Shown one piece after another: positions 1 to 64,000 of a stretch of DNA of 64,000 nucleotides. Below the pieces are notes generated by a model. That model saw only the letters and a program-made list of their open reading frames with translations. It was not told the DNA's origin and made no database searches. Position numbers and translations under genes: made by a program. The DNA comes from Octopus vulgaris (taxonomy: Eukaryota): contig OX597824.1 in the NCBI GenBank assembly GCA_951406725.2, positions 27,528,001-27,592,000 on the forward strand, written 5' to 3'. Every line of letters begins with the position of its first letter. The stretch's first letter is position 1.

Positions 1-119
1 TGCATTATATTCTCTGTCCTCTTTAGATATAAAAGGAAACTGTATAATGTCAGTCATGTGTGTCGGTTGATAACTGTCATGATACTGGTGTGATGTAATT
101 ACGTGATATGATAATTAAT

Positions 120-335
120 CCTTTCTGCTTTTGGGGATAAAGGTCTGAAATTTTAAGGGGAGAGTATTAGTCGATTACATAGATCCCAGTACTGAGCTGG
201 TACTTATTTTACCAGCCCCGAAAGGATGAAAAAGGATAGAGTCGACCTGGGCAGAATTTGAATTCGGAACTTAAAGAACCAGAAGAAACGCCGCTTAGCA
301 TTGTGTCCGACACGCTCATGATTCCGCTAGCTCAC
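120..335 (-). mobile_element. tRNA-derived SINE family A (Meta/MESC-like central domain), diverged copy
   Basis: Reverse complement matches the intact copies at 33700 and 57049, including the gtcgac..tttcatcctttcgggg..aaataagtaccag core. Confidence 0.8.
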
Positions 336-343
336 TACCTCCT

Positions 344-394
<51 letters not shown>

Positions 395-475
395 AACTAC
401 TACTGCTGCTACTATTAGTATTATTATTATTATCATTATTATTATTATTATTATTAGTAGTAGTAGTAATAGTAA

Positions 476-510
<35 letters not shown>
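336..510. repeat. Compound trinucleotide microsatellite (CTA)n-(TTA)n-(TAG)n
   Basis: Read directly; the CTA and TAG blocks are mutually complementary. Confidence 0.95.
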
Positions 511-1221
511 TACTATGTAGTGTATTGTGAGTGCATAACGAAGTACCACGTACCTGCATATCTTTAATGTTTACATACCAGCCCCAGGAATGTGTCTAAT
601 ATGTAAATTGATATATCCAATAACTTAACACCGCTGTATGCGGTGGCTATATAAGGAATGTGTTCGGAAGAAACAGTAGGTTAAATGATAGCTGAAGAAG
701 GGGCAACAGACCCTGAAATATGACATATACACTTATTACCCATTTTTTTCTTCAATCACATTGTCTATTTACATCTGAGGTCTCGATACGAAACGTTACA
801 GCAACAATCAGTGCTGGCTATTAGTTCTATAGGATATATAAAGCAATAATCGTAACAAAATAATATAAAAGCACTGCTGACGCAATGGAACGTAGTACTG
901 ACTTATGAAAACATTTAGTATACCTTGTCTAAAAGAAGTAAAATGTAAAAGCCATGTCTATAAGATAAGCACCGGATTCATTGAAAGTTTAATCAGATAT
1001 CAACTACTTTATATTACCACAATATGTTGAACAAAGCTTACACCGCCCTGTACATACACACTGTCACACCCACACGATCATATACACACCCACTCTAATT
1101 CTTTTCATACACACACTCATGCACACTCACACATATATTTCAACATATTCACTCAGAAATACACACAGACGGTACATCCACGACCATCTCGTCCTTCTGT
1201 ATATTCTAATCTGATAAGCAA

Positions 1222-1620
1222 CGGTGTGGCTGTGTGGAAAGTTGTCTGCTTCCCAACCACATGACTTCGCGTTCTGTCCCACGGCGTGGCTCCTTGAGCA
1301 AATGCATTCTGCTACAGCGTCGGGTTGACCAAAGCCTTCTGAATAAATTTGGTAGATGGAAATCAAAAGAAATCCATCGTATATATTATATGTGCATTAT
1401 TTTGTGTGTGTGTGTGTTTGTATCTATCCCCACCACCACTTGACAATCGTGATTGTGCGTATTCATTCCGGTAACTTAATGGTTCAGAGAACGGATCGAT
1501 AGGATAAGTGTCAAGTTTGAGAAAATAAGGACTGGGATCGATGCGTTCTCTAAAATTCTTCGAGGCGGTGCCCCAGCATGGCTGAAATCTAAATCACTGA
1601 AACAAGTCAAATATAAATGA
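1222..1620 (+). mobile_element. tRNA-derived SINE family B, diverged copy
   Basis: Head gtggctgtgtgg, internal TA/TG tract and tail ggcggtgccccagcatggc, shared with the copies at 16030, 31990, 40930 and 44668. Confidence 0.8.
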
Positions 1621-1654
1621 TAAAATCTGAAATCCGTAAGTATTGATCTGAGGT

Positions 1655-1953
1655 TTATTTTTCTGTTCCTTTGCAAGCCATGTTTGGCTCATAATGAGCC
1701 GGTTTCCCGGTTTCATTGGCATATAGGTTCCCCACATGGATGAGATGCCGGTCCATCGCAGGTGAGCTGCAAGATGCAGGAAGAAAGAGTGAGAGAAAGT
1801 TGTGGCGAAAGAGTCAGCAGAAGTTCGCCATTACCTTCTGCTGGAGCCGCGCGGAGCTTGGGTGTTTCACACACATCGCTCGGTCTGATATTCGAACCCG
1901 CGATCCCTCGACCGCGAGTCCGCTTCTCTATCCACTAGGCCATGTGCCTCCAC
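1655..1953 (-). mobile_element. tRNA-derived SINE family D, full length with TSD
   Basis: Minus-strand head with A box (tggcctagtgg) and B box (ggttcgaat); 13-bp TSD attgatctg(a/t)ggt at 1642-1654 and 1954-1966; second copy at 12503. Confidence 0.85.
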
Positions 1954-2249
1954 ATTGATCTGTGGTACAGGCTGTTTTTTCTATTAGGTCAAAATCACGT
2001 CCGTATTGCCGATCTGTTTCAAAATGCTAAGTGGCATTTTTTTCTGAGTTCGATTTCCTCTGATTCGATATTACCTTTCATATCTCCGAGTTGATGAAAT
2101 ATGTACCAGTCAAATACAGTGGTTGGTAATATAGATTGGCCCCCTCCTCGCAAAGCTGTTGCCCTTGTAATAAATTTACAAAGTATTAGAGATTTTCAAA
2201 GTATTGGAGAATTGCACAGATACACAAGGACAAACAAGAAAAAACTGGT

Positions 2250-2560
2250 ACTCCATCGGTTACGACGACGAGGTTTTCAGTTGATTCGATCAGCGGAACA
2301 GACCGTTTCTTAAATTACCGTGCAAGTGGCTGAGGACTCCACAGACATGCGTACTCTTAACGGAGTTGTCAGGGAAATTATGCGTGACACACAAAATGTT
2401 TCAATGCTGCCCATTTGAATTACAGGTATAACTAGTTTTTGCCAGCTGAATAAACTAGAGCAGCTTCAAATGAATTACCCTGGCCAAGGAGGCATAACAA
2501 GCCACCGGGACTCGAAATCATGACCTCACGATCGTGAACGGAACACCTTAACGACTTATG
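2250..2560 (-). mobile_element. Older SINE: tRNA head, CORE-like body and family C tail
   Basis: Tail ggttacgacgacgagg..gtggctga..actccacagaca shared with 16629-17013; paralogue at 35628. Confidence 0.7.
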
Positions 2561-2754
2561 AACGAGACTCAAGAGCACAAATGGAAACAAACAAATCCGA
2601 GACCTTTCAGGTAGTTAACCTATGACATATTCGCAAAACCGTGCGTATGTGTGTGCGAGTGTGTGAATATGTGTGTGTGAGTGTGTGTAGGCGTGTGTGT
2701 GCATGTGGATGTATGTGTATATGTATGTATGCTCGTGTGTGTGTAAGTGTATAC

Positions 2755-2802
<48 letters not shown>

Positions 2803-3620
2803 CATGCTTATATATATATACGCGTGTGTGTGTGTGTTTGTGGACGTGTGTCTATCTCTCTCTATATATATATCTATATTATATATATATCAATATATAT
2901 ATATATATACACCGATACCGAAAAAGTTACACAAGCGAAAAATATATTCAAAGCAACATGTACAAAATATTAATTTTCAACGGAGGAAAAAAAAAGAAGA
3001 AAAAAAACTGAAACCAGAGTATGATGCAAATTGTTAACAAAAAATATCCGAAAGACAAGTAAAAAAAAAAATAACAAAACTACAAAATACAAAATAATAT
3101 TAATAATAATTATTATTAGTAGAGAAAAAAATGGAAGATGAAACTACGGATAAGGTAGCAATCAACATTTTTGTTAATACATCCCCATAGTTATTATTGT
3201 GTATACAGTTATATATACATGTCACAAATATATATACTCGTGTGTTTGCACTTCATTATTTTTTTATGTATATTGATGTAGTTGATTTGCGTAGAAATAT
3301 ATATATGTGTACAATCGCAAACGAATATACACTTTCACGGGCGTGCACACACGTACACTCTCATACCCACCTAAAAAATACGCATGTACGCGCACACATA
3401 TACGTGATTGGGGATTTGCTGTTGTTGAAGTATGTGTGGGTCTGTGTGCGTGTTTGTATTGTATGGGTGTGTATGTATGTGGACGTCTGTGTATGTGTGT
3501 GGTGTGTGTGTATGTGTGTGGTGTGTGTGTGTGTGTTCATACGTAAATGAGGAAGTAAATACATACGTTTATTTATACAATATGTATGTATATACATGTT
3601 TATATATATAAATATATATA

Positions 3621-3663
<43 letters not shown>

Positions 3664-4336
3664 CTCCCCACTCTCTCTCTCTCTATATATATTATATATA
3701 TATAAATAAATTGTGTGAGTGTGTATAAATAAATAAACAATATAAATATATACAAAATATCTATATCTATCTATATAAGTATATATATATATATATATAT
3801 ACACGTATAAGCAGACACATTCGTATCCATTCACATGCACACACACACACACATACACACATACACACGCACACACATACATATGTACGTTTCTTTTACA
3901 ACTTGTAACCAGAATAGACTAATTATAAATTGCATTATATATGAGGTCGATAGCGATACCTACAATATACGGCGGTGTAACATTGAAGATAAATTACACA
4001 AGAAAAATTCACTGACTCTGTAATATGTAGAATATACGTTATGAAAATCCTGATTATATTTTGATGTGTTGTCGAGATAAGAGATAAGCATCATCTGGGT
4101 ATATTTCTGGGAGTTGATTGAAGCACACACACACACAAACACAAACAGACACACATATATACACACACATATATACACACACATATATATATACACACAT
4201 ATATATACACACACATATATACATACAAGCACATACACATACATATAGATGCACAAACATAAATTCATATATGAATATATATATTCACGCATATATCTAT
4301 ACATATCTCCACACACACACATATATATATATTTCT

Positions 4337-4376
<40 letters not shown>

Positions 4377-4390
4377 TTATATGTATATAA

Positions 4391-4479
<89 letters not shown>

Positions 4480-4490
4480 TAGATAGATAT

Positions 4491-4521
<31 letters not shown>

Positions 4522-5109
4522 TGTATGTATGTATTTATATACATATACAAACCCCCACACCTACACACACACATATATATACATATATATATATATTTAC
4601 ATATATTTATATGAATACATATGAATGTATTTATATGTGTGCTTAAGCTTTAGTAGTCGCGTATTGATGTTTTAGCAAAACAAATCAGGAATAATATAAT
4701 ACGAGAACAAATAGCGAATCGTTTTTTTTTCTTTACCGTCCATTTTTTCCGTCTATCTTATCTTTATGTATTTCTAAGATGCAGCGGCTGGAGGCCATAT
4801 TGTTATTGTTTCCACTCATACCAGCAGTAATGGCGGAGATCACTGCCAAAAATTACTACATTGAAGACCCTTTATCTTGTCGCTTGACCTGCTACAATGA
4901 ACATTTAATATCTCCTTGAAATGTCACTCATCCTACCACGCTATTAAAACTTAAATGACGCGTTGATTAGCGTGTTACTAGTTTTGCTAGATGTAAATGA
5001 AATCTCTCACCAGGACTGAATTTTTGCCTTAGTAACCGGTGTGCTTCAGGAATTCTACATTTGAACAACAGCAACTTCCTATAATTAGGAATATTCTGTT
5101 TGTGACCAA

Positions 5110-5318
5110 GGCGACGACCTGGTGCAATAGTTAACACGTCGGGCAAAATGCTGCTAAGCATTTTGTCCGTCTTTACGCTCTGAGTTCAAATGCCATTGAG
5201 GTCGACTTTACCTTTCATTCTTTCGGGGTCGATGAAATAAGTACCGGTTGTGTACAGGGGTTGATGTAACCGACTATCCCATTTCCTCGAAATTGCTGGC
5301 TTCGTGCCAAAATATGAA
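5110..5318 (+). mobile_element. SINE family A
   Basis: ctgagttcaaat..gaggtcgactttacctttcattctttcggggtcgatgaaataagtacc core. Confidence 0.85.
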
Positions 5319-5628
5319 GGCAGTTTTCTGCCATCTTTAAATCTGTTTGTGTGTCTCACAGTAAGTTATCTAATGAACCCTGTAATTGCGTCTAAATCGG
5401 AATCGACCGTGGGTCAAATAACATCAATATCGGACATAATGGATGCATAGAATAAGAGAAATCTGTTGAAAACGACAAGAACGTTTCAACATTTAAAGTG
5501 GAATCCTTGCCGTAATGGTAATCATGTATGGACAGATATGAATGTAGCGGTAAGAAGGTCGGTTCGGAACCAAGTGAGTTTGGTAGAGCAGGGTGAAAAT
5601 TTGTGGAAGTCTCTCGTGTATATCCATA

Positions 5629-5725
<97 letters not shown>

Positions 5726-5951
5726 GAAATATTAAAATTACTAAGTCTCTCTAAAAGAGAACAACGGCAGCGTTTCCGGAAAATAATAGTTATCGCCATA
5801 CTAATATGGCATTCTTATAAAAATAAGAATAAAGCTGTCCGCTTATTAGCTCCACGAGGCCATCGCCTTAAGTTAGCTATTTGATACACAAACTGTATCC
5901 ATATAACCTTCGAACAAGGGAGGTCAGTCGCTCCACACTACTTGACCGGCA

Positions 5952-5993
5952 GCTACAGACGCGTTTCGGAGTATTGCCCCTTTTCAATGCAGC
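5952..5993 (-). ncRNA. Minimal type I hammerhead ribozyme, variant core UUGAAAA
   Basis: Minus strand: gctgca-TTGAAAA-gggg caata ctcc-GAAA-c gc GTC-tgtagc; 6-bp stem I, 4-bp stem II, palindromic ACGCGT stem III. Confidence 0.7.
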
Positions 5994-6097
5994 GTAGCCA
6001 GACCAGTAGGTGTCGCTTCTGACAATCTCTGTTCGAAGGTTTTATTTACCTAGCTTCGGTAGAATACATCCACTTGTTTTCAATAATAGAAATATAC

Positions 6098-6139
6098 GCT
6101 GCCTTGAAAAGGGGCAATACCCCGAAACGCGTCTGTAGC
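6098..6139 (+). ncRNA. Minimal type I hammerhead ribozyme, variant core UUGAAAA (mirror copy)
   Basis: gctgcc-TTGAAAA-gggg caata cccc-GAAA-c gc GTC-tgtagc; one mismatch closing stem I. Confidence 0.65.
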
Positions 6140-6376
6140 TGCCGGTCAAGTAGTGTGGAGCGACTGACCTCCCTTGTTCGAAGGTTATATGGATACAGTT
6201 TGTGTATCAAATAGCTAACTTAAGGCGATGGCCTCATGGAGCTAATAAGCGGACAGCTTTATTATTATTTTTATAAGAATGCCATATTAGTATGGCGATA
6301 ACTATATATATATATATATATATGTATGTATATATGTATATATGCTTGTGTGTATATATATATATGCATATATATA

Positions 6377-6682
6377 TATAATTTAGGGTATCTAAGAGAT
6401 ACCAACACGCTGGAAATACCAGTCAGAACTTGACTCTAAAACTATTTAAACTATCTGAGTTGACTTTAAAGCTATCTGAGTATATTCCACTGATGAAGGC
6501 AGAGCATTTCTTATACAAAACCAGAAATCCGGAGTCTGGAATTATCCAGTAATTTTTTGCTAGTTTATTTATTTTTTTTTGTCTTCTTTCCTGGTGGTGT
6601 ATGAACATTTAATGTGGTTTTAGAGTCACGTTTTGACTGCTATTTCCAGCGTGGTGGTGTCTCTTAGATACCCTAAATTATA
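6377..6682 (+). mobile_element. Fold-back hammerhead-bearing element next to a TA tract
   Basis: About 67-bp inverted repeats at 6377-6443 and 6616-6682 enclose an HHR; the 3' half recurs at about 52438-52580. Confidence 0.75.
6484..6542 (+). ncRNA. Type I hammerhead ribozyme (stem II decayed)
   Basis: attcca-CTGATGA-aggc...acca-GAAA-tccgga-GTC-tggaat; perfect 6-bp stem I and palindromic tccgga; the paralogue at 52440 has gcca, which restores stem II. Confidence 0.7.
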
Positions 6683-6988
6683 ATTTTAAATAATTATTAC
6701 CTTTCAAGGCTTTCATTCCCATGCTGGCCACCCGATAAGATCGGTATTTAAATATCGATCTTATCCTTATATATATTTATAAAAAATCAAGGACTACAAC
6801 AGAGCAAACCCTGCTATTAACTGTAGGTTATAAGACGATTTTTGCAGTTTATCCAACTTCAATACGGCAAACATTTACAACCTTCTATGTTATAAAGCCA
6901 TTATTGTTCCTGAAAGTTGCTTTTTATACCTTCTACGGACTGCTGGACCCTTATTATCTTCCTTCACCTTCATTCTTGAATCTTACCT

Positions 6989-7067
<79 letters not shown>

Positions 7068-7149
7068 ATAATTATACGTCTTCAAAAATCGTTTATGCAG
7101 TAATATTCTCATTCATTTCCAATCCGAGCCGTGTTTCCGATAGATAGGT

Positions 7150-7720
7150 GTTCTAATGTCCTTTGATGTAAAGTTTATGTATACTTAGTTGATTCATTTC
7201 AAGTTTATATTCTCACAAGGTAGACATTCCTATGCAGATTTGTTCAATCTGTGATATATGAAATCCGCAGAAGCTAACTCAGGATTTAATTATCGAGTGA
7301 AGTTTTGTTCATCTTGAGCAATTCGTTCATCTTGAGCAATTCTATATATTTCCTATCACTCCAAATATGGATTGTATCAAAGTGATAAGGTACATGCCCA
7401 GATACAAAATCCCTATTCCTTTACGTTATGCATATTTATATATCTACCCTTTTAATAATGTTGGCAAATAAAATAGAGATAAGAATGTGCATTGTCCGTT
7501 TGATTGGAAAATTCTATAAGAGACTGAAGATTGCTCGACATTTTAAAACTGATGTAATACTTGCAGTGTTTAATAAAATGAAGTAGCATGAAGCAATTGA
7601 ACTACCCTACCTTAGGATATACTTGTTGCTTATTTTGATTATAATCATACCATTTGATTTATATGGATAATACCATATAAAATTCTGGTGCCTTTGACTT
7701 AAGTACCATATTCATATGAA
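7150..7720 (+). pseudogene. Heavily decayed Penelope-like reverse transcriptase relic
   Basis: Broken frames in the expected order: VLMSFDVKFMYT (7150-7185, cf. SFDVxSLYT), YAYL, YKRL..DC (cf. RYxDD), LPYL/DILV (about 7602-7627, cf. LPFLDILV). Many stops and frameshifts. Confidence 0.4.
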
Positions 7721-8029
7721 TCTAAATTTTGCTGATCTTATACATATGTGTATGTGTGTGTGTATTATGTGGAAAGCGGAGCTTTTCAGTTGGAGGATTC
7801 AAAAGGCATGTCAAAATACATGGCACCTGTTCATTTTACCTGCCAGCAGAGCTGCGCATTATGCAATAGAATGTGTAGAATTTAGCCGGGCTCAAGTGTC
7901 ATACGAGGGCCTCATGTTGCATCATTAACGTCTTATTGCATTTCAATGATTCGTTCTAGAAATGGCTTGCTTGAGCATGATAAAGCAGCTACTATATATA
8001 TATGCATACATACATACATACATGCACAC

Positions 8030-8065
<36 letters not shown>

Positions 8066-8159
8066 GCATAGAGAGAGAGAGAGAGAGGGAGAGAGAGAGA
8101 AAGGAATAAATAAACAGACAGCTTGCTAGCAAGATAGATTAGATAGATAGACAAACGTG

Positions 8160-8190
<31 letters not shown>

Positions 8191-8247
8191 ATGTGTGTGT
8201 GGGCCTATTGTTTAAATGAGGATTTATACACAAGATAATTATCCTGA

Positions 8248-8463
8248 TAATTGTTTCGACTGTAGGCACAAGACCAGTAAATTTGGAGGAGAGGACTATT
8301 GGATTCCATTGATCCAAATGCTCAACTGTTACCTAATTTTTGGACGCTAAAAGGATGAAAGGCAAAGTCGACTTCGGTCATGTTTGAACTCTGAACTTAA
8401 AGACGGACGAAATGCCTCTAATCATTTTGTCCGGCGCGGTAATGATTCTGCCTGCTCTCCACT
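8248..8463 (-). mobile_element. SINE family A
   Basis: aaaggatgaaaggcaaagtcgac..tttgaactctgaac matches the reverse complement of the family core. Confidence 0.85.
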
Positions 8464-9029
8464 TTGAAATATTCCAAACACAGGTTTGAAGTAAAAAAAA
8501 AAAAAAAACCCATATCCTTCTCAGATTTATTTTTCATTTGCCTTGCCTAATTAAAAATTTGCAATTAGCCCCAGTGGGAGTAGATTACATGTGGACAAGT
8601 CACTGTTCATTTTGTCATGCCACAGTTGAGAAAAAAAAAAGAAAAAAATCATTGACATTGTAAATTTTTTTCGAAAATTTCAAAACCGAGAGAAAATAAA
8701 TAACAAAAGTAATGGAAGATGTTTTCTTCAGTAATTATGCAACGAACGAACGGAATATTAAATAATATGCTTCCGTCAGTTTTAACCCCAACTGAACTCA
8801 GTAACTGCTATAATATTTCTTTAATTCGTCCACAAAATATTTTAATATATCATTCGAAATGTTTATAAAAAATATTGGAAAATCTTTGTAGGCCTTTCTA
8901 GTCACGTTTTTTGCAACTAATAAATTTACAATGCTACTAAATTTAATCCAGGTTCTGCATATAAAAAATATATATAATTGATCTGTCCAAGACATATTGA
9001 TTGTTGCTCCAATTCCTTACCTTCCTCAA

Positions 9030-9400
9030 CTCATTGGTGCTGCAAGCGATTGATTTTTAAATCCAAGATAACATGTGTGATTGTTTTGTTTTTTTTTCCT
9101 GTTTTCATAGGACTCGAATGTCTTGTTGAGTTTAAATATTTTTGCGTTCTAAACCTATTCACCTTTCTACTGGTCGTCCATAAATAGGCCTCAACTGGAC
9201 CGCCTCTTCCAACCAACTAGTTTGGTTAAGTTTTGTTATGAAACAATCGAGCACCCAATCCCAAATAAGGCGGCGCACCATCCTGTTGGGAAAAAACTGC
9301 TGTTAGCAAATGGTGCAAGTGTGGTACAAAAGAATAGATAGAATAAATTGCGGAAGCTGTAAAGATAATTTATAGATATTCTCTAACCTATGAAATCAGT
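9030..9400 (-). pseudogene. Tc1/mariner-superfamily transposase relic
   Basis: Minus-strand translation FSQQDGAPPY...(frameshift)...LVGRGGPVE, matching the FQQDGAPPH...RWIGRGGP catalytic-region motif. Confidence 0.6.
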
Positions 9401-9578
9401 AATATGCAGTAAAGCTAGCATATGAGTTGCCAATGATAGGAATATATTTTACTCTTTAATGCGAATGTCTGTAGATTGTTGCTTCTCCTGCAAGAAATAG
9501 CAACCAAATATCTCAAATTCTTCAAATTATATATATAAGCAGAGCATTTTTCTTCGTATGTCAGTACAAATGACTGCT

Positions 9579-9729
9579 AAAAAATATCTACGATGAGTCA
9601 TCGATTTAAAAAAAAATTTACCCTCATTTTTTTCCCCATTTTTTTGATATTTTTTGGCTATAACTCTCTAAAAATGTTTATATAGTTATTTCCCTTACAA
9701 ACCCGAGCAACGCCGGTCGATACTGCTAG
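9579..9729 (+). mobile_element. 3' part of a non-autonomous Helitron
   Basis: Closely matches about 62120-62279; subterminal ccgagcaacgccgg hairpin and CTAG end followed by T. Confidence 0.75.
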
Positions 9730-9889
9730 TTATATATATAAGCAGAGCATTTTTCTTCGTATGTCAGTACAATGACTGCTGGCTATGGTTAAAAGCCCTC
9801 TCAGACTGAATCTTACCCCAATCTATGTCTTGAAAATCATATATGTGATCAAGTTGGCATATCAACTGATTTGCATTACACCCGTCTAC

Positions 9890-10532
9890 AATACTTAATA
9901 GGATCTTATTTATTTTAAGAGGGTAAGTTTTGTTTTTTTTTATCTCGGGTACATTTAACTGTTGTTTGTAGTAGGTCAATTTATTCACGCTGATATTAGT
10001 CGTCCCCGTTTTACATAACAAAGTATGTTATCTTTGTCTTTGATATATCGAAAATAAGAAGATCCTACCCCAGCATCTCCATCTTCATAACCGAGGCGCG
10101 CGCCATTGAACGACAAGAAATGACACACAATTGGTCTTCAAATCGCACATTAATCTAGAAAATCATATATATATGATCACAAAATATGAATAGTTGATCC
10201 TGTTGATGCTTTATTATTGGCATAAACCTGCGTTTACAAAAAAAATTATTTCCTTATCTGTATCTTTCAATACACCTCAACGATTCTTAAGCAAACCTAT
10301 TTTGTTGACTTTCAACCCAAGTTGAATTTAATTCCTCCTCTTCACTCTCTATTTCATATCTTCTCTATTACTTTAACATTTTCTCGCACAGCCTCTGATG
10401 AAAGGATATATAAAATATCCCGGAAACAGCTGTAAGACCTTCTCTTTATAAAGGTTCTGTAAACATTCAGAGCCTTCGATTTTTTATCTGATTCTGTTAT
10501 TTTATATACAGATATATATATATATGATTCTG

Positions 10533-10540
<8 letters not shown>
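9890..10540 (+). mobile_element. Decayed Penelope-like element 3' end (endonuclease relic plus HHR-bearing tail) ending at a TA array
   Basis: Peptide remnants KYVIFV, RQEMTH and QTYFVDFQPKLN (cf. ExxFIxxxxPxLN at the GIY-YIG C-terminus), followed by an HHR and then (TA)n. Confidence 0.5.
10391..10438 (+). ncRNA. Minimal type I hammerhead ribozyme
   Basis: gcct-CTGATGA-aa ggatat ataaa atatcc cg-GAAA-c agct GTA-agac; palindromic ACAGCTGT stem III; one stem I mismatch (the paralogue at 46958 has gtct/agac). Confidence 0.75.
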
Positions 10541-10594
<54 letters not shown>

Positions 10595-10838
10595 AAAAAT
10601 TGTGAAGCATGACTGTCAACACTACTACATGAACCCGAAGATTGCAGAATTCAATGCATGAAAGTACTAGTTCAATCAGAATGAATATTTAACATTCTAC
10701 TATTTCATTTTATTTTATTCAATTATAATATATTATCTTATAATATATCATTATAAGATTGTAAATAAAACGTGAAAATCAGACAAGGTTGGAATTCTTT
10801 TTATTAATATATTCTTCTATACACAATCACACACACCC

Positions 10839-10884
<46 letters not shown>

Positions 10885-10932
10885 AAACTAACAGAATCAG
10901 ATAAAAAATCCAAGGCTGTGAAAGGTTACAGA

Positions 10933-11114
10933 TCTGGAAAAAGTGTAAACAAGCAACAATAAATCTCTGAACGAGATATAAAGCTACAAGCTACAGTAGC
11001 ATCTACTATTAGTGGTTAGACACATTCAAGTGACAAATATACTTTACATTTTCGTGTAGCTGCTGTTTATACCTCGTTCAGAGATTTATTATTGCTCGTT
11101 TACACTTTTTGGAG
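10933..11114. repeat. Imperfect inverted repeat (about 60-bp arms)
   Basis: aaaaagtgtaaacaagcaacaataaatctctgaacgag versus ctcgttcagagatttattattgctcgtttacactttt. Confidence 0.8.
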
Positions 11115-11188
11115 ATCAGTGACTTTTCGTCACTGACAAAAGGATATATATATTTGTATATATTGGGACCCCTTCGCATCGAAGACCG

Positions 11189-11247
11189 GTGATTGTTGTG
11201 CGCTGATGACTGGTAAATACTCAGAAACTCGGTTCCGTGCGTATCAC
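11189..11247 (+). ncRNA. Degenerate type I hammerhead ribozyme
   Basis: gtgat..tgtgcg-CTGATGA-c tgg taaatac tca-GAAA-ctcggTTC-cgtgcg t atcac; stem I pairs well with wobbles, stem III is imperfect. Confidence 0.5.
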
Positions 11248-12424
11248 GTCAGGTCGGTGATAGGAAGGATGGCTTCCCTTTGCAAATACTGATAGGGCAC
11301 AGAAGGTGTGTCAGTAGCCAGCTGGAGAATGAAGAGCAAAATATTGATGAGGGAAGCAGACGACGCCCGCCGATCAATGCTTTTCGAAAACATTCTGTTT
11401 TTCTTTTACTATAGTTCATTGGGACACAAGATCCTTTTAAATGAGGCACTAAGCCTCTTACCTTTTTTACAACTCGAGGCATTAAAGCCTCTTACTTCCA
11501 TGCCCGACTTGGCACACTGCCTCATTCAAGCACCTGGAGAATCTCCCATTCCAACACAGTGTTCGTTTTTCTGCCATGTTTTGGAAGAAGAAAAGTTCAC
11601 ACAAAATGTTCAAATAAAGCACAAAAAGAAGGATGAAGGAAAGAAAACAGTCCAAAACACAGCGACTTCAATCTTCCGGCCAGCTTGTACAGCAACAGGA
11701 ACAAAGCAACCGGAAAAAAAGCTTCACAAATTTCCCCAACAAATTGATACAAAAACGGGTAAAAGAAATTCCATCATTTTTGAAGGTGGGATACGCCCCC
11801 AAAACACTGCTTACGATCTTCCAGCCACCGACACTCCTGGCCAACCAAATAGTAGCAATAACTCAGCAACAGGAACACAAAACAACTTTCACAGTTTTTG
11901 GAAGAAGGACATGCCCCCAAAACAACACACCGATCAAAGCTAAGTGAGATACTTACGCCCAACTGCAGGCAGACAAATGCCCGGGATCCAGTGAGGATTT
12001 CTTGCTTGAAAAGAAAAAAAAATATACACCAAACAACAAATCCCCACTGAATCCCAAAAACCAAAAGTCTTACCTTGCAGTTGAGCTTCACTACAATGCG
12101 CAGAAGCAAATTTCTTGCCATAAGGCCATGCTTCCACCTAACCCCGCCTGCATCTGATCAATACGAGCTTGCACAAGACGATACTATTTCCAAATGTTAA
12201 GGAGTCAAGTTCGAATCCTGCAGATCGTGGTTACGAAAGAAACTTTTTAATAAATTGGTCAAACTGCGCCTTAGTAAGAGACAGAGATAATGGTATATAA
12301 GTTGATGATGATGATGATGATGAAGAGGTGTTGCTGTTAATGGAAGGAAGAGTATGAGGGAAAGGAAGAGATAGTAGATAATGATGAGAAAGGGTGTGGT
12401 CATAATCATTATCTTTACGATGGC

Positions 12425-12459
<35 letters not shown>

Positions 12460-12502
12460 GAAATCGTAAGTAATAAGAATGGTTATGTTAATGAATATGA
12501 TG

Positions 12503-12808
12503 TTGTTTGTTCCTTCTCGAGCCATGCCTGGCTCATAAAGGCCGGTTTACCTCTTTCATTGGCGTATAGGTTCCCCACCTGGACGGGACGCCGGTCCGTC
12601 ACAGGTGAGCTGCAGAAATACAGGAGGATAGAGTGAGAGGAACTTGTGGCAAAAGAGTTAGCAGAAGTCCACCATTAACTTCTGCCGGAGACGCGTGGAG
12701 CTTACGTGTTTCGCTCATAAACGCACACATCGCCCGGTCTGATACTAGAACCCGCGATCCCTCGACCGCAAGTCCGCTGCTCTGACCACTAGGCCATGTG
12801 AATCCACT
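12503..12808 (-). mobile_element. SINE family D
   Basis: Colinear with 1655-1953 over its full length. Confidence 0.85.
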
Positions 12809-13084
12809 GAATAAATATTGATGGCAACAGCTACATTCGTATCGATGATAGTGATGATGATGATGATGATGATGATGATGAGTTAGTGGGGATGAAATGA
12901 CAACCGTGATGGAGACGATCGCTGTTTTGATTTTGAAAATTATGATAATAATTATGATGATAGACGACGACGACCACGACTGCCACCACAACTACGACCA
13001 CGACCACAACGATAACGACGACGACGATGATGATAATGCTGATGACGATGAAGATTAGTTTGTTTACATTATCATTATAATAGC

Positions 13085-13365
<281 letters not shown>

Positions 13366-14278
13366 TAATGCTAATGTGTTACGTTGACGATGGCCATGGT
13401 CACCATTACGATGCTCCTTAAATCCAAAGTAGGGTTTATGTGCAATGGCTATATTAGACATTACTCAACAATAATGAAAAGAAAAAAATCAAAATGAAAG
13501 GGTAAAATAAAAATATGTGATAGCTTAATGGCGTCCGTTAACCTTGTGACCGTCTCAAAAATATATTTAGCTGCAAGGAGCGAAAAGGAATCTGCTTTAG
13601 CTTCATCTTTAGGGGTTATAAATGACTGAAATAGAAAGAAAAGTAAAGGGGAAAAGACTGGGAATAACATGCAAAGGGCGAAGAAAGAGAAGGAAATAGA
13701 GAAAGAGGGAGAGAGAGAGAGAGAGAGTGTGTAAGAAAAAAGCGAAGGGAAAAGTGAGGCTAAAAGAATGAACGCGTAAATAAAAACCGTATTTTAATGG
13801 AGGCTGTTAAGCTTTTACATGGTTTCTGTCATATAAGAGAAGTCACTAAATATGGCTGACTTGATGGTCTGGTCTTACTTAAGATCTAGGAAACGGGTAG
13901 AGAGTTAGAGAGTGGCGAGTGGTGAGTGTTAGTAAATGTGAGAGTTTGATTGAGACGTGGAAAGAGAATATCTATCCGTGTTAATGATGGTGGCGATTGT
14001 AATGGCGATCGTTGTGAGGGCGGTATACACGGTAATAGAAAAAGGCAGGCAAACTGATAGAGATAGAAACACAGAGAGGATAATAGACTAACAGACAGTT
14101 GGATAGACGAATAGATAAAAAAAAATATTGACAGATGGACAGATGGACAGATTGACAACCGTGGCACTTTCGTAGTCAGGCAGACATGTGTAAAATCGTA
14201 TGAGGATCCGTGCAAGTAAATATGTGTACATGTATGTGTGAATGTGTGTATGTGTGTATATGTATCTCTATCTCTCTT

Positions 14279-14314
<36 letters not shown>

Positions 14315-14448
14315 CGTATGCATATGCGTGTTTGTGTAAGTGTGTATTTGAGTGTGTGTATGTGTCTGTGTGTACATATGGATATATATATATATGCATG
14401 TATATATAAATATAAATACATAAATATATATATATAATGTACACATTG

Positions 14449-14479
<31 letters not shown>

Positions 14480-14507
14480 ATATATGTGTGTGTGTGTGTA
14501 TGTATAG

Positions 14508-14547
<40 letters not shown>

Positions 14548-14586
14548 TCAAACATGCATACAAGCATATATATATATGTATACATG

Positions 14587-14648
<62 letters not shown>

Positions 14649-15476
14649 ATATACACACACACACACACAATATATATATATATATATATATACACACATT
14701 CAGATATAGATTCGTATACATATGTCTAAATACGATATATTGACAGGAAGACAGCCATTTTGAGATAAATGTATGTATACAGAAAGATATGAGAAGAGAA
14801 TGAGTCAAATTGCTCGATACTAAATCTGGATAGTATAGATAAAATAGATAGGGAGACGATTAGATGAGTAATATATAGAGATACAGAATGGGACATAGGG
14901 CGACAGAAAGAGAGGGAGAGAGATGGAGAGAGAGAGAGAAAGAGAAATAGGAAGAACTACAGATTATTGTATGAGTGACAGGGATAATTCAACCTTCTGA
15001 ATTCAGTGATCAAATATATCAAACGTCGATGATCTACCGTAGACTTAACTTGACAGCCCTGGATTACGGCGATCGATCTTTATGCAGTTTAGTATTTATT
15101 GACCACGAAACAAATCAAACAATAAAATAAAATATATATAAGATGAAGAGAAATAATAAAACAATGCAATACAAGAACAGACGTATAGGCTTTTATATAT
15201 GCATGCATACATACATATATATACATACATAAATACATAAATCTATATATATATATTATGAGAAAGAGAGATAGGGAGAGAGATAGATAGAGAGAGAGAG
15301 AGAAATAGGGAGAGAGTTGTATAAGATATATACTGTTAGGTCTTTTAACATACCAATCATTTGAGGAATTTCTTTGGCGATATACTTCTGTACATTTAGC
15401 CTCGTTTTTATACTGTCTTCACCTTATCGAGGAACGCATGTCTCATTACCTATTGGAAGCAGTTTCGTTTCCAATT

Positions 15477-15519
<43 letters not shown>

Positions 15520-15897
15520 GCGTGTGTGCGAGTGTGCGTGTCGTACACTATGTCTTCTGTTCTTACAAATTGCTTGAGAATTGACAAAAGTAATGGCCGA
15601 GAATATGTTATCTGAAGTGTACCAGATCCAAGTCGGGCCGTTTAGTACGTTGTGATATTTTAAGTTGTTCTTTTCTCATCTAGCTTTTAGATTTTTCATT
15701 TTTGATTTTTCAAAAACTTCATTTCTCCATTACATAAACACACACACACACACGCACGCGTGTACGGACGCACGCGCTCACACACACACACGTATGTATG
15801 TTCGTATGCATGTATGTATCTATATGTATGTTATTGGGTGTATTAGAAAAAATTTAGACATTCAGTTATGTTATCTATCTATCTATCTATCTATCTG

Positions 15898-15962
<65 letters not shown>

Positions 15963-16029
15963 TGGTTTATCTATCTTTCTATCTACGTATATATCTAGTT
16001 GCCACATTATATATAGCCACGTATATATT

Positions 16030-16383
16030 TAGCAGCAAATCGACTCTAGGACTTATTCTTTGTAAGTCTAGTACTTATTCTATCGGTCTCTTTTGCCAAA
16101 CCGCTAAGTTACTAGGACGTAAACACCCCAGCATCGGTTGTCAAGCGATGCTGGGGGGGGGAGACAAACACAGATACACAAACATATACACATACATACA
16201 TATATATACATATATACGACGGGCTTCTTTCATTTTCCGTCTACCAAATCCACTCATAAGGCTTTAGTCCGCCCGAGGCTATAGTAGAAGACACTTGCCC
16301 AAGGTGCCATGCAGTGGGACTGAACCCGGTGCCATGTGGTTGGTAAGAAAGCTAATTACGACACAGCCACTCCTACGCCTATG
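16030..16383 (-). mobile_element. SINE family B
   Basis: Minus-strand head ggcgtaggagtggctgtgt..gggttcagtcccactgc; internal microsatellite; 3' end truncated. Confidence 0.9.
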
Positions 16384-16628
16384 CAATTGATACAATCTGT
16401 ACAATTTATTTTATATTTCATATTTTATTTGCTCAGATACAGCGTTAAGATTTACATCGGATACAGTAGAAATCATACTGAAAGACAATCGTGTAAAATT
16501 GTGTTCCAATGCTGAATATCAAACCACTTCTCTGTTTCCTTCTCTGTTTACGACTTCGGTTTTTACATTTACAATATGGCTTTATATTTACATATTTACA
16601 ATATTTTTTCTTGTGCTGTTTTGAGACT

Positions 16629-17013
16629 GGATGGAAGCACTCCGTCGGTTACGACGACGAGGGTTCCGGTTGATCCGAATCAACAGAAGAGCCTGCTCGT
16701 GAAATTAACGTGTAAGTGGCTGAGCACTCCACAGACACGTGTACCCTTAACGTAGTTCTCGGGGATATTCAGCGTGACACAGAGAGTGACAAGGCCGGCC
16801 CTTTGAAATACAGGTACAATAGAAACAGGAAGTAAGAGTGAAAGAAAGTTGTGGTGAAAGAGTACAGCAGAGATCACCACCATCCCCTGCCGTAGCGTCG
16901 TGGAGCTTTAGGTGTTTTCGCTCAATAAACACTCACAACGCCCGGTCTGGGAATCGAAACCGCGATCCTATGACCGCGAGTCCGCTGCCCTAACCACTGG
17001 GCCATTGCGCTTC
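16629..17013 (-). mobile_element. tRNA-derived SINE family C, full length, young
   Basis: A box tggcccagtgg, B box ggtttcgattccc; perfect 13-bp TSD ctgttttgagact at 16616-16628 and 17014-17026. Confidence 0.9.
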
Positions 17014-17519
17014 CTGTTTTGAGACTAGCATATCAAAGAATAGACTGCGTGTTGTGAAAGACAATTAAAAGTGGTCGAGGTAGGATTTGTACTCCAGCCT
17101 CGTAAAGCCCCCACCAGCAATAACTACCTAAACAGACTCGAGTAGTTTGGGTCCGGTGTGGTAAACTTTCAGTCACTAGTCTAGATTGCGAATCCTCTGT
17201 ACCCACGCATGGTTCAGTTTTCCACCCGTTAAAAGCCGCCGTTTCCGGAATGAGGATAACAATGTAGCTTTCGCTTCCGTGCAACCGCCAGTCTATCTTG
17301 AAGTTGCCAAACGCATTCTTAGTAGCTTAGAGTAGGCTCGAATTAGAGATTATTCTTTGTGGCTAATGGCGTGAGTCCTGGTTGGAAGAAGCAGCAATAA
17401 CAGTATTTGAAGCAGTCCCAGTTGTGAACAGTTTTGTCAGTAAAATAAATGTTGCATTATGCACAAAATATTAAAATTTTTAAGCATTCCTCGTTGTCAA
17501 TTCTGGGAATCACAGTAAG

Positions 17520-17715
17520 GACTTTTGCGCAAATTTTACCCATCTTTCAATAAGCTCACTCGAGGACAACGCTTCCCTCTCCACTCTCAATTTCGTTTTC
17601 AAGTGAAACTTGGAGAAGTCAATGAGACCTCAACCAAAAAGTAATGTATGTGTCCACCAAACAGCCTCTTTCGCCACCGCCATGTGTTGTGAGGAATTCT
17701 TTGGAGGTAGAATAA
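17520..17715 (-). pseudogene. L1/Tx1-like LINE ORF2 C-terminal relic
   Basis: Translation MAVAKEAVWWTHTLLFG*GLIDFSKFHLKTKLRVEREALSSSELIERWVKFAQK resembles Tx1-clade ORF2 ends (AKxxIWxxR...F..RW); recalled, not searched. Confidence 0.5.
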
Positions 17716-17738
17716 TTCACTTCAGGAAAGAGATAATG

Positions 17739-17782
<44 letters not shown>

Positions 17783-18676
17783 GCAAATTCTGCTGCTGTT
17801 GCTACTGCTGCTGTTGCTACTGCTGCTTTTGCTACTGCTGCTACTGCGGTTGCTGCTGACGATGATAATACTGCTACTAATACTACTAATACTGCTACTA
17901 ATGCTAATACGAAGAAGAAGGAGGATTAGGAGGAGGACTAGGCTAACTTAATTGAATTTATCTTAGTTATCATTATTGTCAGATTAGTCGCGATGACCAT
18001 CTTCAGGATTATTACGATGGCTATCACGATCATGATGACAACGATGATGGCTTAATCCTTTTTACGATAATCCTCATAAGAACGATACCGGTGGTAGTGG
18101 CGGCGGAGGCGGAGGCAGGGGCTGGGATGGATTGGGGGTTGAAATGCGAAAGTGATGTCGACGGTCGTACCTGTACTGTAGCTGGTTGTTTCGGTCGTGC
18201 TGGGAGTGGTAGTTATAGTGGAAGTGGTATGTATGATGGTGGATCTTTAATATTAATGTTCCTCGTAGTGGGAAGGATGGTTTAGGAGATGCTGGTATTG
18301 GTAGCTTTGTAAACATTATTCGTATTACTGTGAGATTAAAAGCAGTAATTGAAGATAAGATCAAAGCAGCTTGAGAAACATTGGCCTCAAGATACATTGT
18401 GGTGTTAGCCTTGTTGCTCAGCTCAAATTAGAGAACGATCAAGTAGATCTACGATTGAAGACATTCCACCTTTGGCCACCTTTTTAAAAAAAAAAATGCA
18501 AGCTGTATAATCAAGTCTACATTTTCCGAAATGTCCTTACTGTGATTCCCAGAATTGACAACGAGGAATCCTTAAAAAATTCAGATGTTTCGTGCGTGAT
18601 GCACTTCATCAACATTTATTTTACGGCCACCAAAGTTTCACAGCTGGGACTGCTTCAACTACTGCTATCGCTGTTG

Positions 18677-18746
18677 GCTTCTTCTTCTTCTTCTTCTTCT
18701 TCTTCTTCTTCTTCTTCTTCTTCTTCTTCTTCTTCTTCTTCTTCTT

Positions 18747-18844
<98 letters not shown>

Positions 18845-18847
18845 TAC

Positions 18848-18910
<63 letters not shown>

Positions 18911-18949
18911 CATTATTATTATTATTATTACTATTACTATTATTATTAC

Positions 18950-18993
<44 letters not shown>
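18677..18993. repeat. (CTT)n followed by (ATT)n microsatellite
   Basis: Read directly. Confidence 0.95.
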
Positions 18994-18994
<1 letters not shown>

Positions 18995-19669
18995 GTTAAT
19001 TAAAATTTACTTTTTGAAGTTTGCAAAACAGAATTTCTTTCGGAGTGAATGGTAGTGTTGGTGGGAGCGGGGATGGGTGAATCAAAAATAACATCTGACG
19101 TAAAACTTTTTTCTTTATATATATATATTTTTTTTTTTCATCATTTTTATTTTTTACAGAAAAAATATTTTTTAATACATTCTTTGATAACTCCGCAAAC
19201 CAACAGGCTGCCTTGACAGTGATATCTTGAATACCGTCCCAGTGGTTGCATATATCCATATCCTACCTTCCTCGTCACGTATCACACACATGCTCGCTCC
19301 TCTCACCTCTTCTAACTACACTCGCTGTCATAAGATAACATCATTAGCCGACATTTTCATTTGACCGTATTGCTGTGGCTGGGTTTCATGTTGTTGCTGT
19401 TGTTGGTGTTGTTGTTCGTCATCGTTGTCATCACTGCTTTTGGTGTTTTATTTCTTTAATGTCGTTGACGTAGCCTTTATTTACTGCTGATGGGCGGTGC
19501 TATTGCTGTAAGGATTTAGCAACATATATATATATTATACATGTAAGTATGTATGTATGTATGTATGTATGTATGTATGTATGTATGTATGTATGTATGT
19601 ATGTATGTGTATGTGTGTGTGTACATTTGTATGCATGCATGTGTGCTCGTCTACAGCAACCTAACCATT

Positions 19670-19900
19670 AGCCGCGTGGTCTAGTGGTTAGTTTATTGAA
19701 TTCACGGTCGCTGTAACAGTGGGTTCGATCCCCGGGATCGAACGTTGTTCCAATTCACTCAGCTGCAAAGGACTAACCTGGCATCGGACCAGCCTTCCCA
19801 TCAGGGGATCACCAGGGCAACATGATGTCGTCATTCAAATACTAAAAGAATGCGAAGCGCATTATGACCAGCGATGTGCTGCAACAGTTGACTTTCCGGT
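19670..19900 (+). mobile_element. Diverged tRNA-headed SINE (family F)
   Basis: A box tggtctagtgg, B box gggttcgatcccc, then tccaattcactcagctg, also seen in the CORE-like SINE bodies in this window. Confidence 0.6.
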
Positions 19901-20029
19901 CGATACTGCAACACCATGTTATATATACACTTAGAGAGATGCACACATATACACATAAATATACATGCATGTGTGTCGTATGCGCGAACGTGACTTTTCA
20001 TGCTTGTAGCTGATGCCTAAAGTTTATGG

Positions 20030-20205
20030 ACCGGTGTGGGTTCGTTTACGTCCCGATTACTTAGCACTTTTACAAAAAGAAAAAACAACCGAATAGGTAC
20101 CAAACCAAAAGAAAGGGAAAATGTACTGGTCAATTTGTTCGAGTAAACATTTCAAGGGGGTGCTCCAGCATGGTCGCTGTCCAATGATTGAAAGAAGTAA
20201 AAGAA
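20030..20205 (+). mobile_element. SINE family B, 3' fragment
   Basis: gtttacgtcccg..acttagc..gtgctccagcatgg..aagtaaaaga tail. Confidence 0.7.
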
Positions 20206-20706
20206 ACAAAAATGAAATACAATGTAGTGCCTTAGAAATTTGTTCCATGGATTATATAAACTAATCTACACCAGACTGACAATTGTATGATCCTGGCGGT
20301 AACGTTTTCACTTGTGGAGTTTCCGGATGAGGACCAAACTCTGTTTAGCCAACACAAGTATTATGTACTTACACTGTAGAACCAAAGAATATGTAATACA
20401 AAGAAGACTCTCACGATATCTAAGATAACTGAACGTAAATTCTACAGTGTATTCTACGGAGAAAACTTGGCAGCAAGCGATATATTTGACAGAGTATAAA
20501 CAAGTGTGTTGGTGTTTTGTCTGAAACAAAATGGCGGTCGTAAGTGTTGTAGAGATAATTTTTAAGCCAGTGACTGACATATTGCTTTTATCCTTCTTTA
20601 TATATACATGATTTTTTTCCCCGTTTTGGCTGGTTTTCTCTCGTAAGGTACACACTGATATTCACAAGAAAATGCTTTAGATATCGGTAAGAACGTAAAT
20701 ATCACG

Positions 20707-20812
20707 AAGAAGAGGAGGACAAAAAAGGGGTTGATGAGGGAGGAGGAGAAGAAGAAGAGGGAAGAAGAGGAAGGAGAAGAAGTGGAGCAAGAAGAAGACG
20801 AAGAAATAGTAA

Positions 20813-20869
<57 letters not shown>

Positions 20870-21245
20870 AAGTAGTCGAAGAAGACGTAGACGAAGAGTA
20901 AAATGAAGAAGAAGAAAAAGAAGAAGAAATAGCAGTAGTAGTAGTAGTAATAGTAGTAGTAGTAGTAGTAGTAGAAGAAGAAGAAGAAGAAAAAGAAGAA
21001 GAAGAAGAAGATGCAGAGTAAAATGAAGGAAAGTAAGAAGAAAAGAAGAAGAAAAAGAAAAGGAGGGAGAAGAAGAGGAAGAAGAAGAAGATGCAGTGTA
21101 AAATGAAGGAAAGTAAGAAGAAAAGAAGAAGAAAAAGAAGAAGAAGTAAAAGAAGAAGTAAAAAGAAGAAGAAGAAGAAATAGTAAAAGAAGAAAAAGAA
21201 GAAGAAGAAGAAGAAGAAAAAGAAGAAGAAGAAGAAGCATAGAAG
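20707..21245. repeat. Compound (GAA)n/(TAG)n purine-rich microsatellite
   Basis: Read directly; includes an internal duplication of gatgcag.gtaaaatgaaggaaagtaagaagaaaag. Confidence 0.95.
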
Positions 21246-21586
21246 TTATGAAGAAAAGTTAAAAAGGAACTGAAGAAACGGAGAAAGAAGAAATGGCATT
21301 ATGTAATAGGATGTGAAAATAAAGTATGATGACGTTGACGTTGACGATGATGATGACGAGGAGGAGGAATGGGAGTAGGAAACAGTGAATGCGAAATGCA
21401 TGTCAGTGAAAGAAGTGAGGATTGAAGCAAAACACGAAGAATGCAATAGTGATATATTTTGTCAGTAAAAATGTCTGTTGGGAAATATTGAAGAAGAGGA
21501 AAAAAAAAATTACGTGTGAAAACATGAGGCGGGAGAGAAAGAAATATTATTGACATGTAGTGTGTGTTTCGTGTAGAAGGAGGGAT

Positions 21587-21628
<42 letters not shown>

Positions 21629-22070
21629 GAAAGTGAAAGTGAAAGTAGTTAAAAAGAAAGAGATTAAGAGTGGTGGAGACAGAAGAGGGGAAAAGGGATA
21701 ACGGAAGAGAGAGACCTGATTTAATGTTTTTTAAAAAAGAATAGAGATACGAGGAATGTATGACGCCGTTCGTCAACACGTGTCACTATATTATTCACAA
21801 AGCGAATTAATCATGCAAATATATTGAACACAATGTAAAATAATTTTCAAAAGAAAAAAATAACTTGGAATTGCAATAGACTGATGATATAGTTTGTTCG
21901 TTTGTTTATTAATTTATTATTGTTGAGGAATTCTTATGTTGTCGTGTCTCATGCGGGTTGCATGGCTTATCTTCGAGCAAGGGAGATTTTTTTTGCGCGC
22001 GAATGGTGTCTCAAGCTACAAGAAATATCAGCAAAATTTCCCTTGTATCACACGCAAGGGTTTTAAATAT

Positions 22071-22294
22071 TCTTTATTTGTTAATTTTAGCACCAGGCCA
22101 GAAGTTATGAGTGGAGCTACAGTGGATTACATGAACTTCAGTGCTCGACTTGTACTTTAATTTTATCAAACCCGAAAAGCTGAAGGCAAAATCAAGCTTG
22201 GCGCCGTAGTTTAAACTCAAAGTGTAAAGACGCTGAAGAAATGCTGTGATGCATTCTATCCGATGGGCAAACGATTCTGCCAGCTCGCCGCTTT
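22071..22294 (-). mobile_element. SINE family A, older copy
   Basis: Head gcggcgagctggcagaatcgtt on the minus strand; flanked by caagg(g/a)ttttaaatat. Confidence 0.8.
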
Positions 22295-22312
22295 TCAAGG
22301 ATTTTAAATATA

Positions 22313-22460
22313 TATTTCTTACTACCCACAAGGGGCTAAACATAGAGGGGACAAACAAGGACAAACAAAGGGATTAAGTCGATTACATTGACCCAGTGCG
22401 AAACTGGTACTTTATTTATCGACTCCGAGAGGATGAAAGGCAAAGTCGACCTCGGCGGAA
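22313..22460 (-). mobile_element. SINE family A, young 5'-truncated copy
   Basis: Matches the 3' half of 57049-57283; perfect 18-bp TSD tcaaggattttaaatata at 22295-22312 and 22461-22478. Confidence 0.9.
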
Positions 22461-23696
22461 TCAAGGATTTTAAATATAGCAGAATTTACTGGTCAGTGTT
22501 TTCTCCAAGGTGAGTTTCAACATATATCAATCCATCGGGGCAGATCTGGGGCTACGCAAGAAAGACAACGACGATGACTACATCAAAAACAATAACATCT
22601 ACGATAACAAGTAAGCGTTAACAGAATATTTTATTTGTTTGCAGTTCATTCTTCGATATCTATACCCACCATCTTCTCAAATTTTTCGATGTTTGTTTTT
22701 TTGTTGCATACTAAATGAGAAGTGACTGAAAACCCACTCGCACAATCAACTGCCATTAAGTGGAGGCAATCTATACTGTAAGTGACCGTCCTTACTTCTC
22801 ACAGCTAAGTGTAATGGATTCTAAAAGATCGGTCATCTGTATTAATTTTATATTTTTGCACACCACTGCTTAGTGCTTTGCTATTGCCCGACAACCGAAT
22901 AATGCTTCCACTCAGAGTACGTTGACTCAAGTACGATAAGAGGGACCGGGTTTCTTGTCAGTTCGTAGTACCTCACTCTCAAATGCTCGGCGCTGATTAC
23001 GAAACAACTGCTGCACCGAAGTGCATGCCTTCATCGATTTAAGGAGAGTATGCTTCGAATGGGCATCGTATGATTCCTGCTACAATGTTTGCTCCATGAA
23101 ATGCAAAAAAAAACGATGATTTTCTTACCGGTTTCAATACTTCTCAAAAATATTTAAACTTGTAACAAGTCTATATATATATATATGTGTGTATGTATGT
23201 GTGTGTTTGTGTGTACGTTTATATATCTATGTGTAAGCATATACATGAGTGTTCCTTGAATGATACAAGTATTGAGACTCATATACAGGATTTCAAGTTA
23301 CTGATTCAACGACACGATTACCTCTGCGCTTCTTCCGTTGTGAATCCCCGTACCTTACAATATCTTCTGGCCTGTTATGCTAATGTCAGGTTGTCGTTTT
23401 TATTACATTATCCTACCAGTGCTCTTTATTTTAAAAGGAGTGGATACATTCTGGTTCCGGCGTGTATTGGATTTTGATGAAGCTTGTCTCTAGGAAGAGG
23501 TCAAGCGCACCGGACACCAAACCGGTATTTCAGTGTGCGTGTAAACATACATATATATGTACACGTTGGGCCGCTGAAATGTAGAAGTTTTTTCTCATCC
23601 TCTCACTGTTTATTTCCTTTCTGTTAGTGAGCGTAGGTTGGAAAAGTAAAATAATTTTTCCTTTTTCCCGAGCGCCAAACAAATATATTTGCTTTT

Positions 23697-23759
<63 letters not shown>

Positions 23760-23914
23760 TACACACACATACACGCACGCGCGCACGCACACGCAAGTAT
23801 ACACACACGTGTACAGTGTCAAGACATTACGCACCAAAACATTATTTATAAGTTGCCATTTTGGAAATCTGCAATGTATATTAAGAATTCCTATAATCGT
23901 GAGTAACCTTTGAT

Positions 23915-23952
<38 letters not shown>

Positions 23953-23973
23953 TATATGTATATACATGACACG

Positions 23974-24006
<33 letters not shown>

Positions 24007-25084
24007 GCATATATATATATTTATTCATATAAATATGTATATATATATAATATAAATAAGATATATATATGCATATATGGGTACAGGACGTCACCAACTG
24101 CAAGCAACATGATGTACGAAAACAAACGAGTTAAATATGCAAACAACGAAAGAAAATGGCAAACAGGACAAGTAACACAAAGAACGACCCTTCATGAGTT
24201 GTCAGTTGTCTATCTGCTCCACATTTCAAGCATTCAACGACAATATTAGTCTTCGAAGACAGTTGCTCCCATAACTTCCAAAATAAAATTTTGGATTTAT
24301 GGAGTGTCAAAGTTTGGAATAATACAGGACGGTGGAGGCATACTAGGAAACCGAACGATAACAATCATGGAGGGTCGTTGTGGATAAACAATATGAACAA
24401 CAGAGAGCTGTGGTCCTGCTAAACTTCCCGTACAGATGCATGGTACTGAACAGCACAGATTATCAGCAGCCGATAAAAAAAATTCCCATAGTAGTGGTGG
24501 AACTGCAAGAACATGGAATTTCAGCGTGTTTGCGCTTCATCAGCATCAGCTATTCAATATCACCGTATGCTAGCCAAGATTTGTCCGTATTGCTATATAG
24601 AAAAAAACAAAGACTAATCAGGGAATGATGTCGAAAATAACTAGGGATCTGGGAAAAAATGAGTTATTTGCAACAAAATCAGTATTAGTACCCAAAGGCA
24701 ATCAGCATATCTTACGCCTTATGGAGGTTCTGTACGAACGCCATAGAACTGCGGTATTCGTCCTGAGAAACTCTCTCATCCAAATGTATAGTCCTGTCCG
24801 CTGCTGATTGTCTATGCTTTTTAGTGCCACGTTCAACAATAGCATCAACAACAACATATCCGTCGACAATCTCACCACCGTCGTGCCTTCAAATGACAGG
24901 ATGGTTATTGCTGGAAGAAATTTGATGTTAGCTCTAATCCTTGAAATTCGACTTCGTACAAACATAAGTAATATTATACAATATGCACCCTACATTTCTT
25001 TATCCCTCTCCTAATTCCATTGATCAACAATAGAACTAAAACCAAATGGTGCCATTTATGAGGTGTGCCTCATTGATATAAGAA

Positions 25085-25117
25085 TCATCACTTCCACCAC
25101 CATCATCACCACCGCTC

Positions 25118-25168
<51 letters not shown>

Positions 25169-26225
25169 CCATCACCATCTTCAATACCCTAATACCACCA
25201 CCACCACCACTTCGACCACGATCACCATGACTACGATCACCACGACGGCGACGACGACCACCACAACCACCACTGTGGCGGTGGTGGTTGATCAATACTG
25301 TCACTATACTCACCATCGCATCATCGTCATCATCATCACAATCACATCATCATCACCACTATCATTATCATCATCATCATCATCATCATTATTGCTGTCG
25401 CCTTCGTCGTTGTCGTCATCATTAAAACCACCAACGTCACCACCGATATTATAATCATCATCATTATCGCCATCATCATTATCAAAAACGTCGCAGCTAC
25501 AATCATTATCATCATCATCATCATCATCATCTTCGACATCACCATCAATATCATTCACAACTCGAGCATTAGTTTCCCGTCACCATCATCACCATTATCA
25601 TCACAATTTCCACCAGCAGAAATCTCTTCACCGCCTTCATCATAGCCACCACCACAACCATTACTAAATGTACCATTATCATCATCATCATTACGAACCA
25701 ATATATTCACCAACTGATACGTTCACCATCAGTTCTACCATCAGCCTCTTCATTTCCATCCCCACAAACACCACTATCCCAGCCACCATCACTATCATCA
25801 GCAGCACAACTACCGTCAACATGAACACCATCAGTACCACCAACATTACAATCACTAACTTCATCATAATCACCACTACCACAACCAGCTTCACCACCAA
25901 CACGATCGTCTATTTCTCCAACACCAACACCACCGTATACTGTAACATAACTATCATCACCTTCACCACTACCACCAGCTCCATCATCGCTTTTTTTTCC
26001 CCGTGCACACCACTACCAATGCAAGACGCACAAGACCTTTTATAGCATCTGCACCGCCGCTATCACTCCACCTCTACGGCAAACTCCAGCACCGTTACCT
26101 CCACTTAAACATGAACAACAATAACAACAACATAACATCAATAATAGCAACAACAACAACAACAACAACAACAACGACGACGGCGACGACAACGATGACA
26201 ACGGCAGCAACAACAACAACTGCAA
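25085..26225. repeat. Degenerate (CAT/CAC/CAA)n low-complexity region
   Basis: Read directly. Confidence 0.9.
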
Positions 26226-26481
26226 AATCAGCAACAGTAAGTGAAACACGACCAATCAAGGCACTAATTGAAAGCATTATTGATACAAACCTTTTAAAAG
26301 TGTGTAGAAGAAAATGCAGGCTCTATCACGCTGGCTCTCTGCATTATCGTAACTTAACTGTCCATTTCACTGTCAAACCACTTATTGGTCGACACTCACA
26401 ACTTTACTGCCCTCTTTATCTCCCCTTTAGTCTCTTGCTCTTTTTATCACTCTCCCTCCCTATCTCTCACCCTCTTCCTGC

Positions 26482-26512
<31 letters not shown>

Positions 26513-26624
26513 TTTTCTTCCTTTCTTTATTTTCTGCTTAATTCTTCTCTTTTTCTCTTTCCCTGTGCGCACACATAGAACTGCGCAAATGTGCAATTAT
26601 ACAGCTGCTACGAATTTAAATATC

Positions 26625-26672
<48 letters not shown>

Positions 26673-26724
26673 CATACACACACACATATATATATGTGTG
26701 TATAAATATATATACACACATATA

Positions 26725-26818
<94 letters not shown>

Positions 26819-26833
26819 CGCATAGATATATTC

Positions 26834-26865
<32 letters not shown>

Positions 26866-27534
26866 TGAGAGAGAAAGCGAAAGAGCTATTCCGATTCTCA
26901 TTCACATTCACGTACACATTTAGATACATAATCTTTATAAAATTACTCACATATATACTCTCACAAACACCCATTCATAAATAGAGGCATATATACACAT
27001 GTGCATACACACCTATTTATATGTGGCACATATATGTATTCGTACACACGTGTACGAATACATATGTGCATATGTATACGTACAAGCATATATACGCCTA
27101 TATGTATATAGATATATATTATATATAGAAGCACACACACACACACGTATATTCGCATGAAGAAATTTAAATGGGAAAGAAGAGAGAAAAGGCTAAGGAG
27201 ATGGAGGAAGAGATGAAGAAGAGGAAAAGACGAGAAGAAGGAAAAAGAAAAGGAAGGAGAAGAAAAGAGGAAGCAAGATAACGATTATTTTAGCGGGTGT
27301 ATTGGATAGAGAGCGGGAAAGAAACAATGGAGAGTAATACAGTGATAGTCGTTTTAAGAAAGCGAATGTGTGTGGTCGTGTGATAATGTATGCATGTGTG
27401 CGCGTGTGTGAGTTTGAGTGAAGAAGTGAGAAGAACAAAAAGTGATAATAAGCATTTTTAGCACTTTAAAAGGCTTGTGTACAAGTATTCTCGCTTAGAC
27501 ACGCGCACAGAAGTATGTATGTATGTATAAATGT

Positions 27535-27992
<458 letters not shown>

Positions 27993-28070
27993 GAATATAT
28001 ATATATATATATATATATACACTCATATGTATACACACACGCACGCATATATACATAAACATATATATAG

Positions 28071-28110
<40 letters not shown>

Positions 28111-28942
28111 TCATGTATACACGCACAAACACACAAGTACACACACATATATATATATATATACATAAATGTACTTAGATATACATACACATGTATATAT
28201 GTATATATACTTACCACATACAAATTGCACATAGCAAACAGACACCGACATGTACATTATCCATTATACAAGAACGCAATAACACTGGAACATAATCACA
28301 CCTATCCACACATGACTCTCCCCAGACACAACGGAATAATCACACATATTCACACATGCCTCTTACACAGGTTCACGCGTGTGTATATTGACAATCTAAA
28401 GATTAGGGGGCTGAGGTGGTGATAGCAGATAGTAGCAAAAATAACACACAAAAAAAAGAAAGAACTCTGTCTCTTAGACGATAATGAGTTGAAATAAGAC
28501 GAGCCAAAATATTACAAGAAAAGCCATCCACTTCCCTTAGGGTTCGGCAAGAACAGCTACGAGAATCTTTTGACTTAAGTGTAATCAATGTCAAATCCAA
28601 TTTTAAAAGCGAAAACAAATGGCAGGATTCTAGAAAATTTGGCGATTTATGTCGAGGTAAAAAATGGCTGTTATATTTAATCTTCGCTCTATTTAATCAT
28701 GCGTAGCCAAAAAAAAAAAGAAGAAAAAAAACACAGAAAGAGGAAAGAAGGAAAAAATGGAGTAAGTTGCTCTCATGGGAGTTGACCTAACGTTACCTTA
28801 TAATTTTTTGACGAGCCATGACTAATCTACTTTTATTAAAAGTGCCCTGGCTATCGAACTAGTTAGCTACATACTAACATGTGTTATTTTTTTCTTCTTG
28901 TTGCTGTTGTTGTTGTAGTCGTCGCTGTTAATATTATTACTG

Positions 28943-29002
<60 letters not shown>

Positions 29003-29194
29003 GTTATTATTATTAAGAGTAGTAGTAGTAGTAGTAGTGGTGGTGGTGGTGGTGGTGGTGTTGGTGGTGGTGTTGCTGGTGGTGTTGCTGCTGTTTTTAA
29101 TGTTTTGCTATAACCATTGCTGTCATTCTTGATGTAATATTAATATCGATTTTATTTTTTTACATGTAATGTCCGTCGCTCTTCTCGCCGAAAT

Positions 29195-29570
<376 letters not shown>

Positions 29571-29676
29571 TTTTATTTTTTTATCATCACCATCATGCTC
29601 ATCACTTACTAAGATGTTCAATGACTGCAAGTAATCGACATTTTGTCATGCGGAGAAGAGAATGGTGCGCATACGC

Positions 29677-29708
<32 letters not shown>

Positions 29709-29946
29709 GCATACATACATACAAACATACATACATGCAAATATTCATACAGGAATACATGCATGGAAACTCATATACACGCTAACCCACATATACATAA
29801 GCTACATATATATATATGTATATATATATATTCTTACATATATATTTATATATATATATATATATAAAAGTATATATATAAGTATATATATATATATATA
29901 TATATGCATATGTATATGTCTATATATATCTATATCTATATTTATA

Positions 29947-29980
<34 letters not shown>

Positions 29981-30774
29981 TACATACATATATGTCTATA
30001 TATGTGTGTATATATATATATACGTACATATATCTATATGGAATCACTTAATGAAACGTGCCTTCAAAGTCCTATAAAAATTCACGATGCATTGACTTGA
30101 TGATGTCTTGTGAGAAATAGAGAAAATAACAGAAAAAAGTCCTGGGAAAAGAAAAAAAATATCAAGAAAAAAAAGCGGGAAAGAAAAATAAAATTCTGTA
30201 AGTTTTAAATGTGTTCAGCGAAATCGCATCTTGCGGTACAGTAAAATGGCTTTCCCCTCGTATGACAGCTATATTACATAATTCTGACAAGAGATCGAGT
30301 GGGCTTTGCTAAAGGAAAAAAACAAAAATGGAAAATATAAAATAAAACGTGAAATATAACGTTATAAAATAAGTAGGAATATAAATAGATATAAATAAAT
30401 ATAGAAAGAATATAAATAGAGAAGTAATAATAATATGGCCGCCGACATCACTATCAACGTGAGAAAGAGTATAGTTATCGTATGTAACATCAGTGGCTAC
30501 AACAACACTTACAGCGACATTAGCAGAAGGGGAAGCAGAGAAAGAAAAACAACTATCAAAAAAAAAAAAAAAAGGATATTTATTTGCCACAGGGTTAGCG
30601 TACAGGCGAATATTCGTATAATATATGTATGTTTCTTTTCTGCTACTGTGCACCGCAGAACGTTGTTACAATAATAGATGTTGCGCCCCATATGAACAAT
30701 ATACACACACACAAGAAAATATACAGAGGTCGTGCCCCAGCATGGTCGCGGCCTTCGGGCTAAAACATTTTAAA

Positions 30775-30813
<39 letters not shown>

Positions 30814-30815
30814 TA

Positions 30816-30847
<32 letters not shown>

Positions 30848-30954
30848 AGTACATATATATATATATATATATGCATACATATATATATATGTATATATAT
30901 CTATATATATATATGCATACATATATATATATGTATATATATATATATGCATAC

Positions 30955-31007
<53 letters not shown>

Positions 31008-31009
31008 TA

Positions 31010-31054
<45 letters not shown>

Positions 31055-31894
31055 GTATATATGTATATATATATATACACACACGCACATGCACGCACAT
31101 GCACGCACATGCACGCACATGCACGCACACACACACACACTCTGTCACATACACACAGTGATTTACTTCGTTCGTTTCTTTATCGTAGCAACATACACCC
31201 TATTGGATTCCGTTAACGAAATTTTTGACCTGTTCTCGTGGCTCTATAAATTACAGCTTCCACTTAGTCATGCATACGTTTCTGAAGATATACCACGTTG
31301 GATATTTGTATGTTTATTGTAGTCATGAAGTCATGTAAAGCACTCAACAGCATGCCGTGCTGAATCCTTAATGAAAGTTAGTCAATCTGTCTGCAATCTG
31401 TCTGCAGTTCAGCGCTGGTTACTTTCTCTTTCCATAGTTTTAAGGATGACATACAAATCCATTACCAGGAACAAGTTCGGTGAAGGAAAAACGCGTCCAT
31501 GATGAGAGGGGTGGGGGGTATTTTGATTCGCCTGCAGTTAGTTTAGGCACACGTAGATTAACCTCTACCCGCTTGAATTTCGACCTTCAGATCTACCTGC
31601 TCCCAGAAATCAACCTTCGATAGACATGGATATCAACACCTCAAAATAACTAAGCGACATTACGACATTTACGACGGGCAACATGAATATGTAAATCTTC
31701 AAGTATATAGTATTATATTGAGTATGGAGAATTCCAAATGGAACGAATCTGCTGCATCTTCTCGCTTCAACGTCAGCATGGGTACTAGGGATACAATCGG
31801 ACATATTGACCTTTTGGAATTATTTTTAACTGTGGAGTCTTTGGAATATAAAATAATACGCTTTGTCGTCGAACTCGTTGGATACGTTTTTGCT

Positions 31895-31949
<55 letters not shown>

Positions 31950-31989
31950 TAGATAAATAGATAGAGAAAGGAGCAGGGGCGACTTAATA

Positions 31990-32209
31990 GGTGCAGGCAT
32001 GGCTTAATAGGCGTGTGATAAGTAGCTTGTTTACTAACCACATGGTCACAGGTTCAGTCCCACTGCGTGGCACATTGGGAATATGTAAACTATTATAACC
32101 TCGGGCCGACGAAAGCCTTGTGAGCGGATTTGGTAGACAGAAACTGAAAGCCTGTTGTGTATATAAATATATATATATATATATATACACAACAGGCTTT
32201 CAGTTTCTG

Positions 32210-32299
<90 letters not shown>

Positions 32300-32490
32300 T
32301 TTTTTTGTCCCTCGTGTTTGACGACCGATGTAAGTGTGTTTACGTCCCCGTAACTTAGCGGTACGGCAAGAGACCGATAGAATAAGTACTAGGGTTATAA
32401 AGAATAATTCCTGGTGGGTCGATTTGCTCGACTAAAGGCGGTGCTCCAGCATGGCCTCAGTCATATGAGTGAAACAAGTTAATGAGTAAA
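31990..32490 (+). mobile_element. SINE family B, full length with expanded internal microsatellite
   Basis: Head ..ggttcagtcccactgcgtggc.., tail ggcggtgctccagcatggcc..gaaacaag. Confidence 0.9.
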
Positions 32491-32562
32491 AGGTTATACA
32501 TACATATATATATACATACATATATATGGTTCGGTTCATATATATATATATATATACCTGTC

Positions 32563-32601
<39 letters not shown>

Positions 32602-32700
32602 ACTGGTGTGTTTACGTCCCCGTCACTTAGCGGTTCGGCAAAAGAGACCGATATATATATATAGTCCCGGGGTCGATATATATAGTCAAATGACTATGTA

Positions 32701-32770
<70 letters not shown>

Positions 32771-32776
32771 CATATG

Positions 32777-32807
<31 letters not shown>

Positions 32808-33337
32808 GTATTTAGAGATAGAACCGAAATTTAGAACTGAAACAGTAAGTATTAAAATAAATTCTATGATACGGTGTGATGTATATTAGGCTTTGATGAA
32901 TTGCATGGGGACTTCTATCTCTAAATATTTTCTTATTGAGAATGATTCAATTCAATCGAATCCCTGTGACGCCGGAATTTTTATTCTCTAATTAATATAT
33001 AAATAAAATAATATATATAACTTTGACAATTTATGAGATCTTGGCATCTGGATAAATAAATGTATTCCATTTCTGGTCCTTGTACCAATGAAAATAATTT
33101 CTTAGAAAATGTATCCCTGCCAGAATTCAGAAAATACAATGAGCATGCGTTGTTGTTATTTCCGTTATTTTGTGATTATTGTTGTGGTAGTTGTTGTTTA
33201 GGTCTCACTCAGCTACACTCAATAACGATATAACTATTGAATGATATCTTAGCTTCTTAGACATATTTCATTGAAAAGTATATTACGCAGTGCCTGTTTG
33301 TTTGTTTTTTAGTGGAAGTCTATTGTCATACATTGTT

Positions 33338-33530
33338 TACATTATTTACATTTGACGGATATTTGTCCTCATCTTCTTTGTTGTAACCCCAACGTTTCGG
33401 CTGATATACCCTCCAGCCTTCATCAGGTGTATCAGCCGAAAATTTGGGTTAACAACAAACAAGATGAGGACAAATATCCGTCAGATGTAAATAATGTACG
33501 TAATTCCTCATCTCTTAAATATAGAACTAT
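33338..33530. mobile_element. Short fold-back element containing a minimal hammerhead (PLE-associated)
   Basis: Arms 33338-33406 and 33430-33498 are reverse complements; minus strand 33430-33386 reads acac-CTGATGA-a ggctg gagggtatat cagcc-GAAA-C GTT-gggg (3' side of stem I decayed). Confidence 0.75.
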
Positions 33531-33699
33531 ATGATCTATTGTTATAGTGAGGGAGTTTTGGCTGCTGACTCTATCTTAGAAAACTATAAAGATATCTTAG
33601 CTTCTTAGACATATTTCATTGAAACACTCCACGTGCCTGTGTGTGTGTATATGTGTGTGTATGTATGTGTGTGAGTGTGTTTTTTTGTATAGTGGAAGC

Positions 33700-33983
33700 A
33701 GGGGCGATCTGGCAAAAGGCGGCGATCTGGCAAAAGGCGGCGATCTGGCAAAAGGCGGCGATCTGGCAGAAACGTTAGCACAACGGGCGAAATGCGTAAC
33801 CGTATTTCGTCTGTCGTTACGTTCTGAGTTCAAATCCGCCAAGGTCGACTTTGCCTTTCATCCTTTCGGGGTCGATAAATAAAGTACCAGTTTCCCACTG
33901 GGGTCGATGTAATCGACTTAATCCCTTTGTCTGTCCTTGTTTGATCCCTCTGTGTTTAGCCCCTTGTGGGCAGTAAAGAAATA
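33700..33983 (+). mobile_element. SINE family A, full length, 5' 18-mer amplified
   Basis: Closely matches 57049-57283; starts with four tandem ggcggcgatctggca(a/g)aa units. Confidence 0.92.
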
Positions 33984-34407
33984 CATTTTAACGCGTGTTT
34001 AACACTTGTGCGAAGAAACAGTGGTATGCATGTCACTGTGTCCGGGCGAACTGATATGCATAAACATTAATAGATCGGTTACACATACGCATGCGCGTAT
34101 ACACACACACGCGCACACACATACACACACACACATACACACGCACACGCACATTGCGACATGTTCAATCAATCTTGTCAAAACTTGTTATTTAAACTAC
34201 TATTTGATGTGCATCTTCCATTTTAACCTTATTTGAATATTAAATTATTCCTGATTGTTTGCATAATTGGATCATCATCGCCATCCTCATCATCATTATT
34301 ATCCTTATCAGCAGCAGCAGCATCAGCATCACCAGCTGCAGCAGCAGCAGCAGCAGCACAAGCAGTGGTGGTATCAACATCGACTGCATCATCTTTATAA
34401 ACATCAA

Positions 34408-34448
<41 letters not shown>

Positions 34449-34460
34449 ATCATCATCATC

Positions 34461-34491
<31 letters not shown>

Positions 34492-34504
34492 CCATCATCA
34501 TCAC

Positions 34505-34536
<32 letters not shown>

Positions 34537-34881
34537 CACCCACCACCACCACCACCACCACCACCACCACCACCACCACCACCCAACCACTATGACGAAG
34601 CTGTCAGCTACTTCTGAAACGATTTACATTTTATATCAAAATCTAGTTGTTCTGTTTTCTTACAAGTGGTTCTAATCATGTTTTCTATATGAGAACACAT
34701 TAATATATATTTATAGAACTATTTCACGCTCACAGACAACACAAGCATAAAAAAGTGATTTACCAGACACTGTAGATGAGACAGAAACGAACTAATCTAT
34801 TCTGAAAACCTGCTACTAACTGAAGCGTCCCTGTCCATCGTACTCTTATGCTCTTTGTCTCTTCGCCTCTCCACTAAGTTC

Positions 34882-35276
34882 GGATCTTTTCGGTTTGAAC
34901 GGCAGTTTTTAGGTAATTCTAGGTAACTGAAAAATTTTAAACTTCGTATACTGGTAGAATGTGTTTATAAAACATCTTTTTCTATAGTTTGTAAGATATT
35001 TGTTGTTTTTTTCTTCAATTTCTGCAATTTCAACCAATCACTGACGTCTATTGAGGTAAAAACCATTCTGTGCCATATGAATATGTCCCTCGTTTAAGAA
35101 ACAGATTGGATTTATTTACATTTGTGAAGAAAAAAAGTTACCCTCCCCCCACCGTAACCCTAACCCTAACCCCAAAACACATTGAAATGCAATAGATCGA
35201 TACTAGGGTCATAATTATGGGTGACAATTTCATATGACACCGCTAGAAAAAACTGCCGTTCAAACCGAAAAGATCC
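34882..35276. mobile_element. Non-autonomous TIR DNA transposon (MITE), 395 bp, 8-bp TSD
   Basis: Perfect 29-bp TIRs ggatcttttcggtttgaacggcagttttt (34882-34910 and 35248-35276); TSD ctaagttc at 34874-34881 and 35277-35284. An 8-bp TSD with GG termini fits Merlin; hAT or P not excluded. Confidence 0.92.
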
Positions 35277-35627
35277 CTAAGTTCTACAAAGATAGTTACT
35301 GGCTTAAAGAGGAACCCGCATCGAGTCGACTCTGTTGCAGTCAAGTTTGCATGCCTCTAGTTCATTTTAAAAAATTCCGTTCTAAAAGCTCTGCGTTTTA
35401 TTTGTCGTTGTCAGAAAGTGTAACCATTTGAAAAAGAATCCCAGTCCACGATTTATTGCGTTACCATCCACGCGAAGTTCCAACCGAGTATAAATGCAGA
35501 AGATCTCGTATGTCTGTCAGGTTTGCAAAATGAACGGTATTTGGCTTTTATCTTCCGGCTAAAAATATTTAGCAGACAGCGTAACAGTAACAATTATTCT
35601 TATTACATACATTTATTTTCTTCTGTA

Positions 35628-35945
35628 AAGGCACGTGGCCGAGTGGTTAGGGGTATTCAGCTCACGATCCAGAGGTCATGTGTTCGATTCCCGGCGGTGC
35701 GTTGTGTCCTTAAACGAGACCCTTTATTTCGCATTGATCCAGTTCACTCAGCTGGCGAAAAGGGCTGTTTATGTAACTTAAAGCGCCAGCCTTGCCATGT
35801 TCTGTGTCACGCTGAATGTCCCTAAAATCTATACAATGGATAAGCTTGTTTGTGGATTACTCAGCCTCTTAAAGGTTAATTTCACAAGCAGGCTGTTCCG
35901 TTGTTTGGATCAATTGGAATCTTCGTCGTCGTAACTGACGGAGAT
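35628..35945 (+). mobile_element. Older SINE: tRNA head, CORE-like body and family C tail
   Basis: A box tggccgagtgg, B box gttcgattccc, tail cttcgtcgtcgtaactgacggag. Confidence 0.8.
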
Positions 35946-36035
35946 CCTCTTTTTTGTTTAGTTTTATTTTTCCTCTATAATGAATTGCAAAGTTATTTTT
36001 ACGTTCCTATTGTTAATTTTTCTGGAAAATATTCT

Positions 36036-36254
36036 TTTACTCTTTTACTCTTTTACTTGTTTCAGGCATTTGACTGTGACCATGCTGGAGCACCGCCTTT
36101 AGTCGAGCAAATCCACCCCAGGACTTATTTTTTGTAAGCCTAAAACTTATTCTATCGGTCCTTTTTGCCGAACCGCTAGAAAACGGGGACGTAAACACAT
36201 CAGCATCGGTTGTCAAGTGATGTTGGGGAGGGGGACAAACACAGACGTACATAG

Positions 36255-36290
<36 letters not shown>

Positions 36291-36723
36291 GGGTAAAGAC
36301 CCCCTTCGGTCATGAATGACCATGGGATTGCACCTAGAAAGTTACCCTCCTAGATACAAGTCCGGGCAAGGTTGTTTATGAAAGGCCAGCAGTCGCCCAT
36401 GCATACCAGCCTCCCCTCTCCACGCCACCAGTGTTATCCAAGGGAAAGACAAAGGTCGATACAGCTTGGCACCTGTGACGTCGCAACTCATTTCTACAGC
36501 TGAGTGATCTGGAGCAACGTGAAATAAAGTGCCTTGCTCGAGAACACAACACGCAGCCCGGTCCGGGATTCGAGCTCACAACCTCACGATCATAAACTCG
36601 ACGCTCTAACCACTGAGCCATGCGCCTTCATATATATATATATATATATATACGACAGGCGTCTTTCAGTTTCCGTCTACCAAATCCACTCACAAGGCTT
36701 TGGTCGGCCCGAGGCTATAGTAG
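36036..36723 (-). mobile_element. SINE family B (5'-truncated), interrupted by family E
   Basis: 3' half at 36036-36250 and 5' half at 36650-36723 flank a nested SINE in the internal TA tract. Confidence 0.85.
36288..36629 (-). mobile_element. tRNA-derived SINE family E, nested in (TA)n
   Basis: Minus-strand A box tggctcagtgg and B box gctcgaatccc, CORE-like ttgtgttctcgagcaaggcactt; TA tracts on both sides. Confidence 0.85.
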
Positions 36724-38155
36724 CTTCAAATGACGTGTGACGATGGATTCTCGATGTTATTTTTTGGCATGCGAGATATAGCAGTCGAATCTGTCTAATA
36801 TCATACGCATCGCCTTTAGAAAGGGAAGAACACATTATAGACTTTAGCTTTAGATATTGGGGCGGTGATTATGCTAATGAGAAACACTAGCACGTTTTTT
36901 TATTTCACATCTGATGTTTTTTTATGCATTCGTTAAATCTTTAATCAATTAACAAGACAATTGTTTGATCAAGCGCTTGGTCAATCAAAAACCTTTCATC
37001 GCGATTTGCAAAGAGGGTAGGTCGTTGATGAGGTCGCAAATTTACAGAGAAAGGATTTTGATATACCTAGCAAATTTATTGAATTACAGAACGATTTTTC
37101 AAATATTCGATTAGTTAATTGGTTCAATCAATGGTTAACCTATTGACAAATAAAAAAAAAATAAATAAGTGAAATAGAAACCGTGTGTGTGAGTGATTAT
37201 TACTGGCAGAAAGACCCTTCCAATACACAATAAAATTTTTATACAGGCAGCATCATAACACTGAAGAAAACGGGGAGTTGTAGAAAGCCAAAATTTAGAC
37301 ACACGGAGAGCATCTGGCTGCTGGTCGTTTGGCTGCGCGAGACTGATGTTTTCCGTTTAATACTAACATGAAGGCTTATATATACTGCTATCACGCGATA
37401 AAAACGTATAAAGATTTTGGTAGTAAAAACGGAGTAAAAATATTCAATTATTTTATACACGAAGAAAAGATCTTGAAACTTATGAATTGTAGAGGCTGCA
37501 GTGTTGATTGAATGACTCACAATATATTACTGGTATATTTTTATCCCTCGGTTTCGTTTTCACCATTAACTCTAAGTACCATGGTATAAATTAGCGGAGA
37601 AGAACAAGTAAAAAGGAAAAGACTAAACCGACATGGACATCAGTGAATGCGAGAGTGTATGAGTTTATAGGAAGTAAGAATGGCAGAAAGTAAGGGGCAG
37701 AAATTAGAGCTAACACGGAGAACGAGAGAGAGAGGGGGAGGGAAAGAGGAAGAGAGAGATTGAGAAAGAGAAAGAGTGAGAAAGCCTTGAGAGAAGTCGT
37801 GAAATATAGAAAGAAGGTAAAAAATTCCATCAGATTGAATGTTTTTGCAGCGCTACTTAAATCTAAATGTATCACATCGTACATGCGTTGTGGCATGGGA
37901 ATTCAATTGGATGGCGATGGTGATGGTGATGGTGATGGTAGTGGTAGTACAGGTTGTGGTGGTGGTGGGGATGTTGTGGCGGCGATGGCAATAGTTGTAG
38001 CTGCTCTGGGGATTGTGTAAGGTAGGCGATGTTTGTGGATGTGCAAAAATGGTAAACTCTAAGATTTGAAAGGAAATGAAAGGGAGAAAACGGTGATATC
38101 ATTATATGTAGATGTACATGTATATGTATGCATGTATGTATGTATGTATACGTAA

Positions 38156-38199
<44 letters not shown>

Positions 38200-38200
38200 T

Positions 38201-38231
<31 letters not shown>

Positions 38232-39270
38232 CATGTAAATATATACATATACATACATCCGTACATACATACGATTATATATATAAATATATGCGTATAT
38301 ATGCATGTATATATATGTATATACATATGTATGCACATACATATGTAAAGTTATATACATATACATACATATTATATATATATATATATATATTGGTGTT
38401 TATAGATATGTATGTGTGTGTATGTATATACATATATAGATATAGATATAGATATATATATGTGTGTGTAGTGTGTGTGTGAGAGAGTTTGTGTGTGTAT
38501 TAGCGTATATCTCTGTATCTCTGTATTTGTATGTGTATGTATCTATAAATTTCATATGTATGTGTGAAAGCATGTGTATAACTATGTATGTATGTACACA
38601 CACACACACACATATATATATATATGCATATAGACGTATACTGCATGCTTATACGTGTGGAGATGTATGTATACTCATATACACACGCATGCATGCGGGA
38701 ATGCACACACCCACACAAACCAAAGCTTACAACACATCCAAGCACACACACATACATACATACATACATACATACAGACAGACACGCACACACAAATATA
38801 AATGCGCGCGTACACAATCGTACACACACTTATACAAATGATCGAAAGAGAGGCTAAGTAAAAGACTTACACGGAAAAGAGGAAAAATTCAAAGGAAATA
38901 AAGAACGAGGAAAAAGATAGAAAAAAAAAACAATAAAAAACTGCTGAAAACAGTGGTTGTCGTGAGAGATTACAGAATAAAACCTGTTTCTCTTAAGACA
39001 GCCAGATATTTTCATAAACAACCATCTGACAGGCTCAGAAAAGGTTCATTTTAGCAAATAACTGAACGTGTGAGAAATGGCTGCGATAACTAAACGCCAT
39101 TATGGCTTCACTTCGTCTTCGTAGTTGTATCTGGAAGTGTTTGTGTGAGAGTGTGTGTACGTGTGTGTGTGTGTGTGTGTAAGAGGGAAAGTGAGTGTTT
39201 ATCAATGTGTGCTTGTGCATTTTTGTTTTTCGTTCTCACGAATGTATTTTAGCTGATGTGTATGCATTTT

Positions 39271-39314
<44 letters not shown>

Positions 39315-39739
39315 TATGTATATATGTATGTATATATGCATGCATATGTATTTATATATATCTGTGTATCTATCTATACATATATATATGTGCGTGTTTG
39401 TGTGTGTGTGTATGAATATATCTGTGTATATATCTATATACATATGTATATATATGTATCTATATAAGTGTATGTATCTATCTATATATATATATGTGTG
39501 TTTTTCGTGATTGTAAAAGGGTATATAATGTATATATAAGCATATATATATATATGTATATACGTAAATATATTCATGTATGCCTCTGTGCTGGTGTGTG
39601 TGCATACATATATATATATATATATATATACATATATAATCATACATATATACTCATATATATGCATATATATATATACATTTATCTGTAGGCATGTATA
39701 TAAATATAAACACGCACATACATACATATATACACACAC

Positions 39740-39792
<53 letters not shown>

Positions 39793-39832
39793 CATATATA
39801 TATATATACATATATATATACATACACATATT

Positions 39833-39887
<55 letters not shown>

Positions 39888-40929
39888 ATATATCATAAGG
39901 TGATTGGGATAGTGTTGCTGCAATATATAATATGATAATATGCACGTGTGGATATATATGTGAGTTTTAAGAATGTATATATATGTAATGTCATAACATT
40001 TCTCTTTCTGTCTATACGTTTCTAAATATAATAATGGCTGCGAATAAATCTCTAGCCGTTTGTCCTAACAAATAAAGATATGTGCATATATACATGTATA
40101 CGCACACATACACTGATACACACAGACACACACACACATGTGTAAATAAGGTGGTGATATACATATGTATATATGGCTATAGTCTTGCATTTGTTTGCAC
40201 ACGTATGTGTATATGTATCCGTGTCTTTGTCTATGCATTGTTGTATCAGTGCTTATGCGCGCATTTTTGCCAACTTAGCTGAAAATAGTGGCCGGTGTGC
40301 ATTTATGTGTTCATATAGGTGTAGCATATAATCATGTTTGCCTGTTCTCGTTCTTTTTATCGTTCACTCTCAGACCGAAATCAATAACATAAACCTATAG
40401 TTTACCCCGTTCTCACAACAATCGAACTTATCAACGTCTTTTCCTAATTCTTCTAAGAACTAATTACTATCAATTGGGACACTCCCAATTTTCCTTCGAG
40501 TTTTTATTTTGCCCTATGTATTCATTTCAAGCTGTCTTTACGCATAATTCTGTTTCGTTATTTCTCTCGCTACAAGTCAAGAGGTTTAATCGTCAAGGGA
40601 CATAACCCGTTAGATTTTTCAATACTTATTTCCATAATTGTACAAACACAAGTTAACAACTTTTTTTGCAAAACTGGAAATGCAAATACATCTACGGGCT
40701 CCGACTCTTCCGTCCAAAAAAACCTCTTTATGATGCAATCTGTCCTAGAGCAAGCTGACATAGCATTAACTTAGTGAGAATATAATCAAGATAGATAAGT
40801 CTGGGACACAGCTCTCATCTACTTATATAAAAGCAGACGATTGTGAATCCGTTTTTAGGGGCAGGATAACTACATACTACAGTAGTAAGAAATAATTGCT
40901 GGGGAACAAGAGGACTGCATAAACTGGTA

Positions 40930-41424
<495 letters not shown>

Positions 41425-42585
41425 AAGCTGACTTCATCGCACTTAGAAAATCATGGTCTTGCAAAACAATGGATCCTTTTACTGGATCAAATATTCAGTT
41501 TTCGGATCGGAACTCCAGGTGGAATAAATTCTAAGGATGCTAGCGGAAACAGGATTATTCAGAAATGACCTACGTTCAGAGACAGCTTTCAAGTATTCCT
41601 GAAAATAGATAATTTCGGAACGTATGCTCCTTTGCTTCTGTACAAGGGACTATTCTGTAGTTCGGGGTTCCGTTCAATGTTAAGATTCAGAAAAAAACTG
41701 AAGTTCCGAGATGCCTTAGTTGATGATGCATAGGTATATCCTGAGGAGACACGCTCATGCGCAGTGATTCCACGAGTATGACGAATGTAAATAAGTACGG
41801 TCGCATGTTGTGTAACATGCTTTCTGCATATTTCTACCCTGCTACAGGACTAGAAGAAAACTGGGTCACTGGTATTTGCTTGTAGCCACCTGCATTCTAA
41901 GTTAATACCTCTCAAAACAAATATTGTTTCAGAAAGGATACATTAGATGACGTGTGACGTGAAAACGGACTCGGGTTTAAGAAATAACAACAGTAGTTCA
42001 TACTGACTTGATGTGCTAAACGTAGCCCCAATATTTTCTTTAAAACTCCCTCTGCCATCTCTGAAGTCGTGTTTGACAATGCATTCCCAAGTATACTATC
42101 ACTGTACAATCAACAATAACAAAAAACAAACATTGCCAATCCATTACACCAAATCCACACGAAACCTACTTATCATGAAGCATTCTTATGCACTTATACT
42201 GCGTCATAACACGCAAACAAAATAACAGTTATAACATGCATTTACTTATCTGTTCACTCATCTGTAACAGGTACTTTAATAAAAGTACGACAGAACCGCC
42301 AGATCTTCTTTTAAGCACATCAACGAAGATGTTTACTTAATGAAAGGGCCTAAATCTCCTCCCATCCTTCCTGTTAACGACCACGTTTGGAACGTTAATA
42401 CAATCGTTCCCAAACATTAAAGGTTTGAGTAGTTAGTAAATACGACTGGATTTACATAAAATTGGATAAGAGGAATTTCAAGCCGTAAATTTAAACCGAG
42501 ATGCATTAATGTATATTTGCATCGATGTACGTGTGTGTGTATGCATATATATATATATACGTGCATGTGAAAGATCGATACCATG

Positions 42586-42646
<61 letters not shown>

Positions 42647-42795
42647 GTATATAAGCATATTTCTATATATATATATACATACATGCGTGCATATATATTA
42701 TGGTATGGTTCTTTCACATGCATGTATATACCCACACATATACACATATGCATATCTATCCACCCTCTTTCTAACTACCTATGTTCTTCTTTACG

Positions 42796-42827
<32 letters not shown>

Positions 42828-42831
42828 TACA

Positions 42832-42865
<34 letters not shown>

Positions 42866-43042
42866 TTGTATATAAGAAAAAGGGACTGGCAAAACAGGTT
42901 GCTTGACCGCATACCGAAAAAATAGAAATAGCAGTCAAGAATGCTTATTTCTATCAAAGTTGGACTCCGGGCATGACAGACCCTGTAATTCACATATGCA
43001 AAACAGAAGGAATAGATAACGAATACGAAGTCTGGCGGTTAT

Positions 43043-43153
43043 CTGTGAACATCATGTTTCTGGATTATAAACATATTGAATATATATTCCATATATTTTT
43101 GATATATATTTCATATATATTGCATATATATTTCACATCCTTCTTCAGCACAG
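43043..43153 (-). ncRNA. Type I hammerhead ribozyme (mirror copy)
   Basis: Reverse complement of 43777-43887. Confidence 0.75.
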
Positions 43154-43776
43154 CTTTCCATTGAAAAAGATTTATCATAGATTTATCAAATGCTACGTAC
43201 CTCAAACCTTCTGACCATGCGACATCAAAATATTTGAAGAAAGTGAGCAAAGGCTAAACCTACATAGACGTTTGAATTCATAAATCTTCCCTCCAAAATT
43301 TTGCCATGCGCACTACAAAAATAGTTCCGTAAGATGGGGAACAATTAGGTTGTCAAAGGGAATGAAAAATCCAAATAGTAATATAATGATAAGAGTAAAT
43401 AATTTCTATAAAGGCTTTTAAAAAAACCCCAATTATTTACTGGTAGAATTCGGTATGTAAATATAGCCGATTACCGGCAGGAACTTCTGTAAAGTTCAGT
43501 ATATATATTGTATATAAGAAAAAGGGACAATTTACTCTTATCATTATATTACTATTTGGATTTTTCACTCCCTTTGACAACCTAATTGTTCCCCATCTTA
43601 CGGAACTATTTTTGTAGTGCGCATGGCAAAATTTTGGAGGGAAGATTTATGAATTCAAACGTCTATGTAGGTTTAGCCTTTGCTCACTTTCTTCAAATAT
43701 TTTGATGTCGCATGGTCAGAAGGTTTGAGGTACGTAGCATTTGATAAATCTATGATAAATCTTTTTCAATGGAAAG

Positions 43777-43887
43777 CTGTGCTGAAGAAGGATGTGAAAT
43801 ATATATGCAATATATATGAAATATATATCAAAAATATATGGAATATATATTCAATATGTTTATAATCCAGAAACATGATGTTCACAG
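43777..43887 (+). ncRNA. Type I hammerhead ribozyme with long AT-rich loop II
   Basis: ctgtg-CTGAAGA-a ggat [about 70-nt AT-rich loop] atcc a-GAAA-ca tga t GTT-cacag; perfect 5-bp stem I; predicted cleavage after 43882. Confidence 0.75.
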
Positions 43888-44302
43888 ATAACCGCCAGAC
43901 TTCGTATTCGTTATCTATTCCTTCTGTTTTGCATATGTGAATTACAGGGTCTGTCATGCCCGGAGTCCAACTTTGATAGAAATAAGCATTCTTGACTGCT
44001 ATTTCTATTTTTTCGGTATGCGGTCAAGCAACCTGTTTTGCCTGTCCCTTTTTCTTATATACAATATATATACTGAACTTTACAGAAGTTCCTGCCGGTA
44101 ATCGGCTATATTTACATACCGAATTCTACCAGTAAATAATTGGGGTTTTTTTAAAAGCCTTTATAGAAATTATTTACTCTTATCATTATATTACTATTTG
44201 GATTTTTCATTCCCTTTGACAACCTAATTGTTCCCCATCTTACGGAACTATTTTTGTAGTGCGCATGGCAAAATTTTGGAGGGAAGATTTATGAATTCAA
44301 AC

Positions 44303-44375
<73 letters not shown>

Positions 44376-44544
44376 AGCATATTTCTATATATATATATAC
44401 ATACATGCGTGCATATATATTATGGTATGGTTCTTTCACATGCATGTATATACCCACACATATACACATATGCATATCTATCCACCCTCTTTCTAACTAC
44501 CTATCTTCTTCTTTACGTATATATATATATATACACACACACAC

Positions 44545-44601
<57 letters not shown>

Positions 44602-44667
44602 TATATGTATGTATGTATGTATATATATATGTATATAAATACATGCATTTATACTCACGTTTAGACA

Positions 44668-45080
44668 CATCAATTTCTTCTTTTCTTTCACTTGTTTCAG
44701 ATATTTTATTGTGGCAATGCTGAAGCCCCGCTTTAATGGTTTCAGTCGAAGAAACCGACCCCCAGGACGTATTCTTTGAAAGTTAACACTCTTTTGCCAA
44801 ACCGCTATATTACGAGAACGAAAACACACCAACACCAGTCTCAAGCGGTAATGGGAGACAAGCGCAGACACAAAAACTCACACACAGATACACACTCATA
44901 GATATATACATATGTACAACGGGCTTCTTTCAGTTTCCATCTTCCAAATCCATTCACATGGCTTTGGTCGACCCGAGACTATAGTAGAAGACACTTGTCC
45001 AAGATGCCACACAGTGGGACTGAACCTGGAACCATGTAGTTGGCAAGCAAGCTACTTACCACACAGCCGCGCCTGCGCCT
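44668..45080 (-). mobile_element. SINE family B
   Basis: Head aggcgcaggcgcggctgtgtggtaagtagcttgc on the minus strand; full body and tail. Confidence 0.88.
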
Positions 45081-45588
45081 ATATATAACATTACCCTATA
45101 TAAAATATTAATTTGAGACGTGCAATGCATGTTTCACGCGCATGAAGAAAAACCATGCTTGTTATATATAGACAACAACATCCAAATATATACGATAAAT
45201 GCCCGTGGCTACGTTTGTGTGTGTTTGTGTATGATTGCGTGCATGTGTGTGTTTCGGCTTTCTGTGTCTGTGTGTGTATGAGTCTGTGTGTGTGTGTGTG
45301 CATTGATATTGAAATATATAGGTGAGGGTGTCACAGCGGGTGAGGTTGAAAAATATGTAGACGAAACCTACACAAAGAGATTCAACACAATTTGTATTGC
45401 ATCACTCATGCATATATCCATCCATCCACCCATCCATCCATCCATCCATCCATCCATCCATCCATCTGTACATACACACATACATACATACATACATACA
45501 TGCATACATACATACGTACATACATACATACATACACATACATACATACATATACATGTATGCATATGTATGCATATATGTATACATG

Positions 45589-45620
<32 letters not shown>

Positions 45621-45890
45621 TGTATGCATGTATGTATGTATGTATGTATGTATGTATGTATGTATGTATGTATACCTGTTTGTACCGTATGAATTCCGGC
45701 GTTCCATAAAAGCGCTAAAATCCTCTCAAACGAATTCAGGACTTATTTCTTCCACCTGTTCGTGCATTTTTTGTGTTTCATTATATATTCATGTATGCAT
45801 ATATGCATTCTCTCCATACATCTATATATTTATGCAAATATATACGTATGTGTCTATGTATATGTATGTATGTGTATATACATACATATG

Positions 45891-45947
<57 letters not shown>

Positions 45948-46069
45948 CAAAATTAAGGAACGGCCATAATAGGCCGTTCAACCCACTGGAAATAGCAGCC
46001 AAGGCTTCAACCGCAAAACAATATTAATTCCGTAAACCAGGAGAAAATTAAAAAAAGATTTACCCTGTA

Positions 46070-46143
<74 letters not shown>

Positions 46144-46354
46144 ATGGATGTATGTGTGTATATTTCGAAACGAGGAGTAGATGAAACAGGGACAACTGAT
46201 GAAGAGGAATATTCTTTATGTTGCATGTCTCGTTCTCATTGTGTTCAAGGTTTTTTGATGTCCTGTACCCATATATACATGTATATATACATATATACTG
46301 GTATATATGTACATATCCATTTATTTATATATCATTGATATACTCTCTCTCTCT

Positions 46355-46537
46355 CTACTCTTTTACTTGTTTCAGTCATTTGACTGCGGCCATGCTGGAG
46401 CACCGCCTTTGGTCGAGCAAATCAACCCCGGGACTTATTCGTTGTAAGCCCAGTACTTATTCTATCGGTCCCTTTTGCCGAACCGCTAAGTGACGGGGAC
46501 GTAAACCATGTGATTGGTTAGCAAGCTACTTACCACA
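46355..46537 (-). mobile_element. SINE family B with large internal deletion
   Basis: Tail and 3' body are joined directly to a head fragment at about 46505. Confidence 0.8.
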
Positions 46538-46554
46538 TTTGTGTGTATGTGTGC

Positions 46555-46585
<31 letters not shown>

Positions 46586-46820
46586 ACGTGATGCATATTA
46601 TATTTGTATTACATCACTCATGCATATATCCATCCACCAATCCATCCATCCATCCATCCGTACATACACACATACATACATACATAAATGCATACATACA
46701 TACACATACATACATGCATACATACATACATACATACGTACATACATACGTACATACATACATACATACATACATACATACATACACATGTATGCATATG
46801 TATGCATATATGTATACATG

Positions 46821-46852
<32 letters not shown>

Positions 46853-46957
46853 TGTATGTATGTATGTATACCTGTTTGCACTGTATGAATTCCGGCTCTG
46901 AGATTTATCATCGTTATATATATATATATATATATTACTTAAGCATTTTTTCGCACC

Positions 46958-47006
46958 GTCTCTGATGAAATGGATATATAAAATATCCCGGAAACAGTTA
47001 TAAGAC
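46958..47006 (+). ncRNA. Minimal hammerhead ribozyme, paralogue of 10391-10438, between TA tracts
   Basis: gtct-CTGATGA-aat ggatat ataaa atatcc cg-GAAA-c agtt ATA-agac; stem I perfect, stem III mutated; homology with 10380-10500 extends to about 47065. Confidence 0.65.
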
Positions 47007-47065
47007 CTCTTTATAAATGTTCTGAAAACTCTTCACCGCCTTGGATTTTCTATCTCATCCTGTTA

Positions 47066-47143
<78 letters not shown>

Positions 47144-47564
47144 TGAGAGAGAGAGAGGAAGAGAAAGTGTGTATGTGTAGACGAGAGGGAGAGAGTGACA
47201 CAAAGAGAGCGTGGGATAATGAGTAAGAAAGCAGTATAAAGATGCAGGCAGAAAGGAGGTGGCTAGTCAACGTAGATCTAATATATTGTCAACGTAGTCC
47301 CAACTGGAATAGTCTTAATGTAATATATCAGAGTCCAACAGCAATTATCCACACACAAAGAATCAGAGAGTCTTTCATTGTGTAATCAGTCTACAAGTTC
47401 ATGCTTTGAATTATGTCGCTGTTACATTAAACGAACCTCTCGTCAGGCATACACGAAATTCTCTTCTCCAATTGCCATTTCTGTCTTTCTCTCTCTTTCT
47501 CTCTCTCACTCACTCTCGCTGTCTTTTTCTACCTCTTCTGTTCACTTGACGGCTACATCACTTA

Positions 47565-47598
<34 letters not shown>

Positions 47599-47779
47599 AC
47601 GCACATACTTACTGTCACACACTACAATTTAAATAAATAGCTACTTGCTCGCTCCGTTCGCCTTCCAATTGTTCACTAAGCACATCTATCAATGGACTGA
47701 ATTTGTATTGTCCACACGGGAGATCTTTAACTTAATTCATATATATTCCAGCAATCGACTACTCTGTATTCCCAACATG

Positions 47780-47781
47780 AC

Positions 47782-47851
<70 letters not shown>

Positions 47852-48039
47852 GTTACTGTTATTGTTGTTGTTGCTCTTGTTGTTGTTGTTATTATTATTA
47901 GTATTATTGTTGTTATTATTACTATTATTATTATTATTATTATTGCTATTGTTATTGTTATTGTTGTTGTTGCTTTTGTTGTTGTTGTTGTTATTATTAT
48001 TATTATTGTTATTGTTGTTGTTGTTTTTGTTGCTGTTGC

Positions 48040-48070
<31 letters not shown>

Positions 48071-48101
48071 GTTATTGTTGTTGTTTTTGTTGCTGTTGCT
48101 G

Positions 48102-48136
<35 letters not shown>

Positions 48137-48683
48137 GTTGTTGTTTTTGTTGTTGTTGTTGTTGTTGCTGTTGTTATTATTATTATTATTGTTATTGTTG
48201 CTTTTGTTGTTGTTGTTGTTATTATTATTATTATTATTATTACTATTATTATTATTATTATTATTATTGTTATTATTGTTATTATCATCCTCCTCCTCAT
48301 CGTAATCATCATCATCGTCATGATTGTTGATATTAGTATTCTTGTTATTATATTCATTATAACTACTGACAGTGCATCATTCTTATTGCTACTATTATTA
48401 TCGTTGTTGTTGCTGTTATTGTTATTGTTGTTATTATAACTTTTATTGTTGTCATTACTATTATCCCCGTTTCTTGCAATTTTCATTATAAGTGTTGTTC
48501 TTGTCGTGGTTGTTGATATTACTATTATTATCATTATTATCATTATTATCATTATTATTATTATTATTATCATTATTATTATTATTATTATTATTGTTAT
48601 TATTATTATTATTATTATTATTGTTATTATTATTATTATTGTTGTTGTTGTTATTGTTATTATTATTATTAATATTATTATTA

Positions 48684-48727
<44 letters not shown>

Positions 48728-48782
48728 GTTATTATTATTATTATTATTGTTGTTGTTGTTATTGTTATTATTATTATTATCA

Positions 48783-48814
<32 letters not shown>

Positions 48815-48854
48815 GTTATTATTATTATTATTGTTGTTGTTGTTGTTGTTTTTA

Positions 48855-48890
<36 letters not shown>

Positions 48891-48913
48891 TATTATCATT
48901 ATTATTATTATTA

Positions 48914-48982
<69 letters not shown>
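47780..48982. repeat. 1.2-kb (ATT/GTT)n compound microsatellite
   Basis: Read directly; accounts for the 425-aa poly-Ile/Thr ORF. Confidence 0.95.
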
Positions 48983-49181
48983 CCATGGGTTTTGCAGTTG
49001 TTGCTGCAGATCATTGTGTTGTTGTTGTTATTACCAGTTGTTGTTTAATTCAATTAAGAAATATTTCTTGAGCGTTTATCTGTCTCATCAAACAATTGCA
49101 GCATTTGGAAAAAGCGAAATAAATTAACTTGTCACATGTGACATCATCACCATTACAACAACAACAACAACAACAACAGCA

Positions 49182-49272
<91 letters not shown>

Positions 49273-49489
49273 CTTTTATCAGTACACCATTTATTATTTA
49301 TTTTCCCTTTGGTATATTTTCATGCGAAACTTTGCTGGCCTACTTAGTGCGTCCATCTCCTTGTACATTGGTGAGTGTAAGAACACACATGCATGCACAT
49401 ACACTCTCTCTCTCACACACACACACACATGCACACACACATGCACACACACATGCACACACACACACATACATATATATATACGCACA

Positions 49490-49528
<39 letters not shown>

Positions 49529-49600
49529 GTAAGTAGTTATGCATCTGTCTCACCTCCTTCTCTGCCTATCTCTTTTAGCTGTCTCTATCTCTATCTCTCC

Positions 49601-49631
<31 letters not shown>

Positions 49632-49632
<1 letters not shown>

Positions 49633-50190
49633 CATCATCATCATCATTTACCGTCCGTTTACCATGCTAGCATGGGTTGGATGGTTCACCTCGGGCCTGT
49701 GAATATAGGATGCTGCACCAGGTTCTAGTCTGATCTGGCAGTGTTTCTACAGCAGGATGCGCTTCCTAACGCCAACTACTCCGTAAGTGTAGTGGGTGCT
49801 TTTACGTGCCACCGGCACAGAGGCCAGAGGGGGTTGGCAACGACCTCGATCGATTGGTGCTATTCACGTGCTAAGCCCACAGGTATCACAAGTACAATTT
49901 CCATTTGATTTTCATTTTGATGTTCATGTATTTGACTCAATAGGTGTCTTCAAGCACGGCAGGTCACTTTACGATCCAAGGTACTTTTGAATGGGCTTTT
50001 GAATCTGGAGTAGAATACAGCCGCGAAACCACTTTATTTGCCGCGTCTTCGGAGTCACAGCATATCTCCTGAGGTCTCGGTCTTTCGTCATTGCCTCTGT
50101 GAGGCCCAACGTTCAATGGTTATGCTTCACCACCTCATCCCATGTCTTCCTGGGTCTACCTCTACCCCTGATTCTTTAAACTGTTTGGGA
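49632..50190 (-). mobile_element. RTE-clade LINE 3' fragment (ORF end, 3' UTR, (GAT)n tail)
   Basis: From 50169 on the minus strand: RGRGRPRKTWDEVVKHNH*TLGLTEAMTKDRDLRRYAV, a typical RTE C-terminus; ends in short tandem repeats. Confidence 0.8.
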
Positions 50191-50220
50191 GAATACCCGG
50201 TAAACAAAGTGAGTTCACGG

Positions 50221-50303
<83 letters not shown>

Positions 50304-50384
50304 GTTGTCCGGAAACTTCTGAGCTTTTTTGATATGCAAAAAGGGATATAACGTAATTGACTTTTCAATACGTTAAATTCAAAA

Positions 50385-50600
50385 AGGCGGCAAGCTTGCA
50401 GAAACGTTAGCATGGCGGCGAAATGTTAAGCGATATTTCGTCTGTGTTTACTGTCCGAGTACAAATTCCGCAGAGGTCGATTTTGCCTTTCATCCTTTCG
50501 GGGTCGAAAATTAAATCTCAGTTCCGTATTGAGGTCGATCTAATCAATTGGCTTCTCCCCCAAAATCCGGGCCTTGTGCATAGTGTAGAAAAGAACATAT
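50385..50600 (+). mobile_element. SINE family A inserted in the mariner
   Basis: aggcggcaagcttgcagaaacgttagc head and gaggtcgattttgcctttcatcctttcggggtcg core. Confidence 0.88.
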
Positions 50601-50601
50601 T

Positions 50602-51525
50602 CTATTCAATGAAATACTTTCCATTATTATTAATGAGATTTGCCCATCTATCAGACGATTTAAATATTTTAGCAGCATAAAATTTCACTGGTTTTGAAGA
50701 AAAATAATTATCTGGATGCGTTTTGACACCATCTAAATCGTTAAATGTTTTTCCTTGCAATGAGTTCTGTAGAGACAAAAACAATTGGTACTCGGATAGC
50801 GCATTATGAGGAGAATGTGGTGGATGTGGCAAGAGAACCTAGCCAAGTTCATGTAACTTTGTTCAGGTAGCCACATGTGGTCGAGCATTACCTTGTTGGA
50901 ACACTACCCCTTACCTGTTGGCAATCTCCGGCCTGAATTCTTTGTTTGTTTGGTCTAAATTATCCAGCTGACGACAGGACACGTCTGAATTAATGGTGTG
51001 AGTGTGGGAAAAGCTCATAAGAAATTATGTCTTAATAATCCCACGAAACACAAAGCATAGCGTTTTTGGCATGGATGTTCATCGTTGGTTGCTGTTTGGG
51101 GGATCTTTTTCACACTACGTTTTCGTACATAATCCATTTTTCATCACAAATGGAATAGCGGTGCAAACATTCTTTTATGTGAGCTTGCAATGGACCTATA
51201 CACTAAAGAGAGAAATGTATCCTAGCTTCACTAGGTGTTCATGAGCCGTACTTTTAGAAACTTCCAACTCCTCTGCAAGTTCTCTGGTCGTCGTATTTAA
51301 GTTTTCTTTGATTTTTGCCTTCCAAATTTGAAGGTCTTCCACCGCGACTGTTATCTTCCAGCTAAACTCTCCAGCTTTAAATTTTGCAAATCACCTTCAA
51401 ATAGCTGATTCACCTACAGTTTTATCACCAAGATCTTCACAAATATTTTTGCAATCCCTAGAAGCGTATTCTCCTTTGTTCAAAAAGAAAAGCATTACAA
51501 CGCAAATACGAAAGTTTTCCATTTC
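50602..51525 (-). pseudogene. Mariner (DD34D) transposase pseudogene
   Basis: C-terminus PHPPHSPHNALSEYQLFLSLQNSLQGKTF..RW..NNGKYF (cf. HPPYSPDLAPSDYHLFRSL); N-terminal HTH MENFRICVVMLF..KNICEDLGDKTV..FAKFKAGEFSLEDNSRGGRP; multiple stops. Confidence 0.9.
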
Positions 51526-51691
51526 AAATGTGAATAAAGGGCAGCTGAAATGAAAGATAAATCTATTTTTAGTCAGGAACAAAGAACAGATGCACTATCA
51601 CTTCAAGAAATGCCAAAGTTGTAACTGTGTTATGTTTCAGGTGAGGTCAATGAAGGGTTAAAAGATTTAGCTTAAAAACGGTCGGAACGTA

Positions 51692-51760
<69 letters not shown>

Positions 51761-51785
51761 TATAATTATAATTAAGGGTTATTGT

Positions 51786-51849
<64 letters not shown>

Positions 51850-52600
51850 TAATATCGTGAGAAAGTGAATGAGTGAATGAGAGAGAAAGGAACGTGCTTG
51901 TGCATGAGTGTACGTGTGTGTGTGTGTGTGTGTGTGTGAGTGTAGTGTGTGTATGTGTGTGTGTATGTGTGTGTGTGTGTATGTGTGTGTATGTGTGTGT
52001 GTGTGTATACATGTGTGCTTTTGGTCCGGTGTATTTGTGTTGTTCTTTTTGTACATTAGTACAAACATTTTACAAACTGAAAATACCAAACGCTATATTT
52101 TTCATAAAAGACAGAGCAGCGCTAACATCCGCGTATTTCTTCTGTCTTTGCAATGAACCTGTATACGTTCACAACTTTAAAAGCCTCTCCGTTGATTTAA
52201 ATACTGTAATTTGTCTGCAGGCTTTGCAACCTTCATCGGGCATTCTTCCACCCCATCTAAAATACTCTTTTATTATTTTCTCTCTTGAGGAACATGTATT
52301 TTGTGTTTCCCTGTTTCCTTTTCGCTTAAACTGAAGGAAAACCGTGGCAATCATGGAGATGAATGGTAAGAAGCAATGGTGTAATTTCCCTTGCAATTTC
52401 ATATGTCTAAGTGTGTGTGTGTGTTTATATATATACATGCAAAGCCAGAAACCCAGGATCTTGAATTATCCAGAAATATCTCCTTTGCTAGTTTATTTTG
52501 TCTCTCTGTTTCCTCTCCAAGGAACATTTAATGTAGTTTTAGGGTCAGAGTTTGACTGCTATTTCAGCGTGGTGGTATCTCTCAGATACTCAAATTTATA

Positions 52601-52665
<65 letters not shown>

Positions 52666-52670
<5 letters not shown>

Positions 52671-53088
52671 AATTACTAAAATTTCGCTATCCTATATTTT
52701 ATAAATATGATTCTAGTGATTTCAGAAGTTAATTCGGCAATCTTTCAATGGCTGCCGATTGAAACCGCGCATGCGCGGTTAATTTGAAAAATTATAATGT
52801 GTAATGATGAGAACGTGTTATTCGGTCTCTAAATTATATTCTAATGTTTTGGCATAGCCACTGATGAAAACTTCGCCTATCAAATTATTTTATTTGTTAA
52901 CTAGAGTTCGAAATATAGGTATGGCTGTAAAAAACAAAAACAAAAAAACAAAAAATGTAAAACTTCTTATTTATATTTTTCATTCCCTTCGAAATTGCAC
53001 TTAAATGCGGTTTTGGTCGTTGTGACTGCTACTTCTTGCATGTAAGGCTGTCTGTTAAGGGTCGCCTCTATTATGTTTAAATGTACAC

Positions 53089-53095
<7 letters not shown>
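52666..53095 (+). mobile_element. About 430-bp non-coding hammerhead-bearing unit between two TA arrays (solo pLTR-like or retrozyme-like)
   Basis: Bounded by (TA)n; contains a palindrome at 52763-52780, an HHR at 52854-52928 and the motif TGACTGCTACTTC at 53023. Confidence 0.7.
52854..52928 (+). ncRNA. Type I hammerhead ribozyme
   Basis: atagcca-CTGATGA-a aact [32 nt] agtt c-GAAA-tatag GTA-tggctgt; 7-bp stem I with one wobble. Confidence 0.75.
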
Positions 53096-53156
<61 letters not shown>

Positions 53157-53380
53157 TGTGTGTGTGTGTGTGCCTGTGTGTCTGTATATATTTATATAGT
53201 TCGAATTTATAGACATCAAAATATGGAGACAAGCGACGAACATCGAGTAAGTGTATTAGTTTGACGCTCGGGATGAGTGGAAAAGTTTTTGACCTTTCAA
53301 GCCGACGCTCGATTAAAAGAACATAATAGAGAACGGAAAAATCTGACAGGGAAAAATATATAGAGATTAACGGTTCTACA

Positions 53381-53517
<137 letters not shown>

Positions 53518-53573
53518 TCATATATTCACATTTACCTAATGATTTTTGTGTTTGTGTGTGCATGTAAGTATGA

Positions 53574-53634
<61 letters not shown>

Positions 53635-53690
53635 TATATATATTTTTATCTATTTATATACATACATACATCTACACACACAAACACACA

Positions 53691-53756
<66 letters not shown>

Positions 53757-54309
53757 ACAAAATTTAAAAGAGAAGATTAAGGTATCTTGGACAGATATCG
53801 ATATACAATATAAAATATATATCTTTGAAAGGATAACGCCAGAAAGAGAGAGGGAGAGAGACAGAGAGACAGAGACAGAGACAGACAGACAGAAATACAG
53901 ACAGAGAGACAGATGTAATAATACTTCCAAGGGTGTAAAACTGAGAAATGCAACAAGAGAAAGCAAGAGAGTCTGGCAGAATGGGAATGTTATGCAAAGA
54001 TAATATTCGCTGTGGGGGAAATAATTAGAGGAATTTCCTCCAAGGGATGAGGAGATTTGTTGGCAGATCTTCGGATAAAGAGTTTCCAATGCTAGTGTCA
54101 TTTTCACTGTAAAGTGTCAGGAAAGCTTTAGTATGAAGGAAATAAAGCCTTGGGTAGCAAAGTGTATGTGTGTATGTATGTATGTATGTATGTATGTATG
54201 TATGTATGTATGTATGTATGTATGCATGTATGTGTGTATAAATATATATGAGTATGTGTGTGTCTGTATATATATATGTGTGTTTATATATATATATATA
54301 CACAAACAT

Positions 54310-54551
<242 letters not shown>

Positions 54552-55074
54552 GGGCATCTGTGCATGTATGTGTGTGATATTGCTCAGCGTCAGTAAATGA
54601 TAGCCATAGAGGAGGTAGGAGGAGACGGAGAGAGAGAGAGAAGAAATAGAGAAAAAATAATGAAAAAAAGTAAGTCGAAGGAGACAATCAGTAAGTTTAG
54701 TGCAAAGGAAAAAATTAAAGCGATAAAATTGAGAATAGAATGAGAGATAGAAAGGAAAAGTGATTAGGAAAGAAGGGGAAGATGTGTGGAAGAGAGAGAG
54801 AGAGAGAGAGAGAGAGTGAGAAAGATAGAGAGGGAAAGAGGGAGAGAGCGAGAGAAATAGTTACAGGAAATGAGAAACAGTGTGAGAATAGATTTAAATA
54901 AAAAAAAAGATATGGAAATAATGTGTGGGTCAAAAAATTTGTGGGCGGGGGTGAGTCCAAGGTGTGGGTAACTGATTTAAAATTATAGGGATATATATAT
55001 GCAACAATAATAAAGAGTCAAGCGTCAAGCGAAACAGATAACAGTGCCACTAGCGAGAACGACGACAAGGGTTA

Positions 55075-55126
55075 CGACGACGACGACGACGACGACGATG
55101 ATGATGATGATGATGATGATGATGAC

Positions 55127-55157
<31 letters not shown>

Positions 55158-55398
55158 CTGATGATGATGATGATGACGATGATGATGATGATGATGATGA
55201 TGATGACGATGATGATGATGATGACGATGATGACGATGATGATGATGATAACGATGATGATGACGATGATGATGACGATGATGACGATGATGATGACGAT
55301 GATGATGATGGTGATGATGATGATGATGATGACGATGATGATGACGACGATAATGATGGCGATGATGATGATGACGATGATGACGATGATAACGACGA

Positions 55399-55429
<31 letters not shown>

Positions 55430-55450
55430 GATGATGATGATGTTGATGAC
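55075..55450. repeat. (GAT/GAC)n microsatellite
   Basis: Read directly. Confidence 0.95.
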
Positions 55451-55844
55451 AAGGAGCAGACGAAAAATCCAGGAGGGAACAAAAAACAAATAAGCTAAGA
55501 TGTAAAAATTTTGTGCGTTATGCCAAGATTCCTGTATATCCTACAGAAACGCACTCACACCGTCAAAAATGCGGAGATTACTTCATATCAAAGTTTGTGT
55601 TCATACAAAATATACTATATATATATATATATATATATTCATAAACACATACTCACACATATATGTATTTGTGTATATGTATGTATATATGTAATTAATA
55701 TACATATATTTACATATATATATATATATACATATATATTTACACATATAAATGTATATATTTAATATATTTACATATATGTAAATATATATGTATATGC
55801 ATATATATGTGTGTATACATACATACATAGATACATACATACAT

Positions 55845-55880
<36 letters not shown>

Positions 55881-56187
55881 GTATGTATATAGATTCTATG
55901 TGTGTATGTGACAGTAAGTGTGGAAGTCTGAATTATTTTGTCTTGGACAAAATTGCCGTCGGCCTCATGTTATCGGAGCTGTGATAGCGAAACACTTTGT
56001 CAAGCAAAACATACAAGCACACACTCATATACATACACACATACACACATACACACGCACAAACACACACACACATGCACACACACATGTATATATATAT
56101 ACTTCTATAAATCATATGCATATATATATATTATTTGTATATGTATATATAAATATATATATATAAATGTGTATATATATATATATA

Positions 56188-56257
<70 letters not shown>

Positions 56258-56304
56258 GGTATAGTAAAATGTGTATGTATCTTTGTATGTATATCCATAT
56301 TGAT

Positions 56305-56353
<49 letters not shown>

Positions 56354-56686
56354 AAATGTTGGAAAAAGATCAGCGATATTTAAAATAAAATGTAATACAA
56401 AAAACAAAATGTAAAACATCTCGAAGCCTCTCTTTCCAGACGTATCAATATATTATCTAAGTTGTCCCCTTTTTCTCTTTTGTTGTTTTTTGCTTGATTC
56501 ACCGCCTGCCCCCGTAAGGGAAATCTGACTCATATGCATCTTAAGAACTTATAGTTAGATAAACTTTTGTGTTTGAAGCGAAGTTATGGTGTGTCTGCAT
56601 GCCTGCACAGTATGAACGAATAGGAAATTTGCATAAAACCGTGATAACCTACAAATGTATATGTATATATATATATACATACATAC

Positions 56687-56731
<45 letters not shown>

Positions 56732-56778
56732 TATATATGTATATACATATATATATATAAATATATATACATATATAT

Positions 56779-56816
<38 letters not shown>

Positions 56817-57048
56817 TGGTCTTGAAAATGGTTGGTGATTTTCTCGTTCATCAGCACGTACAGTACTGGGCCTGTCCTTTCTTTTGTGGATTAAAAGGAA
56901 AAAAAAAGATGCGTTTTTTTGGGGAAGATATTGCTCTTTGAGGGTTTTTATTTTCTCTGGTCGTTTATTTTTTTCTCTATGATGATTTCATATTCGTAGG
57001 AAGAGAATTATATTTTGTTAGAGTCAAGTCGTAGTATGTAGTATTACA

Positions 57049-57283
57049 AAAGGGCGGCGAGCTGGCAGAAACGTTAGCACGCCGGGCGAAATGCGTAGCC
57101 GTATTTCGTCTGCCGTTACTTTCTCAGTTCAAATTCCGTTGAGGTCGACTTTGCCTTTCATCATTTCGGGGTCGATTAAATAAGTACCAGTTACGCACTG
57201 GGGTCGATATAATCGACATAATTCGTTTGTCTGTCCTTGTTTGTCCTCTCTGGGTTTAGCCCCTTGTGCGTAGTAAAGAAATA
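57049..57283 (+). mobile_element. SINE family A, full length with TSD
   Basis: Head ggcggcgagctggcagaaacgttag, B box-like gttcaaattcc; 16-bp TSD agtatgtagtatt(a/g)ca at 57033-57048 and 57284-57299. Confidence 0.92.
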
Positions 57284-57396
57284 AGTATGTAGTATTGCAT
57301 TTGGCTGAAACATTAGCCATCATCATCATCATCATCATCATCATCGTCGTCATCACCACCACCACTATCATCATCATCATCATCATAACCATCACC

Positions 57397-57436
<40 letters not shown>

Positions 57437-58928
57437 CCACCTTCATTATCATCATCATTATCATGCGTCTTCTGTGGTATGGATTGCTACGTGGCTATGG
57501 AAGAATATTGCGCGAATTACCAAATTCTGCCTTGTTGGCTGTTTTCGCACAACGGAATTTGAACTTTGATTTTGAAGAAGAAGAAAAAAAAAACACAGAT
57601 TAAAATGCAAACATTACAGTGCTACCACTCATTAGACTGGTAGCGTAAGTTTATTACTTCCGAAGTAAGAAAAAAAAACAAACCTGTATGTTGAATGTAG
57701 AAAGCAACGACCTGGAATCAAACAGCACCAGAAATTCCGTTGGAAGATTTATCACGCTCAAAGTTATGTTGGTGCACCGAATTGAAATATTTGGAGTAGA
57801 TTCTTCTTGATTTTCCCGAAATTAACCATGATTGTGTAGACGAACGAAATAAATTTGAGTCAGCAATGAAAAGCGGTTCCTCGCCCTTGGTGCCTTTAGT
57901 GCTAATGACCTCAATCCAATTTGTTCTTATTTTCTGAATTGGTAGATAAAGGACACTGTCTGGGTAAGACACTGCTATTCGGGCGGAGATAGCTGTTCGC
58001 AAGTGCGAGCCCCGTGACGCAGAGTGACTGTTCATTCGCATATCACTCAACATCTTCAGGGACAATACCTACTCCATTTTTGTTTGCTGGGATTATGATG
58101 TGGTCTCACTTACAAGAAATAAAATGTTCTACTCGTCGAATGCTTAGAACTATGAAATAATGTGTTGTACTCCGAAAATTGGTAGATGAGGTTTTAACAA
58201 TATATTTTGCGAGACAATTTATCTCTTTACAGACCTTTAGCGTCTTAATTTGATTCCCACCCAAGACAAATTGTCAGTATAATAGTAATTTAAAAGACAA
58301 CTGATGATATAAGACTTGAATGGCAAAGTTACTTTCTGTTAATTAAGCGAAAAGATGAGACAAGCGAAAAAAATACATAAAATAAAGGCTTCTACCTTTA
58401 GACATAATAGCCAACTTGTAAGCAGAGATCTGCAGTTCATCTTACTAGAATCGTGATGCTATTTTTGATATTACTGTTGTATTCTGGGATGGTATTTTTT
58501 TTTCTTCATTTTTGTCAAAGAAGCACACGCTCTATGTATTCGTTCTTCACTCGTTTAGTACTGTTCTTTATTTAAGCTCATGTCCAGTGTCCGGAAATCT
58601 TTTGTCACACATGTATCACCTCTTCAGCGACATTTTCTGTCTTCGTGTATGCTCCTACTCTGCTTAGTCCATTCTCTTATTGTATTTTTGATATTGCTCT
58701 CCGGATTTGTGTACACCACTGGTGGTCAACCCTTTTCTTCCGGAAAACCCCGTTGATTTCCTTCGTTCATTCGCATGGATCCTCATTATCATTTGATGTT
58801 TAAAAAAATCATCTATTTGTATAATTAAATATTATTAGGAATAGTAAAAAAAGAAATAATAAATATCTGTAAATATAAATCCATCCAGATTTCTGAGTAC
58901 GTCATTTCTTCTAATATATATATATATC

Positions 58929-58986
<58 letters not shown>

Positions 58987-59060
58987 TTTATACCTGATAA
59001 TCTCATTCTTTCTCTCTCTCTCCCGCTCTCTTTCGCTCTTTCTCTCTCTCTCTCTCGATA

Positions 59061-59109
<49 letters not shown>

Positions 59110-59189
59110 TTATGTATCCATACATATAGACAGATACATATATATGCATACATATTAATAGATACATATACATACACACACACTTATAT

Positions 59190-59345
59190 GGGTTTTCACA
59201 AATTGTCCGTCCACCAGATTCACATCAAAGAGCTTGGTCGGCCACAGGCTGTAGTAAAAGTCATTTGCCCAAAGTCCAACGCATAGTGGGATTCTATGCG
59301 TAACCGAACACCCGGAACCAAACGTCTTAAAAGACACAGTAGCCA
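59190..59345 (-). mobile_element. SINE family B, old 5' fragment
   Basis: gcttggtcggcc..aggctgtagta..ttgcccaa matches the family body. Confidence 0.6.
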
Positions 59346-59685
59346 TGTCTGGGAACTAAGTTTATATACATAAGACTTTTGAATAAATTAGATTCAATTC
59401 AATACGCAGAGATTTCACTTCCATTTTCTTTAAATGTGCTTATTGATAACGTTTAGAAATATACGTAAGTGGGAATAAAATTATCAATGGAGAAATATGA
59501 TTATATGAAAATACAATTATTCATCTGTCTATTCATGGGAGAAGCTTTGGTTCAGTGATGGACTTATCATTTCTGAATGACATATGTAATAGCTTAAACC
59601 ATAAAACTCTGAAAGATAAGTTTATCTCACGGATATGTGTGTGTATATACATGTATAAAATACATGTATGTATATATTTGTATAA

Positions 59686-59786
<101 letters not shown>

Positions 59787-59801
59787 ACACACAGACACAC
59801 A

Positions 59802-59844
<43 letters not shown>

Positions 59845-59920
59845 CGTCCACATACGCGTATATATATATATGTGTGTGTGTTTGTATGCGACTGGAGTTG
59901 CGTGTGTTTATGCATGTATC

Positions 59921-59967
<47 letters not shown>

Positions 59968-60013
59968 GTACATATACGTTTAACTATTAATCTATGTTTT
60001 CAAGATTTAGTTG

Positions 60014-60687
60014 TATCAGTGTCCATGCGGGAACATTTAAGTTGGTGTGCTGCCGATTCATACGTAATTAAAGACGTGATTCGGACTTGGGTTTTCTGTT
60101 AGCAGATAGTCGGGATGGTTGTCAGGAAATGACAGATATTATCTAGACGTAGTCATTGGTCTCAAGCAGGAGATTCCTTCAGCCAGCATTGCACAGTGCC
60201 AAAGAACAACATGAAAAGAAGATGTAGGCAGCGAATAACGAAAGAAATATAGTGAGATAAAACGATAAATACAAACAATAAGAAAACATAAATACGTATA
60301 GAAAATGTAATAATAGAAGAGGGAAGCTTAAATAACCAACAAGACATAAATTCTAGATCTATCAGTGTCCATGCGGGAACATTTAAGTTGGTGTGCTGCC
60401 GATTCATACGTAATTAAAGACGTGATTCGGACTTGGGTTTTCTGTTAGCAGATAGTCGGGATGGTTGTCAGGAAATGACAGATATTATCTAGACGTAGTC
60501 ATTGGTCTCAAGCAGGAGATTCCTTCAGCCAGCATTGCACAGTGCCAAAGAACAACATGAAAAGAAGATGTAGGCAGCGAATAACGAAAGAAATATAGTG
60601 AGATAAAACGATAAATACAAACAATAAGAAAACATAAATACGTATAGAAAATGTAATAATAGAAGAGGGAAGCTTAAATAACCAACA
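60014..60687. repeat. Apparently perfect 328-bp direct duplication with 18-bp spacer
   Basis: 60014-60341 equals 60360-60687 (period 346). Confidence 0.95.
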
Positions 60688-61161
60688 GGTCTATCTAAAA
60701 TCCTCCACCCCCTGCAGGCAGCGGGAAAAAATGGTAAAGAATATATAATAGTGAAATAAAGAGGGGGGAAAATAACATGGCCAGGAGTGTACGAATATTG
60801 AGGATTGCGCATGTCTATGAGGAATAAAAATGCAAAAAGAGAAAGCAAGTATTTCAATGAACATCCTGACAGGGGAATGAATATTTATTTATAAGCTTGT
60901 ATTGATGAATGTGTAAGTATGTATGTATATCTATAAATATGTATATATATATATATTGATATAAATATAGATATAGATATATAGGTAAGTAGATTCATAC
61001 ATGCATACATACATACATACATACATACATACATACATACATACATACATACACACATACATACATACACACATATGTGGACAAATAGACGTACAGTTTT
61101 ATATTTATACATGTGTGTATCGTATGGCATACATATAAATATATGTATATATGTATGTATG

Positions 61162-61206
<45 letters not shown>

Positions 61207-61236
61207 GTCTCTCTGTCTCTCTGTCTGTCTCTCTCA

Positions 61237-61281
<45 letters not shown>

Positions 61282-61285
61282 TATA

Positions 61286-61495
61286 TGCATATATAGATTT
61301 CATTGTACATCATTGTATTTCTGTTAGAAAATGTTGCACGAACGAGAGATAAAACGAAGCCACGGATCGGCACGAAAACCGAAATAAACATAATTACAGT
61401 AAGAAAAATGAAGAACAATTTATCCTTAACAAAATACACCCCCCCTTCTCATACAAACATACATACATACATACATACATACATACATACATACA

Positions 61496-61526
<31 letters not shown>

Positions 61527-61582
61527 GAGATGAGCATGACTATATATTTGTAGTTACATTTGTATTTTCATGTGCGTTGTCT

Positions 61583-61620
<38 letters not shown>

Positions 61621-61873
61621 CATATCAAACACATGCATATATAGATTTCATTGTACATCATTGTATTTCTGTTAGAAAATGTTGCACGAACGAGAGATAA
61701 AACGAAGCCACGGATCGGCACGAAAACCGAAATAAACATAATTACAGTAAGAAAAATGAAGAACAATTTATCCTTAGAACAAAATACACCCCCTTCTCAT
61801 ACAAACAGGTACGACATGACAACGCACATAAAAATACAAATGCAACTACAAATATATGTAGTCACGCTCATTT
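61286..61873. repeat. Direct plus inverted local duplication (A, B reversed, A, B)
   Basis: A: 61286-61459 and 61634-61807; B: about 61817-61873, with an inverted copy at about 61527-61585. Confidence 0.85.
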
Positions 61874-61883
61874 CACAATCTTA

Positions 61884-62279
61884 TCTTTATATATAAAGAG
61901 AAGTTGTGTGTCTGTCTCCTACGATTTAGATTCCTAACTACTCCCACATCTTGCAGTGCAGTTTAACCAAAACCGGGTATCTTATAGTCGTGATTCATAT
62001 CGAGCCCTTCTGGGTATTAGCGCGCGTCTACAATGAGTCTACGATTTAAAAGAAAAATTAACATCATTTTTTCCATTTTAATGCATTTTTTCGATGTTAT
62101 ATAAGGGAAATAACTCTCTAAAAATGTCTACGATGAGTGAACGATTTAAAAAAAAATTTACCATAATTTTTTTTCCATTTTTGATACATCTTTTTGCTAT
62201 TTTTGGGCTATAACTCTCTAAAAATGCTTATATAGTTATTTCCCTTACAAATCTGAGCAACGCCGGGCGATACTGCTAG
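61884..62279 (+). mobile_element. Non-autonomous Helitron, complete (396 bp)
   Basis: A|TCTTTATATATAAAG 5' end, subterminal GC-rich hairpin ctgagcaacgccggg, CTAG|T 3' end, no TSD; a second partial copy lies at 9579. Confidence 0.85.
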
Positions 62280-62327
<48 letters not shown>

Positions 62328-62515
62328 CTAGTATATGTATATGTGTATATTAATTTGCATACATATGTGTATGTATACATGTGCTGTGAAAACAGAAAGT
62401 GCAAGAAAGTGAGGATGACTTAAAGACCGACAAACATAAGATCAGGCACAAATATCTGCATATGGCTATGTCTTTGTCTTGCTTTATTTAGCTATTTCAG
62501 CGTCTGTCAATTCCC

Positions 62516-62587
<72 letters not shown>

Positions 62588-62722
62588 TCACTCTCTCCGA
62601 TTACTTATATGTACTTATGTGTGTGAAGAAATATATAGATCCATATCCATCTCTCTCTCTCTCTCTCTTTCTTTCTCTCCGATTTCTTACATGTATTTAT
62701 ATAAGTGTGAAGAAATCTATCC

Positions 62723-62792
<70 letters not shown>

Positions 62793-62819
62793 ATATCTAT
62801 CTATCTATCTATCTATCTA

Positions 62820-62916
<97 letters not shown>

Positions 62917-63383
62917 ACATATGTATATATACATATACACACGGCAGGGGGTGCAGACGAGGTCAGCTGCATCGAACTCTCTCATGCACCAAATGGCAAT
63001 TGCTAAAAAGCAATCGTGAAGTAAAATCATGTAGCAACACCAAATGGCGCTGCCCCAGCATGGCCACAGCTAGATAAAATAAAAATAAATAATATGATAA
63101 GGAATACCAGATAAGCCACCCATAATTGGATACAACTCACCCAACAAAAACTAACTACTTGAATGGACCATAAACAAAACTTGACTTAAACAGGATTCAA
63201 ATAATCCTATCAGGTGGTGCTATTAAGTTAGACATGACCTGGACTAATCTTTGGTCGAAACATATCTAAGTTTATCTAAGTTTATATATATATTAATCTA
63301 TGTATGTATGTAAGTATGTATGTATACATGCTCATATGCAAGTGTCTCTATAGCAACTAGTTTACAAGTACACAATTATACCT

Positions 63384-63473
<90 letters not shown>

Positions 63474-63495
63474 ATGTTACATTACTCGGTAGTCA

Positions 63496-63558
63496 AGATA
63501 AAACTCTGAGTTTCAGATGCCGAAGTGGAAATCCACAACACCATCTCTTCGGTTATCT
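63496..63558 (-). ncRNA. Type I hammerhead ribozyme, variant core CCGAAGA
   Basis: agataa-CCGAAGA-gatg...catc t-GAAA-ctc a gaG TT-ttatct; perfect 6-bp stem I; near-palindromic stem III. Confidence 0.7.
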
Positions 63559-63752
63559 GGCTAGTTGAAAACGTTATGAAAAAATACCGTTAAAAATGAA
63601 GGGAAATTACTCTGTTATAACTCTGCTTTGCCTGCGTACTTATACATCGCTCGCATTTTTCGTCATAAAAATTATATAAAAATACATAAAAATATATAAA
63701 AATATATAAAAATATATAAATTCTTCTTGGGACATAACACAGAAAGCTTGTT

Positions 63753-63998
63753 CTATCTGTTTTCTTTAGGGGACCAAAAACGTAACAGAAATTTAGTCAC
63801 ATGTGGGCATGATCCGAAAAGCTCTGTCCTTGTATTTAGACATGTGGTAGGGTCTAAGCTGCTTTTCCAGATAAGCCATCTCTCCATGTCGCATAAACCG
63901 CACCTTCTGCTGCCGTTAGTATAGGGCTTACATCTGGCCAAAATCTTCCATTGTATGTTATAATCGACACCTTTATCTCTTAAAGACCAAATATGATT
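63753..63998 (-). CDS. C-terminus of a Penelope-like GIY-YIG endonuclease (Cys-rich, probably Naiad-type); 5'-partial
   Basis: Open to the window edge: NHIWSLRDKGVDYNIQWKILARCKPYTNGSRRCGLCDMERWLIWKSSLDPTTCLNTRTELFGSCPHVTKFLL, matching IWxLK..IxWxI..CxLCxxE..LNxRxE..CxH. Confidence 0.85.
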   Translation of the reverse strand, partial: NHIWSLRDKGVDYNIQWKILARCKPYTNGSRRCGLCDMERWLIWKSSLDPTTCLNTRTELFGSCPHVTKFLLRFWSPKENR

Positions 63999-64000
63999 GG

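Follow-up and report, generated by a model that had tools for sequence, protein, structure and literature searches.

A dispersed non-coding 642-nt hammerhead family in Octopus vulgaris with the insertion anatomy of PLEs

Two head-to-head arms occupy positions 42858 to 44311 of the window, by which we mean the whole 64,000-nt stretch of Octopus vulgaris DNA analyzed here. Very probably they belong to a young, dispersed, non-coding 642-nt non-LTR retrozyme, for whose insertion into TA microsatellites a coding Penelope-like element (PLE) likely supplied the enzyme. We judge the 642-nt family to be a new non-LTR retrozyme family and a non-autonomous PLE passenger, not a new kind of element. The earlier note on this DNA had read the locus as retrozyme-like, reverse-transcribed, more than unit length and very recent, and we judge this reading right. 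For animal retrozymes, mobilization by PLEs via circular RNA has been proposed from co-occurrence and pLTR homology. The 642-nt family adds evidence from insertion sites, namely a PLE signature on a hammerhead tandem at hundreds of young sites, with an intact candidate enzyme alongside. Its start sites are mapped and it provides a substrate of modest length, so that both the circularity of the template and the making of the inverted arm become directly testable.

Layout of the window insertion and its hammerhead

Numbering the unit so that phase 1 is 44073 and phase 642 is 44072, we delineated the following features.

42858..43529, minus strand: inverted arm, 672 nt (1.05 periods), 5′ end at phase 613; its outer 3′ end, at phase 642, is a common fixed site and adjoins (TA)n
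43530..44311, plus strand: direct arm, 782 nt (1.22 periods), 5′ end at phase 100; its outer 3′ end, at phase 239, is a rarer site whose last bases merge with TA and which adjoins (TA)n
43776..43888, plus strand: type I hammerhead of the right arm, phases 346-458; predicted cut 43882/43883 (phase 452/453)
43042..43154, minus strand: type I hammerhead of the left arm, sequence as in the right arm, coordinates by phase; predicted cut 43048/43047
43794..43864, plus strand: 71-nt loop II of 11-nt AT-rich repeats, whose predicted pairing forms a long extension of stem II
44073..44191, plus strand: 119-nt "tail" between the two fixed 3′ ends of the family (phase 642 = 44072, phase 119 = 44191)
42590..42857, plus strand: left-hand copy of the duplicated flank (~270 bp), probably a long duplication of the target site bounded by a pair of TA tracts
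44312..44577, plus strand: right copy of the flank duplication, starting with a TA run

The arms meet at 43529/43530 with a gap of 0 and an overlap of 0, and their 5′ starts fall at unequal phases. This agrees with the earlier note, which had described inverted arms making 1.05 and 1.2 passes through the unit at differing phases, near-identity between copies and the lack of an ORF. The left arm matches the unit at 670/672 positions, and outside the TA end the two arms differ by 2 substitutions. The longest ATG frame within the unit is 63 aa, no RT or GIY-YIG ORF was found in it, and its best tblastn match to the PLE proteins of the genome has an E of ~7. The unit is non-coding and without LTR structure (a check separate from PBS and PPT), with a GC content below 45-50%. 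The direct arm continues beyond the second fixed 3′ site (phase 119), and 3′ ends at phase 239 recur in L013 and L042.

Overlooked in the earlier note were the (TA)n in which both outer ends lie and the direct duplication of the flank. The flank copies are ~97% identical (97.4%; 96.9% over 287 nt), and a 29-mer inside the duplication occurs genome-wide only at its two copies. The likely origin of the duplication is a pair of nicks in separate TA tracts, spaced ~270 bp from each other; alternatively, the tandem duplication is older and the insertion took place at its joint. We considered a long flank duplication as a trait of the family and rejected it, since it occurs in 1/83 insertions, in a test to which short duplications within TA are invisible.

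The single hammerhead per unit that the note had recognized is borne out by motif, fold and comparison, and the AT-rich loop II that it had put at ~70 nt is real. In the right arm, stem I is formed by CUGUG/CACAG, the core CUGAAGA lies at 43782-43788 and GAAA at 43870-43873; an A.A mismatch is found at the base of stem II, and stem III is near-palindromic. The 126-nt stretch around the hammerhead folds alone into a three-way junction (z -2.67; 1/200 shuffles equal), and the whole 642-nt unit folds better than 20/20 shuffles (z -4.36). Rfam gave 0 matches in the window at the gathering threshold and so adds nothing to these three lines of evidence for the hammerhead, namely motif, fold and comparison. 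Pairing of stem III is predicted for the dimer (-6.4 kcal/mol) but not for the isolated 9-mer. The hammerhead is spanned by 106 family segments with few changes, and no indel occurs at the predicted cut itself. The core is intact, and self-cleavage of the monomer or dimer is its predicted activity. The mismatch at the base of stem II, which has also been described for an axolotl motif, may weaken cleavage.

Family copies and the ends of their insertions

We searched the genome (2.8 Gb in 227 contigs) and found 446 matches to an exact 27-mer of the hammerhead, 444 to a second exact 21-mer of the unit and 254 to an exact pattern of phase-119 ends joined to TA; controls gave 0. The family consists of hundreds of dispersed copies on several contigs, with unit lengths of 616, 642 or 644 nt. 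The mapped sample comprised 80 genomic stretches and the window, covering the listed 27-mer and 21-mer places on contigs 1 and 2, some of the corresponding places on contigs 3 and 4, a single one on contig 28 and one flank. It holds 83 insertions of at least 100 nt, of which 54 contain both orientations. We kept 134 arms and left out 12 short, rearranged or window-cut segments and anything under 25 nt.

The outer 3′ ends of the 134 arms fall at phase 115-125 in 68 cases and at 631-642 in 35, with 31 scattered. The two fixed sites lie 119 nt apart, and the inner 5′ ends are variable. Nearly all mapped 3′ ends are followed by (TA)n, and the 3′ ends of the family finish in TAT/TATA; loop II, the TA-richest part of the unit, contains 0/134 outer ends. 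The earlier note had proposed that random start phases would support a circle. Instead the outer ends are fixed, so the permutation reflects fixed priming with variable 5′ truncation, which is the normal PLE pattern. We discarded random start phases as a circle test, since either template, circle or multimer, would leave the 3′ ends fixed and the 5′ ends variable. The 50 inverted junctions are head-to-head without exception. Exactly one 119-type end is present in 45 of them and two such ends in none; the window insertion is atypical, being among the five that lack one. The arms overlap by 0 nt in 12 junctions, by 1-7 nt in 18 and by 8 or more in 5, and a gap separates them in 15. The family shows the anatomy of a PLE insertion, with fixed 3′ ends, a tail on one arm, an inverted 5′-truncated arm and a microsatellite target.

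Fixed 3′ ends would also be expected if every copy were no more than a terminus (pLTR) of some longer coding PLE, one of the outcomes that the note had named as refuting its reading. A coding PLE family in this genome bears a similar hammerhead, and in L033 and L228 insertions of the 642-nt or a related family sit within the TA tail of a coding PLE. However, arms that extend far enough always re-enter the unit (38/134 are longer than one unit, and none enters an ORF), and the unit has no protein homology. We therefore hold this explanation to be very unlikely and, for the 83 mapped insertions, largely refuted; an ancient origin of the unit from a pLTR is likely. A misassembly or local DNA repair could also have produced the inversion and the repeat, given that the locus lies within microsatellites and that its ~270-bp duplication is unique among the 83 insertions. 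Against this, the 54 insertions with both orientations, on several contigs, share the layout with different junctions, and near-identical unit DNA is present in 16 independent sequencing runs (at least half of its words), which supports the unit and not the junction. All the matches listed are contigs of presumed type, and there is no RNA run among them. An artifact of this kind is exceedingly improbable.

Two loci, L046 (13 units) and L108 (at least 9 units), are long arrays in which variants are shared block-wise among units. In our view these arrays do not demonstrate rolling-circle replication: some substitutions are common to only part of the 13 and 9 units, which argues for expansion at the DNA level, consistent with a retrozyme turning into a satellite. 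In L104, an identical insertion with identical flanks occurs twice, 2781 bp apart (3026-3278 and 5807-6059), from either a local segmental duplication or an assembly duplication.

Template and origin of the inverted arm

Since arms may be longer than one unit, the template was either a circle or an uncleaved multimer. Among passes reaching the cut site, 72/73 run through it (90 arms from 53 loci chosen regardless of hammerhead); together with the lack of indels at the cut, this implies a template that was ligated or uncut and not a cleaved linear monomer. Read-through of the cut site and the haplotype common to both arms make a circular template plausible. Two further observations favor a circle: the many haplotypes that are fixed per insertion (148 variants are fixed along their own insertion, 13 of them locus-private) and the dimer-type stem III. 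The dimer principle for stem III, and circles as templates, have been put forward previously (PMC4209133, in the text available), and RNA circles were found in 3/3 animals tested, according to the accessible part of PMC7229834. A circular RNA stage of the 642-nt element is predicted from these sequence features; some 642-nt RNA circle probably exists, and the chances that the circle is the main template are about even.

The competing possibility is that uncleaved linear multimers of genomic arrays serve as template, with the hammerhead a passenger or RNA trimmer and the arrays regrowing by DNA duplication. Such multimers equally predict read-through of the cut site and would fit the mosaic variants of the 13- and 9-unit arrays and of some short loci (L043, L075, L079, and L109). 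Uncleaved RNA was the dominant substrate of the anole PLE in vitro, which primed without homology to the target (PMC11167929), and self-cleavage was seen in only 1/9 Xenopus retrozyme dimers in the portion of 10.64898/2026.07.22.740005 at hand. In the octopus unit, the possibly weakening mismatch of stem II would point the same way. On the other hand, many distinct haplotypes, each fixed along its insertion, need repeated passage through one monomer, and the hammerhead is retained in a sister family diverged to 62%. The 5′ stops just 3′ of the cut (453-475) are also mildly in excess (10 versus 4.4 expected, p 0.014 uncorrected). We did not accept these stops as a cut-site signal, since the excess is weak, adjacent bins are raised too (9 versus 4.8 at 476-498; 13 versus 7.6 at 351-400) and structure-induced stalling could do likewise; 1 arm has its 5′ end exactly at phase 453. 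We regard multimeric templates as a possibility of rather less than even odds. The mosaic shorter loci, together with 4/41 loci whose arms are discordant at segregating sites, indicate that some templates were heterogeneous.

Comparison of the opposed arms bears on how the inversion arises. At segregating sites, they show 7 differences in 41 loci, versus 105 expected from other loci, and are identical in 37/41 loci (6 of these uninformative). Each of the 13 locus-private substitutions is present in every pass at its locus, and 10 of them extend over both arms. The arms share a haplotype and hence usually derive from one RNA or one source; the 4/41 discordant loci imply that two templates are sometimes used. 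In at least 9/50 inverted insertions (hand count) neither arm is contained in the other, which excludes a simple fold-back there. The absence of second ends from the TA-richest stretch favors defined priming sites over chance annealing. We conclude that both nicked strands prime on RNA and that the two cDNAs are then joined. Twin priming of L1 is a comparable process; the literature searched on it for inverted Penelope copies yielded nothing related. Same-molecule twin priming with abutting arms was considered for L067, L091, and L092 and set aside, as these cases are not clearly above chance (hand count).

The earlier note had invoked a single strand switch, and double priming fits better. 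In its general form, the switch model supposes one priming followed by a strand switch or fold-back onto the nascent cDNA or antisense RNA, with the second outer end set by annealing to TA; the self-priming idea in the available part of PMC3846280 is of this kind. It can draw on the palindromic centres of 5/50 junctions, for which fold-back may account, on near-equal 5′ ends in L037, L064, L080, and L088, on private variants common to both arms and on the many second ends at short TAT words. It is countered by the mutually uncontained arms, which rule out fold-back on the own cDNA though not a switch to antisense RNA, by the 0/134 outer ends in loop II and by the ability of the PLE protein to extend both target strands in vitro (PMC11167929). 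We consider a strand switch unlikely.

For double priming, the following sequence of events can be envisaged. Tandem copies would be transcribed, two hammerheads would pair via stem III and release a monomer, and a host ligase would close the circle. A PLE endonuclease would nick both strands in (TA)n, and each nicked end would prime reverse transcription internally on one RNA, usually at phase 119 and phase 642. Once both cDNAs had halted at variable points, their ends would be joined, which would produce the mirror-image arrangement. We put forward only tentatively that two primers on one circular 642-nt RNA, at structure-defined sites 119 nt apart, roll round it to write each insertion. If this were true, hundreds of copies would record genome-wide how the inverted structures of PLEs arise and how retrozyme circles serve as PLE templates, both so far merely proposed.

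Two further observations concern individual junctions. L031 and L033 are different loci whose inverted junctions nearly coincide (phases 362 and 525/526) and whose long arms measure 853/854 nt, with differing short-arm ends; either the junction arose repeatedly or an inverted structure was copied anew. In L037, L052, L073, L094, L097, and L105, the last few bases of the second arm come from the 620-631 region (CTTATATA) and adjoin a phase lying further upstream, which gives the impression that copying began in that region and then jumped.

Known systems, coding PLEs and sister families

The family resembles metazoan non-LTR retrozymes, as portrayed in the available text of PMC7229834 and 10.64898/2026.07.22.740005, in being a non-coding tandem of low GC without LTR, with one type I hammerhead per unit, and in co-occurring with PLEs. 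The latter source proposes non-LTR retrozymes as non-autonomous PLE derivatives and, in the part at hand, gives consensus lengths of 51-972 bp for 31 vertebrates, three insects and one coral. The 642-nt unit falls within this range and is not unusually long, as the earlier note had thought, although the corresponding part of PMC7229834 gives units of 150-450 bp. It differs from the same retrozymes in exceeding the 170-400-nt circles shown experimentally, in being known from DNA and in its repeat-built loop II. Its mostly dispersed short insertions, inverted arms and mappable ends are absent from the available portions of the retrozyme accounts compared. We found no published account of the family, or of end-mapped PLE-like retrozyme insertions, in a literature coverage that was incomplete and separate from Repbase and Dfam.

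PLE insertions are described, in the available part of PMC8557442, as 5′-truncated partial tandems that often carry at their 5′ end an inverted copy, likewise 5′-truncated; one end has a tail of 30-40 bp, and there is a bias for microsatellites and (TA)n. Nicking and extension of both target strands by a PLE protein have been demonstrated, with two internal start sites on the RNA that bound the tail (PMC11167929). Endonuclease-bearing PLEs thus share with the 642-nt family the partial tandem, the head-to-head inverted 5′-truncated copy, the one-end tail, the (TA)n bias and the two internal starts. By comparison, the 642-nt family lacks an ORF, its tail is 119 nt versus 30-40 nt, and its TAT/TATA ends match the target, whereas the anole PLE primed without such homology. 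Rotifer PLEs have a head-to-head layout with 8-10-bp duplications, and self-priming on antisense RNA was proposed for them (PMC3846280, in the text available); the one duplication of the 642-nt family is ~270 bp. Like Chlamys MRC1 in PMC8557442, as far as the text of that source extends here, the family represents non-coding PLE passengers with multicopy head-to-tail insertions. However, the 3′ ends of the Chlamys non-autonomous PLEs are similar to those of their autonomous partner, and most Chlamys have no hammerhead, while the 642-nt family has a hammerhead and no partner found by homology.

The candidate enzyme for the 642-nt family is a 781-aa PLE with an RT and GIY-YIG frame that is open in many genome copies (L141-L147, L117, and L122; for instance, L144:1244-6460). 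This PLE is young, with a period of 4713 bp, and we infer from the near-identity of its copies that it is active. In both inverted loci examined (L145 and L146), a ~35-nt tail is present on one arm only. A canonical hammerhead core was not found in its pLTR, which contains a sequence with U3/A8 replacing C3/G8 that we take to be a hammerhead look-alike. Upstream of the 781-aa frame, and overlapping it, is a 479-aa frame that resembles no family clearly. Neptune elements with two ORFs have been described (PMC12602865, in part). The coding PLE P0001 has a CX2-5CxxC motif ahead of its C-terminal GIY-YIG, an arrangement that PMC8557442 gives, in its available part, for Neptune and Nematis.

Comparison of the unit with 58 GIY-YIG loci (30 + 8 + 20) yielded no partner of convincing homology. 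The unit scored a weak, gappy 57 against the 781-aa family (shuffle maximum 55) and a weak, gappy 56 against L132 (maximum 52-54), a score that the related L126 did not bear out. The pLTR of the 781-aa PLE contains an 11-nt repeat that resembles loop II; it is of low complexity and situated outside a hammerhead core, and we did not count it as homology. In an older coding PLE family (L148, L209-L216, and L221), the 3′ end contains a compact type I hammerhead. Its core is CUGAAGA, as in the 642-nt unit; stem II is mismatched at its base, and stem III is palindromic. This family has two 3′ ends ~30 nt apart, and several copies carry a change in the core.

A second non-coding hammerhead family (L149-L208), with a ~591-nt unit and 1295-1795 first-look candidates, is 61-63% identical to the 642-nt unit over phases 401-642. 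Its hammerhead is kept with different stems I-III, which argues that the motif is maintained, and it has two 3′ ends ~100 nt apart. A third relative (L228:1750-2047) is ~77% identical to the ~591-nt family and again has the two-end, inverted layout.
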